This document shows positions 1 to 64,000 of a DNA stretch of 64,000 bases, one piece after another. Position 1 is the first letter of the stretch. Every line of letters begins with the position of its first letter. Where the stretch lies: contig OY820591.1 in NCBI GenBank assembly GCA_963555985.3, positions 2,720,001 to 2,784,000 of the forward strand, read 5' to 3'. The position numbers and the translations under genes were made by a program. The stretch is from Dehalococcoidia bacterium. GTDB taxonomy: Bacteria; Chloroflexota; Dehalococcoidia; Bin125. A model generated the notes under the pieces. That model searched no databases. It saw nothing but the letters and a program-made list of their open reading frames with translations, and had not been told where the DNA came from.

Positions 1-736
1 TCTCGCCGGTCATGGAGACTTCTTCGGTGAAGCCGACCGGGATCGAGAGCAGCTGACCGACGTAGAGCGATTCCGGATCGGTGATGCCGTTGAGCAACAC
101 AATCGCCGAGACCGTGGTGTCGTACTGCTGCGCCAACAGCCAGAGGGTTTCCCCGGAGACGACTTCGATCCGCTCGATTTCGGTCCAGGCGGCGAGGCGG
201 GCTTCCGGTGACAGGGCCGCGGTCGCCTCGGCGGTGGCGGTTGTCGTCTCCGCGGCCTCCGTCGCGGCGGCGGCCTGGGTGGTTTGGGCGGCCTCGGCGG
301 AGGCGCTGGCCGGAGCTGCCGCAGCCGCTGATTGCTGCGTCGTCGCGGCGGCGCTGGGCGTACCGGCGGCCGGGGTGATCGTCGTGGCCGCGCTGGTTGT
401 GGCCGCTGTGGCCGCGCTCGTTTCGGCGGGCGCGGCGACGCGGGTCACCGTGTCAGTGGGGCCGGCGTCGTTGCCGCCCGTGAGGATCAGCGCAAGCGCC
501 GCGGCGGCGGCGGCGGGGATGATCAGGGCCAGGGCGATGACAGTCCAGGCGCGGCGTCGGCGCGAGCGCGACTCGGCGGCGGCTTCTTCGGCCTGATAGT
601 CGGGCATGGCCGGGCCTTGCGGCTCATGCGCGCGTGCGAAGGGCGAACCTTGCTCAGCGTCTGCGGGCACGCTGATTTGCTGTTGCGGCGGGATCGGCTC
701 GAACGGGCCGAGCGAGGCCGCTTCTTGCTGGGACAT
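1..736 (-). CDS. Membrane-anchored LysM domain protein (runs off window start)
   Basis: Manual minus-strand translation from ATG 736 (GGGAG upstream): RRRR + hydrophobic helix, Ala/Thr/Gln linker, then LysM IEVVSGETLWLLAQQYDTTVSAIVLLNGITDPESLYVGQLLSIP. Absent from the ORF track because it has no stop in the window. Confidence 0.85.
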   Translation of the reverse strand, partial: MSQQEAASLGPFEPIPPQQQISVPADAEQGSPFARAHEPQGPAMPDYQAEEAAAESRSRRRRAWTVIALALIIPAAAAAALALILTGGNDAGPTDTVTRVAAPAETSAATAATTSAATTITPAAGTPSAAATTQQSAAAAAPASASAEAAQTTQAAAATEAAETTTATAEATAALSPEARLAAWTEIERIEVVSGETLWLLAQQYDTTVSAIVLLNGITDPESLYVGQLLSIPVGFTEEVSMTGE

Positions 737-783
737 CCCGGTCTCCCAACCGAGTCACCCCACCGCCGCTGTGAGAGAGCCTG

Positions 784-1581
784 TTAGCGGAACTTGGGCG
801 GCCGCTTTTCCAAGAAGGCCGCAATCGCTTCCGCGTGCTCCGGTGTCTGCATCGCCCACTCTAGAGCCTCTCCCTCGCGCTGTTGCACGAGGCGGATGTT
901 CTCTTCGAGCTGATTTTGCGAAAATAGGGATTTCACGCGCTGCATCGTCGCGCTCGGATTTTCGGCCAGTTCAGTACCCAGCGCGACGGCGCGATCGAGC
1001 AGTTCGTCGTCGGGCGCGACATCGCGCACCAAGCCCGCTTCGAGCGCCTCTTGGGCGCCGACGAAGCGTCCGGTCAGGCACCAGTCGAGCGAGCGGCCAA
1101 CGCCGATCAGGCGGGGGAGGAGGGTCGTGCTGGCGGCTTCGGGCAGGAGTCCCATCTTGACGAAGCGGAAGCCGAACTGCGCGCTCTCCCCGGCGATGCG
1201 GAAGTCGAAGGGGAGGACGGTGGTAACGCCGACGCCGACGGCGTAGCCGTGGACAGCGGCGATCATGGGCTTGCTGTTGACGCAGAAATCGACCCAGGTT
1301 TCATCGTGGTCGTCGGCGCGGCTGGATTCTCCGGCGCGGCGGCTGGCTTCGCCGGTCTTGACCTCCGCCTGTTGTTGCTGCAAGTCGAGTCCGGCGCAGT
1401 AGGCGCGGCCGGCGCCGCAGAAGACGATGGCGGCGATGTCGGAGTTGGCGTTGAAGGCCTCAACCGCGTGGCGCTCCTCGGCCGCCATCGCACGGCTCCA
1501 GGCGTTCAGCTTTTCCGGGCGATTCTTGCGCACGATGCCGACTGCGCCGCGCTGTTCGACCTCGATCAGTTGATACCCCAT
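784..1581 (-). CDS. Enoyl-CoA hydratase/isomerase family protein
   Basis: Crotonase motifs NRPEKLNA, YCAGLDL, KPMIAAVHGYAVGVG, AFLEKRPPKF. Confidence 0.92.
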   Translation of the reverse strand: MGYQLIEVEQRGAVGIVRKNRPEKLNAWSRAMAAEERHAVEAFNANSDIAAIVFCGAGRAYCAGLDLQQQQAEVKTGEASRRAGESSRADDHDETWVDFCVNSKPMIAAVHGYAVGVGVTTVLPFDFRIAGESAQFGFRFVKMGLLPEAASTTLLPRLIGVGRSLDWCLTGRFVGAQEALEAGLVRDVAPDDELLDRAVALGTELAENPSATMQRVKSLFSQNQLEENIRLVQQREGEALEWAMQTPEHAEAIAAFLEKRPPKFR

Positions 1582-1731
1582 CCGGGCGGCTCCCTTCGTC
1601 GCGCTCCGTTATGCAGCTTCCAAGCGCGCGCTGACACGTTTTACCGATTCTGGTGTGAAGTTACCACCAGTCTTCCACAAGCTCAGTCTGCGCGGATACG
1701 GGCGCGACCTAGAGTGGCTTGGAGACGCCTT

Positions 1732-3747
1732 ATGCCGAGCAACCGCCGCCGCTCTCGCCGTTTCTGCGCACGACGTCTTGCGGCGTCCTGCGCCGCCGCG
1801 CTGATCGCAGCCGGTCTCGCGCTGACGCTCGCCGCTCCCGCCTCCGCCGACATCGGCTACACGATCCGGTCGGGGGACACGCTCTCGGAGATCGCCGAGG
1901 AGCACGGCACGACGGTTGCGGTCTTGCAAGCGCTCAACGGGATCAGTTCTCCCAACCACATCCAGGTTGGTCAGCAGATCCGGATTCCGGATTCCTCGAG
2001 CCAAGCGAGCAACGATCAATCCAGTCCGGCCATGCACGCCGGCATCACGACGACGCAGCCAGGGAAACTTCAATACACGGTGCAGGCAGGCGACACCGCC
2101 TACGGCATCGCTGACAAACTGGGCATCGACCTCCAGGACATCCGCGCGCTCAACTCTGGCGTGAACCTGAATGAGCTCGTGATCGGACAGACGATTGTCG
2201 TTCCCGCTCCCAGTGGCACTCACGGCAGCGCAGCCGTTGCCCAGCCAGCCCCCGCTCCAGCTGATTCGCCGAGTTCCGAGACGATCAGATACACCGTCGT
2301 CACGGGCGATAACGCCTCGCTGATCGCGGAGAAGCACGGGATCACGCTGGAGGCGCTGCGGGCGCATAACCCCGGCGTCAATCTCGATACGGTGTACAAA
2401 CGCCAGCTCATCCTGGTTCCGGCTCCCATCGGTTCGCCTGTGAGCGGGGAGCGGACTGCGGTCGCACCGGCGCCTGCGATCCACACCGCTTCCTACACCG
2501 TGCAACCCGGCGATAACGCCTCCTCGATTGCCGAAGCGCACGGGATCACGCTGGAGGAGTTGCGCAAACACAATCCGCGCATTGATCTCGATACGGTCTA
2601 CGTGCGCCAGATCATCCAAGTGCCGGTACCCGCATACCACGTGCCCGCGCTCGCTCCTGCGGAGGCGGGCGGGCTGATCAGCGCCGACTATGTGGTGCGG
2701 AGCGGCGACACCGCCTCCGGGATCGCCGATCTCTACGGGATCAGTCTGCAAGCGCTGCGCAATCTCAACCCGCTCACGAATCTCAACGCGATCTACATCG
2801 GACAGACGATCAAGGTGCCCTGGAGCGGCGGCAGCGCCTATGCGCCCGGGACGGCGCCGGCGGTCACGGCCCGCTACCGCACGCATACGGTCGAAGCGGG
2901 CCAAACTTTCCTCGGCATTGCCAACGCCTACGGACTGACGCTCGACGAGTTGCGCGGATTCAACGCCGGACGCGGCACGGACCTGATCGTGATCGGAGAA
3001 CGGCTGAAGCTCGGCGGCGAGCTTGCGGCGCCTGCGGTGGCTGAGGATGTGGTGGTCGAAGCGGCTGATCTGGTGCAGTATGTGGCTGCCACCTACGGGG
3101 TGACGCCGCACACGCTGCTGAGCAATAACGCCTGGCTGAGCGCGGACGAGTGGGTGCATGTGGGCGCGGTGCTGCGGATTCCGTTCCGCGAGGGTCTGCT
3201 GGTGACGGTGCAGGCGGGGGACACGCTGCGGGGGATCGCCGCTGCGCACGGGGTCGACATGGACGCCATCCTCGCCGACACGGGTTTGGGGGTGGACGAC
3301 CCGAACATGATCGTGATCGGCCAAGAGATCATCATGCCGCTGGTGATGCCCGACTTTGTCTGGCCGACGCACTCGCTGCTGGAGCTGACCGATCCGTTCG
3401 GTCTCTGCCGCAACTGGGACTGCTCCTACCGGCATCGCGGGCTGGACATGGCGATCGACGCCTGGGAGCCGATTCTGGCCTCCGCGGACGGGCTGGTGGT
3501 GTTTGTCGGGGGCGACCCGGGTTGGGGTCTGGGCTTGTACATCGAGATTGAGCATCCGAACGGCTGGCGAACGGTCTACGCGCACCTGAGCGACTTCGCG
3601 GTGTATCAAGGCCAGCTGGTGAAGCAGGGCGAGCTGATCGGCTACAACGGCACGACCGGAGAGAGCACGGGACCGCATCTGCACTTCGAGGTGCATCACA
3701 ACGACTGGTATGTGGATCCGGCGGTGGTGTTGCCGGCTTTGGGGTAA
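1732..3747 (+). CDS. Secreted multi-LysM (8 repeats) M23 peptidoglycan endopeptidase
   Basis: GGAG RBS before ATG 1732; Arg-rich signal peptide ending ASA; eight LysM repeats (YTIRSGDTLSEIA...); C-terminal M23 motifs HRGLD, YAHL, GPHLHFEV. Confidence 0.92.
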   Translation: MPSNRRRSRRFCARRLAASCAAALIAAGLALTLAAPASADIGYTIRSGDTLSEIAEEHGTTVAVLQALNGISSPNHIQVGQQIRIPDSSSQASNDQSSPAMHAGITTTQPGKLQYTVQAGDTAYGIADKLGIDLQDIRALNSGVNLNELVIGQTIVVPAPSGTHGSAAVAQPAPAPADSPSSETIRYTVVTGDNASLIAEKHGITLEALRAHNPGVNLDTVYKRQLILVPAPIGSPVSGERTAVAPAPAIHTASYTVQPGDNASSIAEAHGITLEELRKHNPRIDLDTVYVRQIIQVPVPAYHVPALAPAEAGGLISADYVVRSGDTASGIADLYGISLQALRNLNPLTNLNAIYIGQTIKVPWSGGSAYAPGTAPAVTARYRTHTVEAGQTFLGIANAYGLTLDELRGFNAGRGTDLIVIGERLKLGGELAAPAVAEDVVVEAADLVQYVAATYGVTPHTLLSNNAWLSADEWVHVGAVLRIPFREGLLVTVQAGDTLRGIAAAHGVDMDAILADTGLGVDDPNMIVIGQEIIMPLVMPDFVWPTHSLLELTDPFGLCRNWDCSYRHRGLDMAIDAWEPILASADGLVVFVGGDPGWGLGLYIEIEHPNGWRTVYAHLSDFAVYQGQLVKQGELIGYNGTTGESTGPHLHFEVHHNDWYVDPAVVLPALG

Positions 3748-3800
3748 TTCTGGACGGATCGGGCGAATTTGCCGCTGTGGGCGGGGAATTGGGCGGTAGG

Positions 3801-3900
3801 TAGTCCGGAAAAGTCCAGATTCGTCCAGATCTGTCTGGATTTTTGGATACTGGGAACAGAAATTGTGGGTGTGATTCCGGGTTTGTCCAGGGGTGTCCAG
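3801..3900. repeat. Degenerate 10-bp periodic repeat array, copy 1
   Basis: tagtccggaa/aagtccagat/tcgtccagat/ctgtctggat/ttttggatac and gtttgtccag/gggtgtccag. Confidence 0.6.
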
Positions 3901-4061
3901 GTGAGTGCTGAGGGTCATGGCGGGTTCCGTTTGTTGAGGCGGGATGGTTCGGTGCGGGCAACTATATGCGTACGAGAGTTCTGTGGCGGATCCGGATTTG
4001 GCGAGGTGTTGCGGGGGTCACAGTTTGGTCGGGGGCGGCGAGATCATGAGGGGAGGGTGCC

Positions 4062-4112
4062 CCCCCCTCTGTCACTTCGTGACATCTCCCCCCGCAATGC
4101 GGGGGGAGAGGG
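4062..4112. repeat. REP-like palindromic repeat (family C)
   Basis: CCCCCCTCTGTCACTTCGTGACATCTCCCCCCGCaaTGCGGGGGGAGAGGG; one mismatch to 51661-51711. Confidence 0.85.
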
Positions 4113-4131
4113 GAGTGAATGCCCGCCTGTG

Positions 4132-4275
4132 GAGAGCTTGGCGAAACTCGATATGCTCCGTCATTGCCGCGCTCCGCCGCGGCAATCTCGCCGTGTGAGC
4201 GACGATGGTGCAGATCACGGCGAGATACCCGCGGCAAGCGCGGGTATGACGATCTTTGACTTACGCGCAGGTCTC
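4132..4275. mobile_element. Putative 144-bp MITE/REPIN-like element
   Basis: Imperfect TIRs GAGAGCTTGGCGAAAC...GACTTACGCGCAGGTCTC enclosing an inverted pair of REP palindromes; same length and layout as 38353-38496. Confidence 0.6.
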
Positions 4276-4346
4276 CTCAAGGGGGAGAGCGGTTGGGGGT
4301 TTGTGCGGCGTCTCTCCCCGGGAAGCGAGCCTGGCGGGAGAGTTCC

Positions 4347-5330
4347 TTAGGTCAGTTGGGATTGCAATTCGGCTCGGATTGCGCGGAGGGTCTCTGCGTC
4401 CGGGGCGCCGTAGACGGCTGCGGCGCGTTGGCGGTAGTCGTCTCGTTCTCGCCAGCCGGGGGCGGCGGCTTCGATGATTTGGTCGATTTCGACGGCGGCG
4501 GCGAGGGCGGCCCAGATTGCCGCTTCCTGGTTGCCCTGGGCGGCGAGGAGGCCGGAGGCTCGCTGGGCCGGGGCGAGAGTGCGTTCGAGGCGTGGAACGA
4601 GGACTGCGCCGACCTCGGGCAGACGGGCGTCCAAGTGCGAGCGGGCCAGCGAGTGAAAGGAACCAACCGCGACCCAGGCATCAGCCAAGTCGCGTCCTGC
4701 ACACACAAGCCCAGCAGAGACTCGCGGCCACAGTTGCGGCACTCGGACGATCCGCCCGCCTGCCCGGAGGTGGCGGGGCAGGCGGAGGAGATGCCCTACT
4801 TCTCCCATGCCTGCGGAGACAGCATAGAACATTCGTATGACGGAATCCAATGCGTGGACGCCGAGTTCTGTCTCCTGATAGTCATTCAGGGCGACGCGGG
4901 CGGCTTGCAAGGCTCTGGCGGCGCGCAAGGCGCGGCCTTCAGCGGAGTAGTAGCGATCGCGAAACGCCGCCAGCAGGGTGCGCAAGGTGGGGTCGGCCAC
5001 GCGCAGGGGATGCAAGTCCGCCAGTGTTCCCGCCAGCGGCTCGCGGTGCAGCAGTTCTTCGAGCTCGGTCAGCGCGCCGGTCGTGATCCGGTCTACGGCG
5101 ATTCCGTTCTCGTCCACGCCGCCTTCGTCGATCAGCGCGTCGGCACGGTGGCGAAAGAGCAGCACTTGCAGGACGGACGCGCCCCAGACCGTGCCGCGCG
5201 CGTAGTCTCCACCGACGGCGACGGCCCGGATCGCGTCGTCGCGGTTGCGATGCCGGGCTCCGATGCGGTCGGCGACGGTTTGCCAGTCGTCGATTCGAGC
5301 CCAGGGCGGAGGCGGTTCCCACGCGGTCAC
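4347..5330 (-). CDS. Hypothetical protein with degenerate nucleotidyltransferase-like N-terminus
   Basis: IRAVAVGGDYARG...ASVLQVLLF resembles the pol-beta NTase GSxARG...SDxD motif but lacks the acidic residues; directly downstream of nadE. Confidence 0.55.
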   Translation of the reverse strand: MTAWEPPPPWARIDDWQTVADRIGARHRNRDDAIRAVAVGGDYARGTVWGASVLQVLLFRHRADALIDEGGVDENGIAVDRITTGALTELEELLHREPLAGTLADLHPLRVADPTLRTLLAAFRDRYYSAEGRALRAARALQAARVALNDYQETELGVHALDSVIRMFYAVSAGMGEVGHLLRLPRHLRAGGRIVRVPQLWPRVSAGLVCAGRDLADAWVAVGSFHSLARSHLDARLPEVGAVLVPRLERTLAPAQRASGLLAAQGNQEAAIWAALAAAVEIDQIIEAAAPGWRERDDYRQRAAAVYGAPDAETLRAIRAELQSQLT

Positions 5331-5340
5331 GGTGCGCCGC

Positions 5341-7065
5341 TCAGAACCCGCGATAGCGGTTGGCGATGGGAAAGCGGCGATCCTTGCCGAAGGCTCGCGG
5401 GGTGATGCGCAGTCCGGGCGCGGCCTGGCGGCGCTTGTATTCGGCCACCGTGACCAGCGACATCACGCGCTTGACATCGGCCTCGTCGAAGCCGGCGGCG
5501 ACGATCTCATCGAGCGAGCGGTCTTCTTCGACGAAGGCCTGGAGGATCGGATCAAGCCGCTCGTAGGGCATCAGGGACTGTTCGTCGAACTGATCGGGTC
5601 GCAGCTCGGCCGAGGGCGGCTTGGTCAGCACCGAGACCGGGATCACTTCGCGGCCGGCGCGCACGTTGGCGTATTCGGAGAGTTGGTAGACGAGCAGCTT
5701 GGGCACGTCCTGGATCACGGCCAGGCCGCCGGTCATGTCGCCGTAGAGGGTGGTGTAGCCGGTTGCGGATTCGCTCTTGTTGCTGGTGGTGAGGACGAGC
5801 GCGCCGGTCTTGTTGGAGAGCGCCATCATCAGCACGCCGCGAATGCGGGCCTGGAGGTTTTCTTCGGTCACGTCCGGTTCGAGGCCCTCGAAGAGCGGGG
5901 CCAGGGTGTCCAGATAGGCCTGATAGGCGGCCTCAATCGGGAGCACGTCGAGGCGGATGCCCAGGTTCTCGGCGAGCGCGCGGGCGTCGGCGACGCTGCC
6001 CTCGGAGGAATAGCGCGAGGGCATGGAGACGCCGCGCACGTGCTCGGGTCCGAGCGCTTCGACGGCGAGCACGGCGGTGATGGTCGAGTCGATCCCGCCT
6101 GAGAGGGCGATCACGACGTCCCTGAAACCCGTCTTGTGTATGTAGTCGCGGGTACCGAGTACGAGCGCTTCGTAGACCTGGGCGACCTCGCTGATCTCGT
6201 CGGCTAGCGGCGGATCACCCGACACTTCTCGCTGACCGGAGTGCTGGCCGGAGACTGAGGCGACCTCTGCATCGGTCTGGGGCAGGCGGCGCAGGCGGGG
6301 ATCGTGGAGGCGGGTCTGGCGGACTTCTTCGACATCGAGGTCAACCGTCAGCAGGTCTTCCTGGAAGAGCGGGGCGCGGGCGAGCAGTTGTCCGCCGGGA
6401 CCGTAGACGGTGCTGCCGCCGTCGAAGATCAGGTGATCCTGACCGCCGACGAGATTGCAGTAGAGGGTGAGGACGGCGTTGTCGGCGGCTCTGGTGGCGA
6501 GCATCTGCTCACGCTGTTTGGCTTTGCCGGCGTGGAAGGGGGAGCCGTTGATGTTGACGATCAGCTCGGCTCCGGCGAGGCACTGATCCTGCATCGGGCC
6601 GGAGGAGTACCAGATGTCCTCGCAGATGGTGACGCCGACGCGGGCGTCGCCGATCTCGAAGAGCTGCACGCCCAGACCGGGGCGAAAGTAGCGGGCCTCG
6701 TCGAAGACGCCGTAATTGGGCAGGTATTGCTTGTGGTAGACGCCGGCCTGTTCGCCGTCGTGGAGGACAGCGGCGGCGTTAAAGATGTCGTGGGCGTAGT
6801 CGACGAAGCCGACGACGGCGGAGACGTGCAACCCGCGCGTGGCTTCGCGGACTTGTTGCAGCGCATCAAGGTTGGCTTCGACGAATCCGCGCCGCAGCAC
6901 GAGGTCTTCGGGCGGGTAGCCGGTCAGAGCGAGTTCGGGGAAGGCGACGAGGTCTGCGCCGAGCGACTCGGCTGCGCGGATGGCTTCGATGATCTTGGCG
7001 GCGTTGCCGTCAAGATCGCCGACGGCGGTGTTGATCTGCGCCAGCGAAACTCGCAGACGTCGCAC
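5341..7065 (-). CDS. nadE: Glutamine-dependent NAD+ synthetase
   Basis: Nitrilase domain (FPELALTGYPPED, KQYLPNY, ICEDIW) plus synthetase SGGIDS, NLQARIR, NKSE, PPSAEL. Confidence 0.97.
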   Translation of the reverse strand: MRRLRVSLAQINTAVGDLDGNAAKIIEAIRAAESLGADLVAFPELALTGYPPEDLVLRRGFVEANLDALQQVREATRGLHVSAVVGFVDYAHDIFNAAAVLHDGEQAGVYHKQYLPNYGVFDEARYFRPGLGVQLFEIGDARVGVTICEDIWYSSGPMQDQCLAGAELIVNINGSPFHAGKAKQREQMLATRAADNAVLTLYCNLVGGQDHLIFDGGSTVYGPGGQLLARAPLFQEDLLTVDLDVEEVRQTRLHDPRLRRLPQTDAEVASVSGQHSGQREVSGDPPLADEISEVAQVYEALVLGTRDYIHKTGFRDVVIALSGGIDSTITAVLAVEALGPEHVRGVSMPSRYSSEGSVADARALAENLGIRLDVLPIEAAYQAYLDTLAPLFEGLEPDVTEENLQARIRGVLMMALSNKTGALVLTTSNKSESATGYTTLYGDMTGGLAVIQDVPKLLVYQLSEYANVRAGREVIPVSVLTKPPSAELRPDQFDEQSLMPYERLDPILQAFVEEDRSLDEIVAAGFDEADVKRVMSLVTVAEYKRRQAAPGLRITPRAFGKDRRFPIANRYRGF

Positions 7066-7125
7066 GGTTCTCTCCTCGATCGCAGCGACGGAGCTCGGCA
7101 GATGCAGATTACCGCACTGCCTTGA

Positions 7126-8091
7126 GTGGGCTTGGACTCATACACTCGATGGGTGTCGTCTTCCGCGAGTTTGCCTGCTGAATTGCTCGAGGCCAGTTTT
7201 CACTGGCCCGGTGGTCGCGGCGTGGACGAAATCAGCCTCAGTCTCGAACGCGGGGAGACGGTCACGCTGCTGGGTCCGAACGGAGCGGGGAAGTCGACGG
7301 CGCTGAAGCTGCTCAGCGGCGAGATTACGCCGCAGCACGGTTCCGTGCGCGTCTTCGGGGAGTCTCACAGCGCGAATGTGCGGCGGCGGATCGGGTTGGT
7401 GCTGCAAGAGCCGAGCACCGACGATCTGATGTCGCTTGCGGAGACGTTGGAGTTGCATGGGCGACTGTTCGGTCTGCGCGGGCGTGAGTTGCGGCGTCGC
7501 TGCGGGGAGTTGTTGGACTCGCTTGGTCTTGCGGAGCGGGCCAACGACCGCTGCGAGACACTGTCCGGGGGTCTGAGAAGGCGGCTGGACCTGGCGCGAG
7601 CGCTGCTGCATGAGCCGAGCCTGCTGTTGCTGGACGAGCCGACGCTTGCGCTCGATCCGGAGTCGAGCGCGGCGATCTGGCGGACGCTGGGTGAGCGGAC
7701 AGAGGCGGGGGCGGCGATTGTGGTTTGCTCGAACGACACGAGTGAAGCGGAAGCACATTCGGATCGGGTGATCATCATCGATGAAGGCCGGATCGCCGCT
7801 CAGGGCACGCCGGCCCAACTCACCGCTGATCTCCGCAGCGACGCGCTTGAGCTTGAGTGGCCCAGCCCCGATGACGCGCACCTGGCCGAAATCTCAAGCT
7901 GGAACGATGTGGGGCAGCTCCTCTACTCGGCTCCAACTCTGCACCTGACGGTCGATAGCGCAGCCGACTTCGTGCCGCGCTTGTTCCAGCGCCATGGGGA
8001 GCGGATTCGCGGGATTCGGATTCACGAATCCAGTCTGCGCGATGCCTGGTTCCAGATCGTCGGGCATCCGCTGAACGGCGGTGACTCGTGA
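7126..8091 (+). CDS. ABC transporter ATP-binding protein (DrrA/NodI-like); start uncertain
   Basis: Walker A GPNGAGKST, signature LSGG, Walker B LLLLDEPT. Confidence 0.9.
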   Translation: MGLDSYTRWVSSSASLPAELLEASFHWPGGRGVDEISLSLERGETVTLLGPNGAGKSTALKLLSGEITPQHGSVRVFGESHSANVRRRIGLVLQEPSTDDLMSLAETLELHGRLFGLRGRELRRRCGELLDSLGLAERANDRCETLSGGLRRRLDLARALLHEPSLLLLDEPTLALDPESSAAIWRTLGERTEAGAAIVVCSNDTSEAEAHSDRVIIIDEGRIAAQGTPAQLTADLRSDALELEWPSPDDAHLAEISSWNDVGQLLYSAPTLHLTVDSAADFVPRLFQRHGERIRGIRIHESSLRDAWFQIVGHPLNGGDS

Positions 8092-8891
8092 TCGCGCAGG
8101 CGGTCTCCGCGACCGACGCCGCCATCGCGCTGATGATGCGCGATCTGCGGGCGGTGGCGCGCTCGCGCTCGCAGTTGTACTCGTCGCTGCTGTTCCCGCT
8201 GATGCTGCTGGCGCTGCTCGGCACGGGCGTATCGAGCGGACTGCATCCGACCTCGGAGCGGATTGTGGACGGCGATTACACCTCGTTCCTCGCGCCCGGG
8301 ATGATCGCGATGACGGCGTTGTTCTCCTCCACGTTCTCCAGCGCGGGCTTCTACCGCGACCGTGAGAGCGGGTTGCTGCGGGCGCTGCTGGCGTCGCCGC
8401 ACAGCGCACAGACGATCCTGTTCGGTAAGGCGCTGGGCGCGATCCTGATCGGTTCGCTGCAAGCGCTGGCCGTGCTAGTGCTGGCAGTGGTGATTCCGGG
8501 GATCGATCTGGCCTGGCAATTCGGCTGGCTGGGCGGGGTCGCGGTGGTCGTGGTCACGGTGCTTGGCTTCAACTTCATGCTCTCCGGGATCGCGCTACTG
8601 CTGGCGGTACGGATCAAGACGATGCAGGGCTTTCACCTGGTGATGAACATCGTGCTGATGCCGCTGTTCTTTCTCAGCGGGGCGTTCTTTCCACTTGACG
8701 ACGTTCCCACCTGGTTGCAGGTGATCGCCTACATCAATCCGATTACCTACGCGGTCGATCTGCTGCATTACGCCTCCTACGCGCCGAGCTCGGAGGGTCT
8801 GATCGGGCCGCTGATCGACGGGATCGTGCTGGGGGCGCTGGCGCTTGGCTTGTTTGCGTTCGGCTTGCGCCGCGCGCCCAGCGCGGTGTGA
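8088..8891 (+). CDS. ABC-2 type transporter permease
   Basis: Multi-TM; FLAPGM, FLSGAFFP, NPITYAVD motifs; overlaps the ATPase stop. Confidence 0.9.
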   Translation: MIAQAVSATDAAIALMMRDLRAVARSRSQLYSSLLFPLMLLALLGTGVSSGLHPTSERIVDGDYTSFLAPGMIAMTALFSSTFSSAGFYRDRESGLLRALLASPHSAQTILFGKALGAILIGSLQALAVLVLAVVIPGIDLAWQFGWLGGVAVVVVTVLGFNFMLSGIALLLAVRIKTMQGFHLVMNIVLMPLFFLSGAFFPLDDVPTWLQVIAYINPITYAVDLLHYASYAPSSEGLIGPLIDGIVLGALALGLFAFGLRRAPSAV

Positions 8892-8901
8892 GGCCGCGGC
8901 G

Positions 8902-9759
8902 ATGCGCACGGTTGCAATTTTGGTTCTGGTGGTCGCGATCTGGCTGGCGGCCTGCGGCGGGGACGATGATCGCGTGATTCTCTCGGAGGCGGATGCGCCC
9001 TTTGTGCCGGTGCTGGAGTCGTCGGAGCTCGCAGTCGGGGACTCGCGGATCGTGCTGACGCTGCTGGATCGCGATGCGCAGCCGTCGTTCTCGCCGGAGA
9101 CCACGTTTCGGGCGCGCCTCTTCGAGCCAACCGAAGGCGGTACCCGCTTCCGAACCGAAGTGGAGTTGGAAGCGATCGCGGTTGGCGATGAGACCTATTA
9201 CGTCGGGCGGGGCGTCCCCTTCGATCAGGCGGGGGAGTGGGCATTGGCTGTGACTGCGGCGTTTACGGACGGTTCAGCGCAGAGTTCGCCGCGGCTGCCG
9301 TTCAGGGTTGCCGCTGATTCGAGTGCGCCTGCGGGCGGGGAGGCGGTGCCCGCGCTGCCGACGCCCACGCTTGCCGACGCTCCGATTGAGCGGCTGAGCG
9401 GTGATCCTGAGCCGCTGTTGGCGCTGTACGAACGGTCGGTGGACGAATTACTTGGCAGCGGCGAGCGATTTCTGATCGTGTTCGCTACCTATGACCGTTG
9501 CGCGGGGCGTCCGGTCTGCGCGCGCGCGGTGGAGCAAGCGAAGCGGATCGCCGAAGCGACCGATCTGACGGTGATCCATGTCGAACCGTTCGGGCGGCAG
9601 CAACCGCCGGAGCATCAGGCGATCGTTGATGCGGTGGTGGAGTCGTGGGGGATTCGGGTGGAGCCGTTGTTCTTTGTCGTTGACGGTGCGGGTCTGGTTT
9701 CGAGTCAATTTGCGATTGCGGCGACGGAGACCGAGCTCGGGGCGGCGGTAGAACGCTGA
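8902..9759 (+). CDS. Lipoprotein with C-terminal thioredoxin-like domain
   Basis: Lipobox LAAC; FATYDRCAGRPVC, IHVEP and EPLFFVVD resemble a thioredoxin fold. Confidence 0.7.
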   Translation: MRTVAILVLVVAIWLAACGGDDDRVILSEADAPFVPVLESSELAVGDSRIVLTLLDRDAQPSFSPETTFRARLFEPTEGGTRFRTEVELEAIAVGDETYYVGRGVPFDQAGEWALAVTAAFTDGSAQSSPRLPFRVAADSSAPAGGEAVPALPTPTLADAPIERLSGDPEPLLALYERSVDELLGSGERFLIVFATYDRCAGRPVCARAVEQAKRIAEATDLTVIHVEPFGRQQPPEHQAIVDAVVESWGIRVEPLFFVVDGAGLVSSQFAIAATETELGAAVER

Positions 9760-9762
9760 GCG

Positions 9763-10689
9763 CTAGACCAGCACGTCTAGTCCGACGGCGGTGAAGATGA
9801 TGAACAGGTAGAAGATTGAGTAGAAGAACAGGCGCATCGGCTCGGTTTGGCCTCGCCAGACTCTCCAGGCGATCAGGATGAAGACGGCTCCGCTGATGGC
9901 GGCGGTGGTCTCGTAGCACCAGCTGAGGTGGCCTCCGAGCGGGCCGAGCAGGGTGAGCGCGACCAGACCGATCGAGTAGAGCAGGAGTTGGCGGCGGGTC
10001 TCGGCCTCGCCGGCGACGACCGGGAGCATGGGCACATCGGCGCGGGCGTAGTCGTCGCGGTATTTGAGCGCGAGCGCCCAGAAGTGGGGAGGCGTCCACA
10101 TGAAGATGATCAGGAAGAGGATCAGCGGCGTCCAGGTCAGTTCGCCGGTGACGGCGGCCCAGCCGACCAGGGGCGGCATCGCTCCCGCTGCGCCGCCGAT
10201 GACGATGTTCTGGCGAGTCCGGCGTTTGAGCCAGATCGTGTAGACGAGCACGTAGAAGGCGACTGCGGCCTCGGCCAAGAGCGCCGAGAGCAGGTTGACG
10301 GTCAAGGCGAGCTGGACTCCGCCTAGGGCGGCGAGAAGCAAGCCCCAGACCAGCGCGTGCCAGGGCTGCAAGAGGCCGGCGGGGAGCGGGCGAGCGGCGG
10401 TGCGCTCCATCAGGCTGTCGATGTCGCGGTCGAACCATTGATTGAGGGTGTTGGCGCCGCCGGCGGTGAGAATGCCGCCTAAGAGTGTGAGCGCGATCAG
10501 ATCGAGCCCCGGCCAGCCGTCGGCGGCGACGACCATCGTGGGCAGCGTCGTGATCAGCAGCAGTTGGATGATGCCGGGCTTCATCAAGTCCCAGAACGCG
10601 CGCGCGGTGACCCACCAGGCACGCCAGGGCGCAGCGTGCGTTCGGATGGATGCGCCGCTCGCGCTGCTGCGGATGGCCCGTTCAGTCAT
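9763..10689 (-). CDS. ctaB: Protoheme IX farnesyltransferase (heme o synthase)
   Basis: NQWFDRDIDSLMERT, LKRRT, WTPPHFWALA. Confidence 0.95.
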   Translation of the reverse strand: MTERAIRSSASGASIRTHAAPWRAWWVTARAFWDLMKPGIIQLLLITTLPTMVVAADGWPGLDLIALTLLGGILTAGGANTLNQWFDRDIDSLMERTAARPLPAGLLQPWHALVWGLLLAALGGVQLALTVNLLSALLAEAAVAFYVLVYTIWLKRRTRQNIVIGGAAGAMPPLVGWAAVTGELTWTPLILFLIIFMWTPPHFWALALKYRDDYARADVPMLPVVAGEAETRRQLLLYSIGLVALTLLGPLGGHLSWCYETTAAISGAVFILIAWRVWRGQTEPMRLFFYSIFYLFIIFTAVGLDVLV

Positions 10690-11728
10690 ACTGCGTTTCG
10701 CCTTTGCCGCTCAGTATCGCGTCCGGTGGCGTTTCAAGCTCTTCGGTCGCCGAGTCCTGCTCAGTCGCGCGATAGAGGGCAACTGCGGCGGCGGCGGCGA
10801 TCAGCGTCCAGGTGAGCGCGCCGGCGGACAAATGCAGCGCTCTCAGCCAAGCGTCGAACTCGAGCCGGATCATCTCTGCGCCCAGCACGATCTGGCCCAG
10901 AAAGAGCGCCGCGCCTGCGTGCGTGAACATGGTTGTCGCCCGTGAGCGCGGTCGCAGCATGACCACGCCCAGCGACGCCGCAAAGACCGCCGCTCCCGCT
11001 GCCACGACCAGCAGGCGATGCGACATATTCCAACGTGCATAGGTGCCGACCGGCCAGAGGTCGCCGTGGCACAAGGGCCACTGCCGCCAACAGGCGCCGC
11101 CGCCGGGGCCGACATGCGCTCCCGCCTCCGGCTTGACATCGATGTGGGTGACATATGAACCGATCACCACTACTACCAGCATCAAGACGGCCGCCGTGAG
11201 CGCCAAACCAGCAAAACGCCGCGCCTGCGAGGCGGAGTTGACTCCCAGCCGAGCCTGCTCGGACGAGGGCGTCCAACCCCACTCGAACATGCCCAGCCAG
11301 GAGGCGGTCATCAGCATCGTGATCAGCATCGCGGTGGCCAGATGCGCGGTCACGATCTCGTCTTCGAGCCGCTCGGTCACGGTCAGGCCGCCGAGAATGA
11401 CCTGCACCGCGAGCAGCGCGACCGCCAGCGCGGCCGGCAGCCAGACGCGCGTCCGCTGCCGCCAACGGCGCAGCGTGTAGATGGCGAAGCCGATGATCAC
11501 AAAGCCCATCAGCATCGCTACCAGGCGGTGAGTCCACTCCAGCCAGACTTGGTAGGGCGCGTGCTCGCCAAAGTCGCCGCTCGGGAAGACGCGGCCGTAG
11601 CAGCCCGGCCAATCGGGACAGGCGAGGCCGGAATCGGTCACACGCACGACTCCGCCCAGCGTCGTCAACGCCAGCAGGCCAACGATGATCCCCAGTCCCA
11701 GCCACTGCGCGCGCGTCATCGATAACAT
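10682..11728 (-). CDS. ctaA: Heme A synthase
   Basis: GGVVRVTDSGLACPDWPGC, EWTHR, second Cys pair and HR; start moved to the MLSMT methionines. Confidence 0.92.
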   Translation of the reverse strand: MLSMTRAQWLGLGIIVGLLALTTLGGVVRVTDSGLACPDWPGCYGRVFPSGDFGEHAPYQVWLEWTHRLVAMLMGFVIIGFAIYTLRRWRQRTRVWLPAALAVALLAVQVILGGLTVTERLEDEIVTAHLATAMLITMLMTASWLGMFEWGWTPSSEQARLGVNSASQARRFAGLALTAAVLMLVVVVIGSYVTHIDVKPEAGAHVGPGGGACWRQWPLCHGDLWPVGTYARWNMSHRLLVVAAGAAVFAASLGVVMLRPRSRATTMFTHAGAALFLGQIVLGAEMIRLEFDAWLRALHLSAGALTWTLIAAAAAVALYRATEQDSATEELETPPDAILSGKGETQYD

Positions 11729-11798
11729 CGGCGCTCTCTCGACTGTCTCACAACGTTCAGCGTCGCCCGCAGAGGCGCGGCCGTCAATGCGGTGCGTC

Positions 11799-12791
11799 TC
11801 AGCGATCGCCCGGGCGTGTGCCCAGTGTGTCAATCTCACCGTGCACGCGCAGTTGCATATCGCGCACGGTGTCGCTCTGGCGTCCCTTGAAACCCTCGCG
11901 CTCGGCCCAGTAGTAGACGGTGACGACGATCGCGATCGCAAACATCATCGAGCCCGGCACCCACATGATGCCTGCGCCGATGCGCTGGTCGGTCAGCGCG
12001 GAGGGTCCCCACTCGCGCAGCGCTGCGGCGGTCGAATAGGTCTCGTAGACCGCCTCGCCCACGTTGGTCAGAATCAGCCCCAAGCCGATGTTCTGCAACA
12101 CCGCCACCACTAAGAGGGCGCAACGCCAGACGTGATGCGGCCTGAGTTTGGTGGCGTCTACGCCGATCACCAGCCACCAGAAGAGCACCGCGCCAAGCAG
12201 GAAGACGCCGTGCTCGACGAAGTGCAGGGCCTCGCTGGCAATGGCGGCGTCGTAGGCGGCGGGTAGATGCCAGAGCCAGATCCCGGCGACGAAGATGAGG
12301 ATCGCGACCGGCGGAAAGGTGAGGAACCAGACCAGGCGGCTGTTGAGCAGCGGGACCAGGTAGGTTTCGCGCACACGCGGACTGGCGGCGCGGAGCGCGA
12401 GCGTGGCGGGCGCGCCTAGGAGCATCAGCGGCGCGACGACCATCGTGATCAGCACGTGCTGGAGCATATGCACCCAGAAGAGGTCGTCGGAGTAGGTGTC
12501 GACCGGCGAGGTGAGGCCGATCAGCATGAAGAACCAACCGGCCCAGAAGCACCAGGCGTGCCAGCGGGGAAAGTGGAAGTTGGGCGAGTCGCGGCGCAGG
12601 CGAATGTAGGCCCAGCCGTAGAGTCCGCCGACGAGTAGGACTAGGGCCAAGCCGGGCGCGTCCACCTGCCAGACGCCGAGGGCGCTGAGGATGTCGCCGG
12701 ATTCGGCCGCGGAGCCGTCGTGGGCGAGCACGGCCGCCGGTAGACCGGCGCCGGCTACGGCGGCGAACAACAGAAGCAGGCGACGTCGCAT
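11799..12791 (-). CDS. ctaG: Cytochrome c oxidase assembly factor (caa3 CtaG)
   Basis: HMLQH, WHLP, HFVEH, DQRIGAGIMW motifs. Confidence 0.92.
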   Translation of the reverse strand: MRRRLLLLFAAVAGAGLPAAVLAHDGSAAESGDILSALGVWQVDAPGLALVLLVGGLYGWAYIRLRRDSPNFHFPRWHAWCFWAGWFFMLIGLTSPVDTYSDDLFWVHMLQHVLITMVVAPLMLLGAPATLALRAASPRVRETYLVPLLNSRLVWFLTFPPVAILIFVAGIWLWHLPAAYDAAIASEALHFVEHGVFLLGAVLFWWLVIGVDATKLRPHHVWRCALLVVAVLQNIGLGLILTNVGEAVYETYSTAAALREWGPSALTDQRIGAGIMWVPGSMMFAIAIVVTVYYWAEREGFKGRQSDTVRDMQLRVHGEIDTLGTRPGDR

Positions 12792-12829
12792 CACGCCTAT
12801 CGCAACTCGCCCGCCCGGCAACGGGGCGC

Positions 12830-13450
12830 TCAGCTCAGGAAGAAGACGAGCGGGAAGATCACCAGCAGCCAGACGAAGCCGACGAAGTGCCAGTAGAGCG
12901 TGGCTGCCTCAATCGCGGTGTTCCGCTTCGCGTCGAAGTGTCCTAACAGCCCCCGCAGCCACTGGGCGAAGATGAAGACCAGGCCGCCGATCACGTGCGC
13001 GCCGTGGAAGCCGGTGAGGGTGTAGAAGGTGGCCGCGTAGGGACCGTCGGAGATGCCGAAACCGGCATGGCTCCACTCGAAGTACTGATTGATGATGAAG
13101 GCAGTGCCGATCACGAGCACAATGCCCATGTAGATCAGCATCGCCCGGCGGTTGCCCTTGCGAATCGAGAAGGCGGCGAGCTGCATCGGGATACTGGTCG
13201 AGACCAGCAGCACGGTGAACAGGATCGGCAGTACGTGGTCGCCCTCGACGCGGTGCGCGCCGTTGGTCGGTTCCCAGAACAGGGTGTCGCTGTGCAGCGC
13301 GAGCATGGCGGCAATCAGGCCGGAGAAGAACATGATCTCCGAGAAGATGAAGAAGATGATCCCCCAGAGGCCGGTAGTCATCGGCTCGTCGCCGACGAGG
13401 AAGCTGCGAACAGGGTGGACTCGCTTGGGAGTCAGTGCGTCGGCGGCCAT
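12830..13450 (-). CDS. ctaE: Cytochrome c oxidase subunit III
   Basis: FIFSEIMFF, TGFHGAHV, YWHFV. Confidence 0.95.
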   Translation of the reverse strand: MAADALTPKRVHPVRSFLVGDEPMTTGLWGIIFFIFSEIMFFSGLIAAMLALHSDTLFWEPTNGAHRVEGDHVLPILFTVLLVSTSIPMQLAAFSIRKGNRRAMLIYMGIVLVIGTAFIINQYFEWSHAGFGISDGPYAATFYTLTGFHGAHVIGGLVFIFAQWLRGLLGHFDAKRNTAIEAATLYWHFVGFVWLLVIFPLVFFLS

Positions 13451-13452
13451 CG

Positions 13453-15189
13453 CTAGCCCTCCTCCCGAGCGGAGGCAGTAGGCGCTTTCGCGCCGCCTCC
13501 GCCGTTGTGTCCGTTGCCATTTGCGATGTGGTAGTGCGGGTCGTCACCGAGCCGCTCGCCGAAGCGGAGGTCGAACAGCGGCCGCTCGGAGCGAACCTCC
13601 GGCAGTGAGTCGAAGTTGTGCGGCGGCGGCGGTGAGGTCGTCGCCCACTCCAGCGTCGTGCCTTCCCACGGGTCGGACCCGGCCTTTTCGCCCCACTTGA
13701 GCGAGTAGAAGACGTTGTAGAGGAAGACCATCATCCCGGCTGCGGAGACGAACGCGCCGATCGTAGTCAGCATGTTCATCAGCTCCCAGCCGGGGTTGGC
13801 GACGTAGTCGTTGATCCGGCGGGGCATCCCATCAAGCCCGAGCAGGAGCTGGGTGAAGAAGATCAGGTTGACGCCGATGAACAGCAGCCAGAAGTGGAGC
13901 TTGCCCAAGCCCTCGTTCATGAACTTGCCGAACATCTTCGGGAACCAGTAGTAACAGCCGGCGAGGAAGCCGAAGGTCGCGGCGATTGACATCGTGTAGT
14001 GGAAGTGTCCGACCACGAAGTAGGTGTCGTGGAGGGCGAAGTCGACCGGTACGGCGGCGTGGAAGACACCGGTGATGCCGCCGATCAGGAAGAGCATCAG
14101 GAAGCCGACGCTGAACAGCATCGCAGTGGGGAAGATGTTGGAACCGCGCCACATGGTGGCGATCCAGTTGAACATCTTCACGCCGGTGGGTACCGCGATC
14201 AGGAAGGTCGCGCCCATGAAGAAGGGCAGGAAGACGCCGCCGGTGGTGAACATGTGGTGCGCCCAGACGATGAATCCGAGCAGCCCGATTGCGACCAGCG
14301 CCAGCACCATCGAGCGGTAACCGAAGACCGGGCGGCGCGTGAACACCCCGAAGACGTCGGAGACGATCCCCATCGCGGGCAAGATCATGATGTAGACGGC
14401 GGGGTGCGAGTAGAACCAGAAGAGATTCTGCCAGAGCAGCGGCTGTCCGCCTGCGGACGGCTCGAAGAAGGCGCCTCCGGCTCCGTTGCGGTCAATGAAG
14501 CCCAGCACCAGCGCGGCGGCCAGCACCGGGGTCGAGAGCAGGATCAGCAGACCGGTGACCAACGTCGTCCAGGTGAACAACGGCAATCGCCACATGGTCA
14601 TGCCGGGCGCGCGCATCTTGAAGATCGTGACCAAGAAGTTGATCGAGCCGAAGATCGAGGCCTGGCCTAACAAGATCACGCCGACGAGCCACATGTCCAT
14701 GCCCGCGCCGGGCGGTTCGGCGTTGGGGCCGCTGTCAATCGTGATCGGCGGGTAGGCCGTCCAACCGGCGGAGGCGGTGCCGCCTTCGACCGCAAAGGAC
14801 ATTGCCAACAGCACGCCGCCGAAGAAAAAGATCCAGAACGAGAGCGCGTTGATGCGCGGGAAGGCCATATCCAGCGCCCCGATCTGGAGCGGCATGGAGT
14901 AGTTCATGAAGGCCGCGCCGATGGGCAGCAGGAAGAGGAAGATCATCACGCTGCCGTGCATCGTGAAGATCGAGTTGTAGGTCTCCGCCGAAATGATCGT
15001 CCCGGCCTCTGCCAACTCCGTTCGTATCACCAGCGAGAACGCCATCCCGACGAGCCCGAACGCGCCCGCCGTCCAGAGGTACATGATCCCGATCTTCTTG
15101 TGGTCAACGGTCGTCAGCCACTCGAGGATGATGCGCCAGACGTTCGCGCCGGCATAGGGCGCTGCCTGTGCTCCCGCCAGAGTCGCCAT
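13453..15189 (-). CDS. ctaD: Cytochrome c oxidase subunit I, type A2
   Basis: DHKKIG, FWFYSHPAVY (YS motif), WAHHM, HFHY. Confidence 0.97.
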   Translation of the reverse strand: MATLAGAQAAPYAGANVWRIILEWLTTVDHKKIGIMYLWTAGAFGLVGMAFSLVIRTELAEAGTIISAETYNSIFTMHGSVMIFLFLLPIGAAFMNYSMPLQIGALDMAFPRINALSFWIFFFGGVLLAMSFAVEGGTASAGWTAYPPITIDSGPNAEPPGAGMDMWLVGVILLGQASIFGSINFLVTIFKMRAPGMTMWRLPLFTWTTLVTGLLILLSTPVLAAALVLGFIDRNGAGGAFFEPSAGGQPLLWQNLFWFYSHPAVYIMILPAMGIVSDVFGVFTRRPVFGYRSMVLALVAIGLLGFIVWAHHMFTTGGVFLPFFMGATFLIAVPTGVKMFNWIATMWRGSNIFPTAMLFSVGFLMLFLIGGITGVFHAAVPVDFALHDTYFVVGHFHYTMSIAATFGFLAGCYYWFPKMFGKFMNEGLGKLHFWLLFIGVNLIFFTQLLLGLDGMPRRINDYVANPGWELMNMLTTIGAFVSAAGMMVFLYNVFYSLKWGEKAGSDPWEGTTLEWATTSPPPPHNFDSLPEVRSERPLFDLRFGERLGDDPHYHIANGNGHNGGGGAKAPTASAREEG

Positions 15190-15233
15190 CGTTCGTCCTC
15201 CCTACAGCGTCGTCGCAGTTCGCGGCGGACGGC

Positions 15234-16592
15234 CTAGCCGCCCGCCTCGACCAGCTCGGCGAGTTTGCTTGGAATCACCTGCGAGTCCGGCGGACGCTCC
15301 ACCGATTGCAGCCAGGCATAGATGTCCGCGATCTCTTCGTCGCTGACCTGATCCGGCGGGAAGGCGGTCATCGCCTCCAGCGGCATCCGGTACTGCTCAA
15401 CCACGCGCTCAAGCGATACGATCGTCTGCGCGATCGTCGGGCCGACCAGACCCTCGCCGCGGTCGCCGTGGCAGACGTTGCAGCCGAGCGAGAAGAAGAG
15501 ATCCTGGCCATTGACCGGATTGCCGACTGCGCCCTCTTCCAATTCGGCCTCTTCCTCAGCCCCGAAATCGCCCTCAATCGGCTCTGCCAATTCGGGCGTC
15601 TTGGCTGCGAACCAGTCCTCGTACTCATCCTGCGACAACGCGCGCACAGTGAAAATCATGCGCGCGTGGTCGCGGCCGCAGAACTCCGCGCACTGGCTCT
15701 TGAAATCGCCCGATTCGTTCACCCGCACCCACATCGTCTGCACACGGCCTGGCACCGCATCGAGTTTGTAGAGGAATTGCGGCGTGTAGAAGGCGTGCAG
15801 AACATCGGCGGAGGCGATGTTGAAGCGGATCATCTGCCCGACCGGAACGGTCACGATCGGGGTGTTGTCCGCCGCCTGCATCCGGCCCTCGGCTTCCGTA
15901 TCAGTGCCGTTGAAGACGCGCATCACAGATGATCCGGCCCGGTGCGGGATCGCGACCGTTCCGTTCACGGCGCGCTCCACGGTGACCACATCGCCTTCGC
16001 GCGAACGCACCCGCATGTGCTCGACGCCCAGCTTCAGGGTCATAAAGGGTTGCACCAGCGACGGATCGCTCAGGATCAGCTCGGTCTCCTCCGGGTTGTT
16101 CGAGAGGCCCTCTTCCAACTCCGTGCCCAAGGGCACTGCGTAGTTGAACGCCCACGCCCACTGACGGCCTTGCACGTCGATCTCGGTAACGGACTCTCCC
16201 GGCTCGGCGGCGGACTGCACGTCTTCCAGCACCACCAGCGAGCCGATGAACAGAGCCACCACGATCACCAGCGGAATTCCCGTCCAGAGCACCTCCGCAG
16301 TGGTGTTATGCCCAACCTGGGTCGGCAGTTCATCGTCCGACTTGCGCTTGTAGCGGAAGACCACCCAGAGGATCATCGCCTCGACGATCACGAACACGGC
16401 CACGCCGATGCCTAGCACGACGAAGAAGAGGACGCGGATGTCGTCGCCCTGATCGGAGACGGCGGGCGGCAGCGCGACTTGCCCGACTGCCCAGCCGGAA
16501 ACGCCAAAGAGCGCCAGCGCGCAGGCTCCGATGACCAGCGTCAACCGACCGATCCGCGTTCGCCAGAGACGTTGATAAGCCCTCACGCGCAC
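15234..16592 (-). CDS. ctaC: Cytochrome c oxidase subunit II with fused cytochrome c (caa3)
   Basis: CuA ligands DVLH...CAEFCGRDHARM; C-terminal CNVCH. Confidence 0.93.
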   Translation of the reverse strand: MRVRAYQRLWRTRIGRLTLVIGACALALFGVSGWAVGQVALPPAVSDQGDDIRVLFFVVLGIGVAVFVIVEAMILWVVFRYKRKSDDELPTQVGHNTTAEVLWTGIPLVIVVALFIGSLVVLEDVQSAAEPGESVTEIDVQGRQWAWAFNYAVPLGTELEEGLSNNPEETELILSDPSLVQPFMTLKLGVEHMRVRSREGDVVTVERAVNGTVAIPHRAGSSVMRVFNGTDTEAEGRMQAADNTPIVTVPVGQMIRFNIASADVLHAFYTPQFLYKLDAVPGRVQTMWVRVNESGDFKSQCAEFCGRDHARMIFTVRALSQDEYEDWFAAKTPELAEPIEGDFGAEEEAELEEGAVGNPVNGQDLFFSLGCNVCHGDRGEGLVGPTIAQTIVSLERVVEQYRMPLEAMTAFPPDQVSDEEIADIYAWLQSVERPPDSQVIPSKLAELVEAGG

Positions 16593-16610
16593 GCCCCCTT
16601 AATCAACCGG

Positions 16611-17765
16611 CTAGCTCGCGCCCGAGTCGCTGCCGGCCATCACCGGCGCATCCTCGGCCTCGTGGTGTTCGTCGTCGTGAGACGGTTCCTCGAAGTCCGA
16701 AATGTCCTCGAAGAACCAGCCCACGCCGCCAAAGATGATCAGCGTAATTCCCGCACCCAGCGCCGCCGTCGTGAAGACCGCCCCGGCCGCGGTCAGAATC
16801 AGGCCGGCGGCGAAGATGATCGGCGACAAACTCGGCGGCGGCATATGCACGCCCGGCGGCGGAGTCGATTCGGGCATCACCGCGAGCGGGTGCTGGCGAA
16901 ACTCCGCCGGCCCGCCCGCCTCGTAGTAGCCCATGTCTTCCATGAACCAGCGCAGCGCCGAGAGCACGATCAGCGTGATCCCCACGCTCAGCATCTCGGT
17001 CACGAAGATCGCGCCGGCCGCAGTCGCGATCAGACCCAGCGCAAACAGGATCGGAGCCAAGCTCGGCGGGGGGAGATGATCGGCGTTGGAGCCGTGTCCG
17101 TGGCTGTCCGCGCCGTGCTCTTCATCCTCCAGTCCGGAGGGCAGCGCGAGGGTCGCCGGCGCGTCAACGACCGGCGCGGCCAGCGCCGGTACATCGCCGC
17201 TGCGCGAGGCCGGCAGCGGCTGGAGATAGGCGTCGACGACCTGCTTGCGCTCGTCGCGGTAAGCCATCGGCTTCAGGGCGGAGGGCAGCAATGCCGCGAT
17301 CGGTTTGAACAGGTCGGGACCGCTGTAGGCCTCTTGCAGATCGATCCCGAATCCGGCCGGACGCTGGCGATAGGTCATCAGCCGATAGAGCTTGACCCCG
17401 TTCACCCGGCAGAGCCGCATCGCTCGTCCGGCCTGACCCATCGGCACGTACAAGACCAGTGGGGCGGCTCTCGCGATCGGGGCCCAGCGTTCTACGGCGG
17501 TTTCGTTCGTGACCTCGTGCGTGAGCGCCAGATCGGCCGCAACCGCGATGAAGTGGCCGGGCTCATCAGTGACCACGATGTCGGGATAGAGCCAGCCGGC
17601 GGTTCGACCGCCGCGCGACAGCACCTGCACACCCAGTTGGCGCTCGGGGAAGTTCAGCGCGACTTCGCGATCGGGGTATTCCTCGTTGGGAAATGCGTAC
17701 CGCGCCTCAGCGATCTGCTGAAGCACCGTACCCCGCTTCTGGCGCGCCGATTCGAGCGTCGGCAT
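16611..17765 (-). CDS. Fusion of a soluble N-terminal domain and two oxidase subunit IV-like TM hairpins
   Basis: First gene of the cta operon; repeats HLPPPSLAPILFALG...RWFMED and HMPPPSLSPIIFAAG...GWFFED; N-terminal YPDIVV motif. Confidence 0.65.
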   Translation of the reverse strand: MPTLESARQKRGTVLQQIAEARYAFPNEEYPDREVALNFPERQLGVQVLSRGGRTAGWLYPDIVVTDEPGHFIAVAADLALTHEVTNETAVERWAPIARAAPLVLYVPMGQAGRAMRLCRVNGVKLYRLMTYRQRPAGFGIDLQEAYSGPDLFKPIAALLPSALKPMAYRDERKQVVDAYLQPLPASRSGDVPALAAPVVDAPATLALPSGLEDEEHGADSHGHGSNADHLPPPSLAPILFALGLIATAAGAIFVTEMLSVGITLIVLSALRWFMEDMGYYEAGGPAEFRQHPLAVMPESTPPPGVHMPPPSLSPIIFAAGLILTAAGAVFTTAALGAGITLIIFGGVGWFFEDISDFEEPSHDDEHHEAEDAPVMAGSDSGAS

Positions 17766-17867
17766 CGTGCCTGCAACCCTCTCGCTCTCAGCCCTGCCCC
17801 GTGCCAGGGCGCGGGCGTGGATCGATCCTAGCCGCCTCCGGCGACAGGGGCTATCCCCCAGCGTGGA

Positions 17868-19043
17868 TTAGGACAACGAGCGCGGCTCCTGATTGATGGG
17901 GATGTAGCGCGGACGGTAAATCGCCACCCCGCGACCGCCCCGGGCGCGCGTGCGTTCATCGACGATCTGCGCGCCGATGCCGGCAATCCGCGACCAACCG
18001 AACAGCGTCGTGTAGTAGTCCGGATCGGTGAAGCCGAGTGCGTTGACCAGGCTGCCGGAGATCAGGTCTACGTTCGGGTAGGGGTTGGAGACTTTCGGAT
18101 TCTCGCTCAAGGCGCGAATTCCGCCCGCGCGCACTGCCTTGACCACCTTGAACCAGTGATCGTCCGGGCAGAGCTCTTCGCCCACGCCCAGCTGCACCTT
18201 CGCGCGCGGATCCTCCTGGCGCAGGACGGCGTGGCCGAAACCGAAGATCAGTCCGCCTCCGGCCAGACGCTCTCTGAGCATCTCGTAGGCCTGCTCCGGA
18301 TCTTCGGTATCAACCTCTTTCACCATCTTGAAGGCGTCCTGATTGGCCATCCCGTGCCGTGGACCGGCCAGTGCGTTCATTCCCGACGCCATCGAGCGGT
18401 ACATATCGGCCAAGCCGCTCGCCACCGCGCGACCGGTGAAGGTCGAGAGGTTGCCGCCGCCGTGATCGGCGTGCAGGTTGTAGTAGACCGAGAGCAGCCT
18501 GGTCAGCGCTTCCTCGTCGCCGTCGGGCATCCCCAGCATGTGCACGAAGTTATTCACGTAGCCGCGCACGGGCTCGGAGGCAATCAGCTCGCCCCAGCCC
18601 TCGCGCAGACGGAAGATCGCGGCCAGCGCCGTGGGAATTCGGGCGACCAGATTCAGCGCATCCTCGTAGTAATCATCGGTCTTGCCGGTCATACCCAGAA
18701 TCTGGATCGCGGCGCAGAACAGATCCATCGGATGCCCCGACATCGGCATAGCCGCGATCGCGGCCATCGCCTCCGGCGAGACCTCGGAGCGCTCGGCGAT
18801 ATCGTCGGCGACCGCCTGGCGCTGCGCGTCGGTGGGCAGCGCCTTGTTGAACAGCAGGTGGATGATGTCCTCGGCCGGCAGGAACGCCAAATCCGCGATC
18901 GGATAGCCGACGTAGGAGACGCCTACCTGCGGATCGACGTAGCTGGTCTCGCACGTGCCCACGGGATAGCCGCGCAGGCCCGTGTCGAGATTGGCGTTGG
19001 TGATCGTGAACTCAATCTGCGGTACGTCTGCCACCCGCTTCAC
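17868..19043 (-). CDS. gltA: Citrate (Si)-synthase
   Basis: DHGGGNLS, LAGPRHGMAN, GFGHAVLR, PNVD. Confidence 0.92.
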   Translation of the reverse strand: MKRVADVPQIEFTITNANLDTGLRGYPVGTCETSYVDPQVGVSYVGYPIADLAFLPAEDIIHLLFNKALPTDAQRQAVADDIAERSEVSPEAMAAIAAMPMSGHPMDLFCAAIQILGMTGKTDDYYEDALNLVARIPTALAAIFRLREGWGELIASEPVRGYVNNFVHMLGMPDGDEEALTRLLSVYYNLHADHGGGNLSTFTGRAVASGLADMYRSMASGMNALAGPRHGMANQDAFKMVKEVDTEDPEQAYEMLRERLAGGGLIFGFGHAVLRQEDPRAKVQLGVGEELCPDDHWFKVVKAVRAGGIRALSENPKVSNPYPNVDLISGSLVNALGFTDPDYYTTLFGWSRIAGIGAQIVDERTRARGGRGVAIYRPRYIPINQEPRSLS

Positions 19044-19086
19044 CTTCCGGGCACAGCGCGGCAGCCGGGGCCGCGCTCAACTTGAC

Positions 19087-20055
19087 TTAGCCGTGCACCG
19101 CGCGGACGCGGAAGCGCATGGTCCCGCGCGGCGCTTCGATTTCAACATCGTCGCCGACTGATTTGTTCACCAGCCCGCGCCCCATCGGGCTTTCGATCGA
19201 GATCCGGCGCGCCGCCGCGTCGACCTCCGTCGGCCCAACCAGAGTGTACTCGGCAATACGACCGCTGCCCTCGCCCTGTTCGTCCACCTGCTCCACCTGC
19301 ACGGTGCTGCCCAGATGCGCCAAGCCCGTCTCCACCTCGCGCTTCACGTCCGCGTGCGCGATCTGATACTCGAGCTCCGCGATCCGCGAACGCAAGCGTT
19401 CTTGGTATTCGCGCGCCGCCTCCAGGGGCGCGTTCTCGCGGATGTCCTTGTCCTCCCGCGCCGCTGCTACCGCCGCCACCGCCAATGGCATCTCCGCCAG
19501 GTGGCGTTCCAACTCCGCCTTCAGTTGCTCGAGACCGTCCTCGGTCATCTGGAAGCGCTCGGCCTCCTCATGCTGGACCTGCGAATCGTCCTTCGCCCCC
19601 GCCGAGCGCTTGATCCGCAGGTGATTGCCGAGGTTCTCCTCCGTGTACCCGCGCTGCTTCCAGCAGTAGCGGAGGAATTCCTTCACCGGCTGCAAGCGTC
19701 CTTCAATGTCGGTCGCGTTCTCTCCCACCGTCTCCTGAAACACCGCCATCCCGTACGGCTTCAACTCCGCGATCGGCAGATACGGAGTGAAATGCGAGAC
19801 AAAGCGAGTCACGGCGACGCGGGCGGCCTCGTCGAACGGCGGCGTCGCCTTCGAGCTCTTAGTCGCCACTGCCCCGTTCGAGCGGCGCTTCTGCCGCTGT
19901 TCCTCACGCTTCGCCGCCCACTCGAAGTACTCCGATGCGGCGGCGCCCACGGTGACAACCGCCGACTCCGGCTCAGGCGCGGGCGCGTCGACCGGCTCGA
20001 GTTCGCCTTCGACGACATCGTCCCCAGCGTCAACAGCGGGTGATTCCGATTCCAT
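19087..20055 (-). CDS. greA: Transcription elongation factor GreA with N-terminal extension
   Basis: MTEDGLEQLKAEL, DIRENAPL, ISIESPMGRGL; ~165-aa extra N-terminus. Confidence 0.88.
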   Translation of the reverse strand: MESESPAVDAGDDVVEGELEPVDAPAPEPESAVVTVGAAASEYFEWAAKREEQRQKRRSNGAVATKSSKATPPFDEAARVAVTRFVSHFTPYLPIAELKPYGMAVFQETVGENATDIEGRLQPVKEFLRYCWKQRGYTEENLGNHLRIKRSAGAKDDSQVQHEEAERFQMTEDGLEQLKAELERHLAEMPLAVAAVAAAREDKDIRENAPLEAAREYQERLRSRIAELEYQIAHADVKREVETGLAHLGSTVQVEQVDEQGEGSGRIAEYTLVGPTEVDAAARRISIESPMGRGLVNKSVGDDVEIEAPRGTMRFRVRAVHG

Positions 20056-20260
20056 GACGCGATCCTCCCCGTGCGTTCGGCGTCCGCCGTACGGCGTCGC
20101 GCCGGCTCGATCTCAGCCGTCGCTGATCGCACGCGGACGGCACCGCCTCACCGACGGCCGCCGCCAACTCATGCTATCAGCGCCATGCACGCGCACTAGA
20201 CGCTTGCCGCATCCCGCCCGGCGCGTACCTCCATCCTAAGGCCTATCCATCACGATCAGG

Positions 20261-20303
20261 CTCCCCCTGGGGCGATGCCGTAGGCAGAGGGGGTGAAAAC
20301 GCC
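20261..20303. repeat. REP family C variant
   Basis: GCGATGCCGTAGGCAGAGGGGGTGAAAACGCC resembles the reverse complement of 61105-61147. Confidence 0.6.
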
Positions 20304-20317
20304 GCAGTCCCTCTCAG

Positions 20318-21349
20318 TTGCGCAGCGTCTCACCCCCTCAGCCACCCACCCGCCACTGTCAACCACAGCACACCCAGTCACCCACCCGGCACCGAATCGT
20401 TTACCATGAATCGAACAATGGTTTCGGTGACGATCCCGTCCCCTTCCCGCCTGACCGAACCCGAACAAGGCTGGACAAACCTGTTCAGATCTGTCCAGAT
20501 CTGAACAAGGCTGAACGCCCTGAACAGCGTTCAGCCCAGCCAGCACTGGAGATCCGCAATCTGACCCGCCAAAATTTTTTTCTCTCTGAACACCCCTCTT
20601 TTTTTCCTGGCCCGCCCCGGGAAGATTTTTTTCCGTCCCGCGCCGAGCGGATCCTCGCCGCTCTGACCGACGCTCACCTGCGCCACCTGCTCGCCCCCAA
20701 TCCCAACCTCCACGACCACCTCGCTCAGTGGCTCGAGGCGCTGCTGGCCAGCCCCCGCAACCTCACCGCCGTCCGAGAGCCCGAGCTCGCGCTTGCCAAA
20801 CACATCCTCGAACCGCTCAGCGGCTGGAACCGGATCCTCAACGCCGATCTGCCCGTGCCCCACGGCCCACTGATCGATATCGGCTCCGGCAACGGAGCGC
20901 CCGGACTGCCGATCGCTTTGGCCGAGCCGCAGCGCCGCGCCCTCCTGCTGGACTCACGCTCCGGCGCAGTCGATTTCCTGAGCAAAGCGACAGCGGCGCA
21001 CCCTCGTATCCAGACCCGCAACGATCGCGCCGAGTCGGCTGCGAGCGGCGCGCTCCGCGAGCGTTTCGCGGTTGCCGTCAGCCGCGCTGCCGCGCCCCCG
21101 CCGATCGCACTCGAACTCTGCCTTCCACTCCTCGATCTAGGCGGCCTCCTCGCCGCCTGGACCGGATCGCTGGACGACGCCCAACAGCAACAACTCATCG
21201 AAATCGCCGACACGCTCGGCGCGATCGTCGCTCCCATCGATACCGCCCCGGACATCTTCGTCGCGCTCAAGTCGCGCCGCACGCCTGATACCTATCCACG
21301 CCGCTGGACTCAGATCCGCCGCGCCCCGCTCGGCAGCGGCCGTAACTGA
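20318..21349 (+). CDS. rsmG: 16S rRNA m7G527 methyltransferase; start uncertain (homologous region begins near 20660)
   Basis: NLTAV...KHIL, IDIGSGNGAPGLP, LLDS, RAE, VSRA, TPDTYPRR. Confidence 0.85.
   Translation: MRSVSPPQPPTRHCQPQHTQSPTRHRIVYHESNNGFGDDPVPFPPDRTRTRLDKPVQICPDLNKAERPEQRSAQPALEIRNLTRQNFFLSEHPSFFPGPPREDFFPSRAERILAALTDAHLRHLLAPNPNLHDHLAQWLEALLASPRNLTAVREPELALAKHILEPLSGWNRILNADLPVPHGPLIDIGSGNGAPGLPIALAEPQRRALLLDSRSGAVDFLSKATAAHPRIQTRNDRAESAASGALRERFAVAVSRAAAPPPIALELCLPLLDLGGLLAAWTGSLDDAQQQQLIEIADTLGAIVAPIDTAPDIFVALKSRRTPDTYPRRWTQIRRAPLGSGRN
20451..20632. repeat. Degenerate 10-bp periodic repeat array, copy 2, with T-tract tail
   Basis: Seven consecutive 10-mers starting C(T/C)G (ctgaccgaac...ctgaacgccc), then poly-T/GGCCCGCCC/T-tract. 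Confidence 0.65.
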
Positions 21350-21384
21350 CCGCAGAACCACCTTGCGTCTACCCTCAATCCACG

Positions 21385-22893
21385 ATGTCCGCGCTCGCTA
21401 CTCAGATCGACCCGCGCCCCTTCCGCCGCAACATCCCCGTCTACTACATCTTCATGGCCTCGACCGGGTTCATGATCTTCCTGCCGGTCTGGATCATCTA
21501 CCTCACCGACCACCGTGGCATGTCCTTAACCACGGTCGGAATTATGGAATCACTCTTCTGGCTGACTATCGTCCTGGCCGAAGTACCGACCGGTGCGGTC
21601 GCCGACCGCTTCGGCCGCCGGATCTCGCTTGCGCTGGGCGGATTCCTGTTCTTCAGCTCGATGCTCGTCTTCGCCATCGCCGACACCGTGACGCTGCTGT
21701 TGATCTCCTACCTGATCATGGGTGTGAGTATGACGCTCTACTCGGGCGCCAGCCAGGCCCTGCTCTATGACACGCTGCGTGTGCTTGGCCGCACCAACGA
21801 GTTTGAACGGCATATGGGCCGCTCGGAGGCCGGCTCGTTCTTCTTCATGCTGCTCGCCTCCGGTCTCGGCGGCCCGCTCGTCGCCCTGATTGGCTACACC
21901 CCCACGATCCTGCTCTCCTGCGCCTTCTTCCTGACGGCGGCCTGCACCGCCCTGATGCTGCGTGAGCCGCCCCGCAAAGAGTCCGACTACCTCCCCGACC
22001 CGCTGCACGCGCAACCGGCGAGCCGCCACGATCTCACCCAGCGCCGGCGCGAATCCGAATCCGGCAGCGCCGGGATCCCGGTCTTCAACGAGATGTTCCA
22101 CGGCATCCGGATCGCCTGGCGTACCCGCCCGATCCGCTATGTGATCCTGCTCGCGGCGTTGATGCTCGCGGTGATGCAGATGCCCGAATTCCTGGCCCAG
22201 CCCTACGTTCGCTCGCACGGGATCGATCCGGCAGAGAGTCTCGCTCAGGGCGCGATCTTCTCGGGCCTAATGATGCCCGCCCAGCTCGGCGCGGTCATCG
22301 GCCTGTTCTTCGCTGCGTCACTCGTGGGACGCCTCGGCGAGCGCCGCGCCTTCCCCACCTTGCTGCTCACCGGCGGCATCCTGCTCGTCCCGTTGATCCT
22401 CTGGAACCATCTCGGCCTGGTCGGCGTGATCATGCTCGTCAGCGCTGCCCGCCACGCCGTGCGACCGATCGCCACGGGCTACATCAACCGCCGCATCCCC
22501 TCCGACCAACGCGCGACGGTGCTCTCGGTCCTCCAGCTGATGGTCGGCGCGACGATGGCCTTGATGTTCGTCAGCGTCGTGCCCACGGCCGACTTGGCCG
22601 GGTTCCAGAGCGCGTTCGGTCTGGCGCTCGCGATCCTGGCCGGAGCCGGATTCACGTTCTGGTTGATCTGGCGGTTGGCGCACCGACGCGATCAGTCCGA
22701 GCGCCTACAGCGCTGGTCCCTGACGATCGCTGCGCCGCAAGCTGCGATCACCCCTGCCAACGGAGCGAATCACACGAAATCCGTCAGCCGGAATCGCATA
22801 ACGCAGCCGCATTCCGGCCAACCTCTGTACCCCGGTTTGCAGAACGGTGAGGGCGAAGCGCAGCAGCGCGATCCAGCCACTCACTACGATTAA
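21385..22893 (+). CDS. MFS transporter, paralog 1 of 5
   Basis: EVPTGAVADRFGRR, ALLYDTL, NRRIPSDQRATVLS. Confidence 0.92.
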   Translation: MSALATQIDPRPFRRNIPVYYIFMASTGFMIFLPVWIIYLTDHRGMSLTTVGIMESLFWLTIVLAEVPTGAVADRFGRRISLALGGFLFFSSMLVFAIADTVTLLLISYLIMGVSMTLYSGASQALLYDTLRVLGRTNEFERHMGRSEAGSFFFMLLASGLGGPLVALIGYTPTILLSCAFFLTAACTALMLREPPRKESDYLPDPLHAQPASRHDLTQRRRESESGSAGIPVFNEMFHGIRIAWRTRPIRYVILLAALMLAVMQMPEFLAQPYVRSHGIDPAESLAQGAIFSGLMMPAQLGAVIGLFFAASLVGRLGERRAFPTLLLTGGILLVPLILWNHLGLVGVIMLVSAARHAVRPIATGYINRRIPSDQRATVLSVLQLMVGATMALMFVSVVPTADLAGFQSAFGLALAILAGAGFTFWLIWRLAHRRDQSERLQRWSLTIAAPQAAITPANGANHTKSVSRNRITQPHSGQPLYPGLQNGEGEAQQRDPATHYD

Positions 22894-22935
22894 TTGAGCT
22901 TTCCGAGCCGACCCTCTCCCAGCCAGCCACGACGC

Positions 22936-24375
22936 ATGAGCGCTCTCACTTCCGCGCCGCCCGGCGACACACGCAAGGGCTACGCGCGCAACATCCCGAT
23001 CTACTACCTCTTCCAGTTCAGCTCTGGATTCTTGATCTGGGTGCCGATCTGGATCGTCTTCCTGATCAACGAACGCGGACTCTCGCTCACCCAAGTCGGG
23101 ATCATGGAAGCCTGCTTCTGGGGCTCAATCGTGATCGCCGAAGTCCCAACCGGCGCGATCGCCGACCGTTGGGGGCGGCGCATCTCACTCGCGCTGGGCG
23201 GATTGCTGTTCTTGATCTCGACGCTGATGTTCGCCACCCTTGAGGGCTTTGCTGCGCTCGCATGTTGCTGGATCGTGATGGCAATCGCCATGACCCTCTA
23301 CTCCGGCTCCGGGCCGGCCCTGCTCTTCGACACGCTGCGCCAGCTTCGACGCAGCCGCGAATACGAACGCCACTTCGGTCGCGCGCAGGCGCTGGCGACC
23401 ACGGCAATGCTCGCAGCCACTCTGCTCGGCGGGCCCTTCGCTGCCCTGTTCGGACTCCAGGCCACGATCCTGATCGGCGCAGGCAGCATGGGCGTCGCCG
23501 GGCTGATCGCACTGCTGCTGCGCGAACCGCCCCGGCGCGAAGCCGAATTTGAACACGACCTCTTCGCGCGGCCGGTCGGCTCCGGCGATCTCGCCGAGAG
23601 CGGATCAGCCCCCGCTGTCTTCCAGGAAATGCTGGTCGGCTTCCGGATCGTCTGGCGCAACCGCCCCATCCTCTGGATCATTCTCTTCGCCGCGCTGATC
23701 TTCGTCGCATTCCAGATGCCGAACTTCTTCATCCAGCCCTTCCTGCTCTCGTTCGGCATCGATCCGGCTACCGACCTCAGCCAGGGAGCGCTGTTCTCGG
23801 CGCTGATGGTGCCGGCATTGGTCTGCATGATCCTGGGCGCCCTACTTGCTGCCCCCCTCGTTGAGCGCCTCGGCGAACGCCGCGCGCTGCCGATCCTGCT
23901 GATGGTTGGATGCGCGATCCTCGTGCCGATGCTGTTCTTCAATCATCTCGCGATCATCGCGCCGATTGCGGCGCTCGCCCTGCTCCACTCCGCCGTGCGA
24001 CCGATCGCCACCGGCTACATCAATCGCCGGATCCCCTCCGATCAGCGCGCGACCGTGCTCTCGATCTACGAACTCGGCTATGGCGCGCTGATGATGTGCA
24101 TCGTGCCTGTGGTCAGCGCCTCCGCCGACATCATCGACTTCCGCTTCGCCTTCGGCGTCTCACTGACCGTCTTGCTCACGATCGGCGTCGCCCTCTGGCT
24201 GACCTGGCGCAGAGCCCACCGCCGCGCCCAGAGCGATCTCGTGCGCAACCTCAGCCTGCGCCGAGCGCCGCAGGCCGACGGCCTCTGGCCGTCCGCCAAC
24301 GGCAGTTATGGCAACGGCGTCGGGGCCGCCGCGCCAGCGCCAGTCCCCGCCACCAGCAGCCGGGATCGCATATGA
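22936..24375 (+). CDS. MFS transporter, paralog 2 of 5
   Basis: EVPTGAIADRWGRR, NRRIPSDQRATVLS. Confidence 0.92.
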   Translation: MSALTSAPPGDTRKGYARNIPIYYLFQFSSGFLIWVPIWIVFLINERGLSLTQVGIMEACFWGSIVIAEVPTGAIADRWGRRISLALGGLLFLISTLMFATLEGFAALACCWIVMAIAMTLYSGSGPALLFDTLRQLRRSREYERHFGRAQALATTAMLAATLLGGPFAALFGLQATILIGAGSMGVAGLIALLLREPPRREAEFEHDLFARPVGSGDLAESGSAPAVFQEMLVGFRIVWRNRPILWIILFAALIFVAFQMPNFFIQPFLLSFGIDPATDLSQGALFSALMVPALVCMILGALLAAPLVERLGERRALPILLMVGCAILVPMLFFNHLAIIAPIAALALLHSAVRPIATGYINRRIPSDQRATVLSIYELGYGALMMCIVPVVSASADIIDFRFAFGVSLTVLLTIGVALWLTWRRAHRRAQSDLVRNLSLRRAPQADGLWPSANGSYGNGVGAAAPAPVPATSSRDRI

Positions 24376-25817
24376 GACGGTCCACGCTCACTCACGCTCC
24401 CGCCGCACGCAGCTACGCGCGCAACATCCCGATCTATTACCTGTTCCAGTTCGCCACCGGATTCCTGATCTGGATGCCCGTCTGGATGATCTTCCTGCTC
24501 GATGAGCGCGGACTGTCGCTGACCGAGGTCGGAATGATGGAAGCCGTCTTCTGGGTAGCGATGGCGCTCTCGGAGGTGCCTACGGGGGCGATCGCCGATC
24601 GCTTTGGGCGCCGCACCTCGCTCGCCCTAGGCGGATTCGGCTTCACGATCGGCTGCTTCCTCTTCGTCTCGCTGAACAGCTTCGGCGGGATCATCATCGG
24701 CTACCTCTTCATGGCCGTCGCGATGACGCTCTACAGCGGCTCCGGCCAAGCGTTGCTCTTCGACAGCCTGCGCGCGCTCGGACGCACCCGCGAGTACGAA
24801 CGCCACGTCGGGCGCGCCGAAGCGCTGATGACCTCCGCGATGCTGGCCGCGACCTTGCTCGGCGGCCCCATGGCCGGACTCTTCGGCCTGACCATGACCT
24901 TCTACATCGGCTCCGCCGTGATGGCCCTTGCCGGCATGATCGCCCTGCTCCTGCGCGAGCCGCCGCGCAACGAGGACGAGTTCGACGACGGGCTGCACGC
25001 GGCCCCGATCTCGGCCGCCGATGCATCGGCCGAGGACCGCTCACCCAGCGGCGTCTTCGCCAACATGCTGATCGGCTTCCGCGTCGTCGCCGCAAAGCGC
25101 GCGATCCTCTGGATGATCCTGCTCGCCGGCCTGCTCACGGTCTGCATGGAGATGCCGAGTTTCTTCGTCCAGCCCTTCATCCGCTCGCACGGAGTCGACC
25201 CGGCCGAGGATCTCGCCTCCGGGTCGCTGTTCTCCGCCCTGATGGTCCCGGGCTTCGCCGCCATGACGATCGGCGCACTGCTCGCCGCCTCCTTCATCAG
25301 CCGCGTCGGCGAGCGCCGCACCGTGCCTGCGATGATGTTGATCGGGATGGCCGCCTTCATCCCCATGCTGCTCTTCGATCACCTCGGCATCATCGCCGCG
25401 ATCGCGCTGCTCGCCGGCCTCCACGCGATGCTGCGTCCGATCGCGACGGGCTACATCAACCGCCGCATCCGCTCCGAGCAGCGCGCCACCGTCCTCTCGA
25501 TCTACGAGCTCTGCATGGCCCTGCAGATGGCGGTGATCGTGCCGCTGATCTCGTTCAGCGCCGACCAGATCGACTTCCGTTGGGCGTATGCCTTCTCACT
25601 CGTCTTGATTGTGATCATCGGCGGCACGATGTGGCGCATGTGGGCGCGCTCGCACCGGCGTGAACAGTCCGATGCGCTGCGGATGCTCAGTATCCGCCGG
25701 GCCCCGCAGGCGAACGGCGTTGGCGCGAACGGAACCGGCAATGGAGTTCACGCCAACGGGGCGCAGAACAGCACCGACGCGGCCAGTCCGCGACCGGTTT
25801 CGCGTGACCGCGCATGA
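24372..25817 (+). CDS. MFS transporter, paralog 3 of 5
   Basis: ATGA overlap with paralog 2; EVPTGAIADRFGRR. Confidence 0.92.
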   Translation: MRRSTLTHAPAARSYARNIPIYYLFQFATGFLIWMPVWMIFLLDERGLSLTEVGMMEAVFWVAMALSEVPTGAIADRFGRRTSLALGGFGFTIGCFLFVSLNSFGGIIIGYLFMAVAMTLYSGSGQALLFDSLRALGRTREYERHVGRAEALMTSAMLAATLLGGPMAGLFGLTMTFYIGSAVMALAGMIALLLREPPRNEDEFDDGLHAAPISAADASAEDRSPSGVFANMLIGFRVVAAKRAILWMILLAGLLTVCMEMPSFFVQPFIRSHGVDPAEDLASGSLFSALMVPGFAAMTIGALLAASFISRVGERRTVPAMMLIGMAAFIPMLLFDHLGIIAAIALLAGLHAMLRPIATGYINRRIRSEQRATVLSIYELCMALQMAVIVPLISFSADQIDFRWAYAFSLVLIVIIGGTMWRMWARSHRREQSDALRMLSIRRAPQANGVGANGTGNGVHANGAQNSTDAASPRPVSRDRA

Positions 25818-27118
25818 CCGACGCCGGTGCGACTCAGGCTGCGCCGGGCAGTCGGTTCGCCCGCAACGTCCCCGTCTACTACCTCTTCCAGTTTGTCCGC
25901 GGGTTCCATTTCTGGGCTGCGGTCTGGTTTCTCTTTCTCCAGGCCGAGCACGGACTCTCGTTCGCCCAGATTGGCCTGATGGAGGCGCTCTTCGGGATCG
26001 CGATCCTCGTCGCCGAAGTGCCCACCGGCGCACTCGCCGACCGCTTCGGCCGCCGCTTCACGCTCTGCCTGGGCGCAGTCGGTTTCGGGATCGCCACGGC
26101 GTTGTTTGCCTTGCTCGACTTCCCCGCCCTGATCGTCGGTTACAGCGCGATGGCGGTGGCGCACACGTTCTTCTCGGGCGCCGACGAAGCCCTGCTCTAC
26201 GACAGCCTGCGCCAGCTCGGGCGCAGCGACGAATACGAGCAGCACCAGGGACGATCACAGGCGCTTGCGACTGCCGCGCTGCTCGCCGCGACCCTGCTCA
26301 GCGGACCACTCGCCGCCCTGCTCGGGTTTCAGGCCGTCATGCTGTTCAGCGCGGGCGGTATGGCGGCGGCCGCCTTGATCGCGTTCTGGTTCCGCGAACC
26401 GCCCCGCCGCGAGGCCGAGTCGGGCGAGGGTCCGCCAACGGACGACGCGCCGCAACGCGGCGTCCCCGTGCTCTACGAGATTCGCCGCGGCGTGCGGATC
26501 ACCTTCCGCGCCCGGCCCATCCTCTGGACCATCCTGCTCGGCGGCATCCTGATCGCTACGCTGGAGATCCCCGACTTCTTCACCCAACCCTTCATCCGCT
26601 CGCACGGCGTAGACCCCACCGACGCCGTCGACCGCGGGCTGATCTACTCCGGCTTGCTGCTGCCCGGGTTCATCGGAATCATGATCGGCTCCCTGCTCGC
26701 CGGACCGCTCGCGGAACGCCTCGGCGAGAGCCGAGCCCTGCCCGTGATCTTCCTGACCGGCCTGATCTGTTACCTACCTCTGCTGATCCTCGATCATCTC
26801 GCCCTGCTCGCTGCGTTTGCCGTGGCGTCCGCCTGCGTCGCTGCAGTTCGGCCCCTCGCCAGCGGCTACATCAACCGCCGCATCCCCTCCGATCAGCGCG
26901 CGACCGTGCTCTCGATGCTCACGTTGCTCACCGGGGTCATGCTCACCGTGCTGATCCCGGTGTCCGCCGTGCTTGTCGATAGCTTCGACTTCCGGGCCGC
27001 CTTTGCACTCGCCTACGGCCTGCTCACGGTGATCGGCGGGGTGTTCTGGCTGCGCTGGCGCAGCGTGCATCTGCGCTCGCAGGCGGAGGACGTGGGCGAG
27101 AACGGAGTCCAGCGATGA
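25814..27118 (+). CDS. MFS transporter, paralog 4 of 5
   Basis: ATGA overlap with paralog 3; EVPTGALADRFGRR. Confidence 0.92.
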   Translation: MTDAGATQAAPGSRFARNVPVYYLFQFVRGFHFWAAVWFLFLQAEHGLSFAQIGLMEALFGIAILVAEVPTGALADRFGRRFTLCLGAVGFGIATALFALLDFPALIVGYSAMAVAHTFFSGADEALLYDSLRQLGRSDEYEQHQGRSQALATAALLAATLLSGPLAALLGFQAVMLFSAGGMAAAALIAFWFREPPRREAESGEGPPTDDAPQRGVPVLYEIRRGVRITFRARPILWTILLGGILIATLEIPDFFTQPFIRSHGVDPTDAVDRGLIYSGLLLPGFIGIMIGSLLAGPLAERLGESRALPVIFLTGLICYLPLLILDHLALLAAFAVASACVAAVRPLASGYINRRIPSDQRATVLSMLTLLTGVMLTVLIPVSAVLVDSFDFRAAFALAYGLLTVIGGVFWLRWRSVHLRSQAEDVGENGVQR

Positions 27119-27173
27119 GCTCCCGCTCGCGCAACGACGCGACCGCTCCGGTCTCCGCTCCCGGCGACGGCGC

Positions 27174-28490
27174 ATGAGCGACTCAGGGGCGAACGAGGCC
27201 GCCCAGCCCAGCCCGTACGCGCGCAATATCCCTGTCTACTATCTCTTCCAGTTCACGCGCGGCTTTCACCTTTGGGTGCCGCTCTGGTTTCTCTTTCTGC
27301 AACTCGAGCACGGACTCTCCTTCACCCAGATCGGGTGGCTCGAAGCGATCTTCGGGATCACCGCGATCCTCGCTGAAGTGCCCACCGGCGCGATCGCCGA
27401 CCGCTTTGGCCGCCGCGTCGCGCTCGCCTTCGGCGCGTTCAGCTTCGCCGCTGCCACCGTCCTCTTCGGAGCGCTCGACTATCCCCTGCTGGTTGCCGGC
27501 TACCTGAGCATGGCAGTGGCGATGACGCTGTTCTCGGGCAGCGACGAGGCGCTGCTCTTCGACAGTCTGCGCCAGCTCGGGCGCAGCGACGCTTACGAGC
27601 GCCACGCCGGGCGCGGACAGGCGGTGGCCACTGCCTCGCTGCTGGGCGCGACTCTGCTCAGCGGGCCGCTGACCTCGCAGCTCGGCTTTCAGACGGTGGT
27701 CCTGCTCAGCGCCGCCGGGATGGGTCTGGCCGGCCTAATCGCGCTGTTCCTGCGCGAACCACCGCGCCGCGAAGCGGAGATCAGCAGCGACGGCTCCGAC
27801 TCGACAGCAGCGAGAGAACCGAGCCGAACCGGGATCGCCGTCTTCGACGAGATTCGCGCCGGGGCGCGGATTGCCTTCCGCGTGCGGCCTGTGCTCTGGA
27901 CGATCCTGCTGGGCGGATTCCTGCTGGCAGCGCTGGATCTGCCTGACTTCTTCGTGCAGCCGTTCATCCGCTCGCACGGGGTCGACCCGACCGATGCGCT
28001 CGAGCGCGGCTTGATCTACTCGACCCTGCTGCTGCCCTCGTTCTTCGGCTACATGGTCGGCTCGATCATCGCGGCGCCGCTGGCGGAGCGCTGGGGCGAG
28101 GCGCGGGCGCTGCCGCTGATCATCTTGGCAGGGGCGCTCTGTTATGTACCGCTGGTCGCCGTCAACCATCTCGCGCTGGTCGCAGCGATGGCCTGCCTCG
28201 CGGCCGCCACCGCTGCGACGCAGCCGCTGGCGAGCGGTTACATCAACCGCCGCATTCCCTCCGATCAGCGCGCGACTGTGCTTTCGATCTTCGCTGTGGT
28301 CAGCGCCGTGATCCTGACCGTGCTCACGCCGATCGTGTTCGCGCTGGTCGAGCAGTTCGACTTCCGCGCCGCCTATGCACTCGCGTTCGGCCTGCTCGTT
28401 GTAGGGGGCGGGCTGATCTGGCTGCGCTGGCGCAGCGTGCATCTGCGCTCGCAGGAGGAGGACGCCGGCGCGCTTGGGCTCAAGCGATGA
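27174..28490 (+). CDS. MFS transporter, paralog 5 of 5
   Basis: EVPTGAIADRFGRR; most similar to paralog 4. Confidence 0.92.
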   Translation: MSDSGANEAAQPSPYARNIPVYYLFQFTRGFHLWVPLWFLFLQLEHGLSFTQIGWLEAIFGITAILAEVPTGAIADRFGRRVALAFGAFSFAAATVLFGALDYPLLVAGYLSMAVAMTLFSGSDEALLFDSLRQLGRSDAYERHAGRGQAVATASLLGATLLSGPLTSQLGFQTVVLLSAAGMGLAGLIALFLREPPRREAEISSDGSDSTAAREPSRTGIAVFDEIRAGARIAFRVRPVLWTILLGGFLLAALDLPDFFVQPFIRSHGVDPTDALERGLIYSTLLLPSFFGYMVGSIIAAPLAERWGEARALPLIILAGALCYVPLVAVNHLALVAAMACLAAATAATQPLASGYINRRIPSDQRATVLSIFAVVSAVILTVLTPIVFALVEQFDFRAAYALAFGLLVVGGGLIWLRWRSVHLRSQEEDAGALGLKR

Positions 28491-29697
28491 GCTCCCGCTC
28501 GCGCAGCGCGGCGATCGCCTCTGCGTCATAGCCCAGACCCTCGAGCAGCGCCTCCGTGTCCTGACCGCGCGACGGGGCGCCTCCGCGCACTCGGCCCGGC
28601 GTCGCTGAGAGTTTTGCTGCGACGCCTGCCTGGCGCATCGTGCGACCGTCGGGGGTCGGTACCTCTACTACCATCTCCCGCGCGATGTTGTGCTCGTCGG
28701 TCAGCGCTTCTTCGAGGCTCAGGACCGGCTTTGCGCAGACGTCGACGTCGTTCAGCAGCTCGTGCCATTCGTCCGCTGTTCGTGTGCGGAACGCCGCCGC
28801 GAACGCTGCGCGCATCTGCTCGCGGCGCTCCGGGTCGTCCATGCCCTGATCGTCGATGAACTGCTCCAGTTCCAGCGCTCGGCAGAGATTGGCGTAGAAG
28901 TAGGGTTCCATCGAGCCGACTGAGAACCAGCGCCCGTCGGCGGTCTCGTAGACCTGGTAGTGCGGTTCGCCGCCGTTGAGGACGTGTTTGGCCGGTCGCA
29001 TATCCGCGCCTGCGCCCTCGTAGCCTGCCAGCGCCGACGTGATCAGCGACATTGCGCCGTCGGACATGCCTAAATCGATGTACTGTCCCTCGCCGGTGCG
29101 CTCTCGCGCCTGGAGGGCGCAGACGATGGCGAAGGCGGCCATCAGTCCGCCGCCGGCGAAGTCGGCGATGATGTTCGCCGGGATCGCGGGACGCCCGCCC
29201 GTGTCGTAGTCGCCGATCATGCCCAGCGCGCCCGCGGTGGCGATGTAGTTGATGTCGTGGCCGACGTGGGCGGCGTAGGGGCCGGTCTGGCCGAAGCCTG
29301 AGAGCGAGCAGTAGATCAGGCGATTGTTTCGGGCCGAGAGCGTCTCCCAATCGACGCCCAGGCGCTTGACTACGCCGGGTCGAAAGCCCTCCAACACGAT
29401 GTCGGCGTCTTCGGCCAGGCGGTAGAAGATCTCGCGCGCTTCGTCCGATTTCAGATTTAGGCCGATCGAGCGCTTGCCTCGTCCCAGCGCGTAGCTCGAA
29501 TAGCGCCGCCGTTCCTCGTTGGGGTCGGGCTTGCCGCCGAGGTCGCGGCGGCCGCGCGGGCGGCCGGCCTGCTCGATCAGGATCACCTCTGCGCCCATGT
29601 CGGCCAGCAGCATTGAGCAATAGGGACCCGGCGCGAGCGCGGAGAGATCGAGCACGCACAGGCCGTCCAGCGGCCCGTCCAGTCTGAGCTCGCTCAT
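28480..29697 (-). CDS. CaiB/BaiF class III CoA-transferase (methylacyl-CoA racemase-like)
   Basis: PGPYCSMLLADMGAEV, EGFRPGV, GHDINY, ADFAGGG. Confidence 0.93.
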   Translation of the reverse strand: MSELRLDGPLDGLCVLDLSALAPGPYCSMLLADMGAEVILIEQAGRPRGRRDLGGKPDPNEERRRYSSYALGRGKRSIGLNLKSDEAREIFYRLAEDADIVLEGFRPGVVKRLGVDWETLSARNNRLIYCSLSGFGQTGPYAAHVGHDINYIATAGALGMIGDYDTGGRPAIPANIIADFAGGGLMAAFAIVCALQARERTGEGQYIDLGMSDGAMSLITSALAGYEGAGADMRPAKHVLNGGEPHYQVYETADGRWFSVGSMEPYFYANLCRALELEQFIDDQGMDDPERREQMRAAFAAAFRTRTADEWHELLNDVDVCAKPVLSLEEALTDEHNIAREMVVEVPTPDGRTMRQAGVAAKLSATPGRVRGGAPSRGQDTEALLEGLGYDAEAIAALRERELIA

Positions 29698-29885
29698 GCG
29701 TTATTCCTCTCGGCTGTCCACCTGTGCGCTTGAGTGCAGGTTATTGCGCAGGGGGCGGTTGGGGATGGTTAGCGGGTGGTTGGGAATGGTTAGTCCTGTT
29801 CAGCGATTTTGCGGGGGCGTGCGCGGGGCGGTTTTGCGAATTGCCTGTGTTTTATGGGGTTTTGTGCGATCCTTGGTGAGTGGTT

Positions 29886-30023
29886 TGGGTGTTCGGAGAG
29901 TTTTTTCTTTCGGGCGGCCCCGAGAAAAAAAACGGGGGATGGGGGCTGAAAACGTTCAGGTTTGTTCAGGTTTTGCTGTTCGATTTTGGACGATTTTGGA
30001 CGAATTCGTTTGGATTTGGTCGA
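29886..30023. repeat. Degenerate 10-bp periodic repeat array, copy 3 (inverted relative to copy 2)
   Basis: aacgttcagg/tttgttcagg, cgattttgga x2, cgaattcgtt/tggatttggt; T- and A-tracts around cgggcggcccc. Confidence 0.65.
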
Positions 30024-30162
30024 GGCTGTGCGGGGCGTTTCGGGGCTTGGCGGGCGGGTCTGCATTGGGCGGCCTCCGGGTAGGCGTGCTTTTGTTCTAG
30101 CTTAGCAGGTTTGGGGCGGTTGGCGGCGCGGGTATGCTTGGGGGTAAGTAAGGGGGGCTGCG

Positions 30163-30495
30163 ATGGCGATCTTCGATACGGCGCGGCTGCTGGATGTGCT
30201 GGTGCGGGGCAGGATCGCGGAAGCGGCTCCGGCAGCGGAATTGGTGAGCGAGCTGGAAGAGCAGATGACCAATGTGCTCTCTGACTATCCAACGTATGAT
30301 CGGCTGAGCGTGGAGATTGGGCATGTGCTTCGCGCCATCGCCGAGGGTGAGCAACGCCGGGCTGAAATGGAGGCGCGGCTTACCGAGAGGATGGCGCAGC
30401 TCGAGACTCGAATGACCAGACTGATGCTGCAAGCGCTGGGGATTGGTCTGGGCGCGGTTGCGTTGGCGGTGGGGATCATTTTGGGGTTTGGGTAG
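30163..30495 (+). CDS. DUF1640/CCDC90-like coiled-coil membrane-anchored protein, copy 1
   Basis: FDT head, PT neck, heptad stalk, C-terminal TM. Confidence 0.75.
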   Translation: MAIFDTARLLDVLVRGRIAEAAPAAELVSELEEQMTNVLSDYPTYDRLSVEIGHVLRAIAEGEQRRAEMEARLTERMAQLETRMTRLMLQALGIGLGAVALAVGIILGFG

Positions 30496-30554
30496 CAGTG
30501 GTTATTCCCAGGCTCGACCTGGAATCTTGCCTCAGCTGTTGGCGTATCTGTTCG

Positions 30555-30595
30555 GGCGAGATACCCGCGGCGAGCGCGGGTATGACGATCTTTGA
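30555..30595. repeat. REP palindrome (family A)
   Basis: GAGATACCCGCG-CGCGGGTATGACGATCTTTGA, nearly identical to 4219-4259. Confidence 0.85.
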
Positions 30596-30669
30596 TACAC
30601 GCAACGGTTTCCCCAGGCGGGAATGACGGAGGTTTGGACGGGTATGCTTGGAGGGCAAGGGAGGCTGCG

Positions 30670-31035
30670 ATGGCGATCTTCAATACGGCGCGGCTGCTGG
30701 ATGTGCTGGTGCGGGGCAGGATCGCGGAAGCGGCTCCGGCGGCGGAGTTGGTGGATGAGTTGGAAGAGCAGATGACGAGCGCGTTGTCGGAATACCCGAC
30801 GCATGATCGGCTGGGGTTGATGGAGGAGCGGCTGCTGCGCATGATGGCGGAGATGGAGACGCGGCTGCTGCGTGAGCTGGCAGAGTTGAGACAGCAGCAA
30901 GCGGAGATGGAGGCGCGGATGACTGAGAGGATGGCGGAGCTCGAGGCTCGAATGACGAGACTGGTGCTGCAAGCGCTCGGGATTGGCCTGGGCGGGGTCG
31001 CGTTGGCGGTGGGGATTCTTTTGGGGTTTGGGTAG
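30670..31035 (+). CDS. DUF1640/CCDC90-like coiled-coil membrane-anchored protein, copy 2
   Basis: Near-identical ends to copy 1, stalk 11 aa longer; GGGAGG RBS. Confidence 0.75.
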   Translation: MAIFNTARLLDVLVRGRIAEAAPAAELVDELEEQMTSALSEYPTHDRLGLMEERLLRMMAEMETRLLRELAELRQQQAEMEARMTERMAELEARMTRLVLQALGIGLGGVALAVGILLGFG

Positions 31036-31044
31036 GCTGGGGGT

Positions 31045-31404
31045 ATGGCGACTGCGCGGAGCGGGCACTACAGCGATTTGAGCGCGGGGTGTCTGCGGAA
31101 AGCGTGGTTGCATTTGGCGGAGGGAGATTTGACGCAGGCGTCGGAGAAGGGCTGGGGCGCGGCGGCGCTGGCGGTGAAGGCGGTGGCGGAATCGCGGGGC
31201 ACTGCCCACACCGGGCATCGAGAGCTGTGGCGGGTGATCCGGCTGCTCGTGGGCGAAACGGGAGACAGCGACATCCGCGTCGACTTTGGGCTGGCTGGGG
31301 AACTGCACGTCAACTTCTATGAGGCCTGGCTGGAGCGGGAAGATGTGGAGGACTACCTCGGCCATGTAGAGCGGCTGGTGGGGAAGTTGGAGGCGCTGGT
31401 GTAG
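31045..31404 (+). CDS. PaREP1 family (HEPN-fold) protein
   Basis: QASEKGWGAAA, HRELW, LHVNFYE. Confidence 0.88.
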   Translation: MATARSGHYSDLSAGCLRKAWLHLAEGDLTQASEKGWGAAALAVKAVAESRGTAHTGHRELWRVIRLLVGETGDSDIRVDFGLAGELHVNFYEAWLEREDVEDYLGHVERLVGKLEALV

Positions 31405-31478
31405 GGGGCGGGAACGGCGTCCGATGGGGAAGATTGCGCCGCTTAGCTAACGGATCCTGTGTGGTGGGTCTCGACTGT

Positions 31479-32744
31479 TTAGTCCCCTACTGTCATGCGG
31501 CCGCGTTTGGCGTTTTCTTTGCGGAGGCCGCTGAGGGTGAGGGTGTTGCTCTTGATGCGGTTGCAGGGGGCGCAGAGGAGGAGGCGGTTGCTGATGTGGT
31601 TGAGGCCGCCGTCGGATCTGGGGGTGTTGTGGTCTAGTTCGAGGTAGAGGGGGTCGTCGAATTCTCGGTCGCAGCCGGCGCAGATCACGCCGTTCTCCTC
31701 GATCAGCGTGTCGACCATCTGTTGGCGTGTCATCTTGGGTCCGGGCGGCTCTTTGCTTCGCCTCTTCTTGGTTTTGAGGATTGGGGCGGCGGTCTCGCCG
31801 TCGTCGTTGCGGACGGGGGCTACGGTGCTGTAGCCGATCTGTCCGAAGGTGAGCAGTTGACCGCCGCTGTCGCCGTCCGGCGCGGCTAGCCCCTCTTTCT
31901 GCAAGCGATCGATCACCGTCTGGTGCGCCTTCTCCCAGATATCCATTCCGATCCACTGTCGTTCTGAGCGTTCCGCTGCAACAGGTGTAGTGGCGCAACC
32001 GCAGAATGGATCGAGCACGAGATCGCCCGGATTGCTAGAGGCGCGAATGATGCGTTCGTAGAGCGCGAGCGGTTTCTGGGTGGGATAGCCCATGCGCTCT
32101 TTGGCCATGTTATTGAGCGAGGGGATGTCGCTCCACACATCGAGCATTCCCTTTTGCTTGCCGGCCATCAGTTGGCTTGTCGCCGCCACTTTGGGCTTAT
32201 CGAAGACATAGGAGGCCGACTTGGAGTAGAACAGAATCACGTCGTGCTTACGCGAGTAGTACTTCGGAGAGCTGCCACCCAGTCCATACGTCCAGATGAT
32301 CTCGTTGATAAATCGCGCTCGCCCGAAGATGGCGTCGAGTAGGGACTTGAGGTAGTGGCTGGCGGTTGGGTCGCAGTGGAGGTAGAGGCTGCCGTCGTCG
32401 CGGAGGACTCGGTGCATTTCGAGCAGGCGGACACCCAGCCAGCAGAGGAAGGCGGCCATGTCTTCGCCGGCGGCGGCTCGGGCGGCTTCGATTACTTGCC
32501 AGACGGCGGGCCAGTCGTCCTGGATGGCGTCGACCCAGTCCTGGTGGACGTCTTTGTCCCAGCTCCAGCGGTCTTCGAACTTGGCGCCGGCGGCGAGGGA
32601 GTCGGGGGTGGCGTGGAAGTCGCGGCCTTTGTTGAAGGGCGGGTCGGTGGCTATGAGGTGGATGGTGTTGGAGTTGAGGCCTCGGAGGAAGGGGAGGTTG
32701 TCGCCGTGGAAGAGGGTTCGGTTGGTGAAGTTGGGGGTGGTCAT
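31479..32744 (-). CDS. Beta-class N6/N4 DNA methyltransferase fused to HNH endonuclease (#1)
   Basis: DPPF, YPTQKP, DPFCGC; C-terminal CxxC...LELDH...GG...N...CxxCN. Confidence 0.92.
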   Translation of the reverse strand: MTTPNFTNRTLFHGDNLPFLRGLNSNTIHLIATDPPFNKGRDFHATPDSLAAGAKFEDRWSWDKDVHQDWVDAIQDDWPAVWQVIEAARAAAGEDMAAFLCWLGVRLLEMHRVLRDDGSLYLHCDPTASHYLKSLLDAIFGRARFINEIIWTYGLGGSSPKYYSRKHDVILFYSKSASYVFDKPKVAATSQLMAGKQKGMLDVWSDIPSLNNMAKERMGYPTQKPLALYERIIRASSNPGDLVLDPFCGCATTPVAAERSERQWIGMDIWEKAHQTVIDRLQKEGLAAPDGDSGGQLLTFGQIGYSTVAPVRNDDGETAAPILKTKKRRSKEPPGPKMTRQQMVDTLIEENGVICAGCDREFDDPLYLELDHNTPRSDGGLNHISNRLLLCAPCNRIKSNTLTLSGLRKENAKRGRMTVGD

Positions 32745-32831
32745 GCTTCATATGTTCGCGTGGGTTGGGGTGGTTTGGCAAGTGGGCGGGGGGCGGCTGT
32801 GTGCTGGGCTGACGTTCGTGCTCGACTCGGC

Positions 32832-32915
32832 GAGATACCCGCGACGGAGCGCGGGTATGACGGAGTTTCTTTGGGGGAGAAGGGGAATGGATTCCCGCGT
32901 GCGCGGGAATGACGG
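32832..32915. repeat. REP cluster (family A plus ATTCCC-N8-GGGAAT family B)
   Basis: GAGATACCCGCGacggaGCGCGGGTATGAC; GATTCCCGCGTGCGCGGGAATGAC. Confidence 0.85.
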
Positions 32916-32953
32916 ACGGGGATGGGGGGATTCGGCTGAGGGGGGGTAGGCGG

Positions 32954-34015
32954 CTAGGGGGTGTCTGGCTGGGGTTGTTGGCGGAGAGGGAGTTGGAAGA
33001 GCCAGAGGAATAGCAGGCCCAGGATTGAGATCGGGATGAGCACTAGCCCGTGCAGGGTTGCGGCGTAGGCGATTGCGGCTTCTTCTGCGGCTTCTGGGCC
33101 TACTGCTCCGAGGGTGGGCAGCCAGATTAGTAGCACGGCTTTGGTTGCCCACTCGAACGGTCCTACTCCGCCTGAGGTGGAGGGGGCGGTGATGAGTAGG
33201 TTCGCTCCGGCTGCGACGAGTAGATAGACGACGAAGGGCAGGCCCAATCCGAAGGCTTTGCCGACCATCCAGTACATCACCGCTTCGAGGCCCCAGGCGA
33301 GGAAGCTGGCGACCAGCGCGCCGATGACTTGGCGGCGGTTCGCCTGGGCGGACATGCCGACGATCACGGGTTGCAGCCATGACCACTGGCGCCCGCGCTG
33401 TCCAGGCAGGCGGCGGAGGAGGTTGCGGGCGATCCGTTCGGCGTCGCGGGGACGGCGCGCGACCGCTCCGAAGACGAGGAAGGCTCCGATGATGCCGAAG
33501 ATGAGGAAGCCCATCGCGGCGGTCAAGGCGTCGCCGGCGTAGGTCATGCCGTCCAATCCGACCAGGCTCGCGCCGACTCCGGCGCAGAGGAAGAGGGTCA
33601 GCATGAGGCCGTCGTAGACGCGAGTCATGAAGATGCTGGAGAGTCCGGACAGGCGCGAGATTGCGTGACGCTGGTAGAGGACGTGGGCGCGGACCAGCTC
33701 GCCCGCGCGGAGCGGGAGCACGTTGTTGACGCCGAAGCCGATGGCGACGATCGGGAACAGCCGCCACCAGGCAATGGTTTCGATGTGCAGGAGGAGGTAG
33801 TGCCAGCGCCAGGCGCGGGCGGCGACGCCGGCGAAGTAGACGCCCAGGGCGGGGGCGATCCACCAGGCAGAGACTTCGGTGAAGGCTCGTCCCACCTGTG
33901 CGAAGTCGGTATGGCGCAGGAAGAGGACGATGAAGACGGTGCTGCCGCCTACGCCCAAGAGGGCGCGCGCTGTCCGACCCGTCGCCCAGGGCGGAGGGCG
34001 CAGACTCCGCCGCAC
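32954..34015 (-). CDS. Lysylphosphatidylglycerol synthase TM / flippase-like protein
   Basis: RAWRWH, NNVLPLRAGELVR, PSTSGGVGPFE. Confidence 0.88.
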   Translation of the reverse strand: MRRSLRPPPWATGRTARALLGVGGSTVFIVLFLRHTDFAQVGRAFTEVSAWWIAPALGVYFAGVAARAWRWHYLLLHIETIAWWRLFPIVAIGFGVNNVLPLRAGELVRAHVLYQRHAISRLSGLSSIFMTRVYDGLMLTLFLCAGVGASLVGLDGMTYAGDALTAAMGFLIFGIIGAFLVFGAVARRPRDAERIARNLLRRLPGQRGRQWSWLQPVIVGMSAQANRRQVIGALVASFLAWGLEAVMYWMVGKAFGLGLPFVVYLLVAAGANLLITAPSTSGGVGPFEWATKAVLLIWLPTLGAVGPEAAEEAAIAYAATLHGLVLIPISILGLLFLWLFQLPLRQQPQPDTP

Positions 34016-34018
34016 GGT

Positions 34019-35011
34019 TCAGCTCACTTCGATCCGTCGCGGCGGCAGCCGCAGGCTCTCGCGCGCCCAGACCAGGGCGCGGCGTTTCCAGTTGAGCCAT
34101 TGGCGGCGGCGCTGGGCCCAGGAGAGACGGGCCAAGCGGACGCCTTCGACGATCCCCATGGCGATCGCGGCCACAATCGCGCCGGCGATGATGTCGGCTA
34201 GGTAGTGCTCTCCGAGGTACATCAGGGCGAACGCGAGCGCGGCAGAGTAGAGCAGCGCAATTGCCACCAGCCAGCGGGAGCGGACGAGCAGCCCGACTCC
34301 CACGACGACGAACGAGGCGGCGAAGTGGAGCGAGGGCATCGCGGCGGTCGGGTTCGGCTCGGCCATGGTCTCGAACGCCCAGGCGTAGAAGCTCTCGCCC
34401 AGGAGCGCGGGGCCGACGCCGTTCATCACGCGGACGATCCCGTCCACCATGCCTTGCCCGGCGGCCATCCAGGGCGGCGCGGTGGGCACGGTGAAGTAGA
34501 GCAAGGCGCCGAGCATGAAGGTGCTCGCCACGATCAGGGTTACCCGCCAGGCGTACTTGCGCGCGAAGAGCCAGACTCCGACCACGGCTGCGTGGGGGAA
34601 GACGAACCAAGTCCAGTGGATCACGGCCGAGGCGTAGGCGGCGATGCCCGGATCGGAGCCGGTACCGCCGATCCGGGCCTGGAGCCAGGCCGAGGGCGTG
34701 GCGCCGGCGAACATCCACAGTTCCCAGTCGAGGACGTAGGCGGTGAGTGTGCGCAGTCCGGTTTCGTCGGCGGCGTCGCGGAGTTGGATGAAGAAGCCCA
34801 TCGTGATGATGTAGGCGGCGAGCGGTCCCCATTCGCCCCAACCGCGCGCGAGCAGGAACCCGGCGACGATCGCCAGGCCTGCGAGCGGAGCAAAGATGAC
34901 CGCGTCGAGATCGACGGTCTGACGCAGTACGACCGCGAGCACACCCGCAGCCAGCAATGACCAACAACCGAACCGCAACTCGCTTCGCACTGCCTGCTTC
35001 GCCTTCCTCAC
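34019..35011 (-). CDS. PAP2-family phosphatase/phosphotransferase (Aur1/IPC-synthase-like)
   Basis: PTAPPW, AAMPSLH, HYLADI. Confidence 0.85.
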   Translation of the reverse strand: MRKAKQAVRSELRFGCWSLLAAGVLAVVLRQTVDLDAVIFAPLAGLAIVAGFLLARGWGEWGPLAAYIITMGFFIQLRDAADETGLRTLTAYVLDWELWMFAGATPSAWLQARIGGTGSDPGIAAYASAVIHWTWFVFPHAAVVGVWLFARKYAWRVTLIVASTFMLGALLYFTVPTAPPWMAAGQGMVDGIVRVMNGVGPALLGESFYAWAFETMAEPNPTAAMPSLHFAASFVVVGVGLLVRSRWLVAIALLYSAALAFALMYLGEHYLADIIAGAIVAAIAMGIVEGVRLARLSWAQRRRQWLNWKRRALVWARESLRLPPRRIEVS

Positions 35012-35120
35012 AGTCGCTCGCTGATGTGCGGCGACTACTCAGCAGACGCTCCGCGAATTCATGCTAACGAACGGGACACGTCGGCTCAGAGCACTACGAA
35101 GAGGCGAAACATCTCGCCCG

Positions 35121-35861
35121 TCACTCAGCGGAATCCACCGGCGCCGCGCGCAGACGATCGCTGATCAGCTTCGCCACTGCATCAAGATCGGTGAGCGGTT
35201 GGATGGCGACGGCGCTCAGGGCCGGGACGTCGACGCGCAGGGCGACTTTGGCGAAGACGATCGCGCCGTCTTGGGCGAACACCACCAACTGCGTGAGCCA
35301 GCTTCCGCCCTGATGTCCGTGCAAGAGGGCTACCGACACGGCGGCGTCGCCGATTTCCGCGAGGGGGCGCACGGCGCTGTCGAACAGCTCATGCTGGGGG
35401 CTCGTAAAGGCCAGGGCGGTGCCGGGGGGCAGCGAGGCCAGGTAGCGAACCCACTCGGTCGCGGACTCGCGGCTGACATCGGTGAAGACGTGCATCCAGA
35501 AGGTCTCACCGGTCTGTGCCTGGGGGCTGGGCTGCATCAGGGCGCCGTCCGAGTGCAGGGCCCGCTGCGGCAGGGCGGCCAGGATCGGATCGGACATTTC
35601 GGCCAGATCGAGCGGCAAACCGGCGAGCAGGGTGGTGTCCTCGAGGTGGGAGCCGATGTCGGCCGCGGTTAACTCGAGTGTCCGCACCGGCGGCGCGCCC
35701 GGTTGTTCCTGGGCCGGATCCGGGGATTGGATCTGTTGCTGTTGCTCGGGTTCGGTCTGCTGGGCCGGCTCCTGCACGAGCGGCGGCTCGGGTTCGCCGT
35801 TGCAGCCGCTGGCCATGAAGGCGGCCAAACCCAGCGCCAGCGCGGCCCAGAGGCGACCCAT
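35121..35861 (-). CDS. Hypothetical lipoprotein
   Basis: Signal peptide with lipobox ASGC, Gln/Pro linker; follows the kinase gene. Confidence 0.65.
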   Translation of the reverse strand: MGRLWAALALGLAAFMASGCNGEPEPPLVQEPAQQTEPEQQQQIQSPDPAQEQPGAPPVRTLELTAADIGSHLEDTTLLAGLPLDLAEMSDPILAALPQRALHSDGALMQPSPQAQTGETFWMHVFTDVSRESATEWVRYLASLPPGTALAFTSPQHELFDSAVRPLAEIGDAAVSVALLHGHQGGSWLTQLVVFAQDGAIVFAKVALRVDVPALSAVAIQPLTDLDAVAKLISDRLRAAPVDSAE

Positions 35862-35863
35862 GA

Positions 35864-37477
35864 TTAGGCCCGCGCCGAGGCGTCGGCCGACGGCTCGGCG
35901 CTGTCCGACTGAGACGATTCGGCCTCGTCCGCGCGGCGCAGGATCACGCGGAAGGTGGTGCCCTCGCCTTGCTCGCTTGAGACCTGGATTTCGCCCCCTT
36001 GCGCGCGCACCAACTCACGCGCGATTGCCAGACCCAGGCCGGTGCCGCCCTGCGCGCCCGGGCGATCGGACTTGTAGTAGCGGTCGAACAGGTGCGGAAT
36101 CGCTTCTTCGGCGATCCCGACGCCGGTATCCGCGACGGCGATCGACACGCTGGTCTCGCTCTCCACGCGGGCGCTGAGCACGACATCGCCGCCCGGCGGC
36201 GTGTGCCGCAGCGCATTGTCTACCAAGTTGCCCAAGACCTGATCGAGCCGATCCCAATCGCCCAAGACGTCGCCCACATCCGACTCCGCGACCGACAGGC
36301 GCACATCCAACTCCTGCGCCCGCAAGGTGAACAGATCGCCCACGTGGGAGAGCAGCGTGGCCGCGTCGACCGGCTTGCGTTCCACCTGTACCTGCCCCGC
36401 CTCGATCCGCGAGAGGTCGACCAAGCCGCCGACCAGCCGCAGCAGCCGGCGCGATTCGTCCTCGATGATGCGGTAGGCGTTCTGGCGGCCTTCCTGTTCC
36501 TCGACCACGTTGTCCATCAGCGCGCGCGAGAAGCCGTTGATCGAGGTCAGCGGCGTTTGCAAGTCGTGGGAGACGTTGGCGAGGAAGTCGCGCAGGGCGG
36601 TCTGTTGCCGCTCGACTTCCTCGGTCATCTGATTAAACGACTGGGCCAGTTCCTGCGCTTCTTGCGAGCCTTCGACGGCGACGCGCTGTTGCAACTGTCC
36701 GCGGGCGACGCTCCGCGCGGCCGCCGCCACTCGCTGGACCGGGCGGTAGATCGAGCGCGAGACGAGGAATCCCACCAAGGTCGCGATCACGAGCGCCAGC
36801 ACGCCCGCGATCACGAGCCGCGAGGAGAGGTCGCCCAGCAGGGCCGCGCGCGGCTCGCCGACTAGCGCCACTGCGACGCAGCAGTAGCCCTGACGCGCCG
36901 CTTCCTCCTCTGACAATCGCGCCAGTACGTAGGTCAGCCGCTCGCCGCCCTCGGCTTCGACTGCGCCCTCGACATACGTGGTCCCGTCCTGCGCTGCGTC
37001 TGCCAGCGCGCCCAGTTCTATCGCCAGCTGCTCACCCAGGAAGCGATCTTCTCGTTCGGAAATCCGCACCACCTCGCCCGAGGCAGACAGTCCCAGCACG
37101 ACCACATCCAACTCGGCGACGATCGATCCGCTGACGCGGAGATCGGTCTCGAAGATGCTCAGCAGACGCTCAAAGGTCCGCGCCTCGCGCTCCTGCGAGA
37201 ACAGTTCCGGGCCCCAGGCCGTGGCCAGTTCGCGCACGCGCGACCTGTCCACCTCGTCCTGATAGCCGCCCAAGACCAGGAACAGGGCCAGCCCCGCCAC
37301 TGCCAGCGTAAGCAGAATGATCGCAATGAGGGTGGCGTAGATCCGGGCCCGGATCGTGCGCAGTTGGAGTCCGGGCCAACGTGGTTTGAGTTCGGCAGCG
37401 GGAGCCCAACGGGCGAGGTTTAGCCCCGGCCGCCTTCGTCGGTGGGCGCCGCGCGCAGAGACGCCACTCGCAGTCAC
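35864..37477 (-). CDS. HAMP sensor histidine kinase; start uncertain
   Basis: Two TMs, HAMP, VSHDLQTPLT, NLVDNA, GTGLGL. Confidence 0.93.
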   Translation of the reverse strand: MTASGVSARGAHRRRRPGLNLARWAPAAELKPRWPGLQLRTIRARIYATLIAIILLTLAVAGLALFLVLGGYQDEVDRSRVRELATAWGPELFSQEREARTFERLLSIFETDLRVSGSIVAELDVVVLGLSASGEVVRISEREDRFLGEQLAIELGALADAAQDGTTYVEGAVEAEGGERLTYVLARLSEEEAARQGYCCVAVALVGEPRAALLGDLSSRLVIAGVLALVIATLVGFLVSRSIYRPVQRVAAAARSVARGQLQQRVAVEGSQEAQELAQSFNQMTEEVERQQTALRDFLANVSHDLQTPLTSINGFSRALMDNVVEEQEGRQNAYRIIEDESRRLLRLVGGLVDLSRIEAGQVQVERKPVDAATLLSHVGDLFTLRAQELDVRLSVAESDVGDVLGDWDRLDQVLGNLVDNALRHTPPGGDVVLSARVESETSVSIAVADTGVGIAEEAIPHLFDRYYKSDRPGAQGGTGLGLAIARELVRAQGGEIQVSSEQGEGTTFRVILRRADEAESSQSDSAEPSADASARA

Positions 37478-37482
37478 TGCCC

Positions 37483-38211
<729 letters not shown>

Positions 38212-38352
38212 CAGGTCACCGTCTGCCCGTCGCCATCCTCACTATAGCCATATCTCCGTAGACCGCGCACGGCGGTCTAGCTCTCGCTTGAGAGGGGGCG
38301 ACTGAAGCAATGTATGGCGCACTTGAGAGGACTGCGGCATCTCCCCCTCAAG

Positions 38353-38496
38353 GAGAGTTGCGCGTACATCACATTCCCGTTGCTCTCGTCATTCCAGCGA
38401 ACGCTGGAATCTCGCTCCGACCAGAGAGCCCGCAATTCCGGACGAGATTCCAGGTCAAGCCTGGAATGACGGAATCCGGGATTACGCGCAGGTCTC
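38353..38496. mobile_element. Putative 144-bp MITE/REPIN-like element
   Basis: TIRs GAGAGTTGCGCGTA...TTACGCGCAGGTCTC enclosing GTCATTCC..GGAATCTC and GAGATTCC..GGAATGAC; flanked by CTCCCCC / GGGGGGGAG. Confidence 0.65.
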
Positions 38497-38662
38497 CGCA
38501 AGGGGGGGAGCGATGCATAACCCCTGAATTGCTGCAATTCCGCCATTCCAACCCAACGAGACATCATCCATCCCGGTACGTTGGGGCCTCGGAGGAGCGG
38601 AGCGCGCGATGTGAGGTCGGTGGTACGACCAAATTGGGAGTGGTTTCACACTTGGTTGCTTC

Positions 38663-38790
38663 GAGATTCCCGCCCCCTGTTCAGGCCAGGAGCAGGCTGC
38701 GCGGGAATGACGGAAGGAGGCGCGGGAATGACGGAATTTGGGATTACGCGCAGGTCTCCGCAAGGGGGGGAGAGAGGAGCGGGAATGACG
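38663..38790. repeat. REP cluster with element right end
   Basis: GCGGGAATGACG x3 and ATTACGCGCAGGTCTCCGCAAGGGGGGG, identical to 38481-38508. Confidence 0.8.
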
Positions 38791-38809
38791 CAGGGCGGGA
38801 ATGGGGGAC

Positions 38810-39748
38810 TCAATTGAGCGCCTCCAGGAGGGCGTCTCGGGCCAGATTGATTGCCACCATTTGCTCGGTGTTTCCGCCTGCGTCGGGGTGGTGGGCTTTG
38901 GCTAAGCGCCGGTGGGCGGCGACGATCTCCGCTCGCGTTGCTCCGGCTTTGAGCGACAGGACTCGCCGATGCTCGGCGAGCGGGTCGGCGGCGCGCGCCG
39001 CTGCCTGGGCACGACGCCGACGCTCCGCTTCACGGGCGCGCTCCGAGCCTGCTTCCTGCTCCGCGCGGCGGCGGCGATCGGCTGCTCTGCGGCGCTCTTC
39101 CGCCGCTTTTGATTCGCGCTGACGCTTGGTCTCGTTGCGGCGACGGCGTTGCTCCGCTTCGCGGCGGCGTTGTTCGGTTTCGGCCCGGCGCTGGCGATCC
39201 TGCGCTGCTCGCTGGCGGCGGCGCTCTGCGCGGCGACGCTCCAGTTCGGCTTCTTGCCGCTGCTCCCGTTCGGAGGCGGCGCGCACCTTGCGTTCGATCG
39301 AATCGGCGCGGCGCAGTTCCTCGCGGACGGTCTCGTAGGCGCGGCGGAGTTCATCCAGTTGCCAGCGCTCCTGACCGGCCGCACGCCCGGCCCGGGCTTG
39401 GCGTTGGTAGGCCTCGTCGACCTCTGCTGCGGACGCGTCCGCGCTCACTCCGAGCAGACGCCGCTCGGCCGAGACCGAGTCATCCACCTCATTCGACGAC
39501 AAGGCGTCCCAGAAGCGCCGCGCCTGGGCGAAGGCCGCCTCGCGGTTACGCAGACCCCACTCGTGGCCTTCGCTTCGCTCGCGGCCAACTGCGCGATCCC
39601 ACCAGCCCGCGCCCCAACTCTGCGCGCCCTGCTGCACCCAGACTCCGGCGATCGGATCGCGCCACTGGACCCAGGTGGTGGGCGCGGTCTGGCGAAATCC
39701 CGCCGCCCAATCGGGCTCGGCCTTGGCCTGCGTCGCTGTGGTCGTCAT
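38810..39748 (-). CDS. J-domain protein with long coiled coil
   Basis: C-terminal RRLAKAHHPDAGG...INLARDAL; Arg/Glu/Gln-rich helix. Confidence 0.8.
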   Translation of the reverse strand: MTTTATQAKAEPDWAAGFRQTAPTTWVQWRDPIAGVWVQQGAQSWGAGWWDRAVGRERSEGHEWGLRNREAAFAQARRFWDALSSNEVDDSVSAERRLLGVSADASAAEVDEAYQRQARAGRAAGQERWQLDELRRAYETVREELRRADSIERKVRAASEREQRQEAELERRRAERRRQRAAQDRQRRAETEQRRREAEQRRRRNETKRQRESKAAEERRRAADRRRRAEQEAGSERAREAERRRRAQAAARAADPLAEHRRVLSLKAGATRAEIVAAHRRLAKAHHPDAGGNTEQMVAINLARDALLEALN

Positions 39749-39888
39749 CTCATCAGTCCACGAACTCCAGTACTGATAGATATCCTAACACCAGATCGGG
39801 GCGCGCGGCTAGAGCGGCTTGTTACGCTCACTCCCAACCCCCGCACCAGACCACTATCGCTCCCCATTCCCCACAGGAGACGATCCCG

Positions 39889-41145
39889 ATGCCTCGACGC
39901 GAACTCCCCGCCGGTGTCACTGTCCGCGCCGCCAACGCCGAAGAGATGGAAGACTTCCGTTTCGTGGCCAACATCGCGCTCGCCGAACACGGCAACCCGA
40001 TGCGCGATCCGGTCACCTTCCTCAATCCCGAGTGGTCGACCTGCGTCTTCGAGCAGGGCGCGCTGGTGACCACCTTTGGGGCTTGGCCGTTCTCGATGCG
40101 CTTCAACGGCGAACGCGCGCACGTCGCGGGGGTTACGGCGGTGGGCACGCTGCCGACCAAGCGGCGGCGCGGATATCTGCGTTTTGCGATGGAGGCTTCG
40201 CTGACAGAGCAGTACGAGCGGGGGCAATCGCTGGCGGCGCTTTACGCCTCTCAAGCGGCGATCTACCAGCGCTTCGGTTATGCCGTCTGCTCGCGGCGGC
40301 TGAGCTACGAGATCGATCCGCTCGATCTGCATTTCGTGCAGGCGCCGACGCCGCGCGGCGAACTGCGCGTCGTCAACGCTAAAGACCTGCCTGACGAGGC
40401 TCAGGTGATCCGCGATCTCTACCGCCAATTCGCGGAGCCGCGCAACGGCCTGCTGCATCGCGGGCTGACGCTCTGGCAGGCGGAAGTCTTGGACGAACCC
40501 GAGGACATCAGCGAGGGCCCGGTGCGCTGTCTGCTCTATGAAGAGGACGGCGAAGTGCTGGGGTACCTGATCTACACGAGCTGCGAAGACGGCAAGCTGA
40601 ACGCCTTCTCGGCCGGTCAGCGCGATCACCGCACCCAGGTGCGCGAGTACGGCTGGCTCACACCGGACGCCTACATCGCGATGTGGCAGTACCTCGCCGC
40701 CCAGGATCTGACCTGGCGGATCACGGTCAACGACGCGCCTTCCGACGATCCGCTCTTTCACCTCGCCCGCGACCCGCGCACGCTGCGCACCAAAGTGATG
40801 GACGGCATCCTCGTGCGGATCGTCGATCTGCCCCGAGCCCTGCAAATCCGCCGCTACCCGGTCGAGGCTGAACTGACTTTCCGCGTGCAGGACGATCTCT
40901 GCGAGTGGAACGAGGGTACCTGGAAGCTCTCGGCCGGCCCGGAAGGGGTCGATATCCGTCAGGTTGATGCGGAGCCGCAGTTGTCGATGGACGTGTTCAC
41001 GCTGGCGCATCTGGCGACGGGCGCGCTGCCGGCGAGCTACGCGCATCGGCTGGGGCGGATCGAGGCGGCGGATCGGTCGGCTCTGCAAACGGCCGATCAG
41101 CTGTTCAAGACCGAGTACGCGATGCACTGTCTGAACCACTTCTAG
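39889..41145 (+). CDS. Eis-like GNAT acetyltransferase with SCP2-like C-terminus
   Basis: VTAVGTLPTKRRRG, LYAS, IYQRFGY, VRIVDL; AGGAGA RBS. Confidence 0.9.
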   Translation: MPRRELPAGVTVRAANAEEMEDFRFVANIALAEHGNPMRDPVTFLNPEWSTCVFEQGALVTTFGAWPFSMRFNGERAHVAGVTAVGTLPTKRRRGYLRFAMEASLTEQYERGQSLAALYASQAAIYQRFGYAVCSRRLSYEIDPLDLHFVQAPTPRGELRVVNAKDLPDEAQVIRDLYRQFAEPRNGLLHRGLTLWQAEVLDEPEDISEGPVRCLLYEEDGEVLGYLIYTSCEDGKLNAFSAGQRDHRTQVREYGWLTPDAYIAMWQYLAAQDLTWRITVNDAPSDDPLFHLARDPRTLRTKVMDGILVRIVDLPRALQIRRYPVEAELTFRVQDDLCEWNEGTWKLSAGPEGVDIRQVDAEPQLSMDVFTLAHLATGALPASYAHRLGRIEAADRSALQTADQLFKTEYAMHCLNHF

Positions 41146-41238
41146 GGGCGGCTGTTGACGGGAGAACCAGCTGTCACGTCATGTACACGTCGAACGGCGC
41201 GCTCAGCGCGTCCGCTACCTTGTAGCTACCGGAGCGCC

Positions 41239-41943
41239 ATGTCCACTGATGCTCAGACCACGACGCCGACCCTCATCCGCTTCCGTTTGCCGGAACCGCC
41301 TGAGCGGAATCCAGATGAAGTGACCTCCTACCAATACGTGCATCTGACCGGCAACCCGCATTTCCTGGCGCAGCACTTCGCCAAGCCCGAGACGACGATC
41401 ATCGGCGCGGAACTCTTCCTAGTCGCCGCGCGCCGCTCGCGGCCTTTGCGCGTCCCTGACCTGCTGATCGCCTTCGACGTCGATCCTGAGCTGTACTACG
41501 AGCAGAACGGCTACGTGATCTCGGATCAGGGCAAGCCGCCCGACTTCATCCTCGAGGTCGCTTCGCCCAGCACGGCGACGGTCGACACGATCGATAAACG
41601 GCGCGATTACGCCAGCTTCGGCGTGCCCGAATACTGGCGGTTCGACCACACCGGAGCATCCCACGGGGCGCGGTTGGCGGGGGATCGGTTGGTCGGGGAT
41701 CGGTACGAGGCGATTGAGATCGTCGAACTCGCGCCTGATGTTCTGCAAGGCGAGAGTGAAGCGCTGAAGCTTTGGCTGCGCTGGGACCAGGGGCAGTTGG
41801 GCTGGATCGATCCTGCGACGGGCGAGCACATTCCCACCTTCGACTCCGAGCGTGAGGCGCGGATTGCGTCGGAGGAGGCGCGAGCGACGGCGGAGGCTCG
41901 GGTGCGGGAGTTGGAAGCGGAGCTGCGTCGCCGGGAACAATAG
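41239..41943 (+). CDS. Uma2 (DUF820) family endonuclease-fold protein
   Basis: VPDLLIAF, PPDFILEVASPST, KRRDYA, GVPEYWRFD. Confidence 0.92.
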   Translation: MSTDAQTTTPTLIRFRLPEPPERNPDEVTSYQYVHLTGNPHFLAQHFAKPETTIIGAELFLVAARRSRPLRVPDLLIAFDVDPELYYEQNGYVISDQGKPPDFILEVASPSTATVDTIDKRRDYASFGVPEYWRFDHTGASHGARLAGDRLVGDRYEAIEIVELAPDVLQGESEALKLWLRWDQGQLGWIDPATGEHIPTFDSEREARIASEEARATAEARVRELEAELRRREQ

Positions 41944-41952
41944 CGCTCAAGC

Positions 41953-42888
41953 TCAGACCGCCTCACCCAGCAGGTAGCGGCCTACGGCTTCCTCTAGGGC
42001 CGCGACCTCGGCTGAGTCCAGGTCTCGGTAGGGGGGGCGGGTGTGGGTGAGGGGCAGGCCGCTGGTGAAGGAGACGAGTTGCTTGAGCGCTCCGACTCGG
42101 GGGAAGGCATTGAGGATGCCGTGGAGTTCGTTCAGCTGACGCTGCGGACGCTGCGGCTCGCCGCCTTCTCGGTGGGCGTACTGGATGGTCTTGACTAGGG
42201 CGGGGACGGCGTTCGCCATTCCCGAGACGCCGCCAATGCAACCCACCCCGTACAGATCCGCGTGCGCGCCGTCGAAGCCCGCCATTACTCGAAACTCTGA
42301 GCCGGGACCTTCCGCCGGCACCAAGTCCATGTAGCGCTGCGTCCGGACGGCGTCGCCGCCTGAGTCTTTGATTCCCATCAACTGATCGGGGTGCAGCTCC
42401 AATAATGCTCCCATCACCTCGTCGGGAATATCGATGCCGGCCTGTGCGGGCATGTTGTAGAGCAAGGCCTTGCCTTGCGGCGGCAGCGATTCGATCACGG
42501 TCGAGAACCAGTCCACCAGGCCGCGCGCATCGACGTTCTTGAAGAAGAAGGGCGGCAGTAGCGCGACTGCGTGCGCGCCTGCATCCAGCGCTTCGTTCGC
42601 TGCCCGCACGGTATCCGGCAGCGAGGGACAGGTCGCCCCGGCGACGACCGTTAGCTGGCTTGGCCCGACCCCTCGCGCGGCGGCGACCACCGCCTCGACG
42701 ACGGCTCGGCGCTCGTGCATCCCGACGGACGGACCCTCGCCGTTGGTTCCGAGGGTGAGAATGCCGGTGATCCCGAACGAGCGCAGCCAATCGACGTGTC
42801 CGGCGATCCATTCGGTGTCGACCTCGCGTCCGCCCGTCGTGAATGGCGTTACCTGTGCGGTCATCAATCCATCCAGAAACAGCGGCAT
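41953..42888 (-). CDS. Dihydrodipicolinate synthase family aldolase
   Basis: GTNGEG, LYNMP, GIKDSGGD. Confidence 0.9.
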   Translation of the reverse strand: MPLFLDGLMTAQVTPFTTGGREVDTEWIAGHVDWLRSFGITGILTLGTNGEGPSVGMHERRAVVEAVVAAARGVGPSQLTVVAGATCPSLPDTVRAANEALDAGAHAVALLPPFFFKNVDARGLVDWFSTVIESLPPQGKALLYNMPAQAGIDIPDEVMGALLELHPDQLMGIKDSGGDAVRTQRYMDLVPAEGPGSEFRVMAGFDGAHADLYGVGCIGGVSGMANAVPALVKTIQYAHREGGEPQRPQRQLNELHGILNAFPRVGALKQLVSFTSGLPLTHTRPPYRDLDSAEVAALEEAVGRYLLGEAV

Positions 42889-42948
42889 GGTTCACCCTCA
42901 ATCCAATCGCGCTCGTCTGCGCAGAGTACGCGCCGTAGGCTCAAGCTC

Positions 42949-44286
42949 GTGAGTTCCCCCCGCATCTACCTTTGCTCCGCGACGGGCGCGCTCACGACCG
43001 ACGCCGCGCCGGTCGGGGGCGGGGTGGCGGTGCTTGAGGCGCTGATTCCGCAGCTCGAAGCGGCCGGCTTCGAGCTCACGCTGCTGACTCCGGGTCGCAG
43101 CGAGCAACGCGCGGGCATTCGCCAAACGCTTGCTGTGCCGACTCTCACCGAGGCCGACCCTGAACGGATTTTGCGGCTCAACGCGCGCGAGTATGCACGC
43201 TTCGCGCTCGAGTGGGAGGCGGCGCTTGAGCGTTACTTCGCGGACGTGAACCCAGATGGCGCGGTCGTGCTCGCCAACGACACGTCGGAAGGCCCGCCGT
43301 TCGCGGCGCTGCATCAGCGCGGATTTCGGCAGATCGCGCTGCTGCACGTGATCGTGGCCGACTTCTTCACGCGCCGCTATCTGAGCCAACCAACCGGACT
43401 CCCGATCCAGGCGCGGCACCTGGCCGCGCTCTGGCGGCTGGCGGAGCGCAGCGGGATGAGCCGCCATGCGCCTGAGATTGCACGGCTCGTCTGGGCCAAG
43501 GAGAGCGAGCTTGCGCAGTATGTCGATGTCTCGATCGTGCCGTCCGCTCCGCTGGCGCGCACGATCTCCGACTGCTACCCGCAGACCGGCGTTGAGCAGC
43601 GCGTTCAGGTCTTGCCCTGGGGCGTGATCGGAGCAGCGCAGCCGAGCCGACGCCAACAGCGGCGCGCCGTGCTGCGCGAGCTCGATGTGGATGTCAACCG
43701 CTTCACCCTGCTCACACTCAGCCGCATCTCTCCGGAGAAGCGGATCGAACTGGCGCTGGACGCGCTCGAACTGATCGAGCGGGAATCTCCGGTCACGGCC
43801 CAGCAGATTCAGCTGATCGTGGCCGGCGCTCCCGCCTACATGGGCGGTCACGCCTATAGCCGCCAACTGCAACAACGCGCACGCCGCCTCCGCGCCATCC
43901 CCGTCCACTTCGCCGGCTATGTCGCCGACGAGGCCAAGTGGAACCTCTTCACCGCCGCCGACACGTTTCTCTCGCCGTCCTGGTACGAGGCTTACGGGCT
44001 GACGATCGCGCAAGCGCTGGGCAGCGGGACGCCCGTGATCGCGGCTCCGCACGCGGGCGCACGGGCCACGATTGAGTCTGATTGCGGCTGGATTGTCGAA
44101 GCGACGCCGCGCGCGTTCGCGGCTGCGATCCGGCGCGCCTTCCACGCACAGGAGACGCGCCAGCTCGAGCGCTTCCGCAATGCAGCTGCGGCATGGGGAA
44201 CGCGCCATCCATTCAGCGATGCGGCCGAGCGCATCATTGCGATCGCGCGTACTCTCAGCAGCGGAACCAGAGGAGCAAGCGCATGA
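42949..44286 (+). CDS. Glycosyltransferase family 4
   Basis: SRISPEKR, PSWYEAYGLTIAQALGSGTPV. Confidence 0.85.
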   Translation: MSSPRIYLCSATGALTTDAAPVGGGVAVLEALIPQLEAAGFELTLLTPGRSEQRAGIRQTLAVPTLTEADPERILRLNAREYARFALEWEAALERYFADVNPDGAVVLANDTSEGPPFAALHQRGFRQIALLHVIVADFFTRRYLSQPTGLPIQARHLAALWRLAERSGMSRHAPEIARLVWAKESELAQYVDVSIVPSAPLARTISDCYPQTGVEQRVQVLPWGVIGAAQPSRRQQRRAVLRELDVDVNRFTLLTLSRISPEKRIELALDALELIERESPVTAQQIQLIVAGAPAYMGGHAYSRQLQQRARRLRAIPVHFAGYVADEAKWNLFTAADTFLSPSWYEAYGLTIAQALGSGTPVIAAPHAGARATIESDCGWIVEATPRAFAAAIRRAFHAQETRQLERFRNAAAAWGTRHPFSDAAERIIAIARTLSSGTRGASA

Positions 44287-44927
44287 GCCAACAGGCCGTC
44301 CTCTTCGATTTCGGCGGCGTTCTGATCCGGATGGACTGGGACGGCTACGACACTTTCGGCAAGCGTTGGAACCTGCCTCCGGGCGCGCTGATCGACGCCT
44401 TCTACCGAACGCCCGAGTGGCACGCGATTGAGACCGGGCGGGGCAATTGGGAGACCTGGCAACGAGGGGTCGAGCAGCGCCTGGCCCCGTATCTCAGCGG
44501 GGATCCGCACACCGAAGTCAACGCGCTGCTCGAGGCCTGGTACGCGCAGCCGTGGCAGTATCACCACCCCAACTTCGAGCTCGCCCAGGAACTGCAAGAG
44601 GCCGGCTACCTGATTGGGGTGCTCTCCAACGCCCCGGACGATCTGCGCGAGCGGTTTCTGAGTAATCTCCCGGTTGAGATTGACTGGGACGCGATCATCG
44701 TCTCGGGCGAGATAGGTCTGCGCAAACCGGATCCGGAGATTTTCGAGTATGCGGCGAAGGAGATCGGTCTGCCGCCGGAGCAGTGCTTCTTCATTGATGA
44801 TCTTGAGGAGAACGTGGTTGGCGCTCAGGCTGTGGGGATGCGTGGGTACCACTTCACTCGGAACAACTACAAAGCGCTCAGGATCGCATTGCGAACCGCC
44901 GGCATTGACCTACGAATCCGGCCTTGA
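44283..44927 (+). CDS. HAD family phosphatase
   Basis: FDFGGV, LSN, KPDPEIF, IDDLEENV. Confidence 0.92.
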   Translation: MSQQAVLFDFGGVLIRMDWDGYDTFGKRWNLPPGALIDAFYRTPEWHAIETGRGNWETWQRGVEQRLAPYLSGDPHTEVNALLEAWYAQPWQYHHPNFELAQELQEAGYLIGVLSNAPDDLRERFLSNLPVEIDWDAIIVSGEIGLRKPDPEIFEYAAKEIGLPPEQCFFIDDLEENVVGAQAVGMRGYHFTRNNYKALRIALRTAGIDLRIRP

Positions 44928-45218
44928 TCGCCGTGGAAGCAGATCGTCATACGCGACCTGCCGGCGCCTGATTCGCGTCACCACGATCAGCCGCTGGTCT
45001 GGAAACGCGCGATAGACAATTCGCCATCGACCGAGGATGTAGGTCCAGAGATCGTCGTACTGGTCCAACTGCTTCGACGCGGTCTGGTTGGGGCCGCGCT
45101 CGAGTAGCCGCAAGACCTTCTTTACGTCGCCGCGCGTCTTCGGACTCAGCCTCCGGAAGTCGGCTTCCGCGGTTTCGTCGCGTCTGATGGTCCAACGCAG
45201 ACCGAGCGGGATGCTCAC
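44910..45218 (-). CDS. RelE/ParE-like toxin
   Basis: ~100 aa, basic; AEADFRRL, KQL, GRWRIVY, VTRIRRRQVAY; GTG overlaps the upstream stop. Confidence 0.8.
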   Translation of the reverse strand: MSIPLGLRWTIRRDETAEADFRRLSPKTRGDVKKVLRLLERGPNQTASKQLDQYDDLWTYILGRWRIVYRAFPDQRLIVVTRIRRRQVAYDDLLPRRSRPDS

Positions 45219-45703
45219 TTGATCTCGACGTCAGTCAAGAAGAAGTCCCATGCTTCGGGAAACTCCCGCTTGAGTTGGTCGAAGAAGCGTTTGCCAACCT
45301 CCGACTTCGGATCTACGACGGACACCCACTCGTAGCCGTCCGGGAAGCGTTCGTCCAGTTTGCGGAAGAGCTCGACATCCTCCGGGTAGAGGCGATCCAG
45401 ATCATCTAACCAGTCACCCGGCAAGACGCGCACTTGCTCATCTTCTGGCGGCTCGTACTTGGGCCGCTTCGGACGCTCCGATGGACGACCGTTATAGAGC
45501 TTGACCACGCCCTCTTTTTCCTCCGGCCAGATTGGGTCTTCCGGCTCCCTCACCCAAGTCAGCTCTTCGGGCATGCCCCAGGCGATGGCTTGCTCAATGT
45601 GGCGCTCACGCCACCACAGCAGCGACTCGGCGTAGGTCATGTCCAGCTGTTCCGCTTGCGCCGTCAGCTCTGCCCGTGTCGGCAATCGTTCCTCTGTGAC
45701 CAT
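45215..45703 (-). CDS. Putative antitoxin, unrecognised family (B)
   Basis: Acidic, coupled to the RelE-like gene; C-half homologous to 45976-46458. Confidence 0.65.
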   Translation of the reverse strand: MVTEERLPTRAELTAQAEQLDMTYAESLLWWRERHIEQAIAWGMPEELTWVREPEDPIWPEEKEGVVKLYNGRPSERPKRPKYEPPEDEQVRVLPGDWLDDLDRLYPEDVELFRKLDERFPDGYEWVSVVDPKSEVGKRFFDQLKREFPEAWDFFLTDVEIK

Positions 45704-45730
45704 CGTCAACCCCTTCTCCTCCAATCCTAC

Positions 45731-45976
45731 TCAGTTTCGACCTCGCGGCGATCGCGCAGGATCGTGTGGAAGACGGCTGCGAATAGCGCTTCCAGCGCCA
45801 ACCCGGTAGACGCCTGGATAATCCTGTAGCTCCTTGTGTTCCGCCGCCTTCGGCCCTTCAGCAAGCGACTTGAGCGCTGCCTTCACGTCGCGTTTGCGTT
45901 TGGCCGAGAGCGCCCGATATTCCTCGTCGGCCTCATCGCTCCGATAGACGATCCAGCGTGGACGGCCTAGGACCAT
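45731..45976 (-). pseudogene. Truncated RelE/ParE-like toxin fused to an aquaporin 3' remnant
   Basis: ADEEYRALS...KELQDYPGVYRVG, then out-of-frame aquaporin tail. Confidence 0.7.
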
Positions 45977-46458
45977 CAGCAATCATCTTCGTCGTAGAGG
46001 AAGAAATCAGCCGCCTCGGGACGCTCATCGCGGAGTTCACTGAAGAACTTCGCGCCGCCTGGCGACGCCGGATCTAACCAGCGCACCCAGTCCCAACCCA
46101 TCGGAAAGCGAGCTTGCAGCCACTTCAGGAACTCGACATCTTCCGGATGGTCATCGTCGTCGAACATCGACCAGTCGCCGTCGAGAATGGGAAGCGGTTC
46201 TACTGTGCCGGCCGCGGCCGCGCGCATCGCCTCTACCTCTTCTGCGGTCGGATCGGGGTCGACAATGTCGACGTCGAACTCGTACTCGGGTGGAACGAGA
46301 CATGCCGTGAGTTGCCCGTATCCCCCAGCCTGAGCCTGCGCGACCAACTGCTTTCGCCTGTACTCGACGAACGCCGCGCGCCACTGCACCTGCGACTCGC
46401 TCGGCTTCCACCAATCCACCCAGTCCGCCGGGATGAGTTCGCGCCCATCGTCAGCCAT
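45976..46458 (-). CDS. Putative antitoxin, unrecognised family (A)
   Basis: Acidic; TGATG coupling to the toxin; shares GDW..PEDVE..RFP.G..WV..DP.S..G..FF..PEA.DFFL with B. Confidence 0.65.
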   Translation of the reverse strand: MADDGRELIPADWVDWWKPSESQVQWRAAFVEYRRKQLVAQAQAGGYGQLTACLVPPEYEFDVDIVDPDPTAEEVEAMRAAAAGTVEPLPILDGDWSMFDDDDHPEDVEFLKWLQARFPMGWDWVRWLDPASPGGAKFFSELRDERPEAADFFLYDEDDC

Positions 46459-46484
46459 CGCTAGCTCTCCCTTTTCTCCCAATC

Positions 46485-47249
46485 CTACTCAGTTTCGACC
46501 TCTCTCCGCTCCCGCAGGATCGTGTGGAAGACGGCTGCGAACAGCGCCCCCAGCGCCGGTGCGAGCCAGTAGACCCAGTGATCGGCCCAATGCCAGCCCA
46601 GGGCTGCCGGACCGAATGATCGGGCCGGATTCATGGACGCGCCGCTCACGTCGCCGCCCATTGAGACGGCGGCGGCGATGTATAGCCCCACTGCGATCGC
46701 GAAGACGGGCGCGCGATGGCGGCGCTCGGCGAGGAGCAGGATTGCGTAGACGAGGAAGAAGGTGAGCACGATCTCCAGGCCGATTGTTTGCCAGAGCGGG
46801 CCGCCGGGGCGGGTTGCTCCGAGCCATGAGAAGCCCTCTCCGGTGTGGTTGCGGAACAGTCCGTGCAGCACCGATCCCGCAATCAGCGCCCCGGCGATCT
46901 GCGCCGCGATGTAGGGAATTAGCCGCCGACCCTCAAGCCGTCCGGTGAGCCAGAGACCCAGCGAGACCGCCGGATTCAGGTGCGCGCCGGAGATCGCCCA
47001 GAACGCGAAGATCATCACCGCGACACCGGCGCCGTTGATTAGCCCCACGCCCAGCATGCCCAGGTTGCCGTCGGCCCACCAGTTGACGTGACCCGAACCA
47101 GCGCAGAACAGCACCAGTCCGAACGTGCCCAGCACCTCCGCCATCAGCACTCGCGCCTCCTGCGGCAGGCGCTCCGTGTCGAGACCCACGCGCTCCAGCA
47201 ATCCCTCGAGCGGGCTGAGCGGTCCCGTGATCGCCTCGCGTGCGCTCAT
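46485..47249 (-). CDS. Aquaporin (MIP family)
   Basis: SGAHLNPAV and SGASMNPARSFGP. Confidence 0.95.
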   Translation of the reverse strand: MSAREAITGPLSPLEGLLERVGLDTERLPQEARVLMAEVLGTFGLVLFCAGSGHVNWWADGNLGMLGVGLINGAGVAVMIFAFWAISGAHLNPAVSLGLWLTGRLEGRRLIPYIAAQIAGALIAGSVLHGLFRNHTGEGFSWLGATRPGGPLWQTIGLEIVLTFFLVYAILLLAERRHRAPVFAIAVGLYIAAAVSMGGDVSGASMNPARSFGPAALGWHWADHWVYWLAPALGALFAAVFHTILRERREVETE

Positions 47250-47313
47250 GCATCACCTCGGTTCATCCACGTGATCGCCTCGCGTGCGCTCATGCATCAC
47301 CTCGGTTCATCCA
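47226..47313. repeat. Perfect 44-bp tandem duplication covering the aquaporin RBS and start codon
   Basis: cgtgatcgcctcgcgtgcgctcatgcatcacctcggttcatcca x2. Confidence 0.95.
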
Positions 47314-47419
47314 GTCGCGACAAGCGCCGCTCAGGATATGAACAGCCCTCGCCAACGTCGGTTGACACGCTGTTAAGGTTGATTCCGCCGCCATCCCCGG
47401 CTCCGACGGGAGTTCTCTC

Positions 47420-49510
47420 ATGTCCGACCCCAGCAGCGAGCACGCTCATACCAACCAGCTGATTCACGAGTCCTCGCCCTATCTGCTCCAACACGCGCAC
47501 AATCCAGTGGATTGGCTGCCCTGGGGGGACGAGGCCTGGGAGCGGGCGAGACGCGAGGACAAGCCCGTGCTCGTCTCGGTCGGTTATGCCGCCTGTCACT
47601 GGTGCCACGTGATGGAGCGCGAGTCGTTCGAGAACGAAGCGATTGCGCAGCTTCAGAACGAGCTCGTCGTGAGCATCAAGGTTGATCGCGAGGAGCGGCC
47701 CGATGTGGATGAGATCTACATGGACGCGCAGCAGATGATCCACGGTCACGGCGGCTGGCCGCTGAATGTCTTCTGCACCCCTGAGGGTCGCCCCTTCTTC
47801 GGCGGGACCTACTTTCCGCCCCAGCGCCGCACGGGAATGCCCGGCTGGCCCGATGTCCTGCAAGGCGTCTCGCGCGCCTGGCGCGAGCAGCGCGAACAGG
47901 TCGAGCAGCAGGCGGCTCAACTCACGCAACATCTCAACCTCAACATCGCGCTCGCAGCTGAGGACATCACTGAGTCTCCCGCCCAGATCCGAGCTCGGGC
48001 CGCCGGCGCGTTGCTCGAAGCGGCCGACCGGCAGCATGGGGGATTTGGCGGCGCGCCCAAGTTTCCGCAGCCCTACTATCTCCACTTGATCCTTCAGCAA
48101 GCGCTCGATCCGCAGGCCGCGAACCGCGCCGACGCCCAGCAGCACTTCCTCAACACGCTTCGGCAGATGGCCGAGGGTGGGATCTATGACCAGCTTGCCG
48201 GCGGCTTTCATCGCTACGCCGTTGATCAGATCTGGCTGGTGCCGCACTTCGAGAAGATGCTCTATGACAATGCGCTGCTGATTCCGCTTTACCTCAGCGC
48301 CTCGCGGCTGCCCGGCGCGGATCCGCTCTTCGCCCGAATTGCCGAAGAGACCGCCGATTATCTCCTCCAGGGATTGCAAACCCCCGACGGGGCTTTCTAC
48401 GCCTCTACGGATGCGGACTCGGAGGGCGTCGAGGGCAAGTACTTCGTCTGGACTCGCGACGAACTGTTCGAGTTGCTGGAGCGTGACGACGCCGAGATTG
48501 CGGCCCGATGCTGGGGTGTGGATGTGGCCGGGAACTGGGAAGGCAAGACGATCCTCACGGCTGCGGCCTCTCCGGCTGCGGTCGCTCAGTGGGTCAATCG
48601 ACCGCTGATCGAAGTCGAGACCTCACTCGATAGCTCGCGCGCAGCTCTACTCGAACACCGTGCGACGCGGATTCCGCCCGCTACCGATACGAAGATCATC
48701 GCCGCCTGGAACGGAATGGCGATTGACGCACTCGCGCAGGCCGGAGCGGTGCTCGATCAACCGCGCTTCATTGACGCCGCGATCCGCGCTGCCGAGTTCA
48801 TCCTCTCCAACATGCGCGACGAGGACGGACGGCTGCTGCGAATTCACGCCGCCGGTCGCGCCTCTGTCCCTGCGTTCCTTGAGGATTACGCCGCGCTCGC
48901 CGACGGTCTGCTCAGCCTATATGAAGCCACATCCGACGAGCGCTGGTTTGCCGCCGCCCGCGACCTGGCCGACGAGCTCTGCCGGCGCTTCTGGGACGAC
49001 GCCGACGGCGGCTTCTTCACCGTCGCCACTGACGGCGAGGAACTGATCGCGCAGCGTAAGCCGAGCCAGGACGGGGCTACGCCGAGCGGGAACGCGCTGG
49101 CGGCGAAAGTGCTCGCCCGGCTCTACGCGATGACCGCCGACTCGCAGCACGCCGACCGGCTCGAAGCGATGCGCCACAGTTTCAGCGCCTTCTTGACCAA
49201 GGCTCCGACGATGCTGGGACTGTTCGTCTGTGTCCAGGACTGGCTTGCGCAACACCGCGCGGTCGCGCTGATCGGTGATCGCGACGATCCGGAACTTGTC
49301 CAGATCCGACGGAATCTCTGGACTGCGCCGCCGCGACCGACGGTGCTGATGCAGCGCGCCGCCGACGCGCGCAGCGCCATCCCGCAGCTCGCGGACAAAC
49401 CCGCCGTTCAGGGCCGGCCGACTGCCTATGTCTGCCACGCCTTCGCCTGCTCCGCTCCGATCCACAGCGCCGAAGAGCTTGATACGGTGATCGCTGAACC
49501 ACTCCTCTAG
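47420..49510 (+). CDS. Thioredoxin domain protein YyaL/DUF255 (SPATA20-like)
   Basis: [32 protein letters not shown]. Confidence 0.95.
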
Positions 49511-49538
49511 ACCGTTCAGCACCAGATAGGCACAGCGC

Positions 49539-49940
49539 GTGAGCACTCCCCACCAGACGATCATTCCCAGCCTTCGCTACGACGACGCCAACGAGGCGAT
49601 CCGCTGGCTGCACGAGGCGTTCGGGCTGACCGAGCACTTCGTCGTCCGCGATGAAGCCGGCCACGTCGAACACGCCCAACTCGCCTGGCGCGGGTCGCTG
49701 GTCATGCTCGGCGACGCATCGGACGATGTGCACAACCTTCCCTATAAGCACGGGTCGATCAGCATGACCGCCGAGTCAGCGGAGCAGGTAGATGAGATCT
49801 TCGAGCGTGCCGTGGCTGCGGGCGCGACGGTGATCCAGCCCCTGACCGACACCGACTATGGGTCGCACGCCTTCACGGTCGCGGACTACGAGGGCAATCA
49901 CTGGCATCTCGGGACCTACGACGCCTTGGCTTCCGAGTAG
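49539..49940 (+). CDS. VOC/glyoxalase family protein, copy 1
   Basis: HAQL, TDYGSHAF, EGNHW. Confidence 0.88.
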   Translation: MSTPHQTIIPSLRYDDANEAIRWLHEAFGLTEHFVVRDEAGHVEHAQLAWRGSLVMLGDASDDVHNLPYKHGSISMTAESAEQVDEIFERAVAAGATVIQPLTDTDYGSHAFTVADYEGNHWHLGTYDALASE

Positions 49941-49957
49941 CCGGACGGAGGTCCCTG

Positions 49958-50365
49958 ATGACCCACCAGACCATCATCCCCGCCTTCCGCGCCAACGACG
50001 CCCAAGCGCTGATTGACTGGCTCCGCGAGACGATCGGCTTCAGCGAGCGCATGATCGTCCCCGACGGCAACGGGGGCATCGCCCACGCCGAACTCGAATG
50101 GCGCGGGAGCCTGGTGATGCTGGGCTCGGCGCGCGGCAACGGCGACTACCTGGACGACTCGATTGGCCGCGCCTCGATGAGCCTGACCGCCGAGTCCAGC
50201 GAGCAGGTCGACGACCTATATGCGCGCGTGCAGGATGCCGGGGCGACGATCACCGTACCGCTCGAAGACACCGACTACGGCTCGCACGCCTTCACCGTGC
50301 GCGACCCCGAGGGCAACTTCTGGCACTTCGGCACCTACGATCCGCTCGCATCGCAACTGGACTAG
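49958..50365 (+). CDS. VOC/glyoxalase family protein, copy 2
   Basis: HAEL, TDYGSHAF, DPEGNFW. Confidence 0.9.
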   Translation: MTHQTIIPAFRANDAQALIDWLRETIGFSERMIVPDGNGGIAHAELEWRGSLVMLGSARGNGDYLDDSIGRASMSLTAESSEQVDDLYARVQDAGATITVPLEDTDYGSHAFTVRDPEGNFWHFGTYDPLASQLD

Positions 50366-50372
50366 GCCGACC

Positions 50373-50849
50373 ATGGATGTTCCCGAACCAGAGCGGCCGC
50401 AGGTGCCGGATAGCTTCGGCTTCAGCATTGAGGACTATCCCTTCGAGCCGATGTCGTGGCAGTGGGTTGTGGAGCAGCTTGAGACGGCGCGCAACTACTG
50501 GATCGCGACGACTCGGCCGTCGGGACGGCCGCACTCGGTACCGGTCTGGGGCGTCTGGGTTGACGACGCCTTCCATTTCGCCACCGATCCGCTCGGGGTC
50601 ACGGCTCAGAACCTGAAGCAGAATCCCGAGTCGGTCGTCAACCTTGAGTCAGGCGACGACGTCGTGATCCTCGAAGGGCAGTTCGAGCTGCATGACTCGA
50701 CGCCCAGCATCCAGGCGGCCTTTAGCGCCAAGTACGACATGCCCTGGGGTGCGGAAGAGACGATCCCGGTCTTCACGCTCAGGGTGAAGAAGGCGCTCGC
50801 CTGGACGGAGGCCGACTATCCCAGCAACGCCACCCGCTGGCGCTTCTAG
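50373..50849 (+). CDS. Pyridoxamine 5'-phosphate oxidase family protein
   Basis: YWIATTRPSGRPHSVPVW, NLKQNP, VILEG. Confidence 0.88.
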   Translation: MDVPEPERPQVPDSFGFSIEDYPFEPMSWQWVVEQLETARNYWIATTRPSGRPHSVPVWGVWVDDAFHFATDPLGVTAQNLKQNPESVVNLESGDDVVILEGQFELHDSTPSIQAAFSAKYDMPWGAEETIPVFTLRVKKALAWTEADYPSNATRWRF

Positions 50850-51619
50850 GTGCCAGTGAACTCCGCCGTGCGTCGCTCGTTGAAGGCGGCCACGCCCTCT
50901 TTCATGTCGTCTGTGTAGGCGAGCCGCTCGAAGTAGAGCTGCTCGATTCGCAGGCCCTCATCCAGCGATGTCTGCATCCCGCGCGTCGCGGCGGACTTGC
51001 AGGCGCGCACCGCCAGCGGTCCGTTGCGGCAGATTCGCTGCGCCATCTCATGCGCCGCGTTCATCAACTCGCCCGCCTCAACGACCCGATGTACCAGCCC
51101 AATCTCAAGCGCCCGCTCCGCCGAGAGCGGATCGCCGGTGAGCATGATCTCCATCGCCCGGCTCTCGCCGAGCAGACGCGGGAGACGTTGTGTGCCGCCC
51201 CAGCCGGGCAAGAGGCCCAAGCCAACCTCCGGCTGACCCATCTGTGCGCCTGCGGCCGCAATCCGCAGATCACAGGCCAGCGCCACTTCCAGTCCGCCGC
51301 CAAAGGCGTAGCCGTTGATCGCCGCAATCAGCGGCTTTGAGATGTACATCCCGCGCATGATCGAGGGGGCTAACTCGAAGCGCTCCTTGGATGGTTCGTC
51401 CATCAGGGCGGGGATCATGTCGCGCAGATCGGCGCCGGCTGAGAAGGCGCGATCGCCTGCGCCGGTGATGATCGCGACCCAGGCGTCATCGTCGTCGCGG
51501 AAGCGTGCGCAGGCCTCGGCGAAGGCCGCGTACTGTTCGCGGTCGAACGAGTTCAACGCCTTCTGGCGATCGAGCGTGAGCGTTGCGACGCGGTCGGATA
51601 CTTCGTAGGTCACTGCCAT
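50846..51619 (-). CDS. Enoyl-CoA hydratase (crotonase)
   Basis: FSAGADL, GGGLEVALACD, PEVGLG, PGWGGTQRL. Confidence 0.93.
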   Translation of the reverse strand: MAVTYEVSDRVATLTLDRQKALNSFDREQYAAFAEACARFRDDDDAWVAIITGAGDRAFSAGADLRDMIPALMDEPSKERFELAPSIMRGMYISKPLIAAINGYAFGGGLEVALACDLRIAAAGAQMGQPEVGLGLLPGWGGTQRLPRLLGESRAMEIMLTGDPLSAERALEIGLVHRVVEAGELMNAAHEMAQRICRNGPLAVRACKSAATRGMQTSLDEGLRIEQLYFERLAYTDDMKEGVAAFNERRTAEFTGT

Positions 51620-51660
51620 GATGTACCTCTCTTGGGAATCCAGTTTTAGGTCTGGCCGGA

Positions 51661-51711
51661 CCCCCCTCTGTCACTTCGTGACATCTCCCCCCGCAGTGCG
51701 GGGGGAGAGGG
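51661..51711. repeat. REP-like palindromic repeat (family C)
   Basis: One mismatch to 4062-4112. Confidence 0.85.
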
Positions 51712-51724
51712 TTCTCGAACTCCG

Positions 51725-52579
51725 TTAGCCACCGTGCTCGTAGATGCCGCGCCCAGTCTTGCGACCCAGACGACCCGCCGAAACGAGCCGCCTCAGGATC
51801 GTCGGGGGCGCCAGGGTTGGGTCGCCGATTTCGCGCTGCATACTCTCGGCCACATCCAGCAGCACGTCCAAGCCGACCAGATCGGCGGTCGCCAGTGGCC
51901 CCAACGAATGCCCAAGCCCAAGCTGGCAGGCTTGGTCAATGTCCTCCGCCGAGGCGACGCCCGACTCCCACAAGCGCAAGGCTGATAGACAGAACGGCAC
52001 CAGCAGCCGATTGACGATGAAGGCGGGCGTGTCCTTGACTCGTACCGGCGACTTGCCCGTCGCCTCGACGAACGCCCAGGCTGCCGACACCGCTTCTTCG
52101 GATGCGGTCAGCGGTACGACGACCTCTACCAGCGGCAGCACCTGCGCGGGATTGAAGTAGTGCAGCCCGACGACCCGCGAGGGGTCGTTCATGCGCTCGG
52201 CGATTTCCTGGACTGAGAGCGAGGACGTATTGGTGGCGATGAACTGCGCCTCGGTGCAGATCCGTTCGAGTTGCACGAAGATGCTCTGCTTGAGCTCGAT
52301 GTTCTCTGAGACTGCTTCGATCACGCCGTCCGAGCCGGCCAGCGCTTCTAGATCGGTGTCCAAGGAGAGTCGTCCCAGCGCCGCCTCCCCTTGCTCCTCG
52401 GAGATTCGCCCGCGCGACTGCAAGCGGCTGACGCCGGCGCGGATTACCGACTGGGCCTGTGCGAGTTGACCTTCATCGACATCGACCAGCGTCACCTCGA
52501 CGTCTGCCAACAGCGCCGTCTGCGCGATCCCGGAGCCCATCGTGCCTGCGCCCAGGACACCGAGTCGCTGCACACTCAT
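51725..52579 (-). CDS. 3-hydroxyacyl-CoA (3-hydroxybutyryl-CoA) dehydrogenase
   Basis: GAGTMGSG, NTSSL, GLHYFNP, LGRKTG. Confidence 0.93.
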   Translation of the reverse strand: MSVQRLGVLGAGTMGSGIAQTALLADVEVTLVDVDEGQLAQAQSVIRAGVSRLQSRGRISEEQGEAALGRLSLDTDLEALAGSDGVIEAVSENIELKQSIFVQLERICTEAQFIATNTSSLSVQEIAERMNDPSRVVGLHYFNPAQVLPLVEVVVPLTASEEAVSAAWAFVEATGKSPVRVKDTPAFIVNRLLVPFCLSALRLWESGVASAEDIDQACQLGLGHSLGPLATADLVGLDVLLDVAESMQREIGDPTLAPPTILRRLVSAGRLGRKTGRGIYEHGG

Positions 52580-52689
52580 CAGTAATCCCCCGTACCTTCC
52601 GAATTGAGCCCCAGGTCAAGGCCGATTCGCAGCATACCGACGGCGATCCGCAGCTCAAGCGGATAGACTCGTGCCACGGAGGGAGCCCA

Positions 52690-53061
52690 ATGGTCAAGAC
52701 CTGCGACTGGCGAGACTGCAGCGCCCCCATCTACCGGAAACACATTCATCCCGCCACCCTCTATGAGCAGGACGTGTGCCTGACCCACTGGGCATTCCTC
52801 CGGCATACGGATGTGCTCGATACCCACACCCGTCAACTCAGCGAGCACAAAGATCTCTTGGCTGCGCTGGTAGAAGGCCAGAAAGCCTTGGTAGAAGGTC
52901 AAAACAGGCAGAACCTTATCCTCGAGCGCCACTCGCAGCAACTCGACCGCCACGAACAGCTGCTCGACCAGCTGACTAACCAACAGATCCGCCTGAACGA
53001 ACGTTTTGACCGCCTGATTGATGTGCTGGAACCAGTGCTCGTACAAGCCCACTCTCACTGA
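52690..53061 (+). CDS. Hypothetical protein, putative Zn-binding N-terminus plus coiled coil
   Basis: GGAGGGAG RBS; CxxxxC...CxxH, then heptad repeats LVEGQ x2. Confidence 0.6.
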   Translation: MVKTCDWRDCSAPIYRKHIHPATLYEQDVCLTHWAFLRHTDVLDTHTRQLSEHKDLLAALVEGQKALVEGQNRQNLILERHSQQLDRHEQLLDQLTNQQIRLNERFDRLIDVLEPVLVQAHSH

Positions 53062-53177
53062 GTCCGGGCCGCAATGCCCGGCGGAATTCGCCGCCCCGCC
53101 ACGTACTGTCAGATCCGCAAGCGCCGTTAGGCTATCTGGGATGGCCAGAGATCACGTTGGACACTGAGGAGCCCACG

Positions 53178-54185
53178 ATGACCCGACGCATTGGCATGGG
53201 ATTCGACTGGCAAGGCTCGATGAACCGCGAGACGGCGCTCAAGCGCGCTCAGATCGCCGACGAGGTCGGGATCGACTCGCTCTGGGTCGCGGAGGCCTGG
53301 GGGCAGGATGCCTTCACCACGCTCGTCCAGCTCGCGGAACGGACGCAGAGCGTTCAGGTCGGCACGAGCATCGTCAACATCTACTCGCGCACCCCGGCCG
53401 CGCTGGCGCAACACTTCGCCACCATCGACGAACTCTCCGAAGGCCGCGTGATCGTCGGTTTGGGCAACAGCGGGCCGCTCGTGATCGAGCACTTTCACGG
53501 CGTGCCTTTCCAGCCCGCCTTCAAGCGGATGCGCGAGACCGTCGAGATCATGAAGATCCTGTTCTCCGGTCAGCGCCTCAACTACGACGGCGACATTTTC
53601 AAGCTCCAGCGCGGCTTCACCCTGCGCTTCGACACCTACCGCAAGCAGGTGCCGATCTACCTGGCGACGCTCAACCCCAAGTCGGTCAGGATGACCGCCG
53701 AGATCTCCGACGGCTGGCTGCCGGTGATGATTCCGCTTGACCGGCTGGCGGAGGAGATCGGCCAAGTCAACCAGTGGGTGGTCGAAGCGGGTAAAGACCC
53801 GGCTGACTTCACCGTCCGCGCGCCGGGCGGCGTCACCGTCGCCAATACTCCCGAAGCCAAGGGCCGCGCCCGCGCCGCCCAAGCCGGCACGCTCGCCTTT
53901 TACTGCGCGCGGATGGGCGAGTTCTACTATCGCCAACTCTCGCGTCAGGGCTACGAAGACGAAGCCAACGCCGTCCGCATCGCCTGGCAGGACGGCGGCG
54001 GCGCAGCCGGCGCTCAGGCGATCCCCGAGGACATGCTGCTCCAGTTCGGTTTCGTCGGCACGACCGAAGAGTGCGTCGAACGTCTGGAACAGGAGCAGGC
54101 CGCCGGCGCGCTGCTGCACTCGGTCAACGTGATGGAGCAGGACCCCAACGAGTTCGGGAAGATTCTCGAAGCGCTCAAGGGCTAA
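53178..54185 (+). CDS. LLM class flavin/F420-dependent oxidoreductase
   Basis: WVAEAWG, RTPA, GLGNSGP. Confidence 0.9.
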   Translation: MTRRIGMGFDWQGSMNRETALKRAQIADEVGIDSLWVAEAWGQDAFTTLVQLAERTQSVQVGTSIVNIYSRTPAALAQHFATIDELSEGRVIVGLGNSGPLVIEHFHGVPFQPAFKRMRETVEIMKILFSGQRLNYDGDIFKLQRGFTLRFDTYRKQVPIYLATLNPKSVRMTAEISDGWLPVMIPLDRLAEEIGQVNQWVVEAGKDPADFTVRAPGGVTVANTPEAKGRARAAQAGTLAFYCARMGEFYYRQLSRQGYEDEANAVRIAWQDGGGAAGAQAIPEDMLLQFGFVGTTEECVERLEQEQAAGALLHSVNVMEQDPNEFGKILEALKG

Positions 54186-54218
54186 GGTGGAACCAGCGAC
54201 GGCGCTGGAGTCCCCACA

Positions 54219-55673
54219 ATGGCCGATCCCAACTGGGCCAACCGCACCATCTGGACTGCCGACAACCTCGATGTCATGCGCGGCATGAACTCGGAGTCGG
54301 TGGATCTGATCTATCTGGATCCGCCCTTCAACAGCAACCGGGACTACGCCGCCCCGATTGGCTCCGCCGCCGCCGAAGCTGCCTTCAAAGACACTTGGAC
54401 GCTCAGCGACGTAGATCTCGCCTGGCACGGCGAGATCGCAGAATCGAATCCGGACCTCTACGGCATCGTCGACGCTGCCGGACTCGGCCACAGCAAGCCG
54501 ATGAAGGCCTACCTGATCATGATGATCGTGCGCCTGGTCGAGATGCGCCGCATCCTCAAGCCGAACGGCAGCATCTACTTGCACTGCGATCCGACCGCCA
54601 ACGCCTGGTTGACCGCGGCCATGGATTGCGTTTTCGGACAGGAGCAGTTCCAGCAAGTCATCATCTGGAAACGCACATCAGCGCACAACGACCGGCTCTT
54701 CGGCAGTGTCTGCGACACCATCCTCTACTACGCCCGCGAAGGCGCAACGCAAAACCTGGACCACATCCGCGTCCCCTTGGATCGGGACTACGTAGACAGC
54801 TTCTACCGTCACGAGGACGAACGCGGACGATATCGAGCGGGCGATCTCACGGCAGCCGGTGAACGGACAGGCGAGTCGGGCGAGCCGTGGCGCGGTATCG
54901 ACCCAACCGAAGTGAGCCGCCACTGGGCGGTACCGCGCACCGGCGCATACGCCGACTACATTGTCCGCTTCCTGCCGGACTATCTCGAAATCGAAAGTTC
55001 GCTGGCCCGTCTCGATACCTTGGACGAGGCCGGTTTCATTCATTGGCCAGCGGAGCCGGGTGGCGTCCCTCAGCTCAAGCGCTACCTCGACGCTTCACCC
55101 GGTCAGATCCCGGGCAATCTCTGGGACGACATCCCGCCACTGGGCGCGCGTGCCAAGGAACGGGTCGGCTATCCCACTCAGAAACCGCTCCGTTTGCTGG
55201 AGCGGATCATCCTCGCTTCCTCCAACCCGGGTGATGTCGTGCTCGATCCGTTCTGCGGCTGTGCGACCGCCTGCGTCGCCGCCGAGAAGCTGGACCGTCA
55301 GTGGGCCGGGATTGACCTCTCACCCGTCGCGCACGCGCTGGCGCACACACGCTTTCAGAACGAGTTGGGACTCACCTCTTTCAGCGTCACGCATCGCAGC
55401 GACATCCCCCAACGCACCGATTTGGGCGTCCTGCCCTCTTACAAGACGCATAAGCACACCCTCTACGGCAGGCAGGAGGGACTCTGCACCGGTTGCAACA
55501 CGCTCTTCCCCTTCCGCAATATGACGATTGTCCACATCCTCGCCCGCTCGCGCGGGGGCAGCGATCACTTCGACAACCTGCAACTGCTCTGCAACGCCTG
55601 CAACTCGCTCAAGGGCGCGAACTCGCAGGAGTGGTTCGTGGCCGAACTGCTCCAGCGCGGGATTCGCAACTGA
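54219..55673 (+). CDS. Beta-class DNA methyltransferase-HNH fusion (#2)
   Basis: DPPF, YPTQKP, DPFCGC; C-terminal CxxC..VH..GG..N..CxxCN. Confidence 0.92.
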   Translation: MADPNWANRTIWTADNLDVMRGMNSESVDLIYLDPPFNSNRDYAAPIGSAAAEAAFKDTWTLSDVDLAWHGEIAESNPDLYGIVDAAGLGHSKPMKAYLIMMIVRLVEMRRILKPNGSIYLHCDPTANAWLTAAMDCVFGQEQFQQVIIWKRTSAHNDRLFGSVCDTILYYAREGATQNLDHIRVPLDRDYVDSFYRHEDERGRYRAGDLTAAGERTGESGEPWRGIDPTEVSRHWAVPRTGAYADYIVRFLPDYLEIESSLARLDTLDEAGFIHWPAEPGGVPQLKRYLDASPGQIPGNLWDDIPPLGARAKERVGYPTQKPLRLLERIILASSNPGDVVLDPFCGCATACVAAEKLDRQWAGIDLSPVAHALAHTRFQNELGLTSFSVTHRSDIPQRTDLGVLPSYKTHKHTLYGRQEGLCTGCNTLFPFRNMTIVHILARSRGGSDHFDNLQLLCNACNSLKGANSQEWFVAELLQRGIRN

Positions 55674-55719
55674 CGGCTAGGGTGAGAGCAACCGGCGACT
55701 GAGGTGGGAAGGCGTCGCG

Positions 55720-57168
55720 ATGGCAGATCCCAACTGGGCCAACCGCACCATCTGGACTGCCGACAACCTCGATGTCATGCGCGGCATGAACAGCGAGTCG
55801 GTGGATCTGATCTATCTGGATCTACCCTTCAACACCAATCGGGATTACGAAGCGCCAATCGGCAGCGAAGCTGCGGGCGCTGCGTTTAAGGACACTTGGA
55901 CGCTCAGCGACGTCGACGAAGCCTGGCATGGTGAAGTCGCTGAGCGTCAACCGGGCGTCTACGCCGCCTGCGACGCAGCAGGCGCGATCCATGGCTCGCC
56001 CATGAAGGCGTATCTCATCTACATGGGCGTTCGCCTCCTGGAGATGCGCCGCCTGCTCAAGCCCACCGGCAGCATCTATCTCCACTGCGATCCCACTGCC
56101 GGCCACTACCTCAAGATGCTGTTGGACGCCGTCTTCGGACAAGCGAATTTTCGCAACGAGATCGTCTGGAAGCGGACAAACCACTCGAAAGGCACCGGCG
56201 ATGCCGATCGGACCTTCGGCTCTGTCACCGATTCGATCTTTTTCTACACGATGAGCGGCTCTTACGACTTGCACCCACGCGACGAAGAGCGAATCCCCGG
56301 CCCTCCGCGAAACGGCGAGTACGACGACGAGCAAGGGCGCCGTTATCGCTCCGGCCCGCTTGATGCGGAAGGAACGCGGGAGGGTACCTCCGGCCAGCCC
56401 TGGCGCGATACCGATCCAACATCCGTCGGACGGCACTGGGCTGTGCCCGGCCGGGACAAGATGCCGGATTGGGTTGAGCTCCCGGACGAGTATGAAGACC
56501 TGTCCACGCAAGAGAAGCTCGACGTACTCAATGCAGCCGGCATGATTCACTGGCCGCGCCGCAGAGGCGGCAAACCCCGTTTTCGTCTCTACGCAGATGT
56601 CGATGATCGGCTCAAGAGCCTATGGGACGACATCAACCGGGCAGGCGGCTCGGAACGAACCGGCTACCGAACCCAGAAGCCGCTGAAGCTGCTCAAGCGA
56701 ATCATCGGGGCGTCGTCCAACGAAGGTGAGGTCGTGCTCGATCCGTTCTGCGGTTGCGCTACTGCTTGTGTCGCTGCTGAGGACCTGGGCCGGCAATGGG
56801 TTGGCATCGACTTGTCGGAGATGGCCGACCAGCTCGTGCGATCGCGATTTCGGCGCGAACTCGGCCTCACCTCGTTCACTGTTACGCATCGCAGCGACAT
56901 CCCCCAACGCACCGATTTGGGCGTCCTGCCCTCTTACAAGACGCACAAGCACACGCTCTACGGCAGGCAGGAGGGACTTTGCGCCGGTTGCAACACGCTC
57001 TTCCCCTTCCGCAATATGACGATTGTCCATATCATCGCCCGCTCGCGCGGGGGCAGCGATCACTTCGACAACCTGCAACTGCTCTGCAACGCCTGCAACT
57101 CGCTCAAGGGCGCGAACTCGCAGGAGTGGTTCGTGGCCGAACTGCTCGAGCGCGGGATTCGCAACTGA
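55720..57168 (+). CDS. Beta-class DNA methyltransferase-HNH fusion (#3), motif IV reads DLPF
   Basis: Paralog of #2; DLPF, YRTQKP, DPFCGC, HNH. Confidence 0.9.
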   Translation: MADPNWANRTIWTADNLDVMRGMNSESVDLIYLDLPFNTNRDYEAPIGSEAAGAAFKDTWTLSDVDEAWHGEVAERQPGVYAACDAAGAIHGSPMKAYLIYMGVRLLEMRRLLKPTGSIYLHCDPTAGHYLKMLLDAVFGQANFRNEIVWKRTNHSKGTGDADRTFGSVTDSIFFYTMSGSYDLHPRDEERIPGPPRNGEYDDEQGRRYRSGPLDAEGTREGTSGQPWRDTDPTSVGRHWAVPGRDKMPDWVELPDEYEDLSTQEKLDVLNAAGMIHWPRRRGGKPRFRLYADVDDRLKSLWDDINRAGGSERTGYRTQKPLKLLKRIIGASSNEGEVVLDPFCGCATACVAAEDLGRQWVGIDLSEMADQLVRSRFRRELGLTSFTVTHRSDIPQRTDLGVLPSYKTHKHTLYGRQEGLCAGCNTLFPFRNMTIVHIIARSRGGSDHFDNLQLLCNACNSLKGANSQEWFVAELLERGIRN

Positions 57169-57171
57169 CGG

Positions 57172-58269
57172 CTAGGCCGCCCATTCGATCCACCAGCCGT
57201 GCGGCGACGACTTCGCCAGCAACTGACGCTCGTACCGACCATCCACGAAGCGCGTGATTGCGAGCTGCGGGTCTTTGGTGTCGGCGATGTCGTCGAGGTA
57301 GAGCTCCAGCGTGACCAGCCAGAGCGGACGCTCGCGGCTGGTGTGTGCGAGTGTCTGCATCAGCCGTTGCCGGCCTTCGGCGGGGAACTGGTAGAGCGCG
57401 ACGGTGGAGTAGACCGTCAGCGCAGCGTCGGCCGGGGTTTCGGCGATCATCTGCGGAAGCAGCTCAACTGCGTCTCCGGCTCGGAGATCGACGGGTGAGG
57501 CCGACAACTCCGCGGCGCTGTCGATTAGACGTTGATGGCGCTCGACGTGTTCGGGCCAGATCAGGGCGCGGAGCCAGCGCAACTCTTCGGGATCGGTGAG
57601 GTCGATCGGATTGAGATCGATCCCGCCCCGGAACCAGACCATGAGCTCATCGGCCAGCGGCGGCAACTCACCCGCGCCGCGCAGTTCCGCCTCTAGCGAC
57701 ACTCGCGCATCCTCGCGGCCCCAGGACGCGGTTTCGTGGCCGCCGCGCAGGTAGCGATAGCGGTAGCGGTCGACGTTGAGGTTGAGTCCGGCGCTGGCGC
57801 CGACGTCGATCAGAGCGAGCGGACGGCCCGACTCGGCCTGCACGATGGAGAAGGTGGGCAGCAGGCAGGTGCAGCGGCGGACTACGTTGGTCTGGGTGCG
57901 ATGGGTGCGGATCAGGTCGATGATCTGCTCGCGGTAGGTGAGGCAGAAGTCGCGGAAGTGGGGGAAGGCGGGCGTCATGGGACGCTCTGCGCCTGCGACG
58001 ATCGGATAGTGGGCCGCGAGTGGGTGCTTCGCGTATTCGCCGCCGCTGAGGAGCAGGTATTGGACGGCGGCGAAGAACATGTTGGGCGCGGGTTGGCGGC
58101 GGCGCTTTTGGGCGGCGATGGCGAGCAACTCGGGATCGAGTGAGACCCCGTAGGCGAGTTCGGCGTACATCGGCGAGGCGAGCCCGGGCGTCTCGATCCG
58201 GGCGAAGCGGTGGAAGACGTCGCGGTAGTGCGCCGCGGTTGGCGCATCGATGCCGTCTCGCTGCGTCAT
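57172..58269 (-). CDS. DUF2332 family protein
   Basis: TQTNVVRR, GASAGLNL, GIDLNP, WPEH, PHGWW. Confidence 0.85.
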   Translation of the reverse strand: MTQRDGIDAPTAAHYRDVFHRFARIETPGLASPMYAELAYGVSLDPELLAIAAQKRRRQPAPNMFFAAVQYLLLSGGEYAKHPLAAHYPIVAGAERPMTPAFPHFRDFCLTYREQIIDLIRTHRTQTNVVRRCTCLLPTFSIVQAESGRPLALIDVGASAGLNLNVDRYRYRYLRGGHETASWGREDARVSLEAELRGAGELPPLADELMVWFRGGIDLNPIDLTDPEELRWLRALIWPEHVERHQRLIDSAAELSASPVDLRAGDAVELLPQMIAETPADAALTVYSTVALYQFPAEGRQRLMQTLAHTSRERPLWLVTLELYLDDIADTKDPQLAITRFVDGRYERQLLAKSSPHGWWIEWAA

Positions 58270-58279
58270 TGCACCAGCG

Positions 58280-59068
58280 CTAACTGCTGAGGAATTCGCC
58301 CAGCTTGGAGAGCACGGCTTCGGGTTCCTCGACCTGGGGCATATGGCCGGAGGCGGAGAACATGGCCAGTTCGCTGCCGGCGATGGCCTTGTTAAAATCT
58401 TCCCCGTACTGCGGGGGAACGAGGCCGTCGGAGGCGCCCCAGACGATCAGAGTCGGGGAGCTGATCCGGTGAATGCGCTCGGAGAGGCGCTTGTCGGGGA
58501 TGGGCCACATGAAGCGGGCGGCGGTCTGGAGCATCTTGGCCCGCTCGACCGTGACGGTGCGCAGCTCGTCGGGGTCGCTCGGGGGCGGTGCGGTCATCAT
58601 CTTCGCGCCCGGGTGCTCCTGGTCGTGGAACAGGGCGGGGACGAGTTCGTGCGGCATCATGGCGAAGAAGTCGGCGACCGGGTAGTCGTCGTTCCAGAGT
58701 CCGACCGGGGCGATCAGGACCAGCTTGGAGACGCGCCCGGGCTGCATCGCGGCGACCTCGGCGGCGAACCAACCGCCCATCGAGTGGCCAACCACGATCA
58801 CGTCGCCGCTGACGCCCACAGCGTCGAGGAAGTCCCAGTAGAAGTAGAAGACGTCGTGGTGGTCCATCAGCCACTCAACCCCGGTCGAGTTGGCGGTACC
58901 GGGCAGCTTGGGCGCGACCACGTGGTAGTGCTGCGAGAGCTGTTCGAGGAACGGGTCCCACATGAGACCGCCGGCACCGTGGATGAAGAGCAGATCGGGT
59001 CCCTCTCCGGCTTCCATGTAGCCGACGTTGAAGCGCCCGTTGACGACCGAGATTGTCTTGTCTTCCAT
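58280..59068 (-). CDS. Alpha/beta hydrolase
   Basis: HGAGG, GHSMGG, GH near the C-terminus. Confidence 0.92.
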   Translation of the reverse strand: MEDKTISVVNGRFNVGYMEAGEGPDLLFIHGAGGLMWDPFLEQLSQHYHVVAPKLPGTANSTGVEWLMDHHDVFYFYWDFLDAVGVSGDVIVVGHSMGGWFAAEVAAMQPGRVSKLVLIAPVGLWNDDYPVADFFAMMPHELVPALFHDQEHPGAKMMTAPPPSDPDELRTVTVERAKMLQTAARFMWPIPDKRLSERIHRISSPTLIVWGASDGLVPPQYGEDFNKAIAGSELAMFSASGHMPQVEEPEAVLSKLGEFLSS

Positions 59069-59156
59069 GACCTCGCCTCACACAAAGCAGACACAGCCTA
59101 ACCGCCGACTCTGAGCGACGGCTCTAGGCAAGGCTATGAGCGCGTTCGCGTCAGTG

Positions 59157-60470
59157 TCAATCAGCGGCGCGGGCGCGAAAGCGCCGCCGCCAGATGATCC
59201 CGCTGAGCACGACCAGGAGACCGAAGGCGAGCGTGCCGAAGGCCGCTCCGGCGGACGAATCGAATTGTCCCAGCACGAGCGTCAGACCGGCTGAGTAGAC
59301 GCCGATCACGCCGAAGGCGAAGGCGAGCCGATGCTCCCAGTAGACGCCCGCGATCAGCAATACGAGCGCCCAGACGAGGCCCAGCGCTCCCCAGCCCGGG
59401 CTGTGCGCGGCCAGGATCGAGGCTCCAGCCACGCCCGCGATCAGCAGCGTCGACTCCCAGGCAGGCGTGAGCCAGTGTCCGGCCAGGCGACCGGTCAGGC
59501 GGGGCCCGGCCAGACCGAGGGCGGTGAGTTCGAGGGCGGTCAGCAGGACGATCACGGTCAGGCCCAGGCGCGCTCCGTGATCGATGTCGGAGAGTCCGCC
59601 GGCAAGCGCGCCGACCAGGAGCAAGGCGGAGGCGGGCAAGAGTTCGGGGCGGGCGTCGCGCAGCGCCCAGCCGGTGATCACCCAGCCCGCGAGCAGGGCC
59701 ATCCAGTCGCTCACGGGGGAGGCGGACGCGCCGGCGAGTCCGAGGATGGCAACGCCCGTTCCCAAGGATGCGCCGAGCCGTCCCCAACGCGCGAGCTGGC
59801 CGTCGAGCCGGGGGCGGCTCAGCGCGTACAAGAGCGCGCCGCCGACCAGCGCGGCTACGGCGAGCGCAGCCCATTGCCGCCAGCCGTCGAGTGAGCCTTC
59901 GCTGCCATAGATGCCCGCTTCGAGTCCGCCTGCTTCGACGGCGAGCGTGAGCGGGATCAGGGCGACTGCGGCCGCGGCCGCGGCGAAGGCCAAGCGCGAG
60001 CGCACGAGCCGGACCAGTCCTGCGCCCGTCAGAGCGACACAGAGGCTGACCAGGAGCCAGCCAATCCAGACGTCGTCTTCGCCGCCGAGCTCGTCCAGCA
60101 GCGCCGCCAGCGCCGCCGCAATCAGCAGGACGGCCGCGCCGGCGCAGGCGTCCGACAGGGCGGCCGCCCCCACACGCTGCGACAGCCAGGCGGACACCGC
60201 TGCGATCACGCCGACCGCAACGCTCAAGGCGGCAAATGCGGCTGCGTCTTCGAGGACAGTTGCGCCCAGCATGTAGACGGCTGCGATCACGATCGAGACG
60301 CCGAGATAGGCGGCGGCGTCCGCTACACGTCCGTGCGCCAAGCTGCTGTTCGAGGCTTGTTCCGCTTCCCAAGCGCGAACGGAGTCCGCCGTCTGTTCGT
60401 CGACCAGGCCGGCGGCGCGCCAGCGCGCGAGGGCTGCGCTCCAGTCGTCACGGCCGAGCCATCCGGACAC
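59157..60470 (-). CDS. DUF2157-like multi-pass membrane protein
   Basis: LARWRAAGLVDEQTA N-terminus, many TMs; GAGGAGG RBS before GTG. Confidence 0.75.
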   Translation of the reverse strand: MSGWLGRDDWSAALARWRAAGLVDEQTADSVRAWEAEQASNSSLAHGRVADAAAYLGVSIVIAAVYMLGATVLEDAAAFAALSVAVGVIAAVSAWLSQRVGAAALSDACAGAAVLLIAAALAALLDELGGEDDVWIGWLLVSLCVALTGAGLVRLVRSRLAFAAAAAAVALIPLTLAVEAGGLEAGIYGSEGSLDGWRQWAALAVAALVGGALLYALSRPRLDGQLARWGRLGASLGTGVAILGLAGASASPVSDWMALLAGWVITGWALRDARPELLPASALLLVGALAGGLSDIDHGARLGLTVIVLLTALELTALGLAGPRLTGRLAGHWLTPAWESTLLIAGVAGASILAAHSPGWGALGLVWALVLLIAGVYWEHRLAFAFGVIGVYSAGLTLVLGQFDSSAGAAFGTLAFGLLVVLSGIIWRRRFRARAAD

Positions 60471-60628
60471 GTCTTGGGCCTCCTCATAAGTCGCGGGGCA
60501 GTGTAAGCAGGGCTGCGGTCTGCTCCGAGCGCTGATTTTGAGCACGGTAGGGACTGGGCGGTCGCGGTTCGCGGCCTGACGGGGGCTGTGAGAAAAAAAC
60601 GAGGGGGTCGCCGCTTGCGGTCGGGGGA

Positions 60629-60985
60629 TTACTGCGGCTCTTCCTCTTCTTCGAGGCTGTCGTCGTCGTCCGGCAGGGGCACGTCTTCGCCGCGTATGAG
60701 GGCGACGGCGATGGCGTGGGGATGGAGGTGGAGTTCTTTCTTCTGCTCGGGAGTGAGCGGAGCTTCGGGCAGGCGGGGGGAGTGGTTGGGTCGGGGTTTG
60801 GGGGTTGGCTCGGGATGGGGTTCGAGGTCGAGCGCGTGGTGGATCTCACGGGTCTTGGCGTTGGAGGGGGAGAGTTCGCGGATGAGGAGGGCGAGCGCTT
60901 TGATGCGGACGTGTCCGGCTTCGTTGGAGTGGGCGATTTGGCCGACGCCGGTCATGCTGGACTGGTAGGTGTGGGTGAAGGGCAT
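60629..60985 (-). CDS. Small hypothetical protein
   Basis: AAAGGA RBS before ATG; Pro-rich linker and acidic tail; no recognisable family. Confidence 0.4.
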   Translation of the reverse strand: MPFTHTYQSSMTGVGQIAHSNEAGHVRIKALALLIRELSPSNAKTREIHHALDLEPHPEPTPKPRPNHSPRLPEAPLTPEQKKELHLHPHAIAVALIRGEDVPLPDDDDSLEEEEEPQ

Positions 60986-61104
60986 GGGGTTGTTCCTTTC
61001 TTGGGGAATGCAGGACTCTTGAGCTTATCTGGATGGATGTTCGGTGTGGTAATGGGAAGTGTGTTGTGGTTGTCGGAAGGCCAATGTGGGTTCTTTGGGG
61101 TTGT

Positions 61105-61284
61105 GGCGTTCTCACCCCCTCTGCCCCTCTGGGGCATCTCCCTCCCCGCCTGCGCGGGGACAGGCTCTCAAGGGGGAGAGGTTTCTTGGAGGAGGTGGGT
61201 TGGGGGTTGGGTGCTGGTCACGGCGAGATACCCGCGACGGAGCGCGGGTATGACGGAGTTATCGGGCGCGGGTATGACGGAGTT
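61105..61284. repeat. REP cluster (family C variant, family A and a half copy)
   Basis: CCCCCTCTG...CATCTCCCTCCCC...AAGGGGGAGAG; GAGATACCCGCGacggaGCGCGGGTATGACGGAGTT. Confidence 0.8.
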
Positions 61285-61337
61285 GGTTGGGGGCGGGGTA
61301 ATGGAACTGGAGTGAGAATGACGGTCTAGCGCGGGGA

Positions 61338-62636
61338 TTAGCGCGGGCGGGTGTGGCCTTGACCTCGGACGACCCACTTGTAGGAGGTGAGTTCTCTCAG
61401 GCCCATGGGGCCTCTGGCGTGAATCTTGCCGGTGGAGATGCCGACTTCGGCGCCGAGGCCGAATTCGCCGCCGTCGGTGAACTGGGTGGAGGCGTTGACG
61501 TAGACGGCGGCGGCGTCGACTTCGCGGAGGAAGCGTTCGGCGAGGCTGGGGTCGTTGGTAAGGATGGCTTCGGAGTGGCCGGAGCCGTGCTCGGCGATGT
61601 GGTTGAGGGCGGTTTCGGCGTCGGGAACGACGCGGACGGCGGCGGTCATCGAGAGGAACTCGGTGTCGAAGTCGTGGTCGCCGGCGGGGACGGCTTGGGC
61701 GGGGCCGTTGGCGAGCAGGGCGAGGGCGCTGTCGTCGGCGCGGAGTTCGACCCCGCCGTCGGCGCGATTTGCGGCTGACCAGCGTTGCGCGAGGCCGGGC
61801 AGGAAGGCTGCGGCGACGCCCTCATGCACGAGCAGCACATCGAGCGCGTTGCAGATCGAGACGCGCCGCGTCTTGGCGTTGTCGACCACATCCAGCGCCA
61901 TATCCAGATCGGCCTCAGCATCGACGTAGGTGTGGCAGATGCCGATCCCGCCGGCGACGACGGGCATTGAGGCTTGGTCGCGGACGCGCTCGATTAATGC
62001 TTTGCCGCCTCTGGGCACCATCAGGTCGATCAGGTCGTTCATCGCCAGCATTTCGCCGACCAGGGCGCGATCAGGGCTGCGCACCAGCTGGGCGGCGTTG
62101 GCGGGCAGACCGGACTCGCTGAGAGCGTCCTGCAAGATTTCGGCCAAGAGGCGGTTCGAGCGGCGCGCCTCGCGGCCGCCGCGCAGGACGCAGGCGTTGC
62201 CGCTCTTGAGGCAGATCGCGCCGATGTCGATGGTGACGTTGGGGCGGCTCTCGTAGACGGAGGCGATCACGCCCAGGGGCACGCGCACGCGCTCGATCCG
62301 CAGGCCACCGCCGGTCACGTGCGAGTCGATGGTCTCGCCCACAGGATCGTCGAGCTCGGCGAGCTGCTCGGTCGCTGCGGCGAGCGCATCTACACGATCG
62401 GGGGTGAGGCGCAAGCGGTCGATCATGGCGTCGCTGAGATGGCCTTCGGCGTCGGCCACGTCTTCGCTGTTGGCGGTCACGATTGTGTCGCAGCGCTCGC
62501 GCAGGAGGCGGGCGGTGGCGAAGAGCACGGCGTCCTTCTGCTCGCGGGTCGCCAGTGCGAGCGCGGGCGCGGCCGCTGCGGCGGCTTCGACCTGGGATCG
62601 GAGTTCGGCGCTGGCGGAGATTTCGATGGTGGTCAT
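61338..62636 (-). CDS. proA: Gamma-glutamyl phosphate reductase
   Basis: YESRPNVT, SICNA, NASTQFTDG, HARGPMGL. Confidence 0.97.
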   Translation of the reverse strand: MTTIEISASAELRSQVEAAAAAAPALALATREQKDAVLFATARLLRERCDTIVTANSEDVADAEGHLSDAMIDRLRLTPDRVDALAAATEQLAELDDPVGETIDSHVTGGGLRIERVRVPLGVIASVYESRPNVTIDIGAICLKSGNACVLRGGREARRSNRLLAEILQDALSESGLPANAAQLVRSPDRALVGEMLAMNDLIDLMVPRGGKALIERVRDQASMPVVAGGIGICHTYVDAEADLDMALDVVDNAKTRRVSICNALDVLLVHEGVAAAFLPGLAQRWSAANRADGGVELRADDSALALLANGPAQAVPAGDHDFDTEFLSMTAAVRVVPDAETALNHIAEHGSGHSEAILTNDPSLAERFLREVDAAAVYVNASTQFTDGGEFGLGAEVGISTGKIHARGPMGLRELTSYKWVVRGQGHTRPR

Positions 62637-62654
62637 TGGTTGTTTCCGATTTCG

Positions 62655-62990
62655 CTAGCGTCTGAGTCCGCGCTTGCGCGGGGGATTGGGCGGATTGCCG
62701 ACACCGATGAAGGCGTATTCGTCGCTGGTCACGCCGAGCCGTTCGATTGCGCCTTCGACCACGTCGATCCGGGTGCTGTCTTCCGCGCCCCTTGCGCGCA
62801 GCAGATAGCCGCCGCCGAAACTGTGCTCAGGGTTGGAGAGGGAGGAGAATTTGCCCCGCCAGCGGCGCTCGCGGACGCCGGCGCTGGTGGTGGTCTCGAT
62901 GTCAACGATCGCAAAGCACTCGGTCAGCTGCTGCCCGCGCAGAGTGAGCAGATCGGCCTTGAATTGGCGGCGGCGGCGCATCGTGCTCAT
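62655..62990 (-). CDS. Hypothetical protein
   Basis: AGGAGAG RBS; co-oriented between the MFS gene and proA. Confidence 0.6.
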   Translation of the reverse strand: MSTMRRRRQFKADLLTLRGQQLTECFAIVDIETTTSAGVRERRWRGKFSSLSNPEHSFGGGYLLRARGAEDSTRIDVVEGAIERLGVTSDEYAFIGVGNPPNPPRKRGLRR

Positions 62991-63015
62991 GGCGCTCTCC
63001 TGGAGCCAGTCTATG

Positions 63016-64000
63016 TCAGCGGCTGCGCTGGGGCGCGAAGGTCGCGGCCACTCGTGGATCGGAGCCGACCAGGCGCCGGATCACGACCGGCCAAAAGACG
63101 GCGGTCAGCAGCATCAGCGCCGCCGCCTCGATCACGACCGCGATCAGGCCGCCCTGGATGCCGAACCAGTCGAAGAGCAGGAATACCTGTAGTCCCGTCA
63201 GTGGGCCGATTCCGATCACCATCGAGAGCACGCCGATCACGCGGCCCCGCATTTCGGGCGGGGTGCGGGTGACGAGGATGGCGGTCTGCATGATCGCAAA
63301 GGCGGAGAAACCGAAGCCCATGCTGAAGGCGACGACGGCGGAGAGCTCATAGACGGGCGAAAGCGCCATGCCGGTCACGCAGAGAATGAACCAGGCCGTG
63401 CCGGCGTAGTAGATCCGGCCCGACTGTCCCCAGCTGGACCAGCCGGCGATGGCCAGCGCGCTGACAAACGATCCGAGGCCGACCAAGGCTTCGAGCACGC
63501 CGATCCGCAGCTTGCTGACGTCTAAGAGTTCTTGTCCGATATCGGGCAGGGCGGCGGCGTAGGCCGGGAAGAGCAGGTTGAAGGCCAGCGTGACGAGCAG
63601 GGTGCCGACCAGCAGATTGTTGCCGCGGATGTAGCGCAGTCCGGCGGAGATGTCGACCATGATCTCGCGTGCGACCTGACCCCAGCCTTGCGCGGCCGCG
63701 CCGGAGTGGACGGGCTGGCGATAGGAGAGCGTGGAGGCGATCAGAGCGACGATGATGAAGACGATTGCGGTGAAGAGGTAGGCCCACTCTGCGCCCAACT
63801 CCTGGAGCAGTCCCGCGCCAATCAGCGGGCCGGGGATGCGCACGACCGAGTCGGTGCTCCAGTCGAGGCCGACCGCGCGTCCGACCTGGTGGGGCTGGAC
63901 GACGTCGGCGATCATCGCGCGGCGGGTAGGGAACTCGACCGACCAGACGATTCCGGTGATGAAGACGAAGATCAGCAGTTGCCAGAACTGGATGTCGGTG
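63016..64000 (-). CDS. MFS transporter (partial, 5' end outside window)
   Basis: PTRRAMIADVV, GPLIGA, TPPEMRGRV. Confidence 0.88.
   Translation of the reverse strand, partial: TDIQFWQLLIFVFITGIVWSVEFPTRRAMIADVVQPHQVGRAVGLDWSTDSVVRIPGPLIGAGLLQELGAEWAYLFTAIVFIIVALIASTLSYRQPVHSGAAAQGWGQVAREIMVDISAGLRYIRGNNLLVGTLLVTLAFNLLFPAYAAALPDIGQELLDVSKLRIGVLEALVGLGSFVSALAIAGWSSWGQSGRIYYAGTAWFILCVTGMALSPVYELSAVVAFSMGFGFSAFAIMQTAILVTRTPPEMRGRVIGVLSMVIGIGPLTGLQVFLLFDWFGIQGGLIAVVIEAAALMLLTAVFWPVVIRRLVGSDPRVAATFAPQRSR

Follow-up and report, generated by a model that had tools for sequence, protein, structure and literature searches.

Two adjacent methylase-HNH genes with converted ends and distinct recognition cores in a Dehalococcoidia bacterium

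Introduction

Single-chain restriction-modification (RM) enzymes of Types IIG, IIL and IIC, such as MmeI and BpuSI, consist of a gamma-class methylase with an N-terminal PD-(D/E)xK nuclease. Nuclease and methylase form one stand-alone polypeptide with one recognition domain, and their specificities shift together. The Mod subunit of Type III systems (EcoP15I Mod, PDB 4zcf) has the beta-class motif order with a central target-recognition domain (TRD). In a study on Helicobacter pylori, TRDs are described to move between mod genes by homologous recombination at DNA coding for conserved motifs, and trees of the TRD and non-TRD parts of mod genes disagree (Furuta & Kobayashi 2012, PMC3467074). TRD movement between beta-class mod genes is an already described mechanism.

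Genes A and B, found in the window (the whole stretch of 64,000 nucleotides analysed), share the motif order and central TRD of Type III Mod. Flank/core mosaics and conflicting core and HNH trees likewise occur in the methylase-HNH family to which they belong. Unlike Type III mod genes, they have no adjacent Res gene (helicase + PD-(D/E)xK), their neighbours being Bac_luciferase and DUF2332 genes; they carry an HNH domain fused at the C-terminus, and no simple-sequence repeat for phase variation was found at A/B. The single stand-alone polypeptide resembles the IIG/IIL/IIC enzymes, but it is of the beta class with a C-terminal HNH, and cleavage in the family is predicted from architecture. The closest solved sequences are solitary N6-adenine methylases (M.BceJIV 9c3u/8urk, M.MboIIA, CcrM and M.RsrI; E 3e-19 to 3e-11). 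These share the DPPF/Y motif IV, with sequence matches spanning just residues ~280-380, but have neither the ~160-residue TRD insert nor the HNH domain of A and B. Zinc-bound HNH nicking and restriction nucleases (phage HNH, PMC3592412; IscB/Cas9 HNH) have the [CxxC]2 zinc site and the H-N-N residues in common with A and B, whose HNH differs in being fused behind a methylase and in having Val instead of Asp before the catalytic His. Some relatives ride as passenger genes on IS1595 transposons; the A/B locus is without transposase or inverted repeats. A literature search found no paper on the methylase-HNH family.

Organization of the locus

Genes A and B are same-strand ORFs between a gene for a luciferase-like (LLM-type) oxidoreductase and a convergent DUF2332 gene (Table 1). 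Orthologs of the oxidoreductase (at least 75% identity) were found in the 50 family genomes with loci included in the analysis. No promoter-like site was found in the 33-nt spacer upstream of gene A, which suggests that this gene would be co-transcribed with the oxidoreductase gene.

Table 1 Features of the A/B locus (positions are those of the window)
Feature	Position	Strand	Remarks
LLM-type oxidoreductase gene (left flank)	53157..54185	+	Pfam Bac_luciferase 233.7 bits
Stop codon of oxidoreductase gene			within microhomology GGGCTAAGG
Spacer 5' of gene A	54186..54218	+	33 nt
Gene A	54219..55673	+	beta-class N6/N4 DNA methylase with C-terminal HNH, 484 aa, A-type core
5' homogenised tract of gene A	54219..54290	+	72 nt, 1 mismatch with B
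Motif IV of gene A	54318..54329	+	D-P-P-F, residues 34-37, intact
TRD insert of gene A	54672..55154	+	residues ~152-312
Motif I of gene A	55245..55271	+	DPFCGCATA, family-typical variant of FxGxG
3' homogenised tract of gene A	55389..55684	+	last 285 nt of CDS (linker and HNH) and junction TGACGGCTAGG
Val438 of gene A	55530..55532	+	codon GTC, aspartate position of HNH 'DH'
A-B spacer	55674..55719	+	right-end sequence TGACGGCTAGG, then diverged left-spacer copy (GTGAGAGCAACC...)
Gene B	55720..57168	+	methylase-HNH, 482 aa, chimera
Leu35 of gene B	55822..55824	+	codon CTA; motif IV is DLPF, not DPPF
TRD of gene B	56173..56649	+	residues ~152-310
Val436 of gene B	57025..57027	+	codon GTC, aspartate position of HNH 'DH'
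DUF2332 gene (right flank)	57172..58269	-	convergent; Pfam DUF2332 325 bits
Stop codon of DUF2332 gene			3 nt past stop of gene B, within GGCTAGGCC

Pfam N6_N4_Mtase (PF01555) matches gene A with 128.0 bits and gene B with 124.3 bits (cut-off 26.7), and HNH/HNH_5 (PF01844/PF14279) match both with 37-44 bits (cut-offs 21.4 and 27.5). The motifs follow the circularly permuted beta-class order, with DPPF at residues 34-37, the TRD in the middle, GYPTQKP at 317-323 and DPFCGCATA at 343-351. The catalytic His, the two Asn and both CxxC pairs of the HNH domain are kept in A and B (H439, N453, N462, C423/C426 and C458/C461 in gene A numbering). An AF2 model of gene A (pLDDT 89.6, pTM 0.85) matches the beta class in topology and fold; its top structural match is Type III Mod of EcoP15I (E 3e-16), and small beta-class N6A methylases match as well. 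The insert falls between the motif VIII strand and motif X, and the model supports reading the variable middle as an inserted TRD. PADLOC returned only generic MTase_II/MTase_III models, of which MTase_III matches both genes (E down to 2e-30), and NCBIfam gave weak matches of the HNH end to IscB/Cas9d HNH.

Gene conversion at both ends

The two proteins are identical in 330 of 493 residues (67%, BLASTP). In the nucleotide alignment, a single mismatch occurs in nt 1-72 of the CDS (99/105 identical over nt 1-105) and seven in the last 285 nt (97.5% identity), and the 8 nt past the stop are identical. The middle is identical at 615 of 1023 nt (60%), with 36 gap columns, and the 35 nt 5' of the genes at just 24 positions, with 6 gaps. 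At the gene-wide mismatch rate of 0.296, the binomial probability of such end identity is 1e-34 (3' end) and 4e-15 (5' end). These figures confirm the preliminary description of tandem genes with near-identical ends and diverged cores. That description correctly placed the TRD in the diverged region, but its extent, from motif IV to YxTQKP, was too wide. Residues 1-145 (motifs IV-VIII) are 77% identical and residues 146-312 45%; divergence is strongest at residues ~152-312, an insert between motif VIII and GY(P/R)TQKP.

Purifying constraint as the cause of the identical ends is ruled out by the ortholog of A in a related genome, which is 68-92% identical to A along the whole gene and 82% over the 3' 285 nt. 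It is also contradicted by the A-B synonymous divergence, which is 0.07 in the HNH segment against 0.8-2.6 in the remaining segments. Over its 3' 285 nt, gene B shares 98% identity with A, 82% with the A-type ortholog and 74-75% with B-type orthologs. A contig of run X4 shows A's states at both of two sites at which B differs (57030 and 57034).

The nucleotide comparisons demonstrate that recent gene conversion made the first 72 and last 285 nt of the two genes nearly identical, and therefore that gene B is chimeric, its B-type recognition core being joined to A's HNH end (the A-derived 3' 285 nt). The 5' 72 nt of gene B are common to A. Separate flank and core trees are not congruent. In the core tree B stands inside a 10-row B-type clade (support 100) and an A+B clade is rejected (AU test, p = 1.2e-6), while A and B are sisters in the HNH-segment tree. 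An AU test on 86 HNH protein columns did not reject grouping B with the B-types (p = 0.11), and it is the nucleotide data that carry the argument for conversion. The preliminary description's proposal of recombination in the conserved flanks is borne out: the trees conflict, B's 3' end derives from A, and mosaics recur in the family.

Two core lineages and the origin of the tandem

In L013/L169 this site is occupied by one gene with 90% amino acid identity to gene A. Over its core (residues 40-398), B shares 91% identity with P0064 and 57% with A, and matches to this core fall from 80-91% to 57% or less. The two cores belong to old lineages that related genomes carry one at a time at this site: A-type genes occur singly in L013/L169 and B-type genes singly in L050/L147, L163 and L166. 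Divergence after local duplication was rejected as the source of the cores, since each core type occurs singly in relatives.

The site between the LLM-type oxidoreductase and DUF2332 genes is an insertion hot spot. Among 51 loci, 16 are empty, 8 contain 150-500 bp, 11 have other inserts, 7 have DUF4041-T5orf172, 4 have a single methylase-HNH gene, 1 has the tandem and 4 are unresolved, so that methylase-HNH genes occupy 5/51. Elsewhere, an IS1595 transposase lies within 5 kb of relatives in 10 of 78 loci, one of them archaeal. Relatives of A (56% identity) are carried on a 3.2-kb IS1595 element (L044), present in three copies (99.9-100% identity) in one Chloroflexota MAG. The whole genome studied here has no IS1595 transposase, with no match to PF12762 or to the L044 transposase, and no terminal inverted repeats were found around A/B.

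In the reading preferred here, to which a probability of roughly 0.6 is given, A and B would be two alleles, or core types, of a family of mobile genes that stand alone, each encoding a Type-III-Mod-like beta-class methylase with a target-reading central insert, fused to a zinc-bound HNH nuclease. In this genome they lie in tandem at a hot spot between two convergent housekeeping genes, with a joint passing through 8 nt of microhomology; their ends have been converted and their nuclease is probably disabled. The A-B spacer has the sequence expected for a tandem joined via the microhomology GGCTARGG. Two alleles may have been joined, or a duplication may have been followed by core replacement; the upstream spacers are too short and diverged to separate these routes.

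The tandem could also be ancestral to these genera, with single and empty loci arising by deletion through the conserved ends. Both A-type and B-type genes do occur at exactly the same site in two further genera, the directly repeated ends are good deletion substrates, and the X4 contig jumps from upstream of A into the B core, omitting 1501 nt. However, this jump may reflect how the assembler traversed the repeat. Just 5 of the 51 loci have the gene and unrelated inserts take the same site in others, which fits repeated gain, and IS1595 demonstrably moves family members elsewhere. An ancestral tandem is a possibility of some weight, but on balance unlikely.

The methylase-HNH family

In the family search, at least 8000 clusters (90% identity) scored at E<=1e-10. 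PF01555 and HNH occurred together in 120/120 relatives among the matches listed, and the compact family of beta-class methylases with C-terminal HNH that had been postulated is therefore well founded. H439, N453 and D34/P36 are invariant in the 149-row family alignment and position 37 is F/Y; N462 and the CxxC cysteines (four, in two pairs) occur in 121-122 of the 122 relatives compared. Orthologs show dN/dS of 0.03-0.15 in all segments. The TRD is the least conserved segment (mean pairwise identity 0.44). Mosaics with flanks at least 85% and core at most 60% identical make up 32 of 11,026 pairs, and the reverse occurs in 3 pairs. Two paralogs in this genome, P8 and P9, share 95-100% identity over the 5' 100 codons and 40-70% thereafter, and in relative P0210 an Mrr_cat nuclease replaces the HNH. 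GmrSD adjoins the family gene in 11 of 78 loci and a Type ISP enzyme is nearby in 12 of 78; no recurrent helicase partner was found among the 25 most recurrent neighbour clusters of these loci.

Architecture and genomic context suggest that intact members cut unmethylated DNA, one polypeptide both methylating and cutting or nicking at sites set by a single recognition domain. As this domain would serve both activities, its exchange would change both together, and this is proposed to explain the free movement of cores between conserved flanks.

Catalytic residues of A and B

Aspartate in the 'DH' of HNH is counted as a catalytic residue from work on T4 endonuclease VII and I-HmuI. Likewise, Asp before the HNH His is catalytic in Cas9 (D839; PMC10063541) and the BrxU HNH follows the pattern 'DH-N-N-D' (PMC12707154). 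This Asp is present in 120 of 122 relatives, including the ortholog of A in L013, and is Val only in A and B (DH to VH), which thus have no acidic residue before the catalytic His. A contig of run X2 spans the Val438 codon of A and matches it. In motif IV, D34, P36 and F/Y37 occur in 122/122 and P35 in 121/122, with Leu only in B; all three B-type orthologs have CCG at the position of B's Leu35 codon. Motif IV of A is intact, and the Pro-to-Leu change is predicted, from conservation, to damage that of B.

These substitutions bear on whether A and B are active single-chain RM enzymes with two specificities, forming a compact two-specificity defence locus. Both frames are intact, A has all methylase motifs, both genes keep the HNH His, both Asn and both CxxC pairs, orthologs are under purifying selection, and relatives lie in defence-type neighbourhoods. 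Against this stand the Asp-to-Val change in both genes, found in none of the 120 further relatives, and the DLPF of B; moreover, restriction activity is known for no family member. Active restriction here is therefore doubtful and a working RM pair improbable. An active defence role, one of the options in the preliminary description, is doubtful for this pair.

Val at the metal-binding Asp would probably disable the nuclease in both A and B, although the mode of metal binding may vary among HNH enzymes. The dN/dS of 0.09 in the HNH segment, for A against its ortholog, gives no sign of long relaxed constraint, so that the change is recent or tolerated. If functional at all, A and B probably only methylate DNA. 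Gene A would most likely act now as a solitary beta-class methylase, probably for N6-adenine, and gene B, with its damaged motif IV, would be inert or decaying.

Remaining alternatives

A homing-type selfish element, in which HNH cuts the empty site, repair copies the gene in ('intronless homing') and the methylase protects the carrier, would agree with the gene's sporadic presence at a single exact position between two conserved genes, and with the nuclease-type T5orf172/GIY-YIG-like gene at this site in 7 genomes. It is very unlikely: family members occupy many unrelated sites (78 loci), the IS1595 transposases beside 10 of these are a simpler vehicle, no target site was identified, and a variable TRD fits a fixed homing site poorly. 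Stitching of two strain alleles of one locus into an artefactual tandem hardly deserves credence, despite a metagenome-type assembly with 7.5% estimated contamination and a locus spanned whole by none of the Logan contigs listed, as the contig carrying the locus is 3.1 Mb long, 93% of the 31-mers sampled from the stretch occur in run X1, and contig depths, a rough guide only, are similar for A core, B core and flanks (X2 8.4-11, X4 ~4.4-6.5, X3 ~2-3) and do not sum as two alternative alleles would.

Significance

A more extended reading, quite improbable when all its parts are taken jointly, would make the family a mobile single-polypeptide RM or addiction module and A/B a heterodimer. Transport by IS1595 and entry into intergenic hot spots would carry the family between phyla, archaea included, and exchange of a single recognition cassette would re-target it. 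On the model of the asymmetric EcoP15I Mod dimer, A would give catalysis and B, dead in motif IV, a second recognition domain; conversion of the shared ends would keep the two compatible, and the nuclease would be switched off to make the new specificity tolerable.

If intact members cut DNA, the family would be a very common one-protein RM type (~480 aa, at least 8000 clusters) of which no description was found, and its swappable recognition cassette would offer both a compact tool and a natural experiment in the evolution of specificity. On the preferred reading of two joined alleles, the locus catches such alleles at a hot spot, with sharp-bordered conversion tracts, a chimeric gene and the first disabling substitutions, and shows how a methylase-HNH gene may be domesticated into a simple methylase. 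It also extends TRD movement, as known from Helicobacter Type III mod genes, to uncultured marine Chloroflexota and their neighbours.

Layout of the tandem genes and their homogenised ends

By Pfam, genes A and B each encode an N6_N4_Mtase domain (residues 28-374) followed at the C-terminus by HNH/HNH_5 (~421-474), and their proteins share 67% identity (330/493). The near-identical ends and diverged middle ascribed to this tandem pair in the preliminary description were borne out by nucleotide comparison. The coding sequences show 1 difference in nt 1-72 (99/105 identical over nt 1-105) and 7 differences in the final 285 nt, followed by 8 identical nt past the stop, while the middle is 60% identical (615/1023 nt, with 36 gap columns). 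In the 35 nt before the start codons 24/35 are identical, with 6 gaps. Given a mismatch rate of 0.296 over the whole gene, the binomial probability of these tracts is 4e-15 (5') and 1e-34 (3'). A more suitable control comes from a related genome (L013/L169, a locus with a single A-type gene), whose ortholog of A is 68-92% identical to A along the whole gene and no closer to the ends of A than to those of B. In the final 285 nt, identity is 98% between A and B, 82% between either gene and this ortholog, and 73-75% between either gene and three B-type orthologs. In the HNH segment, A and B show a synonymous divergence of 0.07; their other segments reach 0.8-2.6, and A and its ortholog are 0.85-1.09 apart. 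Homogenisation of the ends is thus a recent event of this lineage, and the 3' end of B, so much closer to A than to the B-type orthologs, derives from A. One serine inside the 5' region is encoded by TCG in A (54291-54293) and by AGC in B (55792-55794), amounting to three differences; two B-type orthologs have AGC as well, which makes nt 72 the probable limit of the 5' conversion tract. A contig of sequencing run X4 covering the 3' part of B departs from the window at two sites only, 57030 and 57034, where it carries the states of A at the matching positions. This hints that the conversion tracts are still varying in the population.

Positions of the methylase-HNH genes and associated features (coordinates without prefix are those of the window; C, contigs of this genome; L, loci of relatives)
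Feature	Position	Strand	Remarks
Gene A	54219..55673	same as gene B	ORF, 484 aa
Gene B	55720..57168	same as gene A	ORF, 482 aa
Methylase-HNH gene, shorter subfamily	31482-32744	-	421 aa; N6_N4_Mtase (153 bits) and HNH (Pfam)
ORF directly upstream of the shorter-subfamily gene	32751-34967	-	739 aa; no Pfam match
Paralog of the shorter-subfamily gene	C10:12057-13349, C1:1855712-1857001		first ~100 codons 95-100% DNA identity, core 40-70%
Second near-tandem pair, P3/P4	C1:1662108-1665568		outside the window; frames of 462 and 491 aa, ~600 bp apart
Near-duplicate methylase gene (example)	C2:1350-2990, C1:3066706-3068346
IS1595-family element, three copies	8515-11710 in each of L044, L045, L046

Two core lineages

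Seven proteins of other assemblies share 80-91% identity with the core of B (residues 40-398); the next are at most 57% identical, A being at 57%. In a core tree of 31 rows, chosen among about 215 sequences, A groups with its ortholog and with P0002, a protein of a relative (support 100), and B falls in a 10-row B-type clade (support 100). In the HNH-segment tree A pairs with B (support 96), and the A-type ortholog is nearest to this pair. The expectation that core and flank trees would disagree held on the side of the core, where constraining A and B together loses 404 log-likelihood units (AU p = 1.2e-6). It failed to reach significance for the HNH segment, where placing B with the B-types was not rejected on 86 protein columns (AU p = 0.11), so the A-derived HNH end of B rests on the nucleotide data. 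The two cores thus did not diverge in place: each belongs to a separate old lineage with orthologs in other genomes. The proposed recombination in the conserved flanks is upheld by B itself, which combines a B-type core with an A-derived 3' end and, whichever way the tandem originated, is recombinant, its A-like ends enclosing a foreign core.

The insertion site

Orthologs of the upstream oxidoreductase gene (luciferase-like, left flank) were collected, with 6 kb downstream of each, from 50 other members of the same family; together with this genome they make 51 loci. The interval up to the convergent DUF2332 gene is empty (<150 bp) at 16/51 loci and 150-500 bp long at 8. Seven loci (L142, L144, L146, L153, L155, L157 and L165) harbour a ~450-aa DUF4041-T5orf172/MUG113 (GIY-YIG-like) gene, 11 harbour other inserts (DUF5615/PIN-like, DUF433-like, aminotransferase, unknowns) and 4 are without a resolvable occupant. 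A single methylase-HNH gene is found at 4 loci (one A-type, three B-type), and the tandem in this genome only (1/51). By this tally the site, which separates two convergent genes, is a hot spot for insertion. An ancestral tandem with later losses in the relatives appears unlikely.

The end of the oxidoreductase gene reads GGGCTAAGG; that of the DUF2332 gene, in reverse, reads GGCTAGGCC. At the A-B joint a diverged left-spacer copy comes after TGACGGCTAGG, as expected of a tandem joined via that microhomology. Either two alleles were joined, or an A-type unit was duplicated and a core was then replaced; among the spacers, which are short (23-37 nt), that upstream of B matches one B-type at 26/35 and the A-type at 24/31. 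At L153, L155 and L157 a copy of the 3' end of the DUF2332 gene lies directly after the oxidoreductase stop, before the DUF4041-T5orf172 insert, which suggests insertion with target duplication at these loci.

Catalytic residues

Residues were surveyed in 122 aligned sequences (120 listed proteins, A and B included, and the paralogs P3 and P4). The HNH His and both Asn are present in 122/122 and the four zinc cysteines in 121-122/122, A and B included. The Asp preceding the catalytic His is conserved in 120/122 and replaced by Val in A and B only; the first Pro of DPPF is conserved in 121/122 and replaced by Leu in B only. Orthologs at the same site carry DH and DPPF. The Asp of the HNH DH motif is a metal ligand in T4 endonuclease VII and I-HmuI. 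Cas9 D839 is counted among the HNH catalytic residues (PMC10063541), and the BrxU motif is given as DH-N-N-D in a review (PMC12707154). The nuclease is probably disabled in both A and B, by a change spread by conversion or older than it, and the methylase of B is probably impaired. Long decay of the HNH segment is disfavoured by its dN/dS of 0.09 between A and its ortholog. An active restriction locus with two specificities, for which the intact His, Asn and cysteines might speak, is considered quite improbable in view of these substitutions. The A/B locus would rather be a nuclease-dead pair, in which A would act as a solitary methylase and B would be inert.

Family, mosaics and mobility

Relatives of A number at least 8000 candidates at E<=1e-10; all 120 listed (59-86% identity) have methylase and HNH. 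From 135 relatives in species-representative genomes 78 loci were retained, by title MAGs of Dehalococcoidia, other Chloroflexota, Poribacteria, Latescibacterota, Acidimicrobiales, Alphaproteobacteria, Thermodesulfobacteriota and one Nitrosopumilaceae archaeon. Searching the representatives with the HNH tail gave 5498, 625 and 12 matches at E <= 1e-3, 1e-10 and 1e-30, many of them fragments.

Residues 146-312 are the least conserved in the family (mean pairwise identity 0.44, versus 0.76, 0.68 and 0.64 in the other three segments), and flank and core identity are weakly correlated (r = 0.35). Flanks of >=85% identity combined with a core of <=60% occur in 32/11,026 pairs (e.g. 95% vs 38%), the reverse pattern in 3. 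P0210, a relative's protein that shares the methylase scaffold and has 55% identity to the B core, carries a C-terminal Mrr_cat/NA-iREase1-like PD-(D/E)xK domain replacing HNH, a case of nuclease-module swapping inside the family; two relatives are without any nuclease domain.

Besides A and B, this 3.3-Mb genome has seven more ORFs whose alignment with A extends into the HNH region. One of these has a near-copy on the main contig, and they include the third methylase-HNH gene of the window. Some eight larger beta-class methylases lack HNH. The paralogs P8 and P9, far apart, are 95-100% identical over the first 100 codons and 40-70% over the remainder. The P3/P4 pair, unlike A/B, has no homogenised ends (72-78% identity). 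Methylase-HNH near-copies lie on three small contigs, one of them frameshifted; a frameshifted near-copy of one P3/P4-pair gene is on C7, and several methylase genes of C2, C7 and C10 are near-duplicates of main-contig genes. They may be mobile elements present in several copies or else unresolved strain variants of the assembly, whose estimated contamination is 7.5%.

No partner gene recurs across taxa among the neighbours of the 78 loci; 11 Dehalococcoidia loci have a GmrSD-type enzyme immediately upstream, and 12 Poribacteria loci have a Type ISP enzyme ~3.5 kb off. One Chloroflexota MAG contains three copies, 99.9-100% identical, of a 3.2-kb IS1595-family element comprising a transposase and a frameshifted methylase-HNH gene. 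A homologous transposase lies <=5 kb away in 10/78 loci, including the archaeal one, and none was found on searching the whole of this genome. A and B have no terminal inverted repeats. That the pair is a homing-type element is very unlikely.

Read evidence and local features

Read evidence consists of Logan contigs, which break at the repeats; among those listed none spans the whole locus. The listed sequencing runs that contain this sequence include no RNA run. An assembly artefact as the source of the tandem is nevertheless hardly credible. Most contig joints stem from homologs of 90-95% likeness in other organisms. The joint 54190-57177, with 8 other letters, represents a ~90% relative whose site is empty, and the joint 54224-55726 is indistinguishable from the assembler's path through the repeat. 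The locus has no promoter-like site, convincing terminator or simple-sequence repeats, and its GC (0.63-0.64, versus 0.62-0.685 across the window) is unremarkable. PADLOC and NCBIfam scans gave generic methylase models or sub-cut-off matches only.

Structure and proposed mechanism

The AF2 model of A is confident (pLDDT 89.6, pTM 0.85) except for a poorly predicted loop, residues 39-60, that follows motif IV. Foldseek placed EcoP15I Mod first (E 3e-16), then M.BceJIV, M.MboIIA and M.RsrI; the latter three align with the catalytic core, relative to which residues ~152-312 of A are an insert. The nearest solved chains by sequence are N6-adenine methylases, which, together with DPPF, suggests N6-adenine as the target of methylation. 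In the family, one chain would recognise its site via the central insert and methylate there, and HNH would nick or cut unmodified DNA. As a single insert would serve both activities, cores could be exchanged without self-restriction, a model in keeping with mosaics being rampant while both sets of catalytic residues are strictly conserved.

Such recombination, TRD movement, is already known. Furuta & Kobayashi (2012; PMC3467074) described it for the Type III mod genes of Helicobacter, and the same process is seen here in a methylase fused to a nuclease. A literature search that covered neither subscription journals nor REBASE found no paper in which a beta-class methylase is fused to HNH. The A/B locus holds two alleles in tandem, with converted ends and a chimeric B. 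It adds orthologous single-allele and empty sites, which prove B chimeric, as well as an insertion hot spot and two putatively disabling substitutions.
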